A program made the translations under genes and the position numbers. From the IMG/VR virus record IMGVR_UViG_3300032254_000010, positions 1 to 45,935 of that record: a stretch of 45,935 nucleotides of DNA. One strand, written 5' to 3'. Below, piece after piece: positions 1 to 45,935 of the stretch; positions within the stretch are counted from its first letter, which is position 1; every line of letters begins with the position of its first letter. The DNA comes from a virus. Taxonomy: Duplodnaviria > Caudoviricetes. The notes beneath the pieces are model-generated. The model ran no database searches. It worked only from the letters and a program-made list of their open reading frames with translations, and had not been told where the DNA came from.

Positions 1-127
1 ACCAGCCATTTCTTCCATTGTTTGCATCAGAGATTGAATCTGGAAATCTGCATTTAATGCTGTAGCATCTAGCTTCATCATCTCTACATCACCATCTTCA
101 CCTACATCAATCTCAGCATTGGGGCCC
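1..127. repeat. 127-bp terminal direct repeat (copy 1); circular assembly overlap
   Basis: 1..127 is identical to 45809..45935 and lies inside the portal ORF. The length matches a common assembler k-mer size. Confidence 0.95.
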
Positions 128-1215
128 CACTCAAAGTCTTCTACATCTCCACGTATTTTAAGAGGAGGATGGGCAATCATATCGAATACATCCGCTTTAA
201 GATTCTCAAGGTGATCTATTCGATACTGCATACCGACGAGGTTATCAAGAGGCCCCATAGCATATAAATTATCAGGTCTTAATCGCCATCCAGCATGTAG
301 TTTAGTTGAACCACGTAACCAACGAGGGTTCTTAATCTTACGGACTACGTAAGCTCTGTCTACTATTGTAATAATGTAGTCCTTCAGTAATTCACCAGAG
401 TCTTCATCAAAAATAGTACCCTCAAACTCTATTAACTCTACTGTACCTGAACCGTAGTATTCTTGCAGTGAACCAAAACCATCGATTTCAATACCTTCGG
501 CTTTAGCCCAATCAGCTACTTCATACTCAGCAAAAGTAGATCTTGTATCTAGCATTTGCTTAACTACATCTTGTTTCCATCCAGATGAATGTTGGGTTTC
601 TGCTTCGTACTGTAATTCACCGAGAGATTTAACATAACGAGTGAATTTAGGAGTGTCTTTAAACCTAGCAGCAGCCGGATTAAAGACAATATCATAAGGG
701 GAGATACGTAGCGCACGAGGGCCAATATATCCTTTTATTACTTCACCAGTTTCCTCATTATTCTGATCTTCATTAACGAACTCACAGTCTGAGAAAACAT
801 TCCCGTAATCGATGAAATCGTACAACATACGTGAAATAGTTTCTTTAAAACCTGACTCACGTAGTTTAGTTTTCATGTAGGCTTCTATTGTTGAAGCTTT
901 ATTAAGATCAGCACTTTCAAAATCAGCAGCTTCCCAACGTAACCAATCATCATTAGGAAATAGAGCAGCCATATAATTACTGTGTAAATTATCCCTTATC
1001 TGACATAACTTAGGTATAGTTGTAGAATTCTTCCAAGGCAACGAAGAATTAGAGGTAGTCCTAGTATCAGTAGCAAATACATAATTACGTTGTTCTTTGG
1101 TTTGCTCTATCCAGACCTGATGCTGATTATGTAGAGAACTATACTGGTTAACAATCTTGACTGCTAAGTCATGAGCACCGAGTACTTCGTTGAATTCTAA
1201 AACAGAGCCTGCCAT
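1..1215 (-). CDS. Portal protein, N-terminal part (continues across the origin into 45808..45251; about 590 aa total)
   Basis: ATG at 1215 reads MAGSVLEFNEV...RNYVFATDTRTTSNSSLPWKNSTTIPKLCQIRDNLHSNY. It is in frame with the 45251..45889 ORF across the overlap and lies between TerL and the scaffold/capsid genes. Confidence 0.85.
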   Translation of the reverse strand, partial: MAGSVLEFNEVLGAHDLAVKIVNQYSSLHNQHQVWIEQTKEQRNYVFATDTRTTSNSSLPWKNSTTIPKLCQIRDNLHSNYMAALFPNDDWLRWEAADFESADLNKASTIEAYMKTKLRESGFKETISRMLYDFIDYGNVFSDCEFVNEDQNNEETGEVIKGYIGPRALRISPYDIVFNPAAARFKDTPKFTRYVKSLGELQYEAETQHSSGWKQDVVKQMLDTRSTFAEYEVADWAKAEGIEIDGFGSLQEYYGSGTVELIEFEGTIFDEDSGELLKDYIITIVDRAYVVRKIKNPRWLRGSTKLHAGWRLRPDNLYAMGPLDNLVGMQYRIDHLENLKADVFDMIAHPPLKIRGDVEDFEWGPNAEIDVGEDGDVEMMKLDATALNADFQIQSLMQTMEEMAG

Positions 1216-1225
1216 TCAAATATCC

Positions 1226-2794
1226 TTAATATGCTACGCCGCCGAACCTGGCGTGAGTAATTATGTTAGTTTTCTTACTAGACCTGCCCTTAGAGTGGCT
1301 AGGTGGGTTAGATACATCTACAGCTGCACATAAAGCATCTTTTATATCATCATGTGGAGGATGCCTCATAGTCATCTCTTCTTCGAGTAATGAACAATTA
1401 CCACCTCTGTAATGATAAACACCTAAGTTATCGTAACGAGGTTCAAGTGTTGCTGATATACGTTCTTCCTTATTACCTTCATTTCTAGAAGGACGGTACT
1501 CATCTACTTTCAAAGACAATCCTTGTTTCTTGATATGATTCTCTTTAATGTCTCTTACTATTGCTTGTTGGGCTACTGTGACCTCAGCTCTCATTTTCTT
1601 AAAACCCCACTTGTAATGCATATGGAGTATATGATCGAAGTACACAGAAATCTTATCTGTCTTGAATCTATCTATATCTAGAACAAATATATCGTTGTCT
1701 GAGTTAACACCTATAACAACTACAGCTGTGTAATCAGCTTTCTTTGATAAAGAGAAAGCGAAATCTATTGCTGCGAAAACATTCAACCTTTTATCTTTAT
1801 AGAACCAGTAACCATTTTCTTCTACTAAGAACTTCTTATCGTAGTACTGGAACTTAGATACATCAATACGATTATTATCAGGATCATTAGGATTATTATA
1901 GTACTGAGACCTGTATTGAGTCTTGTCTATGTACTTAGCACGTTTCTTTGATAATATTTTAATATCAAAACCGTACCATTTTCCGTGTTGATTCTGCTGA
2001 CGAGGCCACAGAAATTCACCTGTTCCGTCTCCTCTATCTTCTACCTGCATCTGCATTACTTCGTAGACCGGAACTGAATCTACTTGATCTCCATCTTCAT
2101 TAAAGACTTCCTCTTCCATAGTCAGTAATGTAGCATAAAGATCTTTTGGATGGTATCTAGTACCGACAACCCACTCCTGCGCACCTGTGGAGTTTTCATC
2201 TGTGCCGGTGGACTCGATACTAGATAGCAAACTGTACTGGCCAGCAACTTTGTTACGGCCTTCTTCTGTGTACGCGTTCTCTTTAACAACAACATCATCT
2301 AGTACTGCAACCTGGAAATGTAGTCCAGTGATACCAGTAGTCAGTCCTGCTGTCTTAATAGTTGCGTCACGAACACCCTCTAGCTTACGTTGAGGGTGAT
2401 CTATTTTAATCTCTGTTTCAGTCCACTTCTCTCGTTTACCTTCTTGTTCATGAACCATTTCTGGCCAGAATCTACGATAAACTTTAGAGGTTAGGATCTG
2501 TTTAATAAAATACAGCTGTTCTTCTGCTAGTCCTGAAGTTGCTGAAATATATAATATAGTCACAGCTGGGTTACGTGTAATCTCCCATGCTACACGATAA
2601 GCAATCATCGCAGACTTTTGATGATCACGAGGCATTAGTAATAGCTGATGGTCTCCACGATCTTCACGAGTCCACCAATTACATACATCTTCATGAACAG
2701 CACCTAGAACTCGATGAGGTGCTATTAATTTAATAAAAGTTAATAAATCATTCTCAGCAGCTTCTTTTGCTAGGATTATTTTATCTGAACTCAA
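1226..2794 (-). CDS. terL: Terminase large subunit
   Basis: Walker A-like PRDHQKS, Walker B AVLDDVV, coupling motif VVGTRYH, nuclease acidic motifs AIDFA...ADYTA and HDDIKDAL. Confidence 0.92.
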   Translation of the reverse strand: MSSDKIILAKEAAENDLLTFIKLIAPHRVLGAVHEDVCNWWTREDRGDHQLLLMPRDHQKSAMIAYRVAWEITRNPAVTILYISATSGLAEEQLYFIKQILTSKVYRRFWPEMVHEQEGKREKWTETEIKIDHPQRKLEGVRDATIKTAGLTTGITGLHFQVAVLDDVVVKENAYTEEGRNKVAGQYSLLSSIESTGTDENSTGAQEWVVGTRYHPKDLYATLLTMEEEVFNEDGDQVDSVPVYEVMQMQVEDRGDGTGEFLWPRQQNQHGKWYGFDIKILSKKRAKYIDKTQYRSQYYNNPNDPDNNRIDVSKFQYYDKKFLVEENGYWFYKDKRLNVFAAIDFAFSLSKKADYTAVVVIGVNSDNDIFVLDIDRFKTDKISVYFDHILHMHYKWGFKKMRAEVTVAQQAIVRDIKENHIKKQGLSLKVDEYRPSRNEGNKEERISATLEPRYDNLGVYHYRGGNCSLLEEEMTMRHPPHDDIKDALCAAVDVSNPPSHSKGRSSKKTNIITHARFGGVAY

Positions 2795-3301
2795 TTAATG
2801 TATCCCAATACGTTTGAAATCTTCTTCTAACTCTTTTTCCATATCGGACTGGATTTTTAATTCTTTCTTAACTTCGGTCTTAGAGGGTGCGCCAGCCTTA
2901 CGCTTGTCCCAACCTCTCTCTGCTATATATTTAGCAGCAGCTGTTCCTTTAGACCCTTCATTACAAGATGTGTCAATTAAAGATCTTATAGCTCCAGATC
3001 TCACCTTAACCTCTAACTCATCTCTGTACTTCTGTATATAAGAGAAAATCTTTTTATTCTGTAATAGTCTTTTCCAGTGCTCCCATGAACCTAGTACTTG
3101 AATCGCTACTTCGTACTCAGATGGGTCAGCAATCTCTATGTAGAGTCTACGTAAGGATGGAAGAATCTCTCCTTTATACTCCCAGTCAACTTCTTTAAGA
3201 GTAAGTATAGGCGGTGTAGATGTACTACGAGTCTCTAAAAACAAACCTTGTGTTAGGTAAGCCCCTACGTGATCTACGAGTTGTTCTCTTTTAAACATCA
3301 T
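2795..3301 (-). CDS. Probable terminase small subunit
   Basis: 168 aa, directly upstream of TerL; helical, with a DPSEYEVA...LGSWEHWKRL motif of the kind seen at this position in related podoviruses. Confidence 0.6.
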   Translation of the reverse strand: MMFKREQLVDHVGAYLTQGLFLETRSTSTPPILTLKEVDWEYKGEILPSLRRLYIEIADPSEYEVAIQVLGSWEHWKRLLQNKKIFSYIQKYRDELEVKVRSGAIRSLIDTSCNEGSKGTAAAKYIAERGWDKRKAGAPSKTEVKKELKIQSDMEKELEEDFKRIGIH

Positions 3302-3310
3302 ATCTGGTTC

Positions 3311-3421
3311 TTAATCTAAATTAAATGGATCGTTAGGTATCGTATATCGCGCACTAATAAAGTGAATTACTGCTCCATCTACTTCTATTACATTTTTTGA
3401 GTAACAGTTATCGGGTAACAT
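3311..3421 (-). pseudogene. 36-aa ORF resembling the N-terminus of an N-acetylmuramoyl-L-alanine amidase (truncated remnant)
   Basis: ATG overlaps the tailspike stop (TAATG). Reads MLPDNCYSKNVIEVDGAVIHFISARYTIPNDPFNLD*; VIHF resembles the first Zn-ligand strand of Amidase_2. Confidence 0.4.
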
Positions 3422-5367
3422 TATTTTGCTACCCAGCCAGTATTTCCAGTTCCGGTTTCTTTTATATATAGAACAGTTCCTGTGCCGCCATCCCTTCGCA
3501 TATATGTAGATCCAACACCCGCAGTATGAACGCCCTCCGGACTTCCTGTACTCCATAAATCTCTAATATCATATAGAGCCTCTCTAATGTTCTGTGTATA
3601 CCCTCCGTTAGAGTTAACAACAACCCTCACACCTATGGCCGCTCCTCCAGTGAACGAGGTTTTATAGGCTAATCCCGCATTATTAAACGTGTTTCCTACG
3701 ATGGATATATATGAAAATGTTACCGCAGAACCACCAAACAATAAGACACCATCTTGTGTGAAATCGGTAGCGGTTACACCTGAAATAGCGCACTTATAAC
3801 TTTCGTCAAGTATAATAGCTTTTGATGCAAGGCTATTGCCATCTAAATTTCCGCCGGTTATACTAAACTCTGTACAGTTTGCCATCTCGTAAGCGTAACC
3901 AGAAGAAATATTAATATTATTCCCAGAAAACGAGTGACCAACGCCGTCTTGGCATTTAATACCCCTTATCGTTCCCGTTGTTTTTAAATTGCTAACAGAG
4001 TTATCACTTATTATGTTATTGGTCGGTGTTGTGCTTAATATAATTCCGTTTGTCGTTACCCCGCCTCCATTGATAGTGTTAGATGAAACAACGCTGTCAG
4101 AACAAGATACAGCTAGCTCTATTCCATATGTTGAAGCCCCGTAGCATGTATTATTACTTATCGCCGTTGCTGATACTGTTGCTGCGGATATACCCATATA
4201 GCCGTTGTATGTTCGGTTGTTAGATATAACGCCGTTTTCTGATTGCCATACCTCTATACAAATAGCAGCAGTATCTGTCGGACTTACCGGCATAATAACG
4301 GTATTGTTTGACACGTTGGATCTTGGTAGATCAAATCCTGTCGCTGCCCTTACTTTTAAGCCGCCCTCACCAATACTTACACCTAAAGAAGATCTATCGA
4401 CATAGCAGCCTGTAACTTCTAAATCTATAATATCTTGATTTACTGTAACCTCAACAAAAATACCTATATTATCAGAGTCGATTACCGTGCAGTCTTTTAT
4501 CTTTAATCCGTCAGATCTATCCCCATATATCCCGTAATTTTTTACATCTGTTGCTGTCGCATTTAAAACTCGACAGTCGTCTACATTGGTAATAGATATA
4601 CCATTGCCGCCCGTTTGATTTACTTTGTTACCGTCAATAGTAGGGTTGTTTATAATGACGTTGTTTGCCGTTACGGAGATAGATGTTGTGTTAGAATTGT
4701 TAATTAAAAATAATGATGCGCCATTGATAAAGTCAAATTTCTGGTTTGCTACATTGGCTGACAATCCAGTATGAGCATAAACACCGTCAGTAAATACTAA
4801 TACATCATTTCCGCCGTCTCTTGCATTATGAATTGCTGTTGTGTTATCTGTTGAGCCGTCTGCAACAGCGCCAAACCACTCAACAAGTACACCACCGCTG
4901 TGATCACGAACAAACCCTATCGTTCCATCCCCGCCCGTAGGAATAAACTCTGTCCCACAATAAGACCCGCCATTGTCTGCGTAAGGTGCAGTAGCGTCAT
5001 ATCTAATTGTAAATTCGCCGCCATCGTCTGAGGTGATGAACATCTTCTTCCCATCATCAGCAGATGTTAGTGTCAATGCAACAGCAGCAGCTTTACTCGC
5101 TAGACGGGTGATATTAGGGTCAGTTATGCTCTCAACTTGAGCAGTTACAACTTGATTATATGTAGCAGCATGTTGTGGAAGAGTTCCATCAACAAGATTA
5201 CTGATACGGTTAGAATTCATGTCTAGATCAGTAGACATAGTATTTGGTGTAGTTCCGTCTCTAGAAACTGTATTCTCAATAGCAGTCTCAATAAGAGCGA
5301 AGTTATTATTTAACTCAGTAGTACTTGCGTACTGGCCCTGTATATCTGTTAATGTTAATTTAGCCAT
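3421..5367 (-). CDS. Tailspike / receptor-binding protein with pectate-lyase-like beta-helix
   Basis: N-terminal virion anchor (SRDGTTPNTMSTDLDMNSNRISNL), WFGAVADGSTDNTTAI beta-helix start, many ISNN/GI repeats, C-terminal GSPEG..VGSTY.R.DGG..LY.K..GTGNTGW motif. Confidence 0.85.
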   Translation of the reverse strand: MAKLTLTDIQGQYASTTELNNNFALIETAIENTVSRDGTTPNTMSTDLDMNSNRISNLVDGTLPQHAATYNQVVTAQVESITDPNITRLASKAAAVALTLTSADDGKKMFITSDDGGEFTIRYDATAPYADNGGSYCGTEFIPTGGDGTIGFVRDHSGGVLVEWFGAVADGSTDNTTAIHNARDGGNDVLVFTDGVYAHTGLSANVANQKFDFINGASLFLINNSNTTSISVTANNVIINNPTIDGNKVNQTGGNGISITNVDDCRVLNATATDVKNYGIYGDRSDGLKIKDCTVIDSDNIGIFVEVTVNQDIIDLEVTGCYVDRSSLGVSIGEGGLKVRAATGFDLPRSNVSNNTVIMPVSPTDTAAICIEVWQSENGVISNNRTYNGYMGISAATVSATAISNNTCYGASTYGIELAVSCSDSVVSSNTINGGGVTTNGIILSTTPTNNIISDNSVSNLKTTGTIRGIKCQDGVGHSFSGNNINISSGYAYEMANCTEFSITGGNLDGNSLASKAIILDESYKCAISGVTATDFTQDGVLLFGGSAVTFSYISIVGNTFNNAGLAYKTSFTGGAAIGVRVVVNSNGGYTQNIREALYDIRDLWSTGSPEGVHTAGVGSTYMRRDGGTGTVLYIKETGTGNTGWVAK

Positions 5368-5449
5368 ATTTATTTAACTTCTCTTAATTGGTACAACGAA
5401 CACACAGAACACAGACAGAATAACACCAAAGGGATCGCTTTATACATAC

Positions 5450-5475
5450 AGCAGCCTGATTCATATCAGGGTGCT
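5450..5475 (-). other. Hairpin just downstream of the zinc-ribbon gene
   Basis: AGCAGCCTGAT-TCAT-ATCAGGGTGCT, 10 of 11 pairs; no U-tract. Confidence 0.35.
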
Positions 5476-5668
5476 ATTTCATCGAGTTCGATCTGATCTC
5501 TTTACTTGCCCAGCCTTCACCTTTAAAGTGAAAGGCACAGGAAGATTTATAATGTCGTTTAATTGAAGTATTTCCACACTTAGTACATAAAGTAGGGAAA
5601 GCCTCCTTCATACTTTGTTGATGTTGGAACTCATCATTACAATGAGTACAGATAAAATCATATGTCAT
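5474..5668 (-). CDS. FmdB-family zinc-ribbon protein
   Basis: YDFICTHC...CTKCG and FKGEGW motifs. Confidence 0.8.
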   Translation of the reverse strand: MTYDFICTHCNDEFQHQQSMKEAFPTLCTKCGNTSIKRHYKSSCAFHFKGEGWASKEIRSNSMK

Positions 5669-5698
5669 ACTTAATACATTTCATAGGTATATATGTAT

Positions 5699-5731
5699 AT
5701 ATTACCAAAAAAAGACGAAAATGTCTAATCA
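5699..5731 (-). promoter_or_regulatory. Sigma70-type promoter for the leftward (structural) arm; copy 1 of a repeated motif
   Basis: On the - strand: TGAT-TAGACA-N17-TAATAT with extended TGG before the -10. The same motif occurs at 8370-8402 and 22409-22441. Confidence 0.6.
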
Positions 5732-5824
5732 GTTTTGAAAATAATTGATTTATTTTACATTATTTGGGGTTTAATCAATATTTAAGACTAGATCAGATGA
5801 ATATGGTTATTTATTAACCATTAT

Positions 5825-5908
5825 GGATACCATAATTTTTCTGAGAAAATTTGAGGGCTTCTGTAGTACCCTTTTAGGATACCATAATTTTTCTGAGAAA
5901 ATTTGAGG
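5825..5908. repeat. Two 32-bp direct repeats with an internal palindrome
   Basis: GGATACCATAATTTTTCTGAGAAAATTTGAGG at 5825-5856 and 5877-5908; core TTTTCT-G-AGAAAA is palindromic. Confidence 0.9.
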
Positions 5909-6062
5909 TTGCAATGCATTACTATATAGAATACCCGACCCCCCTTGTACCCGTACCCTTTGTCTGGGTATATGTATTTAATCTGACCTAGCAAGAATCA
6001 CGCCAAATAAGCCTTAGTTCTTGTGTTCAGATTATGGTGTATTATCCAAGTGTCTCATAAAA

Positions 6063-6135
6063 GACACAAGATGTAGTATGTTGTGGTATAAATGACACAA
6101 GATGTGGTGTGTTGTGGTGTATTGTGGTGTGTTGG
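6063..6135. repeat. Short tandem GACACAAGATGT / TTGTGGTGT repeats
   Basis: GACACAAGATGT occurs twice, followed by iterated TTGTGGTRT units in the non-coding divergence region. Confidence 0.7.
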
Positions 6136-6317
6136 TGAAATAACACACACTACCCCCGAACACATCCCTAAAAGTTCTCTTTATGTTCTCTATCGTATTG
6201 ATTGTATTGATACAATAGACTACTTGTACACATATCTAAACATCAATCCTAAGCTCCTTAGAGCCGATCTGAGAGCCTTTATTCTTACCCTTGTTATGGT
6301 ATTACTTTTATCTTTAC

Positions 6318-6347
6318 GTCTCTTAGAGAGGCTCTTAGTAGGTCTGA
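6318..6347. repeat. Dispersed 30-bp repeat; inverted copy at 29632-29661
   Basis: GTCTCTTAGAGAGGCTCTTAGTAGGTCTGA matches the reverse complement of 29632-29661 at 28/30. Confidence 0.8.
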
Positions 6348-6421
6348 TGATGATCTAACTTGGCATGGTTATTGCTACCTTACATACATGCATGTACTCT
6401 CTGAATTAAATTATTTAATTG

Positions 6422-6452
6422 TTGACATCTGTACCCGAAGTATGCCTATAAT
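6422..6452 (+). promoter_or_regulatory. Candidate early sigma70 promoter
   Basis: Perfect TTGACA and TATAAT upstream of the first + strand gene, but the spacer is 19 bp. Confidence 0.45.
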
Positions 6453-6491
6453 CTCATATCGGCCATGAGGTCATTTACTGAGGATGTTAAT

Positions 6492-6611
6492 ATGTTTGAG
6501 TACATCAACGGCGAGTACTACTGTAGTGAATACAACTTCACAGCTATTCAGGAAACAACTTACGAAGATATTATTTTAATGATAGAAAGAGGAGAGATTG
6601 ACAATGAGTAA
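6492..6611 (+). CDS. Small early hypothetical protein (39 aa)
   Basis: RBS GAGGA; MFEYINGEYYCSEYNF...GEIDNE*; overlaps the start of the next gene. Confidence 0.55.
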   Translation: MFEYINGEYYCSEYNFTAIQETTYEDIILMIERGEIDNE

Positions 6612-7371
6612 TACAACTATAGAAGCGTTTTACTTTTCAAATAAAGATAAAAAATTAAGATATAGAGATAATAGGATTATTCGTACAGGATTGACTCATA
6701 AAGTTAAGGGGGAAATAGAGCTATGTCATCGTGGTTTACACGCTTCTATAAATCCACTAGATGCCTTGCAGTATGCGCCTGATTCATATCTTTGGATAGT
6801 TGAATTATCCGGTGATATTATACAAGGTCAAGACAAAGTATGTGCATCTGAGAGGAAATACATACATGGATTCGACGCGACTAAATTATTAAAGGAGTTC
6901 GCTAAGAAACAAGCACTAATTAATATAGATAAATTTAAGAATTACTGTTCTGATGATCAATACAATAGTATTCTTAAATACTTACATAGTGATTACAAGG
7001 ATATTAATAAGTCTGCTATTGAGTCTGCTATTAAGTCTGCTGCTCGGTCTGCTCGGTCTGCTACTCAGTCTGCTGCTTGGTCTGCTCAGTCTGCTGCTTG
7101 GTCTGCTCGGTCTGCTGCTGCTAAGTACGCTGCTGAGTCTGCTTGGTCTGCTGCTGAGTCTGCTCGGTCTGCTGCTGAGTCTGCTGCTTGGTCTGCTCAG
7201 TCTACTGCTCAGTCTGCTGCTCGGTATGCTACTCAGTCTGCTGCTGAGTCTGCTGCTGAGTCTGCTGCTGAGTCTGCTGCTGAGTATGCTGCTTGGTCTA
7301 ATGCTCAATATGCTGCTAAGTCTGCTGCTAACAAAATGCTAACTGATATGATAAATGAGGTGATAAAATGA
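6604..7371 (+). CDS. Phage protein with CxxGLHAS N-terminal domain and Ser-Ala-Ala repeat tail (paralog 1)
   Basis: ELCHRGLHAS...DALQYA...VELSG...DKVCASERKY followed by SAA(E/W/R) repeats; paralogous to 9954..10718. Confidence 0.8.
   Translation: MSNTTIEAFYFSNKDKKLRYRDNRIIRTGLTHKVKGEIELCHRGLHASINPLDALQYAPDSYLWIVELSGDIIQGQDKVCASERKYIHGFDATKLLKEFAKKQALINIDKFKNYCSDDQYNSILKYLHSDYKDINKSAIESAIKSAARSARSATQSAAWSAQSAAWSARSAAAKYAAESAWSAAESARSAAESAAWSAQSTAQSAARYATQSAAESAAESAAESAAEYAAWSNAQYAAKSAANKMLTDMINEVIK
7012..7329 (+). repeat. Coding tandem repeat (TCTGCT[GCT]NNG)n
   Basis: 9/12-nt units directly visible. Confidence 0.9.
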
Positions 7372-8000
7372 AAACGCATGACGCACATGTAACATCGTAC
7401 AAATTACACAGAGTACAACAAGAGGCTAAGCGGGTTAGTAGAACTCTGAAAGGTTTAGAATCTACCGAGGCAAGAGCTAGAGCACATCGCCTGTCCTTTG
7501 CTGAGATAGGTATTAGCTGTACTAATTTAGTCTTCGACAAGGACTTAGCTGAATCTAACCTTAGTCCTGAGATTGTCGAGATTCTAAAAGATGATCCAGA
7601 GAAGGATACAGGGATTATGCATACCCGTGTTCCGACTAATGCGCAGACGAGTACAATAGCTGAATCTGATCGAGGCGGGATGAAGTCTTTAGTCACTGAT
7701 TTAGATGATGATACACAGACAGAGTTCTATACGGCCTTTGACCTGAATGAACTAGGCCATATACAAAGTGCATCGATGAGGGTTATTGATAGACTCCCTT
7801 TATTTATCCATAACTTAAAAAGGTGGTCTAATGGATTCGACCTTGTGAAATTTAAACGTGCTGAGGGTATCAGAAAGAAAGAATTTATTAATGCAGCAAT
7901 CCCAGCTAAGAACCTTACTAAGCGAGGTAAGATAACTACTAGACGTGCTCCAGTACCTAGACGTAAGCCAAGGACTAGAACTAATGCCCTTATGTCATAA
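7368..8000 (+). CDS. Hypothetical protein with basic C-terminus
   Basis: 210-aa ORF, RBS GAGGTG, ATGA overlap with the previous gene, followed by a terminator. Confidence 0.7.
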   Translation: MKTHDAHVTSYKLHRVQQEAKRVSRTLKGLESTEARARAHRLSFAEIGISCTNLVFDKDLAESNLSPEIVEILKDDPEKDTGIMHTRVPTNAQTSTIAESDRGGMKSLVTDLDDDTQTEFYTAFDLNELGHIQSASMRVIDRLPLFIHNLKRWSNGFDLVKFKRAEGIRKKEFINAAIPAKNLTKRGKITTRRAPVPRRKPRTRTNALMS

Positions 8001-8019
8001 GACCTGATAAAGGTCTGAT

Positions 8020-8044
8020 AGCCCCCAATTCGGGGGCTTTTTTT
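8020..8044 (+). terminator. Rho-independent terminator
   Basis: AGCCCCC-AATTC-GGGGGCT followed by a T-run. Confidence 0.85.
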
Positions 8045-8369
8045 ATGTCTGATTGTTTTAGGCTCTTAGAGAGGATCTAAGAGGTTTATACAAGTACCTA
8101 TATAATACACCCTTACCTGTGTTAAACCTTTCACAAAGACTCTGCTTGTCTCTCATTACATGTAAAATGATGATAGTACTTATAATAACACCATGTAATA
8201 CACACCTGTAACCACCAGACGATATTACGCTAAGTACCTGATATATCTATAAAATCTAGTATTCATGACATACTGAACACATACAAGTATACAGTTTATG
8301 TTTTATCTAGTTAATCTTATATTTATTTATTAAATATTAAGTACTAAGTATTAACATAGGTATACATAG

Positions 8370-8402
8370 ATGTTACCAAAAAAAGACAGTTTTGTCTAAT
8401 CA
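8370..8402 (-). promoter_or_regulatory. Copy 2 of the repeated promoter motif, pointing leftward into an ORF-free region
   Basis: On the - strand: TGAT-TAGACA-N17-TAACAT with TGG extension. Confidence 0.5.
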
Positions 8403-8415
8403 TGGAGAAAATAAA

Positions 8416-8928
8416 ATGAAATTTGAACAATACAAAATACAAGATCTTAAAAAGGCTGTAACTAGCTTGATTAAGAAACATAAGACAATTGCATCAGCTA
8501 CTCAAGAGATGTTGATGGGTGTGGCTTATGAACTCGAAGTTAATAAAGATGTGCTGGAACTAAATCGATTCGTTGTACAGTTAAGCGATATTGATACAGA
8601 TGGAAAAGTGCAATTATCCTCAACAGCGCGTGCTGTAGGTGTGTACATGCAAGCAATGTTACCTGTTAAGTGGTCTAAGAAAGATCAAGGGTTTAATGTA
8701 ACAGATGAAATCCTAGATTTTGACTTTGATGCAGCATGTGAAGCTATGGAAGCTACACGCTGGGATAAATACGGTGTGAAGGGTGCTGATGCTGAGTTCG
8801 ATGCTGACAATCTTCTCAAAAAAGCTATGGGAATGATCAATACAATTATTAAGCACCATAATGACGGCGACTTACAAGATGATGATCCAGCCTTCGTTGT
8901 AGCACGTCGAATTAAGAAAGTATTTTAA
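8416..8928 (+). CDS. Hypothetical early protein
   Basis: ATG at 8416 with RBS GGAG; long open frame. Confidence 0.75.
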   Translation: MKFEQYKIQDLKKAVTSLIKKHKTIASATQEMLMGVAYELEVNKDVLELNRFVVQLSDIDTDGKVQLSSTARAVGVYMQAMLPVKWSKKDQGFNVTDEILDFDFDAACEAMEATRWDKYGVKGADAEFDADNLLKKAMGMINTIIKHHNDGDLQDDDPAFVVARRIKKVF

Positions 8929-9128
8929 TGAGTATTATTTTTGCTTGGGAGAATGAAGCTAGGAATTATGGCAATCCTAAATTTACACATATAGTTTGGC
9001 ACAGTTCTACAGGTAGAATCTGGAGAATGTGCACAAGCGAAGAACATGCTATTAATGTAGTAGATTTGGAAACTGAGGCGTATAGGAATAATCCTGATTT
9101 CCAATTCCATTTTACGGCTATGTTATAA
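8928..9128 (+). CDS. Hypothetical protein
   Basis: 66 aa, TAATG coupling to the upstream gene. Confidence 0.6.
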   Translation: MSIIFAWENEARNYGNPKFTHIVWHSSTGRIWRMCTSEEHAINVVDLETEAYRNNPDFQFHFTAML

Positions 9129-9257
9129 AGTAACACATCACCTGAGAGAGATCCAGACGGTTAAGACTCCTCTTATTAACTGGACTGTAGAGAACAAAAC
9201 AGGTTCAAGCCTAAATGATTTGATGTTAGGCACTAATTCAAACAATGCAAAAGTTAA

Positions 9258-9379
9258 GTCGATTTCGTCTAGTGGAATCGCTTTATACATAGTAACCACT
9301 GCGTCAATCAAGTGTGTAAAGTTAAGGACGTCGCCTCTTCAAGGTGAAAACGGGAGTTCGAATCTCTCAATCGACACCA
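9258..9379 (+). tRNA. tRNA-Glu(TTC)-like gene with a 46-nt insertion in the D-loop
   Basis: Acceptor GTCGATT/AATCGAC plus A-CCA; D-stem GTCT/GGAC; anticodon stem TCGCC/GGTGA with loop TC-TTC-AA; T-arm GGGAG-TTCGAAT-CTCTC. Removing 9276-9321 leaves 76 nt. Confidence 0.8.
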
Positions 9380-9417
9380 AATTAATAGAAGTATTAATTT
9401 AATACAAGGAGATCAAA

Positions 9418-9783
9418 ATGTCTAAACCAAATGTAATTTCAATTGATGGTGTAAACTAAGTAAAAGAAGGGAATACTTTAGCCGAAGAAGTCGAAGGGTT
9501 GAAGTATTGTGTTGTAAGGACTTACAGTGCAGGGGTGCATATTGGATACGTTAAGGAATTCGGTATTAAGAACCCACAACACGCTGAACTACTTAAATCT
9601 CGTAGGCTTTATTCTTGGGAGAATGCGTGTAGTCTCTCTCAAGTAGCTGTAGATGGTGTTGGAGACTCTTCTAAAATAGCGATGGAAGTCCCTGTGATTG
9701 AGTTAACTGATGTTATAGAGGTGATTCCTTGCACAGAAAAATCTGCTGCGTTCTTTAAAGGAGCTAAGGTATGGAAAAATTAA
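9418..9783 (+). pseudogene. Conserved phage protein (YCVVRTYSAGVHxG family) with in-frame TAA at codon 14
   Basis: RBS AGGAG and ATG at 9418: MSKPNVISIDGVN*VKEGN...LKYCVVRTYSAGVHIG...SLSQVAVDG...EVIPC; stop at 9457-9459. The TTG at 9499 could restart translation. Confidence 0.65.
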
Positions 9784-9932
9784 TTAGATTACCTTCAATG
9801 AAAAGTAATACGGTAGATAGCTCTGGCTCTGACAATGGCTCTGGCTCTGGCTCTGGCAATGGCTCTGGCAATGGCAATGGCAATGGCTATGGTGACGGCT
9901 ACGGTGATGGCTATGGCTCTGGCAATGGCTAA
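9771..9932 (+). CDS. Small Gly-rich (GSG/GNG/GYG) repeat peptide, 53 aa
   Basis: MEKLIRLPSMKSNTVDSSGSDNGSGSGSGNG...GYGDGYGDGYGSGNG*; RBS GGAG; overlaps the end of the preceding gene. Confidence 0.6.
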   Translation: MEKLIRLPSMKSNTVDSSGSDNGSGSGSGNGSGNGNGNGYGDGYGDGYGSGNG

Positions 9933-9953
9933 TAATCTTTAAGAGGTTCTAAA

Positions 9954-10718
9954 ATGAAAACTATAAAAGCGTACTGGTTTCAACCAGAAAATGGTAAACT
10001 AGGTTATGATGATAACCGTACTGTAAAAGAAGGATTAACTCATAAGGTTGAAGGTGATCTTGCATTATGCTCTCATGGATTACATGCATCTATCAGACCC
10101 TTTGATGCTTTACAGTACACTAGAAGCTCCGTCTTATGGTTGGTCGAGCTTTCCGGTAATATTATTTATGGAGAAGATAAGGTATGTGCATCCGAGAGGA
10201 AATACATTCAAAAAAGAGATATATCAGAGACTTTAAGAGAATTCTCTAGGAACCAAGCATTGATTGGAATACATAAAATAAAACCTTACTGTACCGAAGA
10301 GGATTATAAGACCGTTATTAATTATTTGAAAACAGGCGACCCCTGTTTAAGGTCTGCTGCTCGGTCTGCTGCTCGGTCTGCTCGGTCTGCTGCTTGGTCT
10401 GCTGCTCGGTCTGCTGCTGAGTCTGCTGCTGAGTCTGCTGAGTCTGCTGCTGAGTCTGCTGAGTCTGCTGCTTGGTCTGCTGAGTCTGCTGCTTGGTCTG
10501 CTGCTTGGTCTGCTGAGTCTGCTGCTTGGTCTGCTCTGTCTGCTGCTGAGTCTGCTGCTGAGTCTGCTGAGTCTGCTGCTTGGTCTGCTGCTGAGTCTGC
10601 TTGGTCTGCTGCTTGGTCTGCTCTGTCTGCTGCTCGGTCTGCTGCTCGGTCTGCTGCTGAGTCTGCTGCTGATGAATCATTTACCTTGATGATTCAAAAA
10701 GAATTCTCTATACAGTAA
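9954..10718 (+). CDS. Phage protein with CxxGLHAS domain and SAA repeat tail (paralog 2)
   Basis: ALCSHGLHAS...DALQY...VELSG...DKVCASERKY; RBS GAGG. Confidence 0.8.
   Translation: MKTIKAYWFQPENGKLGYDDNRTVKEGLTHKVEGDLALCSHGLHASIRPFDALQYTRSSVLWLVELSGNIIYGEDKVCASERKYIQKRDISETLREFSRNQALIGIHKIKPYCTEEDYKTVINYLKTGDPCLRSAARSAARSARSAAWSAARSAAESAAESAESAAESAESAAWSAESAAWSAAWSAESAAWSALSAAESAAESAESAAWSAAESAWSAAWSALSAARSAARSAAESAADESFTLMIQKEFSIQ
10353..10670 (+). repeat. Coding tandem repeat (TCTGCT[GCT]NNG)n
   Basis: Same unit as 7012-7329, more homogeneous. Confidence 0.9.
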
Positions 10719-10818
10719 ATCGTACTTTGATGATAGTACTCATTACCCTTATTAATTACTCTAGGCGATACCTACCTAAACAATTGACTATATAACGAGC
10801 TATACAACAGGAGGAATT

Positions 10819-12582
10819 ATGGAGATTAAAGTAGGTTCATTTTATCGGTTACGGAACAATATGTATGGAATGACCCCTCTAAATGTCTTGAAATGTGAGA
10901 GATTACACGATGATGGACATCATCAATTCGCTGATCTAACGGGCACTTGCCTGTATAATAACAGCCTATCAGGTAGTCCTGGGATATATCTATCGAAAGA
11001 GACTCTAGATCAACTGCCTCCTTTAGAAGACGCGGTTTTCTTCAACAAAAGAATACCTAAAGAACCTGAAGAAGATCAGGAAGATGTTAACACAGAGTCG
11101 CCTGAAGAGACTAGAAAAAAAGATCTTCTATCTAAAATACCAACAGAGTGGACTCCGATAGCTGAATGCGAGTTCTTTTATGAACTCACTGAGATATTCA
11201 CTCACTCAAGTATATATAGTGCATTAACTAATTACAGTAATTGGCAGAACAGAGAGAGGTCTCACTTTGAAAAGAAGAGATCTCGTGTCCTTTGCTATAA
11301 ATTAAATCAAGATGATGAGTACGAAGAAGAGGTTCTTTTTTGTTACAAGGAACTTGGTCGATATGAAGATTCGTTGTATACAAAATTACCTGAAAAAGTT
11401 CTTGTGTATTTAGAGTCAATAAATGCGACACCACCTGAGGATCATTATATACATGTGTCAAGGAATAATAAGATATGCATCTCTTACACTGAATCACATA
11501 AACATGGTGAAGCAGATCGTCAGACTAGTGTCAAGATAGGCAAGTACTTAAGAAGGCATTTTGATCACTTGACAGATCCAGAAATAGCAGTAGCTTCTAG
11601 CCTATACCGTAAGGAACAATTAGGTGACATTGATGTTAAATTTGCTAGATCTAGAGCAGAGATTAAGCATGTCTATGAAAATGGCCCATCGTCATGTATG
11701 TCACATCATACATCTCACTATATAACAAGTGGTATTCATCCTTGTGAGATTTATGCTACTAATGATTGTTCTGTAGCGTACATTGAGCGTGACGGAAGGA
11801 TTACTGCACGTACAGTCATAAACGAGGTTAGGAAAGAGTACGTCCGTATTTACGGAGATGAGATTGTATTAACAGAAGGATTACAGGATTTAGGGTACAA
11901 GGAAGGCAATTTAGATGGGTGTTCTTTATTACTTCTTAGAACAAATTCAGACTTAACTATTGCACCCTATCTCGATGGAGATTGCACTTCAGTAAATGTT
12001 TTAAGCGATAAAATTGTAGTTGCTTATGACGGTGATAGAGAGATGCTAGGGCAATATGGCCTTATTGAACAAGATATGCAAAGATGTGATGAATGTGGAG
12101 AAGGTTTTGATTCAGATAAAATGTCGTGGTCGGATTACCACGATATTAGTATATGTTCCTCATGTATCGATGAATTCACGTACGCTTATTACGATTCGTA
12201 CTCAAATATAACTTACATACGTAACTCAGAAGAAACTTTTTACGCGTACAAATATGACTACTATACTTGCAATGCCTTAGAGAGTCATGGCTTACGCCTC
12301 ATAGATGACGAGGTGTACTCAATAGAGGACGATATCGTGTTCTCAGAGATCGATTCAGAATGGTATCTTTTAGATGATGTTCAGTATTACATGACTTACT
12401 CAGGGGATCTTGATTGTACTCGTACAGCAGACCTTATCCAGCCAGAGGACGAAGAATATCATATGTTAGAAGAAGATTGTTACGAGTTCAATGGGCTGTA
12501 TTACCGTTACGAGAGTAATAAAATGGAGGTAGAACATGAATTCAATACAGAACGTGAGGAAGAAAGTAAAGAAGTCGCTTAA
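10819..12582 (+). CDS. Large hypothetical protein with SCMS motif, CxxC zinc-binding pairs and acidic Tyr-rich tail
   Basis: 587 aa, RBS AGGAGG; KIGKYLR, YENGPSSCMS, RIYG, PYLD, CDEC/CSSC. Confidence 0.75.
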   Translation: MEIKVGSFYRLRNNMYGMTPLNVLKCERLHDDGHHQFADLTGTCLYNNSLSGSPGIYLSKETLDQLPPLEDAVFFNKRIPKEPEEDQEDVNTESPEETRKKDLLSKIPTEWTPIAECEFFYELTEIFTHSSIYSALTNYSNWQNRERSHFEKKRSRVLCYKLNQDDEYEEEVLFCYKELGRYEDSLYTKLPEKVLVYLESINATPPEDHYIHVSRNNKICISYTESHKHGEADRQTSVKIGKYLRRHFDHLTDPEIAVASSLYRKEQLGDIDVKFARSRAEIKHVYENGPSSCMSHHTSHYITSGIHPCEIYATNDCSVAYIERDGRITARTVINEVRKEYVRIYGDEIVLTEGLQDLGYKEGNLDGCSLLLLRTNSDLTIAPYLDGDCTSVNVLSDKIVVAYDGDREMLGQYGLIEQDMQRCDECGEGFDSDKMSWSDYHDISICSSCIDEFTYAYYDSYSNITYIRNSEETFYAYKYDYYTCNALESHGLRLIDDEVYSIEDDIVFSEIDSEWYLLDDVQYYMTYSGDLDCTRTADLIQPEDEEYHMLEEDCYEFNGLYYRYESNKMEVEHEFNTEREEESKEVA

Positions 12583-13498
12583 TATACTTAGTTATAAAAG
12601 ACCTGCTGGGTCTAAAACAGAAAAAGAAGCTATTAAAAAATTCATCGATGTCTTACCTAATGTACATATAGACGGATTCGGCAATAGAATTGTAAGAGTC
12701 GGTACAGACAACACAACAATGTTCTCTTGTCATACTGATACAGTTCATAGAACTGAAGGTATGCAACAGCCTCTATATGATCCTAATAAAGGAGAGATAT
12801 TTGTACAACATGATGAATGCTTAGGTGCAGACGATGGCGCTGGGATTGTCATTATGATTGCATTGATTAAGGCTAATATCAACGGATTGTACGTCTTCCA
12901 TCGTGAAGAAGAAATAGGTGGTAATGGGTCTAATTATATCCAGCAACATACACCTGAACTCGTCGATGGTATACTACGATGTATAGCATTCGATAGACGT
13001 GGAACTGAATCAATTATAACACATCAAGGATTTGAACGATGCTGCTCTGACAAGTTTTGTGAAGAGTTCGCACAAGAATTAATGAAATCAGGTAAATGGT
13101 TTTTCCCAGATAATACTGGGTCTTTCACCGATTCAGCTAATTATACACATCTTATACCGGAGTGTACTAATTTATCATGCGGATATGACTCTGAACACAC
13201 TTCATCTGAAACATTAGATGTCGTCTTTGTTCAAGAGTTAATAAATGCATTAGTTAATGTAGATTTTGATAACTTGATAACTGAAAGAGATCCTTGTATT
13301 GAGGATTATGATCTAGATGTTGATGGGTACAATTATGACTCTTATCTCCCAGCTAATGTTCCTTATGAGTACCCAGATATTACTAGACTCAGTAACGCAG
13401 ATATAAGTGATATGGTTTACTATGATCCAGATGACGCTATAGATCTTATCCGTGAGTACAGGAATTTTCTATTGTCTGGAGAAAGAGATGCTGGTTAA
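12536..13498 (+). CDS. M20/M28-family zinc peptidase-like protein
   Basis: Metal-ligand motifs SCHTDTVH, LGADDGAG, REEEIGG, AFDRRG, FTD, NLSCGYDSEHT. Confidence 0.85.
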   Translation: MNSIQNVRKKVKKSLNILSYKRPAGSKTEKEAIKKFIDVLPNVHIDGFGNRIVRVGTDNTTMFSCHTDTVHRTEGMQQPLYDPNKGEIFVQHDECLGADDGAGIVIMIALIKANINGLYVFHREEEIGGNGSNYIQQHTPELVDGILRCIAFDRRGTESIITHQGFERCCSDKFCEEFAQELMKSGKWFFPDNTGSFTDSANYTHLIPECTNLSCGYDSEHTSSETLDVVFVQELINALVNVDFDNLITERDPCIEDYDLDVDGYNYDSYLPANVPYEYPDITRLSNADISDMVYYDPDDAIDLIREYRNFLLSGERDAG

Positions 13499-14015
13499 CA
13501 CGTATAAATTAGTAGTACTGATGATGATAGTATCTTCCTTATTTGGATGCTCTGTAAACAAGTACGGAGTTCTGGGTGAAATTAACACAGAAATAAATAA
13601 GATACCATACAAATCAGACATATTAAATACTGGTAAGATTGATACTTGGCTAACACCTGACGAATTTTATAAGAAAAACGCTGGAGATTGTGAAGACTTT
13701 GCTATTGCTAAGTATTTTGAGTTAAGGAAGAACGGGTACATTATTAATGAAATGCTAATAACTTATGCTATGATTGATATTAATAATGAGGCACTAGCTC
13801 ACATGGTAGTAATTGTTAAGGGACTAGTCCTTGATAATGTAACGAATGATATTGTACCTCTTAAAGATAGAAAAGATTTAACCTTATCTTATCAATTTAA
13901 TGAGGATGACCTGATTATTGAAGGAAGAAGATTTCCTAGTACTAATATTTTAAAGTGGAGAAACTTAATAGAGAGGGTTAGAAAAGAGCGGCGCTCTCAG
14001 CGTCAAATTGAATAA
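13488..14015 (+). CDS. Bacterial transglutaminase-like cysteine protease (BTLCP / LapG-like), possible lipoprotein
   Basis: WLTPDEF...GDCEDFAIAKY, AHMVV and VLDN give the Cys-His-Asp triad; hydrophobic N-terminus ending in LFGC. Confidence 0.85.
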   Translation: MLVNTYKLVVLMMIVSSLFGCSVNKYGVLGEINTEINKIPYKSDILNTGKIDTWLTPDEFYKKNAGDCEDFAIAKYFELRKNGYIINEMLITYAMIDINNEALAHMVVIVKGLVLDNVTNDIVPLKDRKDLTLSYQFNEDDLIIEGRRFPSTNILKWRNLIERVRKERRSQRQIE

Positions 14016-14025
14016 ATTGTTATAT
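13987..14025 (+). mobile_element. Partial attC-like site A (right half only)
   Basis: AGCG-GCGCT-CTC-AGCGT-CAAATTGAATAAATT-GTTATAT; the left TAAC arm is absent. Confidence 0.5.
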
Positions 14026-14043
14026 TTTTATGAGGAGCAAAAA

Positions 14044-14238
14044 ATGAAATATTCAACAAGAGTTTTTATTTTAATTTTTGGATGGTTGGTGCTGTTAGTT
14101 GGTTTGATTTTAAACGGCATAATATTTCCTGTTTATTGGGTAATTAGGTACGGCTGGGAAAACACACCTTTCTTCCATAACGTAAGGGCGGGCGCAATTG
14201 GATCTTGGAAGATAATTTCTGATGCTTGGGAAATATAA
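14044..14238 (+). CDS. Cassette 1: small membrane protein
   Basis: RBS GAGGAG, ATG at 14044, hydrophobic segment; stop lies inside ATATAAC. Confidence 0.7.
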   Translation: MKYSTRVFILIFGWLVLLVGLILNGIIFPVYWVIRYGWENTPFFHNVRAGAIGSWKIISDAWEI

Positions 14239-14368
14239 CCCATAAATTGAGAGGCGCACGATGAATAAAGAATGCAAATGTAGTTTACGGGGTCAATTAG
14301 TTGGTGATGGGTGCGGAGTTTGTAACCCTGAATATGTTAGTGCGTCCGGCTCGAATGATTTGTTATGT
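14233..14368 (+). mobile_element. attC-like site B (136 bp, long loop)
   Basis: ATATAAC-CCATAAATTGAG-AGGCGCAC ... GTGCGTC-CGG-CTCGAATGATTT-GTTATGT, an imperfect inverted repeat. Confidence 0.65.
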
Positions 14369-14569
14369 TGCCCGCGCTGCGGTGGTGATGGCGGGTATAT
14401 TTTAAAAAAAGTAATGTACTACGAGCATTTGTTTGACTGGGAAGGGGTAGCCGTTTCTTCTGAAAGAACACAAAGCACAAGCGGAAAGAGAAAGCACTGT
14501 GCTGACTGCTACAAAGATATAACAGCCTTTGTGGACAAGATGGTATGCGAAGGCAGAATAGAAATATAA
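14261..14569 (+). CDS. Cassette 2: Cys-rich (CxC/CxxC) protein starting inside the attC loop
   Basis: CKC, CGVC, CPRC, CADC; stop inside ATATAAC. Confidence 0.7.
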   Translation: MNKECKCSLRGQLVGDGCGVCNPEYVSASGSNDLLCCPRCGGDGGYILKKVMYYEHLFDWEGVAVSSERTQSTSGKRKHCADCYKDITAFVDKMVCEGRIEI

Positions 14570-14619
14570 CGCAAAGCTAAGCGGCTCGTAGAGTCCGATT
14601 CTTGAGCGTTTTGTTATAT
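14564..14619 (+). mobile_element. attC-like site C (56 bp)
   Basis: ATATAAC-GCAAA-GCTAAG-CGG-CTC-GTA-GAG-T-CCG-ATT-CTTGAGC-GTTTT-GTTATAT: R''/R' pair, L''/L' pair with an extra base, unpaired spacers. Confidence 0.8.
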
Positions 14620-14640
14620 TTTACTGGGAGGATATTTGGT

Positions 14641-14808
14641 ATGAACAAGATAGTTATTATAGATAACTGTGGTATGTGCCCCCATTTTGATGATGAGTAT
14701 TATGACTACAACTCAGAATGTGAAGCGCTTAACCGGAAGATACTTGACAGGGTAATTCCTGATGACTGCCCTTTGGCTACTACTAAAGAGCCTGTTGCAG
14801 AAATATAA
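14641..14808 (+). CDS. Cassette 3: small Cys-rich protein (CxxCPxF...C...CPL)
   Basis: RBS GGGAGG, ATG at 14641; stop inside ATATAAC. Confidence 0.7.
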   Translation: MNKIVIIDNCGMCPHFDDEYYDYNSECEALNRKILDRVIPDDCPLATTKEPVAEI

Positions 14809-14862
14809 CAGCCATCATAACCAGCCGAGCGCAGCGAGGTCTGCGTTATGTAACTGTTATGA
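14803..14862 (+). mobile_element. attC-like site D (60 bp)
   Basis: ATATAAC-AG-CCAT-CATAAC-CAG-CC...GG-T-CTG-C-GTTATG-TAA-CT-GTTATGA. Confidence 0.75.
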
Positions 14863-14880
14863 AATGATTTTAAAAGTTTA

Positions 14881-15017
14881 TGGGTAGAAGCATGTAGTCA
14901 TGCAGCTATACAGCTTGGCGCATCAGCACCCCGCATGTGGGGTGATAACGCTGGACTATTCGCGGTAGTCGAAATCTGATCGCGATAGCAAGGATTAACG
15001 CCCTTGCCTACCCGCCA
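14881..15017 (+). ncRNA. Putative tRNA-like structured RNA ending in CCA
   Basis: 5' GGGTAG pairs with 3' CTACCC-G-CCA. GCAAGG/CCTTGC arm abuts the closing stem. Internal helices: GCATG/CATGC, AGCT/AGCT, ATCAG/CTGAT, CACCCC/GGGGTG, GACTA/TAGTC. GC-rich intergenic island. Confidence 0.55.
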
Positions 15018-15037
15018 TATTAACGAGGGAGAGATAC

Positions 15038-15325
15038 ATGCCTTACACAACCGACCCAGTTCGAGATGCAGAGATATTTTATCTGGATAGAGAGCGTCAA
15101 CAAGAAAAATATGACGAAGAGTTCGATCAAAGGTACGAAGGAAACCTTTACGATTTCGCCATGTTCCAATCTTTCCTTCACGACCTAGACACATCAAAAC
15201 CTGAAATTAAATTATTCTTTGATCAAATGAATGGTGATCAAATAGACAAATGTTATGCTTATGATCATATTATATTATTGTACGAAGAATACGTCAAAGA
15301 AATCACGGAGTTATTAAATGAATGA
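15038..15325 (+). CDS. Hypothetical acidic protein
   Basis: RBS GAGGGAG; 95 aa; TTDPVRDAE motif. Confidence 0.7.
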   Translation: MPYTTDPVRDAEIFYLDRERQQEKYDEEFDQRYEGNLYDFAMFQSFLHDLDTSKPEIKLFFDQMNGDQIDKCYAYDHIILLYEEYVKEITELLNE

Positions 15326-15533
15326 TTTACTTAGATCGATAGTGATACTTATCACTGGGTTAGGCACACTTATAATAATCCTTGTAGGAGTAGTCCAGCA
15401 AAACATTATCCAGAAGATAGATACAATCCATAATACTATGAACTCAAAATCTATCGTACGGTGTTATGCAAGATCTGTACCAGATCAAAATAGCACATTC
15501 CACGTTATAAAATGCCCTAGGGGGATGAAATGA
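15318..15533 (+). CDS. Hypothetical protein with N-terminal TM helix
   Basis: Overlapping start/stop, RBS GGAG. Confidence 0.65.
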   Translation: MNDLLRSIVILITGLGTLIIILVGVVQQNIIQKIDTIHNTMNSKSIVRCYARSVPDQNSTFHVIKCPRGMK

Positions 15534-15817
15534 AGCAATTGTCTAAAGAACAAGCTGAACGTCAGATTGAAGAATTGCAGGCTTACATAAAAGCATTAAA
15601 ACAAAATACATTTAAGTGCGGTGACAAGTTTATGGTTGAGAGAGATTTAATGATACTGACACAAGTATATGACAGAGTGTATTGTCTTATTTCTTTGTCA
15701 AGTGGTAATCGTTACAAGAATCCTATACATCTCGACTATCCTAGTAATAGTATTCCTTTTATAGAAGTTGAACGATTAGGTTATGAGGTTAAAAAGCATG
15801 AACTCAAAGAGAGCTAA
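15530..15817 (+). CDS. Hypothetical protein
   Basis: ATGA coupling, RBS GGGGG. Confidence 0.65.
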   Translation: MKQLSKEQAERQIEELQAYIKALKQNTFKCGDKFMVERDLMILTQVYDRVYCLISLSSGNRYKNPIHLDYPSNSIPFIEVERLGYEVKKHELKES

Positions 15818-15980
15818 GATTTTAAGAAAGGTAGCCAAGCAGTTTAAAGATATTGGTGTATATGAAGATCATGTATCAGAACGAGCAATATATAAACAAA
15901 TAAAGAAAGCTGACAAAAAATTAAATACTGTACAAAAGGAACTATATAGTGCTGATAAAATCAAAGCAACCTTGTCCTGA
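15798..15980 (+). CDS. Small basic hypothetical protein
   Basis: MNSKRAKILRK; RBS GAGG before the ATG at 15798. Confidence 0.6.
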   Translation: MNSKRAKILRKVAKQFKDIGVYEDHVSERAIYKQIKKADKKLNTVQKELYSADKIKATLS

Positions 15981-17610
15981 TTGTGGATCTAAAGATAACT
16001 TAGCCGTGTACACAGATGGAACTTATTGTTTTGGGTGCAAAGTACCTTCTAAAACCTCAGAGCATGGAGAAGAGATCATTGATGTTAGTACTGAACCTAA
16101 AAGAGATTATAATTTTATGTTAAAAGAAATAGCTGGCTTATCTAGTTCATCTTTAGACTCTAGAAAGATTAATAAAGATATAGCTGAGAGATATGGAGTT
16201 AAGATTGAGTACGATCAATCAACAGGATTACCTATTAAATATTACTTCCCTTACCGCAAGGGCAATGAAATCGTAGGGTACAAGGTTAGATCTGTACTAG
16301 AGAAAGACTTTTATGCTGTAGGTAGTACCTCAGGAACGGAGTTATTCGGGCAGCACCTTGTCGGAGAAGGAGGTAAGCTTCTCATTATCACAGAAGGCGA
16401 AATGGATGCTTTAGCAGCCTACCAGATGTTAAAAGACTGTGGTAAAAATTATAAAGTTGTCTCGATACCTAATGGATCATCGTCAGCAGCAGCAGCAATT
16501 AAGAATAATATAGAATTTTTAGAAGATTTTGAGACTATTATGATTAATTTTGATTCAGATAAAGCTGGTCAAGAGGCTACTAAAGACGTTGTTGATATCT
16601 TTAGTCCAGGTAAAGTTAAAATTATGACGTTACCTGAGAAAGATGCTAACGATATGATTCTCAATAATCATAAAAGTGTTGAGTATTTACGTGCAATTCA
16701 AGCGGCTCAGACGTATCGACCGGATGGTATTGTACAATTAGCAGATGCATGGGATTTAATGTGGGAATCTAATTCTCAAGAATCAATTAAATATCCTTGG
16801 GAGGGTCTCAATGAGAAGCTGTACGGGATGCGTAAACGTGAGATTATAACACTAACTTCTGGTTCAGGTATGGGTAAGTCTGCTGTTACAAGAGAACTCA
16901 CCCACCACTTACTTAAAAATACAGAAGACAATATAGGAGTCCTAGCCCTTGAAGAATCCGTATCAAGAACAGCTTGGGGAGTTGTCAGTGTCGAGGCAAA
17001 TCTCCCTCTCAGTATCAGAGAAGAGCGCTTTGGAGTTTCTAAAGAAGATATTCGGAAATGGTTCAATTCAACAATTGGTACAGGAAGGATATTCACACTT
17101 GACCATTTCGGTTCAACAAGTGAAAATACTCTATTAAGTCGTGTCAGGTACATGATTAAGTCTTTGGACTGTAAATGGGTAATTCTAGACCATTTAAGTA
17201 TTGTAGTATCTGCTATGGAAGATGGCGGAGATGAGCGTAAGACTATTGACTCAATTATGACACGACTAAGGCAGCTAGTCGAAGAAACTGGCGCTGGCCT
17301 TATTCTTGTATCGCATTTACGTAGAGCATCTGGAGACAAGGGACATGAACAAGGTCATGAAGTCTCTTTGTCGCATTTACGAGGTAGTCAATCTATAGCG
17401 CAACTCAGTGATGCTGTTATTGCCCTTGAACGAGATCAACAGGCAGACGATGATAAGTTAGCTAATCTTACGAAAGTTCGTGTACTTAAAAACAGGTACG
17501 CAGGATTGACTGGACTAGCTTGCTCACTGTATTATGATAAAAACACAGGAAGATTAACAGAGATTTTAAACATAGAAGAATTCTTAGGGATTAAACCTAA
17601 GGATTTTTAA
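15949..17610 (+). CDS. T7 gp4-like DNA primase-helicase
   Basis: Zn finger CPDC..CFGC, TOPRIM ITEGEMDA and FDSDKAG, Walker A GSGMGKS, LDHLSI, LVSHLRR, LRGSQSIAQLSD, KNRYAGLTG. Confidence 0.95.
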   Translation: MLIKSKQPCPDCGSKDNLAVYTDGTYCFGCKVPSKTSEHGEEIIDVSTEPKRDYNFMLKEIAGLSSSSLDSRKINKDIAERYGVKIEYDQSTGLPIKYYFPYRKGNEIVGYKVRSVLEKDFYAVGSTSGTELFGQHLVGEGGKLLIITEGEMDALAAYQMLKDCGKNYKVVSIPNGSSSAAAAIKNNIEFLEDFETIMINFDSDKAGQEATKDVVDIFSPGKVKIMTLPEKDANDMILNNHKSVEYLRAIQAAQTYRPDGIVQLADAWDLMWESNSQESIKYPWEGLNEKLYGMRKREIITLTSGSGMGKSAVTRELTHHLLKNTEDNIGVLALEESVSRTAWGVVSVEANLPLSIREERFGVSKEDIRKWFNSTIGTGRIFTLDHFGSTSENTLLSRVRYMIKSLDCKWVILDHLSIVVSAMEDGGDERKTIDSIMTRLRQLVEETGAGLILVSHLRRASGDKGHEQGHEVSLSHLRGSQSIAQLSDAVIALERDQQADDDKLANLTKVRVLKNRYAGLTGLACSLYYDKNTGRLTEILNIEEFLGIKPKDF

Positions 17611-17654
17611 ATATATCTCTGCATTGAGTATCAAGAAAACGAGGGGGAGATATT

Positions 17655-17885
17655 ATGCGTCTTAGAATTAAATACATTGAGAATATTGGCTATTTCAGCC
17701 AAGTAAAAAAAGGTTTGTTTTCTAACTGGAAAACTATTAGCAGCCATCTTAGTGGGTACGGTCTTTATTCAAATAATCATATTGAGTACCTACTTAAAAC
17801 AAGAGGGCAGGCTCTGGCTTTGTGTAAGATATATGAGCAGTGGGTGTACAACATCGACCAACAAGCCATATATTTTAAGGTATAA
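17655..17885 (+). CDS. Hypothetical protein
   Basis: RBS GGGGGAG, 76 aa. Confidence 0.65.
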   Translation: MRLRIKYIENIGYFSQVKKGLFSNWKTISSHLSGYGLYSNNHIEYLLKTRGQALALCKIYEQWVYNIDQQAIYFKV

Positions 17886-17911
17886 CACCAAAAACCGAGG
17901 GAGAAATAAAA

Positions 17912-18511
17912 ATGAAATATGAATTAACAACAAACAGCATTTTTAGGTTAGGCCGAACTTTATACCAAATAAAAGCATTAGTGTCTTTTGGTGATATAGA
18001 GAAAGGTGATCTAGGTGGGTATATAGAGAAAGAGGGCAACTTAAATCAAGATGGTGATGCTTGGGTTTCTGGTAATGCTTGGGTTTCTGGTAATGCTCTG
18101 GTTTATGGTGATGCTTGGGTTTCTGGTAATGCTCTGGTTTATGGTAATGCTCTGGTTTATGGTAATGCTCGGGTTTATGGTAATGCTCGGGTTTCTGGTA
18201 ATGCTCTGGTTTCTGGTGATGCTTGGGTTTCTGGTGATGCTTGGGTTTCTGGTAATGCTCTGGTTTATGGTGATGCTTGGGTTTCTGGTAATGCTAGTGA
18301 AACGCCGATCCATATCTCAGGACTTCCATATATTATCACTATTACAGACACACAAATAAGAATAGGCTGTCAGATTCACGCGATAAATGAATGGGAAATG
18401 TTCACTGATTTAGAGATAGAAGCAATGGATGGAAAAGACGCGATCAGTTTCTGGATAGAAAATAAAGAAGTTATTATGTCTTTGGCTAATAACCATAAGG
18501 TGGAGAAATAA
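17912..18511 (+). CDS. Phage protein with hexapeptide G(N/D)AxV(S/Y) repeats (beta-helix-like)
   Basis: KYELT...LYQIKAL..FGD..KGDLGGYIEKE N-terminus, repeat core, IRIGCQIH...W C-terminus. Confidence 0.8.
   Translation: MKYELTTNSIFRLGRTLYQIKALVSFGDIEKGDLGGYIEKEGNLNQDGDAWVSGNAWVSGNALVYGDAWVSGNALVYGNALVYGNARVYGNARVSGNALVSGDAWVSGDAWVSGNALVYGDAWVSGNASETPIHISGLPYIITITDTQIRIGCQIHAINEWEMFTDLEIEAMDGKDAISFWIENKEVIMSLANNHKVEK
18053..18295 (+). repeat. 18-nt coding tandem repeat
   Basis: GGT(A/G)ATGCTNNGGTTT(C/A)T units. Confidence 0.9.
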
Positions 18512-18512
18512 A

Positions 18513-18803
18513 ATGTCACATACTAAATTACCGTGGAAAGTGTATGAGGATGGGTTTGGTTTTTCTAACGGCATAGAAGCCAAAGATTCTAGTATTGTTC
18601 GTTTCGGTGAATGCGTTCCGACAAAAGAAGATGCCGCCTTTATAGTTAAAGCATGTAACAGCCACTATCAGTTATTATTAGAATTAACCAAGTTAACGGG
18701 ATTTATTAATAAACAACAATTCCTTGGCTACCTTAATCATCCTGAGTGGATAACAAGAGTAGAAAAAGCACAAGAAGCAATAAAACAAGTGGGGGTGGAG
18801 TAA
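18513..18803 (+). CDS. Hypothetical phage protein
   Basis: HTxxPW...DAAFIVKACNSH motif common in small phage ORFs. Confidence 0.7.
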   Translation: MSHTKLPWKVYEDGFGFSNGIEAKDSSIVRFGECVPTKEDAAFIVKACNSHYQLLLELTKLTGFINKQQFLGYLNHPEWITRVEKAQEAIKQVGVE

Positions 18804-19009
18804 TGAAACTAAGCGAAAGAATAAAAGATTACCGAATAGATAGGCCGGATGAATGGACTATGGATTCACTTGCTGGGTATGCGATAAGTCTTGAAGAAAG
18901 CAATGAAAACTTATTAGATGCGCTAAAAAGTCTATATGAAAACTGTGAAGCAGCAGGAAGGTATCTTGATAAAGCGAACAAAGCAATAAAAGAAGCGGGG
19001 ATACTATGA
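18803..19009 (+). CDS. Hypothetical protein
   Basis: TAATG coupling; MKLSERIKDYRIDRPDEW. Confidence 0.65.
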   Translation: MKLSERIKDYRIDRPDEWTMDSLAGYAISLEESNENLLDALKSLYENCEAAGRYLDKANKAIKEAGIL

Positions 19010-19167
19010 ACGAAAAACAACAAAAAGAGCAAGAGCTTAAACATCTTCATCAAACAATTGACAAGATAGAAGAGTGTTACAACGAAGCATGGACAAATGA
19101 AGACGGTGATACCGTGCTTGCAGAGCGCCACGCAACACAAATAAAAGTATTATTGGAGTTTGCATAA
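19006..19167 (+). CDS. Small hypothetical protein (53 aa)
   Basis: ATGA and TAATG coupled on both sides; MNEKQQKEQELKHLH... Confidence 0.6.
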   Translation: MNEKQQKEQELKHLHQTIDKIEECYNEAWTNEDGDTVLAERHATQIKVLLEFA

Positions 19168-19589
19168 TGAAACCTTTAAAAGAAAGAATAGCAATAGAAC
19201 AAGCCTACTTAGACGGCGAAAAGGTGCATTTTAAGCCTAACCAATGTGAAGTAGTTGGTTACGGTGGAACGCTTAAACGCGGTGAGGATGCTGTTTTTAA
19301 TTGGAATGAGTGTGATTATTGGGTAGAAGAAAAACCATTCGAGGGTTGGGTTAATATCTACGCTAGTGGAGCATGTTATATATACAGAAACGAAGAATCG
19401 GCACTAGCAATGATGAAAAGTAACGTAGTAATGAAAACCATAAAAGTAGTAGAAGCAGATAAGCTTAGGCGACTAGAAGAAAAGTTAGAGCGGGTTTATA
19501 ACTGCGGAATGAGGATTGCCTCATTCCCGTCTGCCCACATTCTAGCGAAAAAAGAATTAACGGAGATAATGCACGGATACGAACAATGA
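19167..19589 (+). CDS. Hypothetical protein
   Basis: QAYLDGEK..FNW..DY..EGWVNIY motif pattern; coupled to neighbours. Confidence 0.7.
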   Translation: MKPLKERIAIEQAYLDGEKVHFKPNQCEVVGYGGTLKRGEDAVFNWNECDYWVEEKPFEGWVNIYASGACYIYRNEESALAMMKSNVVMKTIKVVEADKLRRLEEKLERVYNCGMRIASFPSAHILAKKELTEIMHGYEQ

Positions 19590-19741
19590 AATACGAAATA
19601 AGAAATCTAATTAATGTTACATACCAAGTTTATGAGTACACAGAAGATTCTGAAGAAGATGAAGGTATTTGCGTTTATCAAGGCAGCCTCTCAGAATGTG
19701 AAGCTTACTTGAACTTTCTTTATAAGGGTACTTTACAATGA
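19586..19741 (+). CDS. Small hypothetical protein (51 aa)
   Basis: ATGA overlaps at both ends; MKYEIRN...VYQGSLSECEAYL. Confidence 0.6.
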   Translation: MKYEIRNLINVTYQVYEYTEDSEEDEGICVYQGSLSECEAYLNFLYKGTLQ

Positions 19742-20229
19742 AACTGGTATTCGACATAGAGGCTAATGGCTTTTATGAAGAAGCAGATACGATATGGTGT
19801 ATAGTCGCTAAAGACATAGATACAGGGTACATGTACATATTCGATGACTCTTCTCAGTTCAAGAGCGTAAGACATGGTATTTCTGTGATTGAAGACGCAG
19901 ATGAATTGATCGGTAACAATATAATTGATTATGATCTCCGTCTAATTAAAAAGATATTTCCTGATTTTAAACCTAAGGGTTTAATTACAGACACGATGAT
20001 ACTATCTCAGATACTTCAACCAGATAGGGCTGGAGGACACTCACTAGAGGCAGCAGGAGAACGTATGGGACGTTCTAAACCTGAACATGAGGATTGGTCT
20101 CAGTTCAGTCCAGAAATGCTTCATAGGTGCTCTGAGGACGTTGAGATAAATGAACTGTTTTACAAAGAATTACTAAACGAAGCTTATGAAGATGTACAAG
20201 GTATTCCTTACGAGAGGATCTTTTTATGA
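19738..20229 (+). CDS. DNA polymerase A fragment 1: 3'-5' exonuclease domain
   Basis: ExoI FDIEANG, ExoII GNNIIDYDL, DTMILS, HSLEA, ExoIII RCSEDVE. Confidence 0.9.
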   Translation: MKLVFDIEANGFYEEADTIWCIVAKDIDTGYMYIFDDSSQFKSVRHGISVIEDADELIGNNIIDYDLRLIKKIFPDFKPKGLITDTMILSQILQPDRAGGHSLEAAGERMGRSKPEHEDWSQFSPEMLHRCSEDVEINELFYKELLNEAYEDVQGIPYERIFL

Positions 20230-20672
20230 GACCTAGTAAGATGAATGGGCTAAAGAACATATACGGGGCTAGAATGAAACATATTATATACAATGCAATC
20301 AGAACTCCAGATGGGACTATTTTAGAGTCTCACTCAACTCATGATTACAAAACATATCAAGACTTAAATGGAAAAGAATACATGATTGATGGCGGTAAAT
20401 CTTATGTACGTTCTTCAGTCAACGGTGACGAAGAGTACTTGACAGTCTATGGTGATGAACCTCATGAGAAAATACGAGAAGTCTTTACATGGGGAACTTA
20501 CGGTAAATACAGTGATCAACCTCTTAAGTTTATTGCTCTTAAGACTATTAAAGATAATCACCTTCCCGCTATATTAGAGACTCAAATACACCTTGATCCA
20601 CATATCCGTAAAATATTTGAAGATGAAATTAATTACCGCATGACAGAAAAAAAGGTGACTAAGGATAGCTAA
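20226..20672 (+). CDS. Hypothetical phage protein inserted between polymerase fragments
   Basis: NAIRTPDGTILES...HDY...IDGG.SY.R, WGTYG; unrelated to polymerase. Confidence 0.7.
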   Translation: MRPSKMNGLKNIYGARMKHIIYNAIRTPDGTILESHSTHDYKTYQDLNGKEYMIDGGKSYVRSSVNGDEEYLTVYGDEPHEKIREVFTWGTYGKYSDQPLKFIALKTIKDNHLPAILETQIHLDPHIRKIFEDEINYRMTEKKVTKDS

Positions 20673-20769
20673 CGTATTCTTTACCTCAGATCTACATTTT
20701 GGACATGATAATTTAGATGAATTAAGGGGTGAGATCAATGATAAAAAGATCTTTACAAACAGCGTTTGA
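20665..20769 (+). pseudogene. N-terminal remnant of a calcineurin-like metallophosphoesterase
   Basis: Frame reads (ATA)IANVFFTSDLHFGHDNLDELRGEINDKKIFTNSV*; contains the DxHxGH motif but has no ATG start. Confidence 0.6.
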
Positions 20770-21472
20770 GAATGAATCAATCGTAAGGAGGATTTTAAGT
20801 GAACAGACACAAGCAGGGGTCAGATTCGATGTCAAAAGAGCCAATAGGTATTTGGCATATATCGAGCAAAAAAAATCACAATTATACAAGCAAATTCGTC
20901 CTATGTTACAGCTTGAGGTCATCAAGCCTTACAGTGCACCTGTTAATAAACCATTCCTCAAAAATGGCTCGTATTCGAGTACGTCACAGAAATGGTACGG
21001 AGATTCTGTTGACATTGTCGGAGGCCCGTTTACAAGAGTTGAATTCAAAGAACCAGATATCGGAAGTCGTCAAAAGCTACAGTCTCAACTCCTCAGATTG
21101 GGGTGGAAACCACGACACTTTACTGAAAAAGGCAATCCAAAACTTACCGTTAATTCTCAACCGTGTGAATCACTAAGTGAGATTGATTCTCAGGTCGGGT
21201 CAGATATAGCGTTGTGGTATGTACTAGCACACAGAGAGTCTCAAATCAACGGTTGGCTGAGTCATGTCAGACCTAATGAGAGGATTCCTCAGGAGGCTTT
21301 TACAATAGGTACACCTACCTATAGGATGAGACATAAGATCCTTGTAAACGTCCCTAAGGCTGCTAAACACGTAGTATTTGGTAAGCAGATGAGATCATTG
21401 TTTACTGTACCGAGGGCTGCTGAAGGCATGAAACTATATATAGAATGGAAGGAGAAAGATAATGCCTTATAA
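20738..21472 (+). CDS. DNA polymerase A fragment 2: thumb / N-terminal polymerase region
   Basis: EQTQAGVRFD, GSRQK...GWKPRHFTEKGNPK, HRESQINGWL, GTPTYRMRH...NVPK...GKQMRSLF. Confidence 0.9.
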   Translation: MIKRSLQTAFENESIVRRILSEQTQAGVRFDVKRANRYLAYIEQKKSQLYKQIRPMLQLEVIKPYSAPVNKPFLKNGSYSSTSQKWYGDSVDIVGGPFTRVEFKEPDIGSRQKLQSQLLRLGWKPRHFTEKGNPKLTVNSQPCESLSEIDSQVGSDIALWYVLAHRESQINGWLSHVRPNERIPQEAFTIGTPTYRMRHKILVNVPKAAKHVVFGKQMRSLFTVPRAAEGMKLYIEWKEKDNAL

Positions 21473-21713
21473 GAGGACACCTAAAGTAGCAGGTGAGACT
21501 TATTTTGCTGGGATGGATTGTACATGCATGGCGTATAATGAAAGTGAATGCTGCTGTGATGTTGATTGGACAGACGAAAAAGTGTATGTTCTACGAGAGA
21601 GAATAGGTAAACTTGAAACAGCGCTTAAAGAGATTATTCAGATTAGCGATTATACTAATGCAGGTGATAATTGTAAACTACTGGCTATAGAGGCTCTTGA
21701 AAATGAAACCTAA
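21462..21713 (+). CDS. Cys-rich hypothetical protein inserted between polymerase fragments
   Basis: RBS AAGGAG; DCTCMAYNESECCCDVDW followed by a coiled-coil. Confidence 0.7.
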   Translation: MPYKRTPKVAGETYFAGMDCTCMAYNESECCCDVDWTDEKVYVLRERIGKLETALKEIIQISDYTNAGDNCKLLAIEALENET

Positions 21714-22386
21714 AGTTATGGTTGGCCACGATGCCTCTGGACTAGAACTCAGAATGTTAGCTCATTATTTGAATGATCCTAAATTCACTAAGGCTGTAAC
21801 AGAAGGAAAGGAGAGTGAGGGAACAGATGTCCACACAATCAATCAAGAAATGGCAGGATTACCCACAAGAGATCATGCAAAGACGTTTATCTATGCGTTC
21901 AATTATGGAGCAGGGGATGAAAAAATTGGAAGCATTATTGGAGGATCTCGTAAAGAAGGGAGGAGAATTAAATCTAGATTCCTTAGAGCTAATCCGAAAC
22001 TGGCAGACCTTATCAAGCGTGTACAGCGTGCTGGAGAAAGAGGATGGTTACTAGGCTTAGACGGACGGAGAATTCATCTAAGACGTGATTTCCAGGGAAA
22101 GGTACAAGTACATAAGGCGCTTAATACTCTCTTACAAGCAGCTGGAGCTGTTGTAATGAAGCATTCTATTGTTTTATTAGATCAATATATAAAGGAAGAA
22201 GGTCTCAGTTCCATTAAACTAATTGATATGCACGATGAGGCACAATTCGAATGTCTTCCAGAAGAAGCAGAGAGACACGGAGAACTTGCAGTACAAAGTA
22301 TCAGAGATGCTGGTACATTACTAGAACTTAATTGCCCGTTAGACGCTGAATACAAGATTGGTGCTAATTGGGCTCAGACGCATTAA
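21703..22386 (+). CDS. DNA polymerase A fragment 3: catalytic palm/fingers (Tyr762 type)
   Basis: Motif A DASGLELR, DVHT, motif B RDHAKTFIYAFNYG, ALNTLLQ, motif C MHDE, IGANWAQTH. Confidence 0.93.
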   Translation: MKPKVMVGHDASGLELRMLAHYLNDPKFTKAVTEGKESEGTDVHTINQEMAGLPTRDHAKTFIYAFNYGAGDEKIGSIIGGSRKEGRRIKSRFLRANPKLADLIKRVQRAGERGWLLGLDGRRIHLRRDFQGKVQVHKALNTLLQAAGAVVMKHSIVLLDQYIKEEGLSSIKLIDMHDEAQFECLPEEAERHGELAVQSIRDAGTLLELNCPLDAEYKIGANWAQTH

Positions 22387-22408
22387 TGCATTAAAAATAA
22401 TTAAATAT

Positions 22409-22441
22409 TGATTAGACAAAACACGTTAAAATTGGTAATAT
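22409..22441 (+). promoter_or_regulatory. Copy 3 of the repeated promoter motif, upstream of the sigma-like gene
   Basis: TGAT-TAGACA-N17-TAATAT with TGG extension. Confidence 0.6.
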
Positions 22442-22463
22442 CTATAATACCTAAGGAAATAAT

Positions 22464-23189
22464 ATGAGTAATACAAGTAATACAGTTAATATTAAAATAG
22501 ATGATAAATTCATTGATGATTATACTAATCATGTGTATGATTTATTGTATTTAAAAGATCATAGTCTATCTGAAGAAGATTTCTTTGATCTTAAACAAGA
22601 AGTATTTTACAAGGCTTTACTATACCAAGATTACTACGAGAAAGATAAAGGTTCTATAAGTACTTGGTTAGGTTTGTTAGTTACACATGTTTATGACAGG
22701 TATCTAAGAGACAAGCAGCCTAGTGATGTAGCATCTTTATCAGATGATGATAGTACTGAGGCTTATACAGTAACAAAAGATGATTTACTGCATGATGTGA
22801 ATTCACATTATTATTACAGTAATAAAGAAGAGATAGATAAATACATCAACATGCTTCCTAACAAGCAGCGTAAGGTGGTTTATTTTAAACTGATCTTAGG
22901 GTATAACTTCTCTGAGATTAGCTCTGAGGTAGGCTCTACGGAGTCTACAAATAGAACTAACTTCGAGGTAGGTATTAAAAACCTGAAGAAGTTATTAGAA
23001 TCCGATTCACCAGAAGAAGTTAATCTCGTAGAGAGCAAAATACTTAAACCTTATGGAGATAAAACTTATTCTGGGGACTGGGCATGGCGACCCAATGAAA
23101 GTCCTGATAGGTGTGCTGGGGACGTTAAAATCTTCTCGCCTGAAGAAGTGAGACAGTACTGTCAGGAGAATACCTTAAATTATGTTTAA
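22464..23189 (+). CDS. ECF/sigma70-family sigma-factor-like protein
   Basis: Region 2-like DLKQEVFYKA...GSISTWL...DRYLR; region 4-like LPNKQRKVVYFKLILGYNFSEIS. Confidence 0.7.
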   Translation: MSNTSNTVNIKIDDKFIDDYTNHVYDLLYLKDHSLSEEDFFDLKQEVFYKALLYQDYYEKDKGSISTWLGLLVTHVYDRYLRDKQPSDVASLSDDDSTEAYTVTKDDLLHDVNSHYYYSNKEEIDKYINMLPNKQRKVVYFKLILGYNFSEISSEVGSTESTNRTNFEVGIKNLKKLLESDSPEEVNLVESKILKPYGDKTYSGDWAWRPNESPDRCAGDVKIFSPEEVRQYCQENTLNYV

Positions 23190-23207
23190 CACTAAAGGAA
23201 AACAAAT

Positions 23208-23792
23208 ATGAGCTTAAATTTAGCAACAATTGAAGAATCAGCAAAGAAAACAGATTTTGGTCGGTTAGAAGATGGCCCTCACTTAGCACGTATTGTATCT
23301 GTAGTTGATTTTGGTGAACAAGATCAAACTGATTACCAGACAGGTGAAGCTACATCACCAAAGAAACGTGTAATGATTACTTATGAAACACCTAACGATT
23401 TCATCACGTATGTAAAAGATGGTGAAGAAGTAACAAAACCACGTTGGGTGTCTAAAGAGTACACTTTATCAATGCATGAGAAGTCAGCGTTGTACAAGTT
23501 AGTGAAAACAATTGCACCTGATGCTAGTTCGCTGGATGAGTTACTTAACTTACCTTGTATGATTACGATTGCTTCAACATCAGGTAATAAGGCAAAAGTA
23601 GACGCTGTTTCATTACCAATGAAGGGAACTGTTGTCCCTGAATTAGAGAATGAGACCTTCCACTTCGATTTCTCTGAACCAGATATGGACTTATTTAATA
23701 AGCTCCCAGAATGGCAGCAGAATAAGATCAAGGAAGCTAATGATTACGATGGATTTGCTAATGATGAAGAAAATAAGGCGGTTAATTTCTAA
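23208..23792 (+). CDS. Probable single-stranded DNA-binding protein
   Basis: ARIVSVVDFG.Q, ITYE, SKEYTLSMHEKSAL, LPEWQQ.KI; acidic tail ending in F; replication-module context. Confidence 0.6.
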   Translation: MSLNLATIEESAKKTDFGRLEDGPHLARIVSVVDFGEQDQTDYQTGEATSPKKRVMITYETPNDFITYVKDGEEVTKPRWVSKEYTLSMHEKSALYKLVKTIAPDASSLDELLNLPCMITIASTSGNKAKVDAVSLPMKGTVVPELENETFHFDFSEPDMDLFNKLPEWQQNKIKEANDYDGFANDEENKAVNF

Positions 23793-24653
23793 ATGAAATT
23801 CAAGAATGTGTTCGTAGACAGCGATCCCATTCTTTACTCCGTAGGATTCGCTACCCAAAAGAATATTTATAAAGTCTGGGTACAAGGACATCAAGGCGAT
23901 CCGAGTTTTGTTTGCACTGACAAACGATGGCTGAACAAGATACTAAAGGATGAAACAGATTACATTATCCACAAGTATATTTATGTTCAGCCATTTCTTT
24001 CTGCAAGCATCACTGTTGACCAAATAATTGAAGCGTACAAAAAGAAGTTCGGTACGAAAAATATTCATTTGTTCTTCACAGGTAAAGATAATTTCAGGGA
24101 TAATATCGCAACTATACAGCCTTACAAAGGCAATAGAGACTCTTCCCATAAACCAGTCCACTATGATGCTATTAAGGAGTACATGATTAAGAAGCATCGT
24201 GCAGAGATTATTGATGGACAAGAAGCTGATGATGAGGTTTCTATACGTCAATCTTATGAGGACAAGGGGACTTCTGTTATAGTCAGTATTGATAAAGATC
24301 TTGATATGGTAGAGGGGTATCATTACAATCCAACTAAAGATTTATTGTACAGAGTAGTAAAGATTGATGGAATGCGTTGGTTTTATGAGCAAATGCTACA
24401 AGGCGACTCTACTGACAATATTCCAGGTATTAAGGGGATAGGTAAGAAAACAGCTCAGAAATTACTTGCTGGTTGCCTTACTGTAGAGGAAATGGAAAAC
24501 GTTGTTTACGAAAAATACAAAGGGTATTACGATGATCCAGAGTCTGCTTTCCTCGAAGTAGGGAGACTTCTTTGGATGCGTCTAGACTATAATCAAGTCT
24601 GGTATCCATTATTCATGGGAGGGCCTAAGATTGAAACTCAAAATGATTGTTGA
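23793..24653 (+). CDS. 5'-3' exonuclease (T7 gp6-like / RNase H)
   Basis: VDSDPILY, NFRD, YKGNR, EADD, SIDKDL, GDSTDNIPGIKGIG. Confidence 0.92.
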   Translation: MKFKNVFVDSDPILYSVGFATQKNIYKVWVQGHQGDPSFVCTDKRWLNKILKDETDYIIHKYIYVQPFLSASITVDQIIEAYKKKFGTKNIHLFFTGKDNFRDNIATIQPYKGNRDSSHKPVHYDAIKEYMIKKHRAEIIDGQEADDEVSIRQSYEDKGTSVIVSIDKDLDMVEGYHYNPTKDLLYRVVKIDGMRWFYEQMLQGDSTDNIPGIKGIGKKTAQKLLAGCLTVEEMENVVYEKYKGYYDDPESAFLEVGRLLWMRLDYNQVWYPLFMGGPKIETQNDC

Positions 24654-24810
24654 ATTTGAATACGATGAAGATATTATGCACTCTGAAGATCAAGAGGCAA
24701 AAGATTGGTTCTATAATGAAATATTATTAGGGGAGAGGCTTACACTATTCTCAAATGAAGCAGGTGATTTTATAGGTGATATTAAAATCTTAGAGATCAA
24801 AGATGCGTAA
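24631..24810 (+). CDS. Small acidic hypothetical protein (59 aa)
   Basis: RBS GGAGG, TTG start, fills the gap between exonuclease and endonuclease. Confidence 0.55.
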   Translation: MKLKMIVEFEYDEDIMHSEDQEAKDWFYNEILLGERLTLFSNEAGDFIGDIKILEIKDA

Positions 24811-25216
24811 ACTCAGACAAAAAGATATTAAAGAGCACAGACTTAAAATGATTAAAGCACAGAGTAATATATGTCCTCTGTGCCAGTCTGAGCTCCTTCC
24901 TGAGGAGGCTTGTTTAGATCATGATCATGAGACAGGTCATGTTAGATTCGCCTTACATAGGTCTTGTAACTCAGCCGAAGGTAGGATTGTTTCTTGGGCA
25001 AAGAGATCTAGAGCAACAGACCCTTATTTCTTTTTGAAGAACCTGTACGATCTTCATCGTAAAGATTACTTAAGTAATCCTATTCACCCAAGTCATTTAA
25101 CACCTATGCAGAAAGAAATTAAGTCTCTGAAGAAGAAACAGAAGAAACTTAAAACTGAAAAAGCTAAGGAAAGGTATCAAGATAAAATAGATACTTTAAT
25201 GCTTGAGGAGAACTAA
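24803..25216 (+). CDS. Recombination endonuclease VII family protein
   Basis: QSNICPLC...LDHDHETGHVR..LHRSCNSAEG. Confidence 0.88.
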   Translation: MRKLRQKDIKEHRLKMIKAQSNICPLCQSELLPEEACLDHDHETGHVRFALHRSCNSAEGRIVSWAKRSRATDPYFFLKNLYDLHRKDYLSNPIHPSHLTPMQKEIKSLKKKQKKLKTEKAKERYQDKIDTLMLEEN

Positions 25217-25217
25217 A

Positions 25218-25454
25218 TTGGATTGTAAAACAATTAACTACCGTGAATGCAGTGAGTAAGTGGGCACTGTCTCTATTAATGCTTCGACAAATAATGATAC
25301 TTTAACCATATCTGAAGTAATCATATACGCTTCCATTGCTGAGTCTGTCTTTGGATCTCCTTAAAGTTTCTATTTTAGCTCTCTTGAACAAGCTAGAAAG
25401 GTTGCACTCGGGATACTAGATGTTGTTGACAATATCGGGGGAAATGATAAATGA
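25218..25454 (+). pseudogene. Disrupted ORF with two in-frame TAA stops
   Basis: RBS GAGGAG and TTG start; TAA at 25257 and 25362; same frame ends in an ATGA overlap with the next ORF. Confidence 0.4.
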
Positions 25455-25606
25455 TAAGTGATAACTTAGAAAATATACACAGAATGGCGGAAAGAGGGTT
25501 AAGAATTGCGCAATCTCCGCCTATGGAATCCAGCTATATTGATATTTTTCAATATATTCTAGATGAGTTCGAGAGAGTGAAAGAGGATCTAAAACATGGC
25601 AAGTAA
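25451..25606 (+). CDS. Small hypothetical protein (51 aa)
   Basis: RBS GGGGG; MISDNLENIHRMAERG... Confidence 0.55.
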   Translation: MISDNLENIHRMAERGLRIAQSPPMESSYIDIFQYILDEFERVKEDLKHGK

Positions 25607-25886
25607 AGTACACACAAAAGGCCGTAAGTGGCTAAACCCAGTTAACTCATATAACTCAGGGGCGATACAATACATTGTCTCTTCTGATGAACCTTGGGAT
25701 AGAGGAGAATCTGATATCTCAGCTGAGTTAAGCATCTGGGATTGTTCTAGGAAGATTACTCTTGATTTTAGTGTTTATACACACAAGGATGCTGTTAATT
25801 CAGCTAAGAAGATACAGGTTCTTCAGGATGCATTACAAGATATAAAAGAAGCTTTAAGTTCAGCTTATGGAGATTATATTAAATGA
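25596..25886 (+). CDS. Hypothetical phage protein
   Basis: RKWLN...IWDCSRKITLDF; RBS GAGG. Confidence 0.7.
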   Translation: MASKVHTKGRKWLNPVNSYNSGAIQYIVSSDEPWDRGESDISAELSIWDCSRKITLDFSVYTHKDAVNSAKKIQVLQDALQDIKEALSSAYGDYIK

Positions 25887-26575
25887 AGAACACCTTAATA
25901 ATATCTGATACACATTTCCCACATCATCACCAAGACACCTTTGCATTCTTAGAGGAAGCAGCTTGGGCTTATGACTGCGAGATAATTAAATCAGTAGGAG
26001 ATTTGATTGATAATCATAATAGCTCATTCCATGAGATAGAGTACGGGACTCTATCGCCCAAAGAAGAGCATGACCAAGCTAAAGAATGCATTCAAAGACT
26101 ATCTAAAATGTTCCCTAAAATGAATATTACACTAGGAAATCATGATATAATGTCTATGCGTAAAGCTAAGGCAGCGGGTATCCCTTTAGACCATATAAAA
26201 TCTTACAATGACTTGTACGATGTTAATTGGAATTGGGTTGATAAAGATTTCTTTAAAATTGATAAAGATACAGATGTACTGATGGTGCATTCAATGGGCG
26301 CTAATACTTTATCTAATGCACGTAACCATTCACACTGTTCAATACAAGGACACCATCACGGTAAGTTTGGTATTGAGTACTTCGGAGATACTAATATGCT
26401 AAGGTGGTCAATGTCAGTAGGTTGTTTAATTGATACATCACATCCTGCATTTAATTATGGGAGCTCTGCTACACAGAATAGGCCGATTATTGGATGTGGA
26501 GCTATTATTGATAATGAGCCTAAATTGATACCTATGAAACTTAAATCAAATGGGCGGTGGAGAGGTAAACTCTAA
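25883..26575 (+). CDS. Calcineurin-like metallophosphoesterase
   Basis: ISDTH, GDLID, LGNHD, QGHHH, VGCLID. Confidence 0.88.
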   Translation: MKNTLIISDTHFPHHHQDTFAFLEEAAWAYDCEIIKSVGDLIDNHNSSFHEIEYGTLSPKEEHDQAKECIQRLSKMFPKMNITLGNHDIMSMRKAKAAGIPLDHIKSYNDLYDVNWNWVDKDFFKIDKDTDVLMVHSMGANTLSNARNHSHCSIQGHHHGKFGIEYFGDTNMLRWSMSVGCLIDTSHPAFNYGSSATQNRPIIGCGAIIDNEPKLIPMKLKSNGRWRGKL

Positions 26576-26862
26576 TGAAAGAAAGAGATACTAAGTACTT
26601 CAGAGCAATGAAAGTACACCAATTAGGTAAAGAAGACTACGAATTACTTAAATCTACAGGAATGTTCTACGAATTCTATCCAGAAGCGTGTGGTATTTAT
26701 GAAGAAGATATTCTCATCTCAGGTACTTACGGTCAAGATAATCCTGACGGAGTCGGCTGGCCTTATGAGATGGGGGATGAGTACATGTCTAAAGTATCAA
26801 ATGTGACGAAAGATCACTTGGATTCATTTGTAGGTAATTTTAAAAAGGAGAAACGGGATTGA
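26575..26862 (+). CDS. Hypothetical protein
   Basis: TAATG coupling; LLKSTGMFYEFYPE. Confidence 0.65.
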   Translation: MKERDTKYFRAMKVHQLGKEDYELLKSTGMFYEFYPEACGIYEEDILISGTYGQDNPDGVGWPYEMGDEYMSKVSNVTKDHLDSFVGNFKKEKRD

Positions 26863-28781
26863 GTTTACCAACAACTTATCAGAGCTATATCCACACTTCA
26901 AGGTATGCTCGATGGATACCAGAAGAGAATAGACGTGAGACTTGGAGGGAAACAGTCAAACGCTACATGATGTTTTTTAATGATAAGATTAATGATGATA
27001 TTATAGCCGCTGAATTGTTTGATGCTATAGAATACCTAGAAGTAATGCCTTCAATGCGAACTTTAATGACTGCTGGTGTAGCATTAGAGAGAGATAATGT
27101 AGCAGGTTATAACTGTTCTTATCTAGCAGTAGATAACCTCAGAGCATTCGACGAGACTATGTACGTGCTTATGTGCGGCACTGGGGTAGGTTTCTCAGTT
27201 GAGAGACAGTACATAAACCAGCTTCCTGAAGTAGCTGAAGAGTTCCATGAATCAGATACATGTATTGTAGTCCAAGACTCAAAGATGGGCTGGGCTACGT
27301 CTTATCGTGAACTACTCAGCATGTTGTTCAATGGCAAGATACCAAAGTGGGACGTATCTAAGGTACGTCCAGCAGGATCTGCTTTAAAGACATTCGGAGG
27401 ACGTGCCTCTGGGCCAGATCCTTTAGTTGATTTATTCGAGTTCAGTATAGAAGTTTTACGTAATGCAAAAGGACGTAAACTTACGAGTATTGAATGTCAT
27501 GATCTTATGTGTAAGGTTGCAGACATTGTTGTTGTTGGCGGTGTACGTAGATCAGCACTTATCAGCCTTAGTAATCTCACAGATGAGAGAATGCGGGTTG
27601 CTAAATCAGGACATTGGTGGGTAGATAATCCACAACGTGCTCTGGCTAATAACTCAATCTCATATACAGAGAAACCTGATATGGGTATTTTTATGAAAGA
27701 ATGGGGGTCTTTGTATGAGTCAAAATCAGGAGAACGAGGAATCTTTAACAGAAATGCGGCGAGAGTTGCGGCAGGAAAGTCTGGAAGACGCGATACGGAA
27801 CACGACTTTGGCACTAATCCGTGTTCAGAAATTATACTCAGAAGTAAACAGTTTTGTAACTTATCCGAAGTTGTTGTTAGAAGTACAGATACGTTTGAAG
27901 ATCTTAAGCGAAAAGTTAGACAAGCTACAATTCTAGGTACATTACAAAGTACTTTAACTAACTTTAGGTACTTGAGTTCTTCCTGGAAACGTAATACAGA
28001 AGAAGAAAGGTTATTAGGTGTCTCTTTTACAGGTATTATGGATCATAAAGTGCTCAATAATAGTAATTATGATGATAACTTTACCGGAGAACATGGTGGT
28101 AAACTCACCCTATCTATGGTCTTACAAGAGCTTAAGGAGATAGCAATTGAAACAAATAAAGAATGGTCTGAAAAACTTAATATCCCTCAGTCTACTGCGA
28201 TCACTTGCGTCAAGCCTAGTGGTACTGTTAGTCAGTTGGTTGATTCTAGTAGTGGTATTCATCCGCGTTACTCGGAGTATTATATCAGGACTGTACGACA
28301 AGATAAGAAAGACCCTCTTGCAGATTTACTCATATCTCAAGGGTTCCCTTACGAAGATGACGTAACTAAGCCAGATTCAACTTACGTATTCAGCTTCCCT
28401 ATGAAAGCTCCTGAAGGAAGTGTAATGCGTAACGATAGAACTGCTCTTGAGCAATTAGAGCTATGGAAAATATATCAGGAGGAATGGTGTGAGCATAAAC
28501 CAAGTATCACTGTCTACGTTCGTGAGGATGAGTGGTTTGAAGTCGGAGCATGGGTCTCTAAGAACTTTGATGCCGTATCAGGAGTCTCTTTTCTCCCTCA
28601 TTCAGAACACTCGTACAAACAAGCTCCTTATCAGGAAATCTCGGAAGATCTATACAATGAGCTACTCGGAGAGATGCCTACTAACGTGGATTTCACTACG
28701 TTAGTAGAACATGAAAAAGAAGACACAACTACTGGTATGAAAGAGTACGCTTGTTCTGGAGGAGCGTGCGAGATTCTTTAA
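26859..28781 (+). CDS. nrdJ: Ribonucleotide reductase, class II (adenosylcobalamin-dependent, monomeric type)
   Basis: SRYARW, YNCS, GTGVGFS, GGVRRSA, TNPCSE, FCNLSE, VKPSGT, C-terminal CSGGACE; no nrdB in the genome. Confidence 0.88.
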   Translation: MSLPTTYQSYIHTSRYARWIPEENRRETWRETVKRYMMFFNDKINDDIIAAELFDAIEYLEVMPSMRTLMTAGVALERDNVAGYNCSYLAVDNLRAFDETMYVLMCGTGVGFSVERQYINQLPEVAEEFHESDTCIVVQDSKMGWATSYRELLSMLFNGKIPKWDVSKVRPAGSALKTFGGRASGPDPLVDLFEFSIEVLRNAKGRKLTSIECHDLMCKVADIVVVGGVRRSALISLSNLTDERMRVAKSGHWWVDNPQRALANNSISYTEKPDMGIFMKEWGSLYESKSGERGIFNRNAARVAAGKSGRRDTEHDFGTNPCSEIILRSKQFCNLSEVVVRSTDTFEDLKRKVRQATILGTLQSTLTNFRYLSSSWKRNTEEERLLGVSFTGIMDHKVLNNSNYDDNFTGEHGGKLTLSMVLQELKEIAIETNKEWSEKLNIPQSTAITCVKPSGTVSQLVDSSSGIHPRYSEYYIRTVRQDKKDPLADLLISQGFPYEDDVTKPDSTYVFSFPMKAPEGSVMRNDRTALEQLELWKIYQEEWCEHKPSITVYVREDEWFEVGAWVSKNFDAVSGVSFLPHSEHSYKQAPYQEISEDLYNELLGEMPTNVDFTTLVEHEKEDTTTGMKEYACSGGACEIL

Positions 28782-29026
28782 ACCTTTCCGATGACCTCAA
28801 CATGGAGTACACATCCCTTTGGATAAGTCATTATATCAGCAGATTCTTTAGTACCTGCATGGTATGTTGAACTGAACCAAAGGGTTCTTCCATTTTCTTT
28901 TAAGAAAATTCCTACAGAAGTCACGATTTCTAATTCTAGTAAATCATCAGATCATCCAGCATTCGTCTCTGGATCTTGCCACTTAATTGAACAAATATCA
29001 CCTTTCTTTCTATTGAACATACTCAT
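28778..29026 (-). pseudogene. Small phage protein (WxD...GW...SVG...PxG pattern) interrupted by TGA at codon 25
   Basis: MSMFNRKKGDICSIKWQDPETNAG*SDDLLELEIVTSVGIFLKE...TYPKGCVLHVEVIGKV; TGA at 28954-28952; fills the whole gap and is coupled to the upstream gene. Confidence 0.6.
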
Positions 29027-29211
29027 TAGGCGCAGACCTGTCTTGGGTCACTATATACAATAGTGATAGGCTTCTTACTTAGTAATTCTGCAAAGGCCTT
29101 CTTATCAACCTCTTTGGCTATGAAACCTCTAGCAAAATCTTCATCGGGGTTCTTGACAATAATTGTATCTGGGAACCCACAAGTTAATAGTACTATTAAT
29201 ATAATATCCAT
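29026..29211 (-). CDS. Hypothetical protein
   Basis: 61 aa, hydrophobic N-terminus followed by Cys (possible lipoprotein). Confidence 0.55.
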   Translation of the reverse strand: MDIILIVLLTCGFPDTIIVKNPDEDFARGFIAKEVDKKAFAELLSKKPITIVYSDPRQVCA

Positions 29212-29219
29212 AATTTAAC

Positions 29220-29627
29220 CTATTTCTTGTATTCTTTAACAACTTTCTCTGCTGATCTCCCTACGACATACCCGCCTAATCCAATCTTAATAAGATTGAA
29301 AACTTCATCAATAGTATCTTGCGTCATTCCTTCTGGTTGGTATCCGAACCAGTAAGAAATAACAATACCTACAAAGGATAACATCGTCATAGGTCGCCAG
29401 TTCTTAGCTAAGAATGAGTCACTTTTAGCCTCTGTGGTAATTATACTAGCTTTAGCCTCAAGTAATTGGCTCTCATATTCCATCATCTTCATGGCAAAAG
29501 CATTCTCCATCTTCGCCATACTTTCCTTGAACTTATTCTTCTCTTCATCACTAGTATGCAGCTCATCTATAAGACTAGCTGCTGGTGAGAAAATTTCACT
29601 TATAAATCCGAATATACTTCCTAACAT
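29220..29627 (-). CDS. Putative holin (3TM / GTA-holin-like)
   Basis: IDELHTSDEEK, EAKS...WRP, TM segments, GYVVGRSAEK; adjacent to the endolysin. Confidence 0.7.
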   Translation of the reverse strand: MLGSIFGFISEIFSPAASLIDELHTSDEEKNKFKESMAKMENAFAMKMMEYESQLLEAKASIITTEAKSDSFLAKNWRPMTMLSFVGIVISYWFGYQPEGMTQDTIDEVFNLIKIGLGGYVVGRSAEKVVKEYKK

Positions 29628-29631
29628 GTCC

Positions 29632-29735
29632 TCAGACCTCCTGAGAGCCTCTCTAAGAGACTTTAATTTAAGGTATACATTGGTACTGCTTCAAAGAGAA
29701 CTCCCCTTAGAGAGCCTCTGAGAGCGTCTGACAGG
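29632..29735. repeat. Intergenic element with GAGAGCCTCT-rich arms; left arm is an inverted copy of 6318-6347
   Basis: GAGAGCCTCT occurs on both sides of an AT-rich spacer. Confidence 0.6.
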
Positions 29736-29738
29736 GTA

Positions 29739-30143
29739 TTAGACTAACTCCCAATGAACTAAGTCGTCAAATTCTTGATCACTAAGATCTTTATCAGAAT
29801 CCCAGTCACCTCCCCACCTAATATTGATATCTAAACAATCAGCGATTCCTTTCACGTAACCTGCAAAATAGTAAAACTCGGCCATCTCTTTAGCGTTACC
29901 CTCACCCCAGTTTTCAGGTATAGGATATGGAGAAACATCTACAGCCTCAGATGGACTTGAGAGATGTTTACTATTCAATGTAGTACTACTGCCATTTCTT
30001 AGGTTTTGTTCCTGCTCTTGTAATGTTCTATGACCTTGGATAATAGTACAGTCCCATGACTTAATAACTTCATTAAATAACCTAATTAAATCATCTTCAC
30101 ACGTATTAAGTTTAGATTGAGATGCTTTACTAAAACTTGGCAT
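29739..30143 (-). CDS. Endolysin, M15 (L-Ala-D-Glu) peptidase
   Basis: GHRT..Q, SKH....AVD, IRWGGDW, DLVHWEL. Confidence 0.9.
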   Translation of the reverse strand: MPSFSKASQSKLNTCEDDLIRLFNEVIKSWDCTIIQGHRTLQEQEQNLRNGSSTTLNSKHLSSPSEAVDVSPYPIPENWGEGNAKEMAEFYYFAGYVKGIADCLDINIRWGGDWDSDKDLSDQEFDDLVHWELV

Positions 30144-30421
30144 TATTTAGATCTCCTTTTAGGGTTAATCCAATCAACATCTTCCTTAAGGAATGATTTT
30201 ATCTCTTTAATATCATTAGACATGTATTCCTGCCTAATCTTGAACTCAGTTATATCTTTTATTACTTTATGAAACTCTATACTATCTTTCTCTAATGATG
30301 TTACACGAGAGTCTAATTTAGTCAAAAATGCTGTAAAGTACACAGTCTGTAGTATAATAACTATGATTAAAGAAAGAGGAACACTCTTGTTTAAGTGCCA
30401 TTTGTTATCAGAATCTAACAT
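30143..30421 (-). CDS. Membrane-anchored hypothetical protein (lysis-associated?)
   Basis: WHLNKSVPLSLI TM helix plus coiled-coil. Confidence 0.6.
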   Translation of the reverse strand: MLDSDNKWHLNKSVPLSLIIVIILQTVYFTAFLTKLDSRVTSLEKDSIEFHKVIKDITEFKIRQEYMSNDIKEIKSFLKEDVDWINPKRRSK

Positions 30422-32325
30422 TATTTATTCTCCTTGACTTCATTCATAAAGAATAAAAGTTCAGGAGTTCTTTCCATGTACTGATCTAACATCCCTTTGT
30501 AATTAGTATGGCCTTTAAGATGCGCAGTAATCTTAACAGCATCATTAAGCCTACGAGCGTACTTCTTAGTAAACCCTCTAGCAACAGCATCAGCTACTCT
30601 TAATTTCTCACCACTTAGTTCCAGCTTAGGCTCAAATGAAAACTCACCTATACTTGAATCAATAGTGATATCAACTAGACGCTCTTTATCAATACCGAAG
30701 ACAGCCTCTTTAAGGGAGAAAGTACTCTTAGTACTCACTTCTTCTGGATTGTAATTATCAAATGCCTCTTGCCCGAACTTCTGAATTAAAGCAGTCGAGT
30801 ACATACTGGATGCTCGCGCTAACTTAGATTTAACACGGTCAGAGTCAGGCATTGCTTTAATCATCTCCACGAACTTAGGAGAACCAGCCATCTTAAGCAT
30901 TGTGTCATATTCGATAGCCTGGACTCTCTCTGGATCAGAGAACATAGGCATCATCACACCTTCTATAAGATTTTGGAATTGTCTTGTGTGATCAGGATTC
31001 TTAGGGTCTGCATTCTCTGTGATTGTTTCAGCAGCTCCTTTAAACCAGTTATTAAAGTCTTTATCAGACCCGTTAGGGAGATCTCTTCCTTGACTAAAAG
31101 GACTATAAGATCCATCAGTCCCAAGAGATTCAGCCATAATTTTTTCTACACCAGCTAATGATTTTAAACCTTCTGACATAGATCTTTGAACAGATGGAGG
31201 TATGCTCATAAGATTCTTGGCCATCTTAATAGTAGCTAAGTAACGAGCACCTTTAGGAGTCCCAGAGAACTCAGCAAGAATAGTGTTCTGATTACCTTGG
31301 AAGATATTATCGAACTCTTCCTTACGTAGTTTACCAGATGCCACGTCCTTAGCAGATTGGACTAAATCTTTTATAGGCTTAATTACGCTATCAATAGCTG
31401 AAGCATCTAACATATTGAATTTCTGTCTGTACATACCAGCAGTCTCTGCAACGATACTATCTAGTGCCTGTTGTTTCTCAACACCTGAAATGCTATCGTC
31501 TTGGAGTAATTCAGAGATACTAGAGCCTGCTGCTGATATATCAGCCCCAGACTGCTTATTGGCGAACTGCTGCTGTAATGCCTTAGACATCATATTACCC
31601 TTATTAGCAGCATTGTGTTGAAAATCTATCTGAGCACTAGCACCTTGTAACGCAAGAGCTTTTTGACCATTCAGAGCTACATTTTCTGAGGTACTTAGAT
31701 TGGGATTTATCATTCCGAACTTCTTCATTATATCAAGAGTAGCCTTCTGTACTTGGTCAGAGGTCTGAGCAGCTGCTTTTTGTTGAGCAAAGATCTGATT
31801 TAACTCTGCTCCTGTTGGATCAAAACCTAATGTACTTGAAGCAGCCTTACGTAGCTCAGAAGCTATACTAGGGTTCATGTTAACGTACTTCTTTAAAGTA
31901 GACTCCATTCTAATCTTGAACTCAGAGGCTGAAATACGTTTCTGTTTGAAAGCTTGATCCCAAGTCTTTAACCTAGATCTCATATCAGTCAGAAGAGCAA
32001 CTTCTTCAGCTGGAGAAGCCTCATCACCTTCAAAGAATTCAGCTGTTTGTTCCTCAAGCATAGGAGTCTGCTGAGATAAGCCGACAACATGCTCCGCCTC
32101 TTCAGCTGCTACAAAATCCTTAAGCCCTGTCTGTAACTCTGAACTGAGTTTATCAGTCTGAATATCAGTGTAAATCTCCTTACCTAATTTACCTAGGTTA
32201 GAGATTCCATTTATAGCAGTAGCTAAAGGGCTATCTGTCGTCGACGTGGCTACAAATCCAGAAGGAGATCCTACATCTCTTGGATCAGATATACTTTGTT
32301 GGACTTGTTCAAATATATTAGGCAT
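30421..32325 (-). CDS. Putative internal virion (ejection) protein
   Basis: 634 aa, helical, position after the large virion protein. Confidence 0.55.
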   Translation of the reverse strand: MPNIFEQVQQSISDPRDVGSPSGFVATSTTDSPLATAINGISNLGKLGKEIYTDIQTDKLSSELQTGLKDFVAAEEAEHVVGLSQQTPMLEEQTAEFFEGDEASPAEEVALLTDMRSRLKTWDQAFKQKRISASEFKIRMESTLKKYVNMNPSIASELRKAASSTLGFDPTGAELNQIFAQQKAAAQTSDQVQKATLDIMKKFGMINPNLSTSENVALNGQKALALQGASAQIDFQHNAANKGNMMSKALQQQFANKQSGADISAAGSSISELLQDDSISGVEKQQALDSIVAETAGMYRQKFNMLDASAIDSVIKPIKDLVQSAKDVASGKLRKEEFDNIFQGNQNTILAEFSGTPKGARYLATIKMAKNLMSIPPSVQRSMSEGLKSLAGVEKIMAESLGTDGSYSPFSQGRDLPNGSDKDFNNWFKGAAETITENADPKNPDHTRQFQNLIEGVMMPMFSDPERVQAIEYDTMLKMAGSPKFVEMIKAMPDSDRVKSKLARASSMYSTALIQKFGQEAFDNYNPEEVSTKSTFSLKEAVFGIDKERLVDITIDSSIGEFSFEPKLELSGEKLRVADAVARGFTKKYARRLNDAVKITAHLKGHTNYKGMLDQYMERTPELLFFMNEVKENK

Positions 32326-35300
32326 TACTCTTGCTCCGCAATCTTCTGTTCTTCAGTCATGAAATCGTATAATTCTTTTATATCTTTTTCTTTCTCAGGG
32401 GAGTTAATCAAGCTAGAGTTCTTAAGTCTATTAACAATGAATTCCCAAGAGTCTCCGTATTGATTACCTAAAGCGTTTTTAGTAATACTTGATATTAATC
32501 TATCAGAACCATTTTCTAAGTTACGAGTCAATATTTTCCTGAACTCCGTTAAAACGTATTGTGCATCTAAAGGGTTCATTACAGATAAGATAGTAGCCTC
32601 TGCTTGAATAGCCTCAACTAATCTCTTATGATTTAACTCATTTAATGATTCAGATTGCTCTGAGAAAAATCCTACACGCTTAGAGATATTATCGTAGTAA
32701 GTTTTAGCTACTTCCTTCAATTTCTTTTCTTTACGTGGGCCAGATACATCACTGAACTGTGCCTGTAACACATCGTAATAATCTGACTCTTCTCCTGACT
32801 GCAATCCAAATAACTTAGCCATTGCTTCAGCATAAGTTGCCTTTACAATTGGATCTCCTGTTGCATCTACCATATGTCCTAAATTCAGAGCAGCAGATGC
32901 TTTTAGGTAGTTATTATACCCAGAGAACACAGATACACCTGATGCTAAAATCTCTTGTAGCTTCTCAGTAGTATCTATGTTAGGGGCTTCATAAACATAT
33001 TTACCATAAGACATGGCTTTCATGATACGATTAGCTGCTGTACCTGCTGGCATGTACTCTAAGGGAGACTTGCCGCCAGTCATTAAATCAACTAAGGATT
33101 TCTGAATATTAGTCTCAAGGATACCTGAGGCTGGTGCGAAATCTTTAGCTAATTTAACAGAGGTATCGTCTTCGTAAATTGTTTGAAGAATCTTGTTAGT
33201 AACAAACTCAGACAACCCTCCAGTGACGATTTGGTCTACATCTTCATCTACTTCTATACTCATTCTGTCACGTACTTCCTTGTATAACTCAGTAACGCCA
33301 AAGCCAGCTGTACCATATAAAGCAGCCTGACCTACAGCTATACGTCTCTTTTCGGCAGCAGTAAAGAATCGTGAACCACCTGCTTTAACAGGTAACATAG
33401 CTTCTAATGCTTTATGCTGTATACTAATGAACTGAGTAGGGATACTTAATAACCCACGTTGATAGCTAAATGAACCAGACTTAGTCATATTTAAACTGTA
33501 CTGCCTAGCCTCAGCAGCGATTTGATCTTGATTACCTTTAAGCGTCCAGTCTTTATTAGGATTCTTCTGTATCCAACGGTTACGGGCAAACAACCAAGAA
33601 TTACTTAGGTTGTTGTACTCTCCCGCATCAAAACCAACCTTACGGGATACACCTAAAACCTTCTTAGGTAACGTAAAAGCTTTATTTACAAAAGCAGTTG
33701 CATTGTTACGATGCATTACTTTTGAATAATCTTGTAAAGAATCACGTACAAACGTATGTGAGTCGATACTGAAAGGTAATCCAGATTCTCTGAATGATTT
33801 TACTAGAGTGGTTAATTCTTTCTCAGAGATACCGGCTGACTTAGCTATTGATGGAGCTACTTTCTTGTACAGCTCTTTATTAGTAAAAGAAGCCATTGCT
33901 AGATCTAATCCGATTTTCTGACGTGCGATACCATTCTTGGAGAAAATAAATCCAGAGAATTTAGGATCAATCCCCGCCAAGAACATGTATTGAGCAGATT
34001 GTAGGAAGAATTGACGGAGTGGATTACCAGCTAGGTACATATTAAATGCCAGCGAACGTACACGACCTAACGGGTCTATGGCTGAAGCATCAATAATCTT
34101 ATTACCGATAAATGCCCTTGTACTTGAATCACCATTACCAAGAGCCCACTCTCCTAACTTAATCATATTAGCTCTTATGTCAACAATCTTACCAGAGGGG
34201 TCAACATCTTCAAGTAAATTAATATAATCCCAGTAAGACTTAGCATCTTTTACATCAGTAACAGTCTCTAAATTAGCACCTTTAGCTGCTGTGAATTCAT
34301 TCTTTGTGCTTGGGTAAGCGTTACTGAACAAATGTCCATAAGAGTTCATCCAGCGTTTCTTCATTGATGCAATAACATCAGTATGACTAGCGTGACGTGA
34401 TACTGTACCGATAGTCCGAAGTAAAGCCTCGACAGGTTCATCTATTTCAGCTAATCCGAAGTCAGTACTAAGACGTTTACCACGAGTACCTGTGAATAAT
34501 GCACCTTTATTAAGACGCATTGACTTTTCTCTAGAGCCTAACTCAGCTTGAGTTAAACCACGATCAAGACGTGCTATGTATTCAATACCTTCCTCACCAG
34601 ATTCACGTAACTTATTAATGTGCCCAAGAGCCTCTCTTTCTGTTGACGCTGCATTAATGGTTCTTGTATAAGGTTTTAGGACACCATTAATTTCTCTGGT
34701 ACTCACTTCATCAATGAAGTACCTGTTCTTGTAAACACGTGTTATGTATCCAGGATCATAATTAAGAACTTTGGCAGGTAACGGAGAAGTTCTCCCACCT
34801 AGCTTAGAATCGATAACAACATAATTAGCTATCTGATTACCAGAACGCTCAGTTCCGTACATAAATCCTAACGAGTCACCGTTCTTGTAAAGAGATTTAA
34901 TTTCTTCAGGCGATAAGGTACGGATGCTTGACGTACTTGGATCATAAGCAGTCTTAGCATTAGTAATAGCTTCTGATTCTGAGACAGGTTTAGCTATTGT
35001 ATTGTATCCATTCTTCTGATTAGATACATGCAGCATTCCCTGCTGCTTCAGATCTTTGTATACTCTACGGTTCTCTATAATGTACTGTAGGTCGTTAATC
35101 CCTCTGAGATTGTAGTACCCCTTGATCTCATCGTTCTTGAGACCTAGACTAACTAACTCATCGTAATCGAAAGTCTTAGAATCTTTGTACCCTTTAAGTA
35201 ATACATCAGACACTTTATTCTTAGAGTTTGTATTTAACCCAGTGAATCCTTTTAGTACACTAAGTAAATCAGTCTGGACTTTCTTTTCAATTCCTGGAAG

Positions 35301-36956
35301 CATTGCCCCTATGTCTGATATATCAGAGTGGAACTTAGCAGCAGGGGACGTTGGCCCAAAACCTAATGTTCTAGCGTGATTAACTGAATTTGGTTCAAAA
35401 TACAATGCGTCTCTTGCATCGAAAGCCCTTCGTTCATTAATCTCGAAGAAGTACTCACCTTTTGATGATAGTTCATGCGTAGGAACTATTTCTCCGTTCT
35501 TATTTCTCTTGAGAACTTTGATCTCTGACTCAGGGAATAACTCCTGTCCTTTACGAGATGCTTCTAGTCCGTTCTTAAAACCATGATTCTCATCATAACC
35601 AAACCGAGATCTTAGACTAATACCTTCTGAATCAGTACTAATCTCTGACATACTCTGGTAGTACTTAGCTCCAGTAGTACCTTCTAATGTTTTCTCAACC
35701 TTTATTGCAGCAGCAGCTTTCTCTTCTTTGCTGAATGCAAATCCAAAAGACTCAGTTCTTTTTATAATACTCTCTGCTGTACGTTGAACATCCTCAACAC
35801 TCTCAGCTATATCAGCTGGCATCTTTTGATGCGAAATACGGTCTAAAGGCTTAGGGTACAAAGTACTCTCAATAAGTGTTTCTTTAGTCGTGCCGAGTGC
35901 TTCAGCAATCTTCCCAGACTTATCTGCGATAGCAGAGCTAACTAATTCTTTAGTCTTACTAGGGTTAACATGTGATGTTACTTCAACAGGAGAGTTCTTT
36001 AAAATAGATAAAGCCTTACCTTGTGTGTATACTCCACGTAAGAATCCACCTACCATTAAAGTATCTAGTCCACCAGCAACATTCTCAATTATACGATCCC
36101 AGTCAGTATCTTCTGGATTATAAGAGGGGTCTAATATAGGTTTAAACACTTCATGGGATATCTGCCATCTGATAAAATCATTATCATCAAACGTTCCTGC
36201 TGATTCATCAATATTCTTGATTAATTCACGTACAAGAGTCTTGCGCTCTTCTGAGTCTGTCTCAGACCAAAGACGGTCTTTAATATAACGTAAACCCTCA
36301 CCTGGAGCAGACAAAAATGCTAAACTTGCTTCAGATTTACCAAATGTTTTCTCTATAATATTTCTGTACGTCTGCGACACATTGAAAGGCATGACAGCAC
36401 CAAAGAAGTCAGCGTCAGCGCCTAATTCACCTCTCTTATTCTCAGACACTTTACTAATATAATCTAGGACTTCTTTCCTTGAGATCTTATCAGCTTCATA
36501 AATATCATCAACGCCTTCTATAAGGTTCTCGTGGACTTCTTTGTTATTAGGATCAGATGGATTGTATCCAGCAGCTTCCTTGTACATGTACTCGCGGGAT
36601 AATTCCACAGGTGAGTCTAGTCTTTCCTGAGCAACAAGTAAAGCGTCTTTCTTATCCTGAAGAGGGATATTAGAGTCAGAAAGCATCTCTACTGCTTGCT
36701 CTTTGACAATAGTATTATTAACTTCAGCTAATTCTTGCTTAGTCTGTTGAACCGATTCATCGTATCCATTGTTAAGGATGTTATCTCTAGTCTCAGTAAA
36801 ATCGTCTAATACATTCACAGATTCAGATAAAGAGGTGTTATAGAACGCAGCATCAGAAGCAGCCCTATCAGCCCTCGGTTTTGATTCTTCTATAGGAGTA
36901 TCGTACTCAGGTAATTCACCTAAATTAATATCTTCTATTTCATTTGTTATTGGCAT
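32325..36956 (-). CDS. Large internal virion (ejection) protein
   Basis: 1543 aa, podovirus position after the tail genes; QFISI..K-type C-terminal motif. Confidence 0.65.
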   Translation of the reverse strand: MPITNEIEDINLGELPEYDTPIEESKPRADRAASDAAFYNTSLSESVNVLDDFTETRDNILNNGYDESVQQTKQELAEVNNTIVKEQAVEMLSDSNIPLQDKKDALLVAQERLDSPVELSREYMYKEAAGYNPSDPNNKEVHENLIEGVDDIYEADKISRKEVLDYISKVSENKRGELGADADFFGAVMPFNVSQTYRNIIEKTFGKSEASLAFLSAPGEGLRYIKDRLWSETDSEERKTLVRELIKNIDESAGTFDDNDFIRWQISHEVFKPILDPSYNPEDTDWDRIIENVAGGLDTLMVGGFLRGVYTQGKALSILKNSPVEVTSHVNPSKTKELVSSAIADKSGKIAEALGTTKETLIESTLYPKPLDRISHQKMPADIAESVEDVQRTAESIIKRTESFGFAFSKEEKAAAAIKVEKTLEGTTGAKYYQSMSEISTDSEGISLRSRFGYDENHGFKNGLEASRKGQELFPESEIKVLKRNKNGEIVPTHELSSKGEYFFEINERRAFDARDALYFEPNSVNHARTLGFGPTSPAAKFHSDISDIGAMLPGIEKKVQTDLLSVLKGFTGLNTNSKNKVSDVLLKGYKDSKTFDYDELVSLGLKNDEIKGYYNLRGINDLQYIIENRRVYKDLKQQGMLHVSNQKNGYNTIAKPVSESEAITNAKTAYDPSTSSIRTLSPEEIKSLYKNGDSLGFMYGTERSGNQIANYVVIDSKLGGRTSPLPAKVLNYDPGYITRVYKNRYFIDEVSTREINGVLKPYTRTINAASTEREALGHINKLRESGEEGIEYIARLDRGLTQAELGSREKSMRLNKGALFTGTRGKRLSTDFGLAEIDEPVEALLRTIGTVSRHASHTDVIASMKKRWMNSYGHLFSNAYPSTKNEFTAAKGANLETVTDVKDAKSYWDYINLLEDVDPSGKIVDIRANMIKLGEWALGNGDSSTRAFIGNKIIDASAIDPLGRVRSLAFNMYLAGNPLRQFFLQSAQYMFLAGIDPKFSGFIFSKNGIARQKIGLDLAMASFTNKELYKKVAPSIAKSAGISEKELTTLVKSFRESGLPFSIDSHTFVRDSLQDYSKVMHRNNATAFVNKAFTLPKKVLGVSRKVGFDAGEYNNLSNSWLFARNRWIQKNPNKDWTLKGNQDQIAAEARQYSLNMTKSGSFSYQRGLLSIPTQFISIQHKALEAMLPVKAGGSRFFTAAEKRRIAVGQAALYGTAGFGVTELYKEVRDRMSIEVDEDVDQIVTGGLSEFVTNKILQTIYEDDTSVKLAKDFAPASGILETNIQKSLVDLMTGGKSPLEYMPAGTAANRIMKAMSYGKYVYEAPNIDTTEKLQEILASGVSVFSGYNNYLKASAALNLGHMVDATGDPIVKATYAEAMAKLFGLQSGEESDYYDVLQAQFSDVSGPRKEKKLKEVAKTYYDNISKRVGFFSEQSESLNELNHKRLVEAIQAEATILSVMNPLDAQYVLTEFRKILTRNLENGSDRLISSITKNALGNQYGDSWEFIVNRLKNSSLINSPEKEKDIKELYDFMTEEQKIAEQE

Positions 36957-36964
36957 GATTAACC

Positions 36965-37411
36965 TTATTTAAAAATACTGTACGCAGAAGTAGCAAGATT
37001 ACCTACAGCAGCACCTTCTTGACCTCTAGCAAGTGCTGAGGCGATATCTGCACTTGCTGTAGAAGCTAATAGACCTTGCTCGAAGATAGATTGATTAACT
37101 TGAGACTGTTGACCAGCAAAGCCTTGTGCTGAAGCAGACTGTGTTAAAACAGACCCGCCTACGCCAGCAGCCTTAGAGCTTGATTCTCCTTCAGTTGCCG
37201 ATATTATTTTAGCCCTCGCAATCCTAGACTCTCTAGCAAGCTGTCTCCTTTCACGAGCTGATTTAATATCGGCAAGTTTTTTCTGCTCTTTTTGCTGTTC
37301 TTTTTGAGCCTTGACCTGTCTTCCAGTAGCTTCTGCCTGCTTCTTTGCTGATTTCCTTTGTTCGGATGCACTGTAAATTGCTGCTATCGCAACTACTGCT
37401 GAGAAACCCAT
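36965..37411 (-). CDS. Small internal virion protein (T7 gp14-like position)
   Basis: Ala/Gln-rich, hydrophobic N-terminus, RESRIARA. Confidence 0.6.
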   Translation of the reverse strand: MGFSAVVAIAAIYSASEQRKSAKKQAEATGRQVKAQKEQQKEQKKLADIKSARERRQLARESRIARAKIISATEGESSSKAAGVGGSVLTQSASAQGFAGQQSQVNQSIFEQGLLASTASADIASALARGQEGAAVGNLATSAYSIFK

Positions 37412-37869
37412 TATATTTCACCTATGTATTTACTGTAATTGTACTCAAATCTTTCAAACCCTAGTTTATCCATTAAAGGTTTGAAGTCGTTTTTTACCTT
37501 AGCTGCTATAATAATAATATCAACGCCTAATTCCTTTAAAGACTGTTCTGCTTTTTTAAATAATTTATAACCCACAGACCCTTTACGATACTTCTTAGAC
37601 ACAAATAAAATATCATTCGCAGCAACCTTACATTGCTTGTAATGCATGTGAGGTTGTATAAAAGAAATAAAGTAGCCAATTAACACACCAGACTCTCTGG
37701 CGGTTAATACATGCAAAAGGTCTAAAGAGTCAAGTAAAAGGTACTTATCGTAATCAGGATTAAGTTTTACGTACTCTTTATGTAAAGCTATCTCTTCCCA
37801 ATGCTCTTCTAATAGAGGTTTCATCTCTTCTAGACAGGCTTCTAATTTCTCTTCTTGGTAGGTTATCAT
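37411..37869 (-). CDS. GNAT-family acetyltransferase-like protein
   Basis: LIGYF, DILFVSKKYRKGSVGYKLFKKAE, KLGFE. Confidence 0.8.
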   Translation of the reverse strand: MITYQEEKLEACLEEMKPLLEEHWEEIALHKEYVKLNPDYDKYLLLDSLDLLHVLTARESGVLIGYFISFIQPHMHYKQCKVAANDILFVSKKYRKGSVGYKLFKKAEQSLKELGVDIIIIAAKVKNDFKPLMDKLGFERFEYNYSKYIGEI

Positions 37870-38411
37870 AATCTTATATCACATATTAAATGAACTCTTG
37901 TAGAGACAGAGGAGTTTAATGCGCTGTGGTTTATATGATTATTAATTTTCCATACAGATCCTGTTAGCATATCTACAGTCTCTCCTCCAGATGAAAAAGT
38001 GTTACCAGCTAGTCCCTCTAAGATAGTGTGGTATCTCGTATAAAAATCTCCAGCCTCTCCCTCATCTGCATGTTCGTAGATTCTTCCTCCACAAGATAGC
38101 TTTGTAATAATAACACGTCCTAGCTGAGTCCCGCTCTCTAATCTCATTAAGTCCAAAACATGTTCATAAATCAAAGGGAATTTTTCAAGAGTTTCTTTGT
38201 AATTAACGCACTGTATTTCGTTAAAAAGATCGTACGTTGTAGAAGTCTCCTTAAATTCAGGGCCACGCAGAAGTATGTCAGATACTTCTCGATGAGGGCT
38301 ATTTTCTGAGAGAGTCCTTACGGGGATTGTATCAAATAGTACTTCATTATTAATAACCTCATTAAGTAATGATGAAGTATCTATATCATCTATGTGTACT
38401 AAGTTATACAA
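37866..38411 (-). CDS. Aspartyl/asparaginyl beta-hydroxylase-like 2OG-Fe(II) oxygenase
   Basis: GRVIITKL..GG.IYEHAD, RYH, WKINNHINHSALN...RVHLICD. Confidence 0.8.
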   Translation of the reverse strand: MYNLVHIDDIDTSSLLNEVINNEVLFDTIPVRTLSENSPHREVSDILLRGPEFKETSTTYDLFNEIQCVNYKETLEKFPLIYEHVLDLMRLESGTQLGRVIITKLSCGGRIYEHADEGEAGDFYTRYHTILEGLAGNTFSSGGETVDMLTGSVWKINNHINHSALNSSVSTRVHLICDIRL

Positions 38412-40623
38412 CAGACCCCCCTGTAGCGGATACAGACCAGCCTAATAAATGCATATCTTTTCCAGCTTGTGATTCTATGTAAAAGCCTAATGACCTTCCA
38501 TTACCTCTGACTTTATTTTTTGTAGTTATCACGTCGAAACCATAGTCAAACAAATCTCCAGCCCCCGTAGGGATGTAATTTCTACCTAACCTATATGCCT
38601 GAACAGCTGTAGACCACCGCCCAGAGGTACTAGAGTCAGACCACTCCCACCTAGCTTGGAGTAAACATCCAGAGGGGTTGACAGCATCTAGGCCACCTTG
38701 AGCATTAGTCTCAAAACCAGTCTCTGTTCTCTTAAAATGTGTTGTAACATAAGTTACAGATTTTTTACGAGAGTTATCTCCGAACAGTTCATAACCTGTC
38801 TGTAAGAAAGATGTATAATCTATTCCTGTACTATCTTTAGTCTCCCAATCCAAGAAGTTAGTGTTGTTATATAAAGACCAAGTTATCTTAGAATTTGTAC
38901 TGTCTTGGGGAACAACAGTAAGATATTTTGTACTAACAGTACCTCTAGACGGATTCAATAAACTTATTTGAACATCGACAGCATTCTCTTGAACCTGATC
39001 TCCGTTAACAACAACATCATAAGATACCTCTGTTGCTAACAAAGCGGGAGTAGTGATAGCACCAACGATATAAGGAGAGTCTGTCACTAGCTCAGATAAT
39101 GTATTCTTATAAAAGGCACTGAGAACCGTGTCTAATACTAATTCTTTATTGAACTTGTACTTATAATTTATACCATCGTAAGAACTTGAATCGTTGTACA
39201 GCCAAGAAATTCTCTTGGAGGTTATATCATAAGAACCTGTTACGTACTGCTTGCTATCGTTAGGTATACTATTAAAGAGTGTTTGTATAGTTGTCTCAGT
39301 AATATTCTGAGAAGACATTACTCCTGAAATCTGATCAGGAGACAGTACATAAATACCAGACGTAGACCAAAAGAATACATTATTTTCAGCAGACACAATA
39401 CTCCCTGTGTTTACAGCTCCTAATGATGTTATCTTTTGCACTTGATAACCAAGAGCTGAAAATCCAGCGTCTGAATCACCTTTAATTTGCCATACCCCAT
39501 TATCTGCAAATAAAATTAAACTATCGTACAAAGCCTCTAGATGAAGAACTCTACCTACTTCAGGGATAGTGATGACTCCGCCATCATCTGGTAATAAGTC
39601 TGAAATTTCTTCTGACGTTGGATCTGCTTCTTGGTAACAGTTTCCAGCTTTAGTTTCAGTAGTTAGTATCTGAGAGAAGTACACATCTCCATTAATAGTT
39701 TCACCGGAATTAACTACCGATTCTACGCCAGCGTAAAAAACACGTCCAGCATAAAATGCTACAGAGTTAGGTCTGCTTTGTTCAAGCTCTGTAGTTATAC
39801 TAGGTATACCTGATACAGAAGACCTATTCCTTGAAAAAACATCTAGTACGAAATGTCCCTTAGGAGCAGGCGTATTACCAAAGTATTGCTTATCTAGTAG
39901 AGTAGGGTCGAAGTTATCACTTGAATCTTTAGCTAGCACCCAAATATCCGCATTACTTGGATATACAGATTGCGATGTCTGATAAGCAGAGATATTTGCA
40001 GATGTCCAACCCTGATTTTGAAGGTTGTAATTGTGTAAATTAGTCAGAGAAGATGGCCTATTATCTACACTTAAACTATCCTGAACACCAAGGAAGTCTC
40101 TTTTTTTCAATGTTATCTGCGTAACAGAGATACTATCTAATACAGAATCGTATGTTATGTAAAAAGGTTCAGTGTCTTTAGAGACTACATAAAATACACC
40201 TTTACCTGCAATCCCACTGACAGGCGATGATCCGATGTTTGTAGCATAAGAAGTTTTATAAGAACTTAGGTCAACAGTGAATGATTTTAAATTAGCAGAT
40301 AAGGATTCATCAGTAAGACTGTAGAATCTTAAAGTACTCCCAGTCTGCACGACAGCGAAATTATATAATCCAGAATTATCTGCATTTTTCCACTCATGTA
40401 TTGAAACGGCTTGCTCTTTGAAGACAGTAGTGGATATATTGGCACTAAGAGCATAATTTAATTCATAGTCCAGACCTAAACGTCTCTGACGAGATCCATC
40501 TTTATTAAGAATAAAGTTAGCCTCATCTATACTAGCATTTTCAGGATACGTAAGAGCATTAGCCTCTGTAATAATACCTCTTATAAAAGTATTATAGTCC
40601 TTTGTTGCTTGAAATAGTGCCAT
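38404..40623 (-). CDS. Tail tubular protein B / nozzle
   Basis: 739 aa, beta-rich; F..GIITEA..L.YPENAS.DE.NF...DGSR.RR; AFYAGRVF; TKNKVRGNG. Confidence 0.75.
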   Translation of the reverse strand: MALFQATKDYNTFIRGIITEANALTYPENASIDEANFILNKDGSRQRRLGLDYELNYALSANISTTVFKEQAVSIHEWKNADNSGLYNFAVVQTGSTLRFYSLTDESLSANLKSFTVDLSSYKTSYATNIGSSPVSGIAGKGVFYVVSKDTEPFYITYDSVLDSISVTQITLKKRDFLGVQDSLSVDNRPSSLTNLHNYNLQNQGWTSANISAYQTSQSVYPSNADIWVLAKDSSDNFDPTLLDKQYFGNTPAPKGHFVLDVFSRNRSSVSGIPSITTELEQSRPNSVAFYAGRVFYAGVESVVNSGETINGDVYFSQILTTETKAGNCYQEADPTSEEISDLLPDDGGVITIPEVGRVLHLEALYDSLILFADNGVWQIKGDSDAGFSALGYQVQKITSLGAVNTGSIVSAENNVFFWSTSGIYVLSPDQISGVMSSQNITETTIQTLFNSIPNDSKQYVTGSYDITSKRISWLYNDSSSYDGINYKYKFNKELVLDTVLSAFYKNTLSELVTDSPYIVGAITTPALLATEVSYDVVVNGDQVQENAVDVQISLLNPSRGTVSTKYLTVVPQDSTNSKITWSLYNNTNFLDWETKDSTGIDYTSFLQTGYELFGDNSRKKSVTYVTTHFKRTETGFETNAQGGLDAVNPSGCLLQARWEWSDSSTSGRWSTAVQAYRLGRNYIPTGAGDLFDYGFDVITTKNKVRGNGRSLGFYIESQAGKDMHLLGWSVSATGGSVV

Positions 40624-40624
40624 T

Positions 40625-40816
40625 TTAAGAGGTCTCTACCTTCTTAGACTTTTGCTTGTTTTTGTAGTAAAGAGCTATAGCTTTAGTAGCTTCCTTTGTG
40701 CTAGTGTATAATGTCTTCAATACATCAGGAAGCTCTCCACCACCAACAAACTTAACGGCATACAAAGGGGTGTTTGCATCATTTATTACTACTAATTCTT
40801 TATATTTACCAGCCAA
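40625..40816 (-). CDS. Small hypothetical virion-module protein (63 aa)
   Basis: RBS GGAG and TTG at 40816; GGGELPDVLK.LYTS; the longer track ORF overlaps the adaptor gene. Confidence 0.6.
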   Translation of the reverse strand: MAGKYKELVVINDANTPLYAVKFVGGGELPDVLKTLYTSTKEATKAIALYYKNKQKSKKVETS

Positions 40817-40826
40817 TGTATTTCTC

Positions 40827-41579
40827 CTATTTTCGGCCATAGTCGGGGTACATAATACCGCCGCCTTCTGTTCTTCGTTTATCTCTAGACATCTTACGTC
40901 TTTGTCTACGAGACTTTTGTTCTTCTTTTTGATTAGCAGATTGCTTAAGTGCATTAAAACAAGTACTCTTAGCTTCAGCAAGATAACCTGGAAATATTTT
41001 AGCAGGGAAGTCTGGAGTAAATGTATCAATTAAACTGAATGTCGGTTCAATAGCACCGTAGCATTGGGACATACTCTGCTGAAGGTTTGACTCTAAAGTA
41101 GATTTATAAGAGTCGAATACAGCGTACTCATCATCAAAAGATGTGTAATACGTAGGGTGCTCATTATTAGTGATTAGTAAAGTCACACCTGAGTCTGGAT
41201 CTGTTATAGTATCTACAGCTGAGTCCAGAGAGTCCCTTGCATTTGTTAATTCTAAGAAATCATCAGGTTCTTTGTAATAAACCTCTTTAAATAAATCCTT
41301 AGTTAAAGCTGTGTCTCGTTTATTGTACTTAACCCATTTAACATATTTAACGTTATCAGGTAATGTCATATGAGTAGGTAACGAGGCTGTACCAGAATCA
41401 AGTCTGAACATTTGATTAAGATGATCATAATCGCGTTGATTAATCATCTCGTAGTAAGTAGTCTTAATTATCTGAGCTACTTGTTGGGCTTCTAACGTAT
41501 CGTTGATAGAGGAGACCTCATCAGAGTCCATATCGTTCAGGATATCTTGAGTCATCTCTAATACAGTCATCTTAGGCAT
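40827..41579 (-). CDS. Tail tubular protein A / adaptor
   Basis: MTVLEMTQDILNDMDSDEV.SI.DT.EA.QVA, PTYYTSFDD, ends YGRK. Confidence 0.75.
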   Translation of the reverse strand: MPKMTVLEMTQDILNDMDSDEVSSINDTLEAQQVAQIIKTTYYEMINQRDYDHLNQMFRLDSGTASLPTHMTLPDNVKYVKWVKYNKRDTALTKDLFKEVYYKEPDDFLELTNARDSLDSAVDTITDPDSGVTLLITNNEHPTYYTSFDDEYAVFDSYKSTLESNLQQSMSQCYGAIEPTFSLIDTFTPDFPAKIFPGYLAEAKSTCFNALKQSANQKEEQKSRRQRRKMSRDKRRTEGGGIMYPDYGRK

Positions 41580-42124
41580 TACAATTTACCTTCTGCAATT
41601 AAACTTATTGCATGTACAACTATATCACCAGATGCGGTTTTACAAAAGACCTCTACGTAGTCGTTGGTTGTTAAATCTATGTGAGATGCTAAAGAAACAT
41701 GCTGATATGTTCCACTAAGGCCAGCTGATGCGTGTTGCGCTCCAGTAACAGCTACTCCGTTTACGTGAAATTGGAAGAAGCAATCTACAGCAGTAGCGCT
41801 AGAGTGCTTGAAAGTGATAGCCGCATGAACATTTGCATCTATGTTATCTGTCCCAGTATAAGTGAGTCGGGATAATGAATTATGTGTAAAATCTCTTGGT
41901 AGTGAATCGCCTGTGCTTGCTGGGCCAATCAAAGTATAAGCTGTTGGTGTTGTTAAAGTTGTTCCTGTCCCTATGTTATCATAGTAACATGCACTGTGAG
42001 GTATGAAACGCCAATCTCCAGAGCCTACTCCATCAGCTACATATACTTGTCCATCGGATGCAGCAGCAACTCCCTTAGGCTCATGTATCTCTGGATCTGC
42101 TATATTTACGTGCTCTACTGCCAT
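41579..42124 (-). CDS. Virion structural protein (fibre / TNF-like C-terminus)
   Basis: EHVNIADPEIHEPKG anchor, GQVYVADG.GSG.W, DLTTNDYVEVF. Confidence 0.6.
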   Translation of the reverse strand: MAVEHVNIADPEIHEPKGVAAASDGQVYVADGVGSGDWRFIPHSACYYDNIGTGTTLTTPTAYTLIGPASTGDSLPRDFTHNSLSRLTYTGTDNIDANVHAAITFKHSSATAVDCFFQFHVNGVAVTGAQHASAGLSGTYQHVSLASHIDLTTNDYVEVFCKTASGDIVVHAISLIAEGKL

Positions 42125-42141
42125 TTTATTTATTCCTTATT

Positions 42142-42167
42142 AAAAACATTGAGGCTCAAAGAGCCTC
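42142..42167 (-). terminator. Possible terminator
   Basis: - strand GAGGCTC-TTT-GAGCCTC-AATGTTTTT. Confidence 0.5.
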
Positions 42168-42173
42168 TCTGTC

Positions 42174-42515
42174 TTATGCGTCAGCCATTAACCCATGTGC
42201 TTCTAGTATATCTAATGCTGAATTAAGTGCAGTACGGATACTGGCTACATCAACAATCAGAGCACTAATAGCAGTTTCATAAGTTGCAACTTCTGTAACT
42301 AGAGTAGCTAATGCAGCAGCAGTAGTGTCCAGATCAGTTGCAGCGTTAGAAGTTACAGTCGTAGCGCCACTAGCATGAGCAGTATAAGCTGTTGGTGCAG
42401 ACGGATTAGAGGCCGTTGCAGCAGCAGCATCAGATACCAATGATTGCTGTGTACTAATCATTGGATTGCTATTCTTATCTGCCATAGCTGAGTCTTGTTT
42501 AACGGGATTTGCCAT
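42174..42515 (-). CDS. Putative head fibre / decoration protein
   Basis: Ala/Thr-rich, C-terminal LNSALDILEAHGLM. Confidence 0.55.
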   Translation of the reverse strand: MANPVKQDSAMADKNSNPMISTQQSLVSDAAAATASNPSAPTAYTAHASGATTVTSNAATDLDTTAAALATLVTEVATYETAISALIVDVASIRTALNSALDILEAHGLMADA

Positions 42516-42535
42516 TGTTATCTCCTATAAGATAA

Positions 42536-42551
42536 GGGGAGTTTCCTCCCC
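42536..42551 (-). terminator. Hairpin / weak terminator after capsid genes
   Basis: - strand GGGGAG-GAAA-CTCCCC-TTATCTT. Confidence 0.5.
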
Positions 42552-42557
42552 AATCTA

Positions 42558-43022
42558 TTAGCTTAAAGGTTGAATGTATTCAACAATTAAACGATACGAA
42601 CCAGCAGTAAAAGTACCAGTTGCAGCAACTACGATTTGACCCGCAGCAGCACCGATACTAGCACCAACTAAAGCTCCATCATTAACAATCCACGCATCTT
42701 CAGTAAGAGCAGCTGTAGCAACAGCAGCATCTAAACCATCAGCATCAATTACAGTAGAGTCTGATTGGTATAAGCCAATGTTATAAGAAGTACCACCAGC
42801 GGCAGCAGTCTTAACATGTAACTTAGAGCTAACGATTAAAGAATCCGCAGGGATTTCTAATACCATAGCACCATCAGCACTGTATGTTGGAAGATCATCA
42901 TAATTAAAATCAACAACCATTTCTTTAGTGTAGCCTTCTGTTTTAATTAAAGCAGGTAGTTTATCTTCTGCTCCACGAGGGCCATACCAGTTACGTACAC
43001 CATTTAAAACTTCAATACTCAT
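42558..43022 (-). CDS. Putative minor capsid / cement protein
   Basis: Directly after the MCP; beta-rich, IDADGL, GTFTAG. Confidence 0.6.
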   Translation of the reverse strand: MSIEVLNGVRNWYGPRGAEDKLPALIKTEGYTKEMVVDFNYDDLPTYSADGAMVLEIPADSLIVSSKLHVKTAAAGGTSYNIGLYQSDSTVIDADGLDAAVATAALTEDAWIVNDGALVGASIGAAAGQIVVAATGTFTAGSYRLIVEYIQPLS

Positions 43023-43033
43023 ATCAGTTCTCC

Positions 43034-44002
43034 TTAGTATACAGTTGGGTTAGTCATAACGATACCTAAAGACTCTGTGCGTTGAGCACCGAATCCAAAG
43101 CGTGAACGTGTCACGTATTCGTCACGAGCAAGGTCTTTATTACGTTCACCTTCTACGGAAGGCATTTGTCGCCAAGCTCCCATAATAGGCTTAGTGCTGT
43201 CATCAAGTACAGACATAAAGACGTTAGCGATATCGCCAGCTACAGTAGCAGTAGTAGTACCATTACGGTCTACAGCAGCAGCTTCAGCAGCAACAGTGTC
43301 CAAGCGGTTTGAAGTATAAATATCGAAACCAAAGATATTACGAACAAACTTATGGTCGCGAGCAAAACCTTCGTTCACGATGCCTTCAAATTGTGGGTTA
43401 TTTGATACATTGACTAAATTAGTCAAAGTGTTCAAAGTAGCCTCAACAACAGGATCAACGATAGCGATACGGCCACCAGCAGAAACATTAGCTTTATCAA
43501 AAGCAAGTTTCATATGTGCAATATCTGCTACAGTCATAACGCGATCAGTACCATCAGCAGTAATACGATGAGAAATGCTGTTAACTGCATTAGCAGCATT
43601 AGCAGTCTGTGCATCATTACATGCTTGCAAGAAACGAGACTCGAAATGCTCTTGTAAAGCACGAGTCGATTCTTTACCACGAGCGGCATGAAGAGATTCG
43701 ATTTGAGCACCATCTTGACGAAGAACGTCATTGATGTACCAAGCGTCACCAACATAATCAGTGATTGATAAAGTCACTGTGCTAGTGTCAATTGGATCGT
43801 ACTGAATCGGTTGATCTTCTTCTTGATCACGGATTGTAGCAGCACCAACAACCTTGATGTTTAAGGTTGAACCATTGGGAAAGTCAGAGACGTTCCGATA
43901 AAAGCCTTCTGGTAACATGCCATCATGCATGTTACTAAGGATGAAATTAGAATACTGCTCCGCTTCAATAAAAGCAGTTGTATTCGAAGATGATTGAGCC
44001 AT
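43034..44002 (-). CDS. Major capsid protein
   Basis: 322 aa after the scaffold; NTTAFIEAEQYS, F.NG.TLNI...G, FDKANV, IFGFDIYTSN, RFGFG. Confidence 0.85.
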   Translation of the reverse strand: MAQSSSNTTAFIEAEQYSNFILSNMHDGMLPEGFYRNVSDFPNGSTLNIKVVGAATIRDQEEDQPIQYDPIDTSTVTLSITDYVGDAWYINDVLRQDGAQIESLHAARGKESTRALQEHFESRFLQACNDAQTANAANAVNSISHRITADGTDRVMTVADIAHMKLAFDKANVSAGGRIAIVDPVVEATLNTLTNLVNVSNNPQFEGIVNEGFARDHKFVRNIFGFDIYTSNRLDTVAAEAAAVDRNGTTTATVAGDIANVFMSVLDDSTKPIMGAWRQMPSVEGERNKDLARDEYVTRSRFGFGAQRTESLGIVMTNPTVY

Positions 44003-44012
44003 TTAGCTCTCC

Positions 44013-44747
44013 TTATTCAGTTGGAGCACAAGCATTCCAAGCAGCGATATCTTTGGCATTAGTACTTCCGCCCATTACAGACATTCTCTCTTGTTTAGCG
44101 GGTGCTTGATTAATTACAGCTTCTGAGTTAATATTAGAATTAATCTTAGGAGCTGGGGATTCATTAACGGAATTAATTCCGAATAACTCAAATACAGCTT
44201 TTGGTGATGTAGCAGCTAATGAGTTAACATAATCCACAGATAAACCAAGGTCATTGGCCTTCTGAATGTAAACTTCTTCAGCTTTACCCTTATCTCCATA
44301 AACCTCAGAGAGTTTTTTAACAACAGAATCAGTATTAGACTTAGCTACGGTCTGTGCTTCTTTAGTTGCTAATTTTGTATCAATTAATGCATCCAACTGT
44401 TCTTGCGTAAGCTGTGGTTCAGCTTTAGATTCAGTAGGCATCTTATTAATTTCTTGAAGTACTTCATCAACTGTCTTTCGCTTAGAAAGGTCTTCACGCA
44501 AATTAGCCATCTCTTGTTCTAAATTTTCAATATGGTGTTGTGCATGAGGAATACTTTGTAAAGCTTCTTCAGGTGTTGCGTACTTCATCCCTTCTCCTAC
44601 TAGATCCTTTACAGTCTCTGGTATTTGAAAGGCTGGTGCAGCTTGTACTTGGTCTTGTACTTGCTCAGGTGCATCTACTTTAACAGGTGCTTCAGGTGCA
44701 GATGCAGGCGATTCTTGGAACGGTGTTGCTTGGACTTGGTCAGTCAT
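44013..44747 (-). CDS. Capsid scaffolding protein
   Basis: LVGEGMKYAT.EEAL...AQ.HI..LE.E coiled-coil; between portal and MCP. Confidence 0.75.
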   Translation of the reverse strand: MTDQVQATPFQESPASAPEAPVKVDAPEQVQDQVQAAPAFQIPETVKDLVGEGMKYATPEEALQSIPHAQHHIENLEQEMANLREDLSKRKTVDEVLQEINKMPTESKAEPQLTQEQLDALIDTKLATKEAQTVAKSNTDSVVKKLSEVYGDKGKAEEVYIQKANDLGLSVDYVNSLAATSPKAVFELFGINSVNESPAPKINSNINSEAVINQAPAKQERMSVMGGSTNAKDIAAWNACAPTE

Positions 44748-44758
44748 TTATATCTTCC

Positions 44759-45010
44759 TCAGCCTTGGTCAGGCTTTTTAATTGATTCGAGCACCTTTAA
44801 TAAGGTTCTCTCGGTTGCATTACGATCAGCCTGATAGACTGAATAGTTTTGCGTTAAGGTGCTTTTTAAAGATCTACGATCTCTTTTACAAGCACTGAGA
44901 TCTTCTCTAAGCATATCTCGAATAGCTTCAATAAGTTCACTGTACTGAAGGATATCCTTGAATTCTTTTTTCTGAGCTTCTGTGAGCCCTTTAGTTAATC
45001 TTTTGTTCAT
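44759..45010 (-). CDS. Hypothetical protein (head module)
   Basis: 83 aa, YQAD motif, coupled to the upstream gene. Confidence 0.65.
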   Translation of the reverse strand: MNKRLTKGLTEAQKKEFKDILQYSELIEAIRDMLREDLSACKRDRRSLKSTLTQNYSVYQADRNATERTLLKVLESIKKPDQG

Positions 45011-45270
45011 TTCTTCTTACGTTTAGCAGTCTTAGTTCTAGAGAAAGATCTATTTTTACTTGGCGACTCTTTCTTTAAATTAGACTTCTTGTTGTTAGAT
45101 GTATTATTATCTTTATGAGCAATATCTTTACCATCTCCATTACCATAGGTTCCAGAGTCACGATTAGCCTTATTATTCTTAGCTCTTTGCTTCTTAGCCT
45201 TTGGCTTTGAATGGTAGTTATCGTACTCTTTACGGTAATTACGTTTTTTCTTAGCTTTCTTCTTCGGCAT
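45007..45270 (-). CDS. Highly basic protein with degenerate HNH-like motif
   Basis: RNYRKEY...GDGKDIAHKDNN..NN..SNL....S.NRS; ATG at 45270 after RBS GAGG. Confidence 0.65.
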   Translation of the reverse strand: MPKKKAKKKRNYRKEYDNYHSKPKAKKQRAKNNKANRDSGTYGNGDGKDIAHKDNNTSNNKKSNLKKESPSKNRSFSRTKTAKRKKK

Positions 45271-45808
45271 TTTCAACCTCCTCATCTACTGGAGTCATAG
45301 CCTCAACTTCTAAATCTTCCTGAGCTTGTTGTACTAATCTCTGGGTTTCAGTTTGCTCAAAAATAGCTATGTTCTCTTTAACTAGATCGTATCTTTCTAT
45401 GTTTAAGATATCCTCAACCATTAATGCTAGTCGTTTATTACTGACATGAGGAGCAATAGCTTGGCCTAATGGAGAGTTAAAGATACCATTAATGTTCTGC
45501 ATTAACTGAGCCTGTGCGGCAAAATGTCTTGCTCCAACAGGTCGTAATTTCCCACGAGAAACTAAATCTTCTTTAGTAATATCTACAAAAGTCTCGACAC
45601 CTAACTCATCATCGATAACACGTATAGTATCAGAACCATTAAGTTCCCTACGAGCCATTTCAAGCATGTTATTCAAGAGATCGTCCATCATGACCTCGAA
45701 TGCGGTAGCTTTCTCTTGGAAAATCCGTCCAGCTGCATTATCTAACTGTTGGACTTCAAATGCAGTTTTCTCGCCTGGAGTTCTAACGCCCATTGCTTGT
45801 TTAGGAGC
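45251..45808 (-). CDS. Portal protein, C-terminal part
   Basis: MEEMAGAP..AMG.RTPGEKTAFEVQQL.NAAGRIFQ; in frame with 1..1215. Confidence 0.85.
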   Translation of the reverse strand, partial: APKQAMGVRTPGEKTAFEVQQLDNAAGRIFQEKATAFEVMMDDLLNNMLEMARRELNGSDTIRVIDDELGVETFVDITKEDLVSRGKLRPVGARHFAAQAQLMQNINGIFNSPLGQAIAPHVSNKRLALMVEDILNIERYDLVKENIAIFEQTETQRLVQQAQEDLEVEAMTPVDEEVENAEEES

Positions 45809-45935
45809 ACCAGCCATTTCTTCCATTGTTTGCATCAGAGATTGAATCTGGAAATCTGCATTTAATGCTGTAGCATCTAGCTTCATCATCTCTACATCAC
45901 CATCTTCACCTACATCAATCTCAGCATTGGGGCCC
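45809..45935. repeat. 127-bp terminal direct repeat (copy 2)
   Basis: Identical to 1..127. Confidence 0.95.

Follow-up and report, generated by a model that had tools for sequence, protein, structure and literature searches.

Some phage tRNAs are known to carry altered anticodon loops, proposed in the available part of PMC10264068 as a means of escaping the host's anticodon nucleases; the main text of that paper, as far as the available part extends, does not use the terms 'D-loop', 'Glu' or 'position 33'. In archaea, introns can lie in the D-loop of tRNA genes, where, according to the accessible portion of PMC3241643, the endonuclease EndA cuts at a bulge-helix-bulge (BHB). Fragments of tRNA genes are also found at the ends of tyrosine-integrase islands, as described in the available part of the Islander paper (PMC4383910), which places the crossover sites at the anticodon loop, the T-loop and the T/acceptor junction and does not contain the term 'D-loop' in that part of its text. 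A D-loop-extended phage or bacterial tRNA was not found described in the largely open-access main texts searched.

The gene described here is a tRNA-Glu of 122 nt at positions 9258-9379 of the window, by which we mean the whole stretch of DNA analysed. This virus record is complete, at 45,935 bases, and has terminal repeats of 127 nt. The sequencing runs listed as containing the region are microbial-mat DNA metagenomes, with no RNA run among them. Podovirus structural genes are present, together with genes for a primase/helicase, a split family A polymerase and a sigma-like protein, and the terminase is 61-63% identical to the counterparts in Lentibacter phages and Roseobacter phage SIO1. We take the phage to be probably Zobellviridae-like, a label given by analogy with the SIO1 and Lentibacter phages and applied here on gene content and terminase identity rather than on a tree. 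One Zobellviridae phage has been reported to have no tRNA or integrase, per the available part of PMC9960094.

Several other features of the genome were recorded along the way. The family A DNA polymerase at 19738-22386 consists of three ORFs with two unrelated ORFs interposed. A 50-nt direct repeat (5807-5856 and 5859-5908) and a set of GTGTT-rich repeats (6057-6130) lie in divergent intergenic DNA at a switch in GC skew and are origin-like. There are two paralogous DUF7666 genes, at 6598-7371 and 9954-10718, with long tracts of 9-12 nt repeats. A 42-nt imperfect repeat (79%) is found at 5690-5731 and 8361-8402, both copies including an AGAC-N6-GTCT palindrome and, on the minus strand, a sigma-70-like site, and the site in the 8361-8402 copy would face antisense into the early genes.

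The tRNA-Glu is the sole tRNA gene found in the phage and has no intact twin. It lies on the + strand, in sense orientation within the early genes, with a 66-codon ORF (8928-9128) before it and a DUF6948 gene after it. An overlapping 60-aa ORF (9220-9402) was rejected as a true gene on the weak evidence that it has no PHROG family and no usable Atlas match, and the upstream stretch 9129-9257 was rejected as a second structured RNA (folding z 0.31). Short D-arm-like and T-arm-like fragments are present 5' of the tRNA at 9150-9212, possibly a decayed second tRNA, with folding that is not significant. The parts of the gene are as follows:

9258..9275, + strand: tRNA-Glu 5' part, with the acceptor 5' strand (G1, U2), U8, the D-stem 5' strand (U11, U13), A14, G15, G18 and G19
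9276..9321, + strand: insertion of 46 nt after G19, its boundary slidable 1 nt leftward, unchanged in five runs
9280..9322, + strand: predicted extra arm, a stem of 10-11 bp with G-U pairs and a 21-nt loop (pair probabilities 0.68-0.83)
9293..9300, + strand: TAACCACT, reverse complement of the junction, complementing the 5 nt before and the 3 nt after the insertion point
9302..9305, + strand: CGTC, which repeats the D-stem 5' strand in direct orientation and could form an alternative D-stem (predicted probability 0.12)
9322..9379, + strand: tRNA-Glu 3' part, with A21, G22, A24, the anticodon loop U32 C33 UUC A37 A38, a 4-nt variable loop (A46, no residue 47), the T-arm, the acceptor 3' strand, A73 and an encoded CCA

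We read this gene, tentatively and at somewhat less than an even chance, as an unspliced five-arm tRNA-Glu(UUC) that keeps its insert and is likely chargeable. The two parts flanking the insert are intact. All four cloverleaf stems have 0 mispaired positions, with 3 G-U pairs, which is within the range of 56 distinct phage tRNA-Glu comparators with C33 (36 of them likewise with 0 mispaired positions), and the 7-bp acceptor, intact arms, encoded CCA and TTC anticodon are present as set out in the preliminary description, in coordinates and in sequence. The identity elements by which GluRS recognizes E. coli tRNA-Glu, as listed in the available part of PMC9976931, form a complete set here (G1-C72, U2-A71, U11-A24, U13-G22:A46, no residue 47, and U34 U35 C36 A37). 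The gene departs from the canonical form in its D-loop and overall length, being 122 nt instead of about 76 nt, and in having C33 in place of U33. Excising 9276-9321 leaves an exact 76-nt tRNA, as had been claimed. ARAGORN made no tRNA call anywhere in the window as given and called a 76-nt tRNA-Glu(ttc) once the insert was deleted; Rfam matched the 3' part alone, at 22 bits, below the gathering score of 29.

C33 is indeed present, and the earlier suggestion that it is unusual does not stand. A pattern demanding C33 retrieved 65 viral stretches, 64 of them ordinary tRNA-Glu by script and by eye (ARAGORN confirming 58 of the 60 given to it), and 120 cellular stretches from 22 of the 64 GTDB parts, with the anticodon stem paired in 115; these counts come from a pattern that requires C33 and lack a U33 denominator, so that a phage enrichment of C33 cannot be claimed from them. 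As C33 recurs in working-looking phage and cellular tRNA-Glu genes, we rejected it as a sign of decay. The C33 tRNA-Glu(UUC) loci are L005-L069 and L180-L299, with an estimated 350 or so GTDB stretches, often from Patescibacteria, Planctomycetota and Myxococcota.

The insert itself is not an assembly artifact. Contigs from sequencing runs X1, X2, X3 and X4 cross the whole gene and one X5 contig crosses the insert, with 0 differences throughout, and run X6 gave only short unrelated pieces. Runs X1-X3 are possibly the source of the record, whereas X4 and X5 are not so marked. An identical insert in contigs of five runs rules out misassembly, and the observation of an inserted tRNA is thereby confirmed. 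The insert-less joint is absent from the contigs of all five runs, contigs being prone to drop rare variants.

For the 122-nt RNA, the MFE and centroid predictions both give a cloverleaf that keeps all four arms and gains one extra arm in the D-loop, at -30.9 kcal/mol (z -1.91), with 9 of 200 shuffles equally stable. The 10-bp stem noted before, 9281-9290 with 9312-9321 around a 21-nt loop, is real in this predicted fold and can grow by the pair G9280-U9322. An end-to-end stem of that length arose in 17 of 20,000 shuffled inserts, and the insert folds better on the + strand than on the - strand (-8.5 vs -4.6); its overall folding energy is ordinary, 210 of 2000 shuffles being as stable. The normal D-stem has a predicted probability of 0.77 with the insert vs 0.99 without it, and this retention is not special, since the D-stem is kept equally well by about 30% of other 46-mers (149 of 500 from shuffling, 155 of 500 from the genome).

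In an alternative fold, lying 0.6 kcal/mol above the MFE and making up 12-14% of the ensemble, AGTGG pairs with CCACT and the CGTC of the insert substitutes for the D-stem strand. The preliminary description had pointed out that CCACT can pair with the D-loop AGTGG, and it can, with a predicted probability of 0.14 vs 0.77 for the normal D-stem; the conformational switch that it proposed is, by the predicted energies, thermodynamically possible. CCACT turns out to be a portion of the 8-nt reverse complement of the whole junction. Such a complement arose by chance in 78 of 20,000 shuffles (0.4%) and in 2 of 998 genomic 46-mers, an 8-mer matching the tRNA anywhere, direct or inverted, arose in 335 of 20,000 shuffles, and this complement, like the stem and the match to 5431-5448 treated below, is a non-random feature found after the fact. 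On the minus strand, 8979-8990 matches the 3' end of the insert and the first exon bases by eye at 11 of 12 positions, a possible further template that is likely within chance.

For D-loop insertions in other tRNAs, a GCTC/GAGC D-stem pattern retrieved 36 viral and 121 genome stretches (the genome scan covering 20 of 64 parts), and after duplications and unpaired matches were removed, 39 D-loop-insert hits remained in 38 of the 157 loci. The archaeal inserts found measure 32-45 nt. A 4-bp BHB helix near position 20/21 is present in 11 of 12 archaeal genes and in all five viral tRNA-Ile(TAT) hits, three of which come from two records named GVMAG. Four viral tRNA-Ile(TAT) loci (L304, L314, L330 and L333) have D-loop inserts of 27-35 nt with a clean BHB and resemble archaeal non-canonical introns; two of the four are from GVMAG records (giant viruses).

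In contrast, the best BHB-like fold of the window's insert forms 3 of the 4 helix pairs, and its excision would take out G18-G19, in agreement with the earlier remark that no clean BHB is present. Many Bacteroidales inserts reach 4 pairs at scattered cut points, which makes the BHB test permissive and the failure of the window's insert more telling. A spliced intron, with the 46 nt excised under the guidance of the junction-complementary segment to give a 76-nt tRNA, is for these reasons very improbable, even though removal of the insert does yield a normal tRNA-Glu. The internal guide sequence of a group I intron complements the last bases of the 5' exon and the first bases of the 3' exon, and the junction-complementary segment is laid out in the same way, the terminal base of the insert also being G. 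Nevertheless, a group I or group II core would not fit into 46 nt, the locus matches no ribozyme family in Rfam, and neither a tRNA_int_endo (splicing endonuclease) nor an RtcB match was found in the phage genome. As such, the processed, intron-containing tRNA offered as one option in the preliminary description is not supported.

A different kind of D-loop insertion is found in Bacteroidales, where copies of tRNA genes (Phe, Gly, Thr, Lys and CAT) are split after the D-loop GG by hairpins of 33-44 nt with short loops of 3-4 nt. We found 11 such copies in 10 genomes. An intact twin exists for 10 of them, and nine of the 11 lie 1.6-11.9 kb behind the intact gene on the same contig. The copies are full-length, and in each the 5' piece corresponds to the tRNA that is targeted. 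Integrase domains (tyrosine integrase) adjoin the intact tRNA in 4 of 4 islands scanned, and a fifth island has a 399-aa ORF at the integrase position. These hairpin copies look like island ends, not working tRNAs, and with an intact twin in 10 of 11 bacterial cases they provide no precedent for a working five-arm tRNA. Hairpin-split island ends of this type were not found in the literature searched. The islands are at G006:C1:278300-284900, G006:C1:4182500-4189400, G007:C1:337600-348500, G008:C5 and G009:C1, with further ones in G011, G012, G015, G016 and G017 (loci L457-L473 and L480-L494).

The Bacteroidales copies raise a rather unlikely explanation in which the insert is a DNA element and not an RNA feature, i.e., a tiny target-copying insertion element or a captured att-site copy. 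Within the insert, the junction is repeated in inverted form and the D-stem strand in direct form, the insertion point lies just past the D-loop GG as in the Bacteroidales copies, and a TAA stands directly before the window's tRNA, as it does before 12 of 13 Bacteroidales copies vs 2 of 56 ordinary phage tRNA-Glu. Against this, the phage genome has no tyrosine integrase or resolvase match and no intact twin, and the insert has neither a target-site duplication nor the 3-4 nt capping loop of the Bacteroidales hairpins. Its 18-nt 5' part is the only part that recurs, the 6 matches to its stem-arm patterns elsewhere all being without the inner sequence. The closest of 212 other tRNA-Glu 3' parts, with GTDB partly scanned, matches at 41 of 54 positions, so that no candidate attB was found.

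The recurring 5' part of the insert has its counterpart in the late region of the genome:

9274..9291, + strand: 18-nt segment matching 5431-5448, 17 of 18 identical, with 9274-9279 predicted to be mostly unpaired, a possible toehold
5431..5448, - strand: partner site in the intergenic leader running from the zinc-ribbon (FmdB-like) gene to the tail-spike gene, a possible insert template or RNA target

The match starts at the D-loop GG, and since the partner site lies in a late-strand leader, the tRNA is antisense to that leader. At least 15 exact bases shared with the genome arose in 12 of 3000 shuffles. The real genome holds 38 clusters of comparable 18-mer pairs, about 18 of them outside obvious repeats, and on this background the chance of the 5431-5448 match is put at 1-2%. 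This match raises the possibility, quite improbable in our estimation, of an antisense switch on a tRNA scaffold, in which the toehold 9274-9279 would engage the late leader, the stem would open upon it, the alternative D-stem would form and tail-gene expression would be damped. A combined form, a two-state riboregulator in which a chargeable five-arm tRNA would also carry, in its D-loop arm, an antisense guide gated by a toehold and directed at the late leader of the phage itself, seems to us no more credible; if it were true, a single RNA would serve both glutamate decoding and the timing of late genes.

The predictions that favor such a switch are a tRNA/leader duplex of -21.7 kcal/mol with a cofold gain of -9.5 kcal/mol, which 7 of 298 control segments equal, a toehold 62-95% unpaired, and the small energy gap to the alternative fold. 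At 5727-5699 on the late strand there is also a sigma-70-like promoter, by consensus match only, which suggests that the late genes need timing control. Set against these are the 18 or so other 18-mer pairs in the genome, the position of the site about 65 nt upstream of the start codon and off the ribosome-binding site, the absence of the motif from the related phage loci scanned, and the fact that DNA copying accounts for the match without any function. A separate reading of 5431-5448 as a conserved late promoter was rejected, as the upstream regions of tail-gene homologues (n=36) do not share the motif. TATAAAG was found among these 36 regions only in the second record of the same phage and in one mis-sliced row (L102), and L155 and L156 have TTGAC/TATAAT promoters upstream of the tail-gene homologue instead. 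A look-alike of 5431-5448 at position 650 is inside the portal gene, and apparent motif matches in L156, L166 and L170 fall in coding DNA.

Pattern scans of viral, metagenome and genome sequences found no tRNA-Glu with a D-loop insert of this kind, and the homolog search proposed in the preliminary description thus came back without a relative carrying the insert. Long-D-loop tRNA-Glu patterns retrieved 2 and 16 stretches from viruses, 5 from genomes and none from metagenomes. All were set aside, as they proved to be ordinary tRNAs preceded by a fragment, chance matches, a chimera (L086) or a duplication (L088); L088 is a Pseudomonas brassicacearum tRNA-Glu in which an internal tandem duplication extends the D-loop region. 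In the metagenomes, an anticodon-arm pattern retrieved 7 stretches, of which one belongs to the same genome, one is a chance match and five are ordinary C33 tRNAs. A custom scan of 81 related-phage loci (832 kb, mostly fragments) found four normal tRNAs and no expanded one, and ARAGORN run on related loci with a lowered threshold and introns allowed gave noise only. Relatives reached through the neighboring gene, the helicase and the terminase included none with this tRNA, the closest records being fragments that possibly do not reach the region. Terminases P0002-P0009 are 78-87% identical to that of the phage.

The gene directly downstream is also interrupted:

9418..9783, + strand: DUF6948 gene, cut short at codon 14 by an in-frame stop (9457-9459)

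Homologues of DUF6948 are about 122 aa long, and 5 of 5 inspected read through codon 14 with tyrosine. The stop is fixed in all sequencing runs covering the gene; apart from it, the gene shares 81% identity with its best homologue. That two neighboring genes are both interrupted suggests a recent loss of function in the region, and that the region has tolerated such loss counts against function of the tRNA. The foremost alternative to our reading, unlikely but well worth weighing, is a recently disabled tRNA, in which a templated insertion (template switching or illegitimate recombination with GG microhomology) would have broken a normal phage tRNA-Glu, the exons being intact merely because little time has passed and the stem being a by-product of fold-back copying. 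The nonsense codon in an otherwise well-matched neighbor, the lack of an insert-bearing relative in the scans, the preservation of the fold by about 30% of random inserts, and the resemblance of the insert to a patchwork of local sequence, with the 5431 match beginning at the boundary GG, are all in keeping with it.

What speaks against disablement is the state of the copies. Measured against its apparent templates, the insert shows differences at 3 of 28 positions (1 of 18 and 2 of 10), yet the exons are undamaged; both differences in the 3' arm retain pairing as G-U on the + strand, and the contigs of five runs hold no insert-less allele, bearing in mind that rare variants drop from contigs. 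Drift of the copies beside undamaged exons fits selection, provided that the differences built up over time. If they instead arose during copying, the argument fails and the disabled gene becomes the better reading. This comparison of template drift with intact exons is the deciding argument for the five-arm tRNA, and it is an indirect one. Also weighing against the five-arm tRNA are its being a singleton and the predicted fall of the D-stem from 0.99 to 0.77, and an arm beside G19 may get in the way of RNase P or the ribosome at the elbow of the tRNA.

With these reservations, the extended tRNA remains the best supported of the three options in the preliminary description, on its intact exons and predicted arm, so that the interpretation offered there holds in part. 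In the five-arm reading, phage DNA was likely copied as a template (5431-5448, the opposite-strand D-loop and fold-back) to produce the insert. Transcription of the early operon would give a tRNA precursor, host enzymes would trim both ends to a mature RNA of about 122 nt, and host GluRS would likely glutamylate it. Its location in the variable part of the D-loop and its closure upon itself are the likely reasons why the insert was kept. On the ribosome, the five-arm tRNA would likely supplement host tRNA-Glu during infection, and C33 or the arm might offer protection against tRNA nucleases.

At the level of sequence, the gene is real and unusual, an apparently new variant of phage tRNA, so far in one genome only. 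If the 122-nt RNA is charged and used, then tRNAs tolerate a large arm beside the elbow, and a working gene would represent a natural tRNA shape overlooked by standard gene finders; as ARAGORN and Rfam both miss it, phage tRNA counts would in that case be too low. If the gene is dead, it is a clear record of a tRNA gene gaining a structured D-loop insertion from local sequence. The locus also offers a small and cheap test of the extent of D-loop expansion that is accepted by RNase P, GluRS and the ribosome.

Compared with known systems, the window insert resembles a group I internal guide in having a contiguous complement to the exon ends and a terminal G, and differs from a group I intron in being 46 nt long, with no catalytic core and no U-G at the 5' splice site. 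Similar to the Bacteroidales island-end copies, it is a hairpin just past the D-loop GG of a full-length tRNA preceded by TAA; those copies mostly have a twin (at 1.6-11.9 kb in 9 of 11) and, in the 4 of 4 islands scanned, an integrase, whereas the window has neither. With the archaeal D-loop introns (available part of PMC3241643), it shares a short structured D-loop insertion of similar size, set here in a bacterial phage without a BHB, endonuclease or RtcB. Lastly, with the phage tRNAs in the available part of PMC10264068, it shares intact identity elements together with a non-standard anticodon-loop base, C33 in this case; those tRNAs are of normal length, whereas the window tRNA extends to 122 nt.

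Follow-up and report, generated by a model that had tools for sequence, protein, structure and literature searches.

The window that we analyzed, meaning the whole 45,935-nt stretch of DNA, is a complete virus record and is bounded by direct terminal repeats. Matches to PHROGs families include terminase, capsid, a T7-like primase-helicase, a split polymerase, and a sigma factor, and among the 65 ORFs scanned against PHROGs there was neither an integrase family nor a repressor. A search of the complete genome with PF00589 also gave no match, and its positive control was detected in 14 of 14 genomes. With both scans empty, the claim of a first-pass annotation that the genome has no tyrosine recombinase held. 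Judged by sequence, the gene content and the absence of an integrase and a repressor fit a lytic podophage. The family A DNA polymerase (19738-22386) is split over three ORFs, one for the exonuclease and one for each of two polymerase parts, and small ORFs separate them. Genes with long internal peptide repeats (Ala/Ser/Trp-rich or Gly-Asn-Ala-rich) lie at 9954-10718, 6598-7371, and 17912-18511, in the early and middle regions. G+C and promoter scans of the window showed nothing above chance.

Genes and hairpins at the locus

The locus begins with a + strand gene (13452..14015) for a transglutaminase-like cysteine protease of the BTLCP/LapG-like type (PF06035, E = 2e-11; LapG model, E = 1e-22, which is under that model's cut-off). 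The final codons of this gene, stop included, fall within what is left of site A (13980..14025). The protein has a lipoprotein-like N terminus, a tblastn search of 50,697 cultured phage records found no match to it, and, by analogy with the function of LapG, it might cut a host adhesin. Three small + strand genes follow, together with sites B (14233..14368), C (14564..14619), and D (14803..14862). ORF1 (14044..14238) encodes 64 amino acids with a hydrophobic N-terminal half; its homolog search returned the window's own protein only, and it matched no PHROG family. ORF2 (14261..14569) encodes 102 amino acids, and ORF3 (14641..14808) encodes a Cys-containing protein of 55 amino acids whose single outside homolog, P0003, is 81% identical and likewise ends in EI.

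All four elements, A to D, are present where the first-pass annotation had placed them, except that the homology of A begins at 13980 and not at 13987. The annotation was mistaken in setting ORF2 between B and C, since the ORF2 start falls inside B. It had correctly seen GAAATATAAC at the ends of all three ORFs (starts at 14230, 14561, and 14800). This string occurs three times in the 45,935 bases, against a mean of 0.15 in shuffled sequences, none of which (0/100) held three or more copies.

Identification of attC sites

We took 20 stretches beside bacterial intI genes as the source of control attC sites. A side-neutral script listed 92 candidate bacterial sites; when these were oriented by intI, the extra base was on the left arm in 87. 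From 45 hand-picked sites, mostly short, with nested and doubtful rows left out, we built a covariance model of our own, distinct from that of IntegronFinder. This model found 117 sites in 19 bacterial loci at 23 to 64 bits, all on the strand expected from intI, with the 45 training sites among them. A second model was built from the 117 sites; the E values of both models are rough.

Full-length matches in the window fell on the minus strand only. Site C scored 41.8 bits (E = 2e-8) with both models, and site B scored 25.5 bits with the first and 30.4 bits with the second. Site D reached 13 bits with both (E = 0.4 to 0.6), which is below significance, and site A had no match, so the covariance-model check proposed for the locus succeeded for B and C and failed for D and A. 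The rest of the genome stayed at or below 9 bits, apart from a 14-bit partial match within D on the + strand. The text of Qi et al. 2023 (PMC9892861) sets the CALIN threshold at a minimum of two attC sites within 3 kb at 20 bits; B and C lie 195 nt apart, and each exceeds 20 bits with our own model. The idea of an integrase-less attC cluster in a lytic phage was thus borne out by the scores of B and C and by the empty recombinase scans. The window holds no complete integron, having neither intI nor attI; to the right of D, we found no attI-like site (score 22, equaled in 151 of 300 shuffles).

The anatomy of attC, with R'' and R' boxes carrying AAC and GTT, paired L boxes, and spacers of 5 to 6 nt, was recognized in B and C by the model and in D by eye and by folding. 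Site C is an intact 56-nt attC, and its L pair has the extra base noted earlier, on the + arm opposite AAC. Site B is a 136-nt attC, and D is an atypical attC-like hairpin of 60 nt. Site A, also in the minus-strand orientation, is truncated, keeping R'', L'', and part of the loop and lacking L' and R', with its cut site. The proposed folding check also gave a split result: as DNA, on both strands, C and D folded better than shuffled sequences (z from -2.75 to -3.73), and neither B (z +0.2 and +1.2) nor A (z -0.05) did so. The R-box pairing probability on the + strand was 0.58 for B, 0.40 for C, and 0.94 for D, with a bacterial median of 0.84; for B on the minus strand it was 0.18.

As had been claimed, the cores around cassettes 1 and 3 are complementary at 7 of 7 positions, in a run of 9 nt, and those flanking cassette 2 are complementary at 6 of 7. 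Complementary cores (7/7) were found for 77 of 99 bacterial cassettes, versus 15 of 117 within one site. This complementarity, read earlier as a sign of circularization, is real but symmetric and is expected in either orientation.

The hairpins might instead be RNA signals of an early transcript, either RNase III sites or terminators, that merely resemble attC. RNase III sites occur between T7 early genes, and the present hairpins likewise separate early genes, in a genome that encodes a T7-like primase-helicase; C and D also fold well as RNA (z -2.9 and -3.9). RNA processing, however, does not predict complementary cores across each ORF, and it leaves unexplained both the strand-specific matches to the attC model and the homology to attC sites adjoining an intI gene that is described below. 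Rfam returned no family at the array locus. We regard RNA signals alone as a most improbable account, and a secondary RNA role for the hairpins is possible.

Orientation of the cassettes

According to Nivina et al. (PMC5027507), the bottom strand of attC has its extra-helical bases across from AAC and is cut in the AAC of R'. With the + strand as the bottom strand, this asymmetry is present in B and C and weakly in D. We also applied a strand classifier on arm positions. In a leave-one-locus-out test on bacterial sites, it was correct for 115 of 115, a figure somewhat flattered by controls that came from a top-strand model. For the + strand it scored B at -15.9, C at -28.1, and D at -3.3; the score of 3.3 for the minus strand of D is below the control minimum of 4.6. 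The loop 9-mer of D occurs in 11 bacterial top strands versus 0 bottom strands among the 115 sites. A contrary result came from the bulge-side script, which called B "left" on the + strand, its 6/5 spacers being mirrored, and had no entry for C; the strand assignment therefore rests on the model and the classifier.

Because the model, the classifier, and the extra G opposite AAC make the minus strand the attC top strand, the + strand serves as the bottom strand, which makes the genes antisense to their attC sites. The longest ORF was sense to attC in 93 of 99 bacterial cassettes versus 0 of 3 in the window; antisense genes thus occupy 6 of 99 control cassettes and all three window cassettes. 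The canonical layout, with an ORF on the top strand upstream of its own attC, was not found in the window. We are highly confident that B and C are attC sites and that their polarity is flipped.

This polarity revises several details of the first-pass annotation. The ORF stops lie in R' boxes and not in R''-like boxes. The predicted cuts are at 14238|14239 in B, 14569|14570 in C, and 14808|14809 in D, in place of G|TT, and the expected excision join is 14569/14809, in place of 14613/14856. Slippage at the 10-nt repeat could also produce such a join. The recombinogenic strand, by model and classifier, is the + strand of the window, where the annotation would have folded the other. Since a cassette here is a hairpin with the gene to its right, B is able to hold the ORF2 start. 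Cassette 2 (14239-14569) would comprise ORF2 and site B, and cassette 3 (14570-14808) would comprise ORF3 and site C; cassette 1 (13980-14238) is predicted not to be excisable at its site A end. A possible remnant of a fourth cassette (14864..14949, + strand) holds a 7-codon ORF after D and a partner core matching at 6 of 7 positions (14943-14949), a weak case, as another 6/7 core match lies at 15194. The stretch at 14865-15040 is noncoding and richer in G+C, with several small hairpins (RNA fold z -1.6) and no Rfam match.

ORF2 takes its ribosome-binding site, its start, and its first 36 codons from the loop and one arm of site B, and its chimeric product consists of a Cys-rich head, an in-frame attC arm, and a zinc-finger-like body. 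Among 1.8 billion representatives, ORF2 had 84 matches, 18 with the head motif and 60 with the body motif, and the query alone had both. Protein comparison showed that in P0008 the ORF2 head and most of the arm peptide are joined to another body and that in P0002 the ORF2 body carries another head. In 8 of the 60 ORF2-type bodies, LL(C/S) stands directly before the first CPxC, and these are the residues encoded by the B core. On these comparisons, ORF2 is a natural fusion through an attC arm. Because the head/body switch is at R'' and not at the normal cut, ordinary IntI excision fails to explain the fusion, which might have arisen by top-strand recombination or by cassette creation. In the synthetic constructs described in PMC7439510, an attC arm within coding sequence is likewise read as a peptide linker between protein parts; that linker was engineered, whereas the one in ORF2 is natural, and recombination of B is only predicted.

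The first-pass annotation had read the array as ordinary cassettes, each a gene followed by its own attC, cut by a host IntI at G|TT on the + strand. The stops in TAAC boxes and the complementary cores agree with that layout, and P0002 switches its head near the GTT box, as a cut there would give. Top-strand recombination does exist at low rates (PMC5027507). However, the model and the classifier place B and C on the minus strand, with no + strand match; the attI and intI of the L169 integron, described next, fix the same flipped polarity; and the similarity of A to L169 continues rightwards into a ribosome-binding site. We consider the ordinary layout highly improbable.

A flipped integron in a temperate phage

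A loosened form of the site A pattern found four viral loci, among which L169 was the sole real match. L169 carries a complete, phage-borne integron (G204; 5565-8556) with six attC sites on the minus strand. Its IntI scored 423 bits with TIGR02249 (cut-off, 265) and has the catalytic motifs. To the right of the attC array lie an attI-like site, judged by eye from its position and core match, and intI. Thus, L169 has an intI over the family cut-off, an adjacent attI-like site, and an attC array, and the polarity fixed by attI and intI is the same as that in the window. The attC sites, genes, and intI are all on the repressor/antirepressor strand of the phage, and the integron is upstream of a DNA methyltransferase gene, a phage integrase gene, and tRNA-Arg. 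The repressor, antirepressor, phage integrase, and tRNA-Arg indicate that L169 is a temperate phage. Each of the six + strand ORFs of the integron has a ribosome-binding-like motif and ends at the next core or shortly before it; the longest-ORF test, which is crude, called four of the six cassettes antisense.

The intact A-type attC of L169 (L169:5955-6039; 85 nt, 33.6 bits) and site A have 5 differences in 51 nt. The similarity runs rightwards to 14049, into the ORF1 start region and its ribosome-binding site, and ends leftwards at 13980, so that site A is without a cut site. The lowest-energy structure of the L169 A-type site is not one hairpin, and its R-box pairing is 0.04. Sites B, C, and D are only 32 to 61% similar to L169 sites, and L169 and the window phage have no cassette gene or other gene in common. 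The L169 IntI matched bacterial IntI-like proteins at 30 to 61% across unrelated taxa, with no host indicated. The host IntI invoked earlier as the supplier is not the sole candidate, since L169 carries its own IntI together with an intact site A. Another viral IntI, at L177 (48%), gave no attC match.

Microbial-mat assemblies and relatives

The window locus is present in five microbial-mat runs, three of which are possibly its source. When we compared the window region with the contigs of four runs (X1, X2, X4, and X5), further contigs were also picked up that share only A, C, or D. A 3.5-kb contig of run X1 has five other letters over 13980-14030, and its loose end is L169:6045-6074 in 30 of 30 letters; this contig ends short of intI. 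A 172-nt contig of run X2 also has five other letters. The letters and loose end of the X1 contig place an L169-form attC and the next cassette in the same run as the window phage. No joint skipping a window-phage cassette was found in the contigs of the four runs, which drop rare variants. A break in an X2 contig at 14234-14263 could mark a variant at B and is unreadable. Among mat contigs with near-copies of A, C, or D alone, several right-hand loose ends resemble a ribosome-binding site with a start codon, so that flipped arrays may be widespread in the mat. Other contigs with A-, C-, and D-like sites measure 16 to 39 kb, and in one of 39 kb an A-like and a D-like site are separated by 8.9 kb.

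No close relative of the window phage was found; the best matches were 38 to 51% for the peptidase (15 loci) and 57% for the primase (1 locus). The covariance model found attC in none of these 16 loci or in L019, and none of the 16 encodes the protease or ORF1 to ORF3. Comparison of the array with cultured phages by blastn gave two chance matches. The patterns of sites C and D had 0 matches in viral contigs and two in genomes, which are not attC. The exact site A pattern had 10 genome matches, none of them attC-like, and the loosened pattern had 108 genome loci, none of which passed the flank filter. One metagenome scan returned the window's own sequence only.

Comparison with published arrays

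Integrase-less attC arrays in lytic phages are already published. Qi et al. 2023 (PMC9892861) reported 17 CALINs among 10,705 phage genomes, including those of the virulent phages PH101, TJE1, and P12002L, and found that IntI1 recombined five of six sites from three virulent phages. Like the window, these three have at least two attC sites between small genes and no intI in a lytic phage. Aligned with the bottom strand of PH101 attC2, a site that IntI1 recombined in the same study, the + strand of site C is identical in 42 of 60 columns (70%); the best of 117 bacterial sites reached 65%. Site D and PH101 attC1 are identical at 40 of 61 positions. PH101 (L039 5920-7988) also resembles the window in having the three annotated genes between its four sites on the attC bottom strand; two of its attC sites and their downstream flanks are near-duplicates. 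TJE1, unlike the window, has the bacterial orientation. The Shewanella prophage M16-3 of that study has a complete integron with a phage-borne intI and cassette array; in our comparison its attC sites and genes are on the same strand, unlike L169 and the window. The text of the paper describes the PH101 cassettes as all facing one way and makes no mention of antisense genes, though the figures or annotation of the paper may show the flip. In the literature covered, which was largely outside subscription journals and in part excerpts, and which included PMC8946536, PMC5737381, PMC11023631, PMC11551772, and PMC5371416, no arrays with all genes antisense to attC are described.

The window differs from PH101-type CALINs in having one coding site, one truncated site, and an identified candidate donor integron. 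With bacterial integrons it shares the attC anatomy, own-core complementarity, and site lengths (56 to 136 nt, beside the 57 to 141 nt given in PMC5371416). Bacterial integrons have intI, attI, and Pc, from which their promoterless cassettes are read, whereas the window has none of these and its hairpin precedes the gene. What is added here, by sequence comparison, is a direct link between a lytic orphan array and a temperate-phage integron from the same habitat.

Proposed origin and mechanism

Since site A is a truncated copy of an L169-type attC that occurs in the same mat run, the array likely came from a temperate-phage integron. We think it probable that the locus is a short, integrase-less run of flipped attC sites that came from flipped temperate-phage integrons in the same mat, and an origin in integrons like that of L169 is likewise likely on the sequence comparisons above. 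Against this reading stand the score of D below significance, the broken site A, the lack of attI to the right of D, the absence of cassette-skipping joints, the absence of a cassette gene common to L169, the low similarity of B, C, and D to the L169 sites, the antisense call for only four of six L169 cassettes, and the lack of a close relative in which cassette turnover could be seen.

In the mechanism that we propose, a cassette would be a gene with its upstream hairpin, which could supply start signals. Early transcription of the phage would read through the array, so that neither Pc nor attI would be needed. With an IntI provided in trans by the host or by a resident prophage, cleavage would fall at AA|C on the folded + strand. 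Cassette 2 would be excised by B x C and cassette 3 by C x D, and cassette 1 would be fixed because site A no longer has a cut site. According to published work (bioRxiv 10.1101/2022.09.11.507474), small CALINs can arise by insertion at sites other than attI, and such an insertion could supply the right-hand end of the array.

The array may also be a frozen relic. It would then have the same origin, having entered once from a flipped integron, through illegitimate or short-homology recombination, and would differ from the proposed mechanism only in present activity: IntI would not act now, and the hairpins would serve as spacers and start signals. A relic would be consistent with a site A that breaks off within its loop, where it joins the protease gene, with a 7-codon remnant and no attI after D, with the weakness of D, and with the lack of variant joints in the contigs of the four runs. 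It would fit less well with an intact site C whose score lies inside the bacterial range, with the R-box pairing kept on the + strand in B, C, and D, and with the perfect core matches of cassettes 1 and 3. We put the relic somewhat short of an even chance and continued recombination of the array today at a little over one chance in three, and we treat the two as about equally likely.

The locus touches on where the small early genes of lytic phages come from and where integrase-less attC clusters come from. It ties an orphan array of a lytic phage to a candidate source, an integron of a temperate phage that is flipped in the same way and has the same attC. A bacterial Pc would leave flipped cassettes silent, whereas the early operon of a phage could read them, and the cassette pools of phages and bacteria would thereby be kept apart. 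More speculatively, and on balance doubtfully, phages may run a flipped-cassette economy of their own, in which temperate phages would carry IntI and attI, lytic phages of the same community would carry integrase-less arrays and trade early genes with them when infecting lysogens, and attC loops holding gene starts would allow heads and bodies to recombine. In cassette 5 of L169 (6995-7215), an unrelated gene is enclosed by the 9- to 10-nt flanks that window cassettes 1 and 3 also have, and these shared flanks are perhaps a signature of cassette making.
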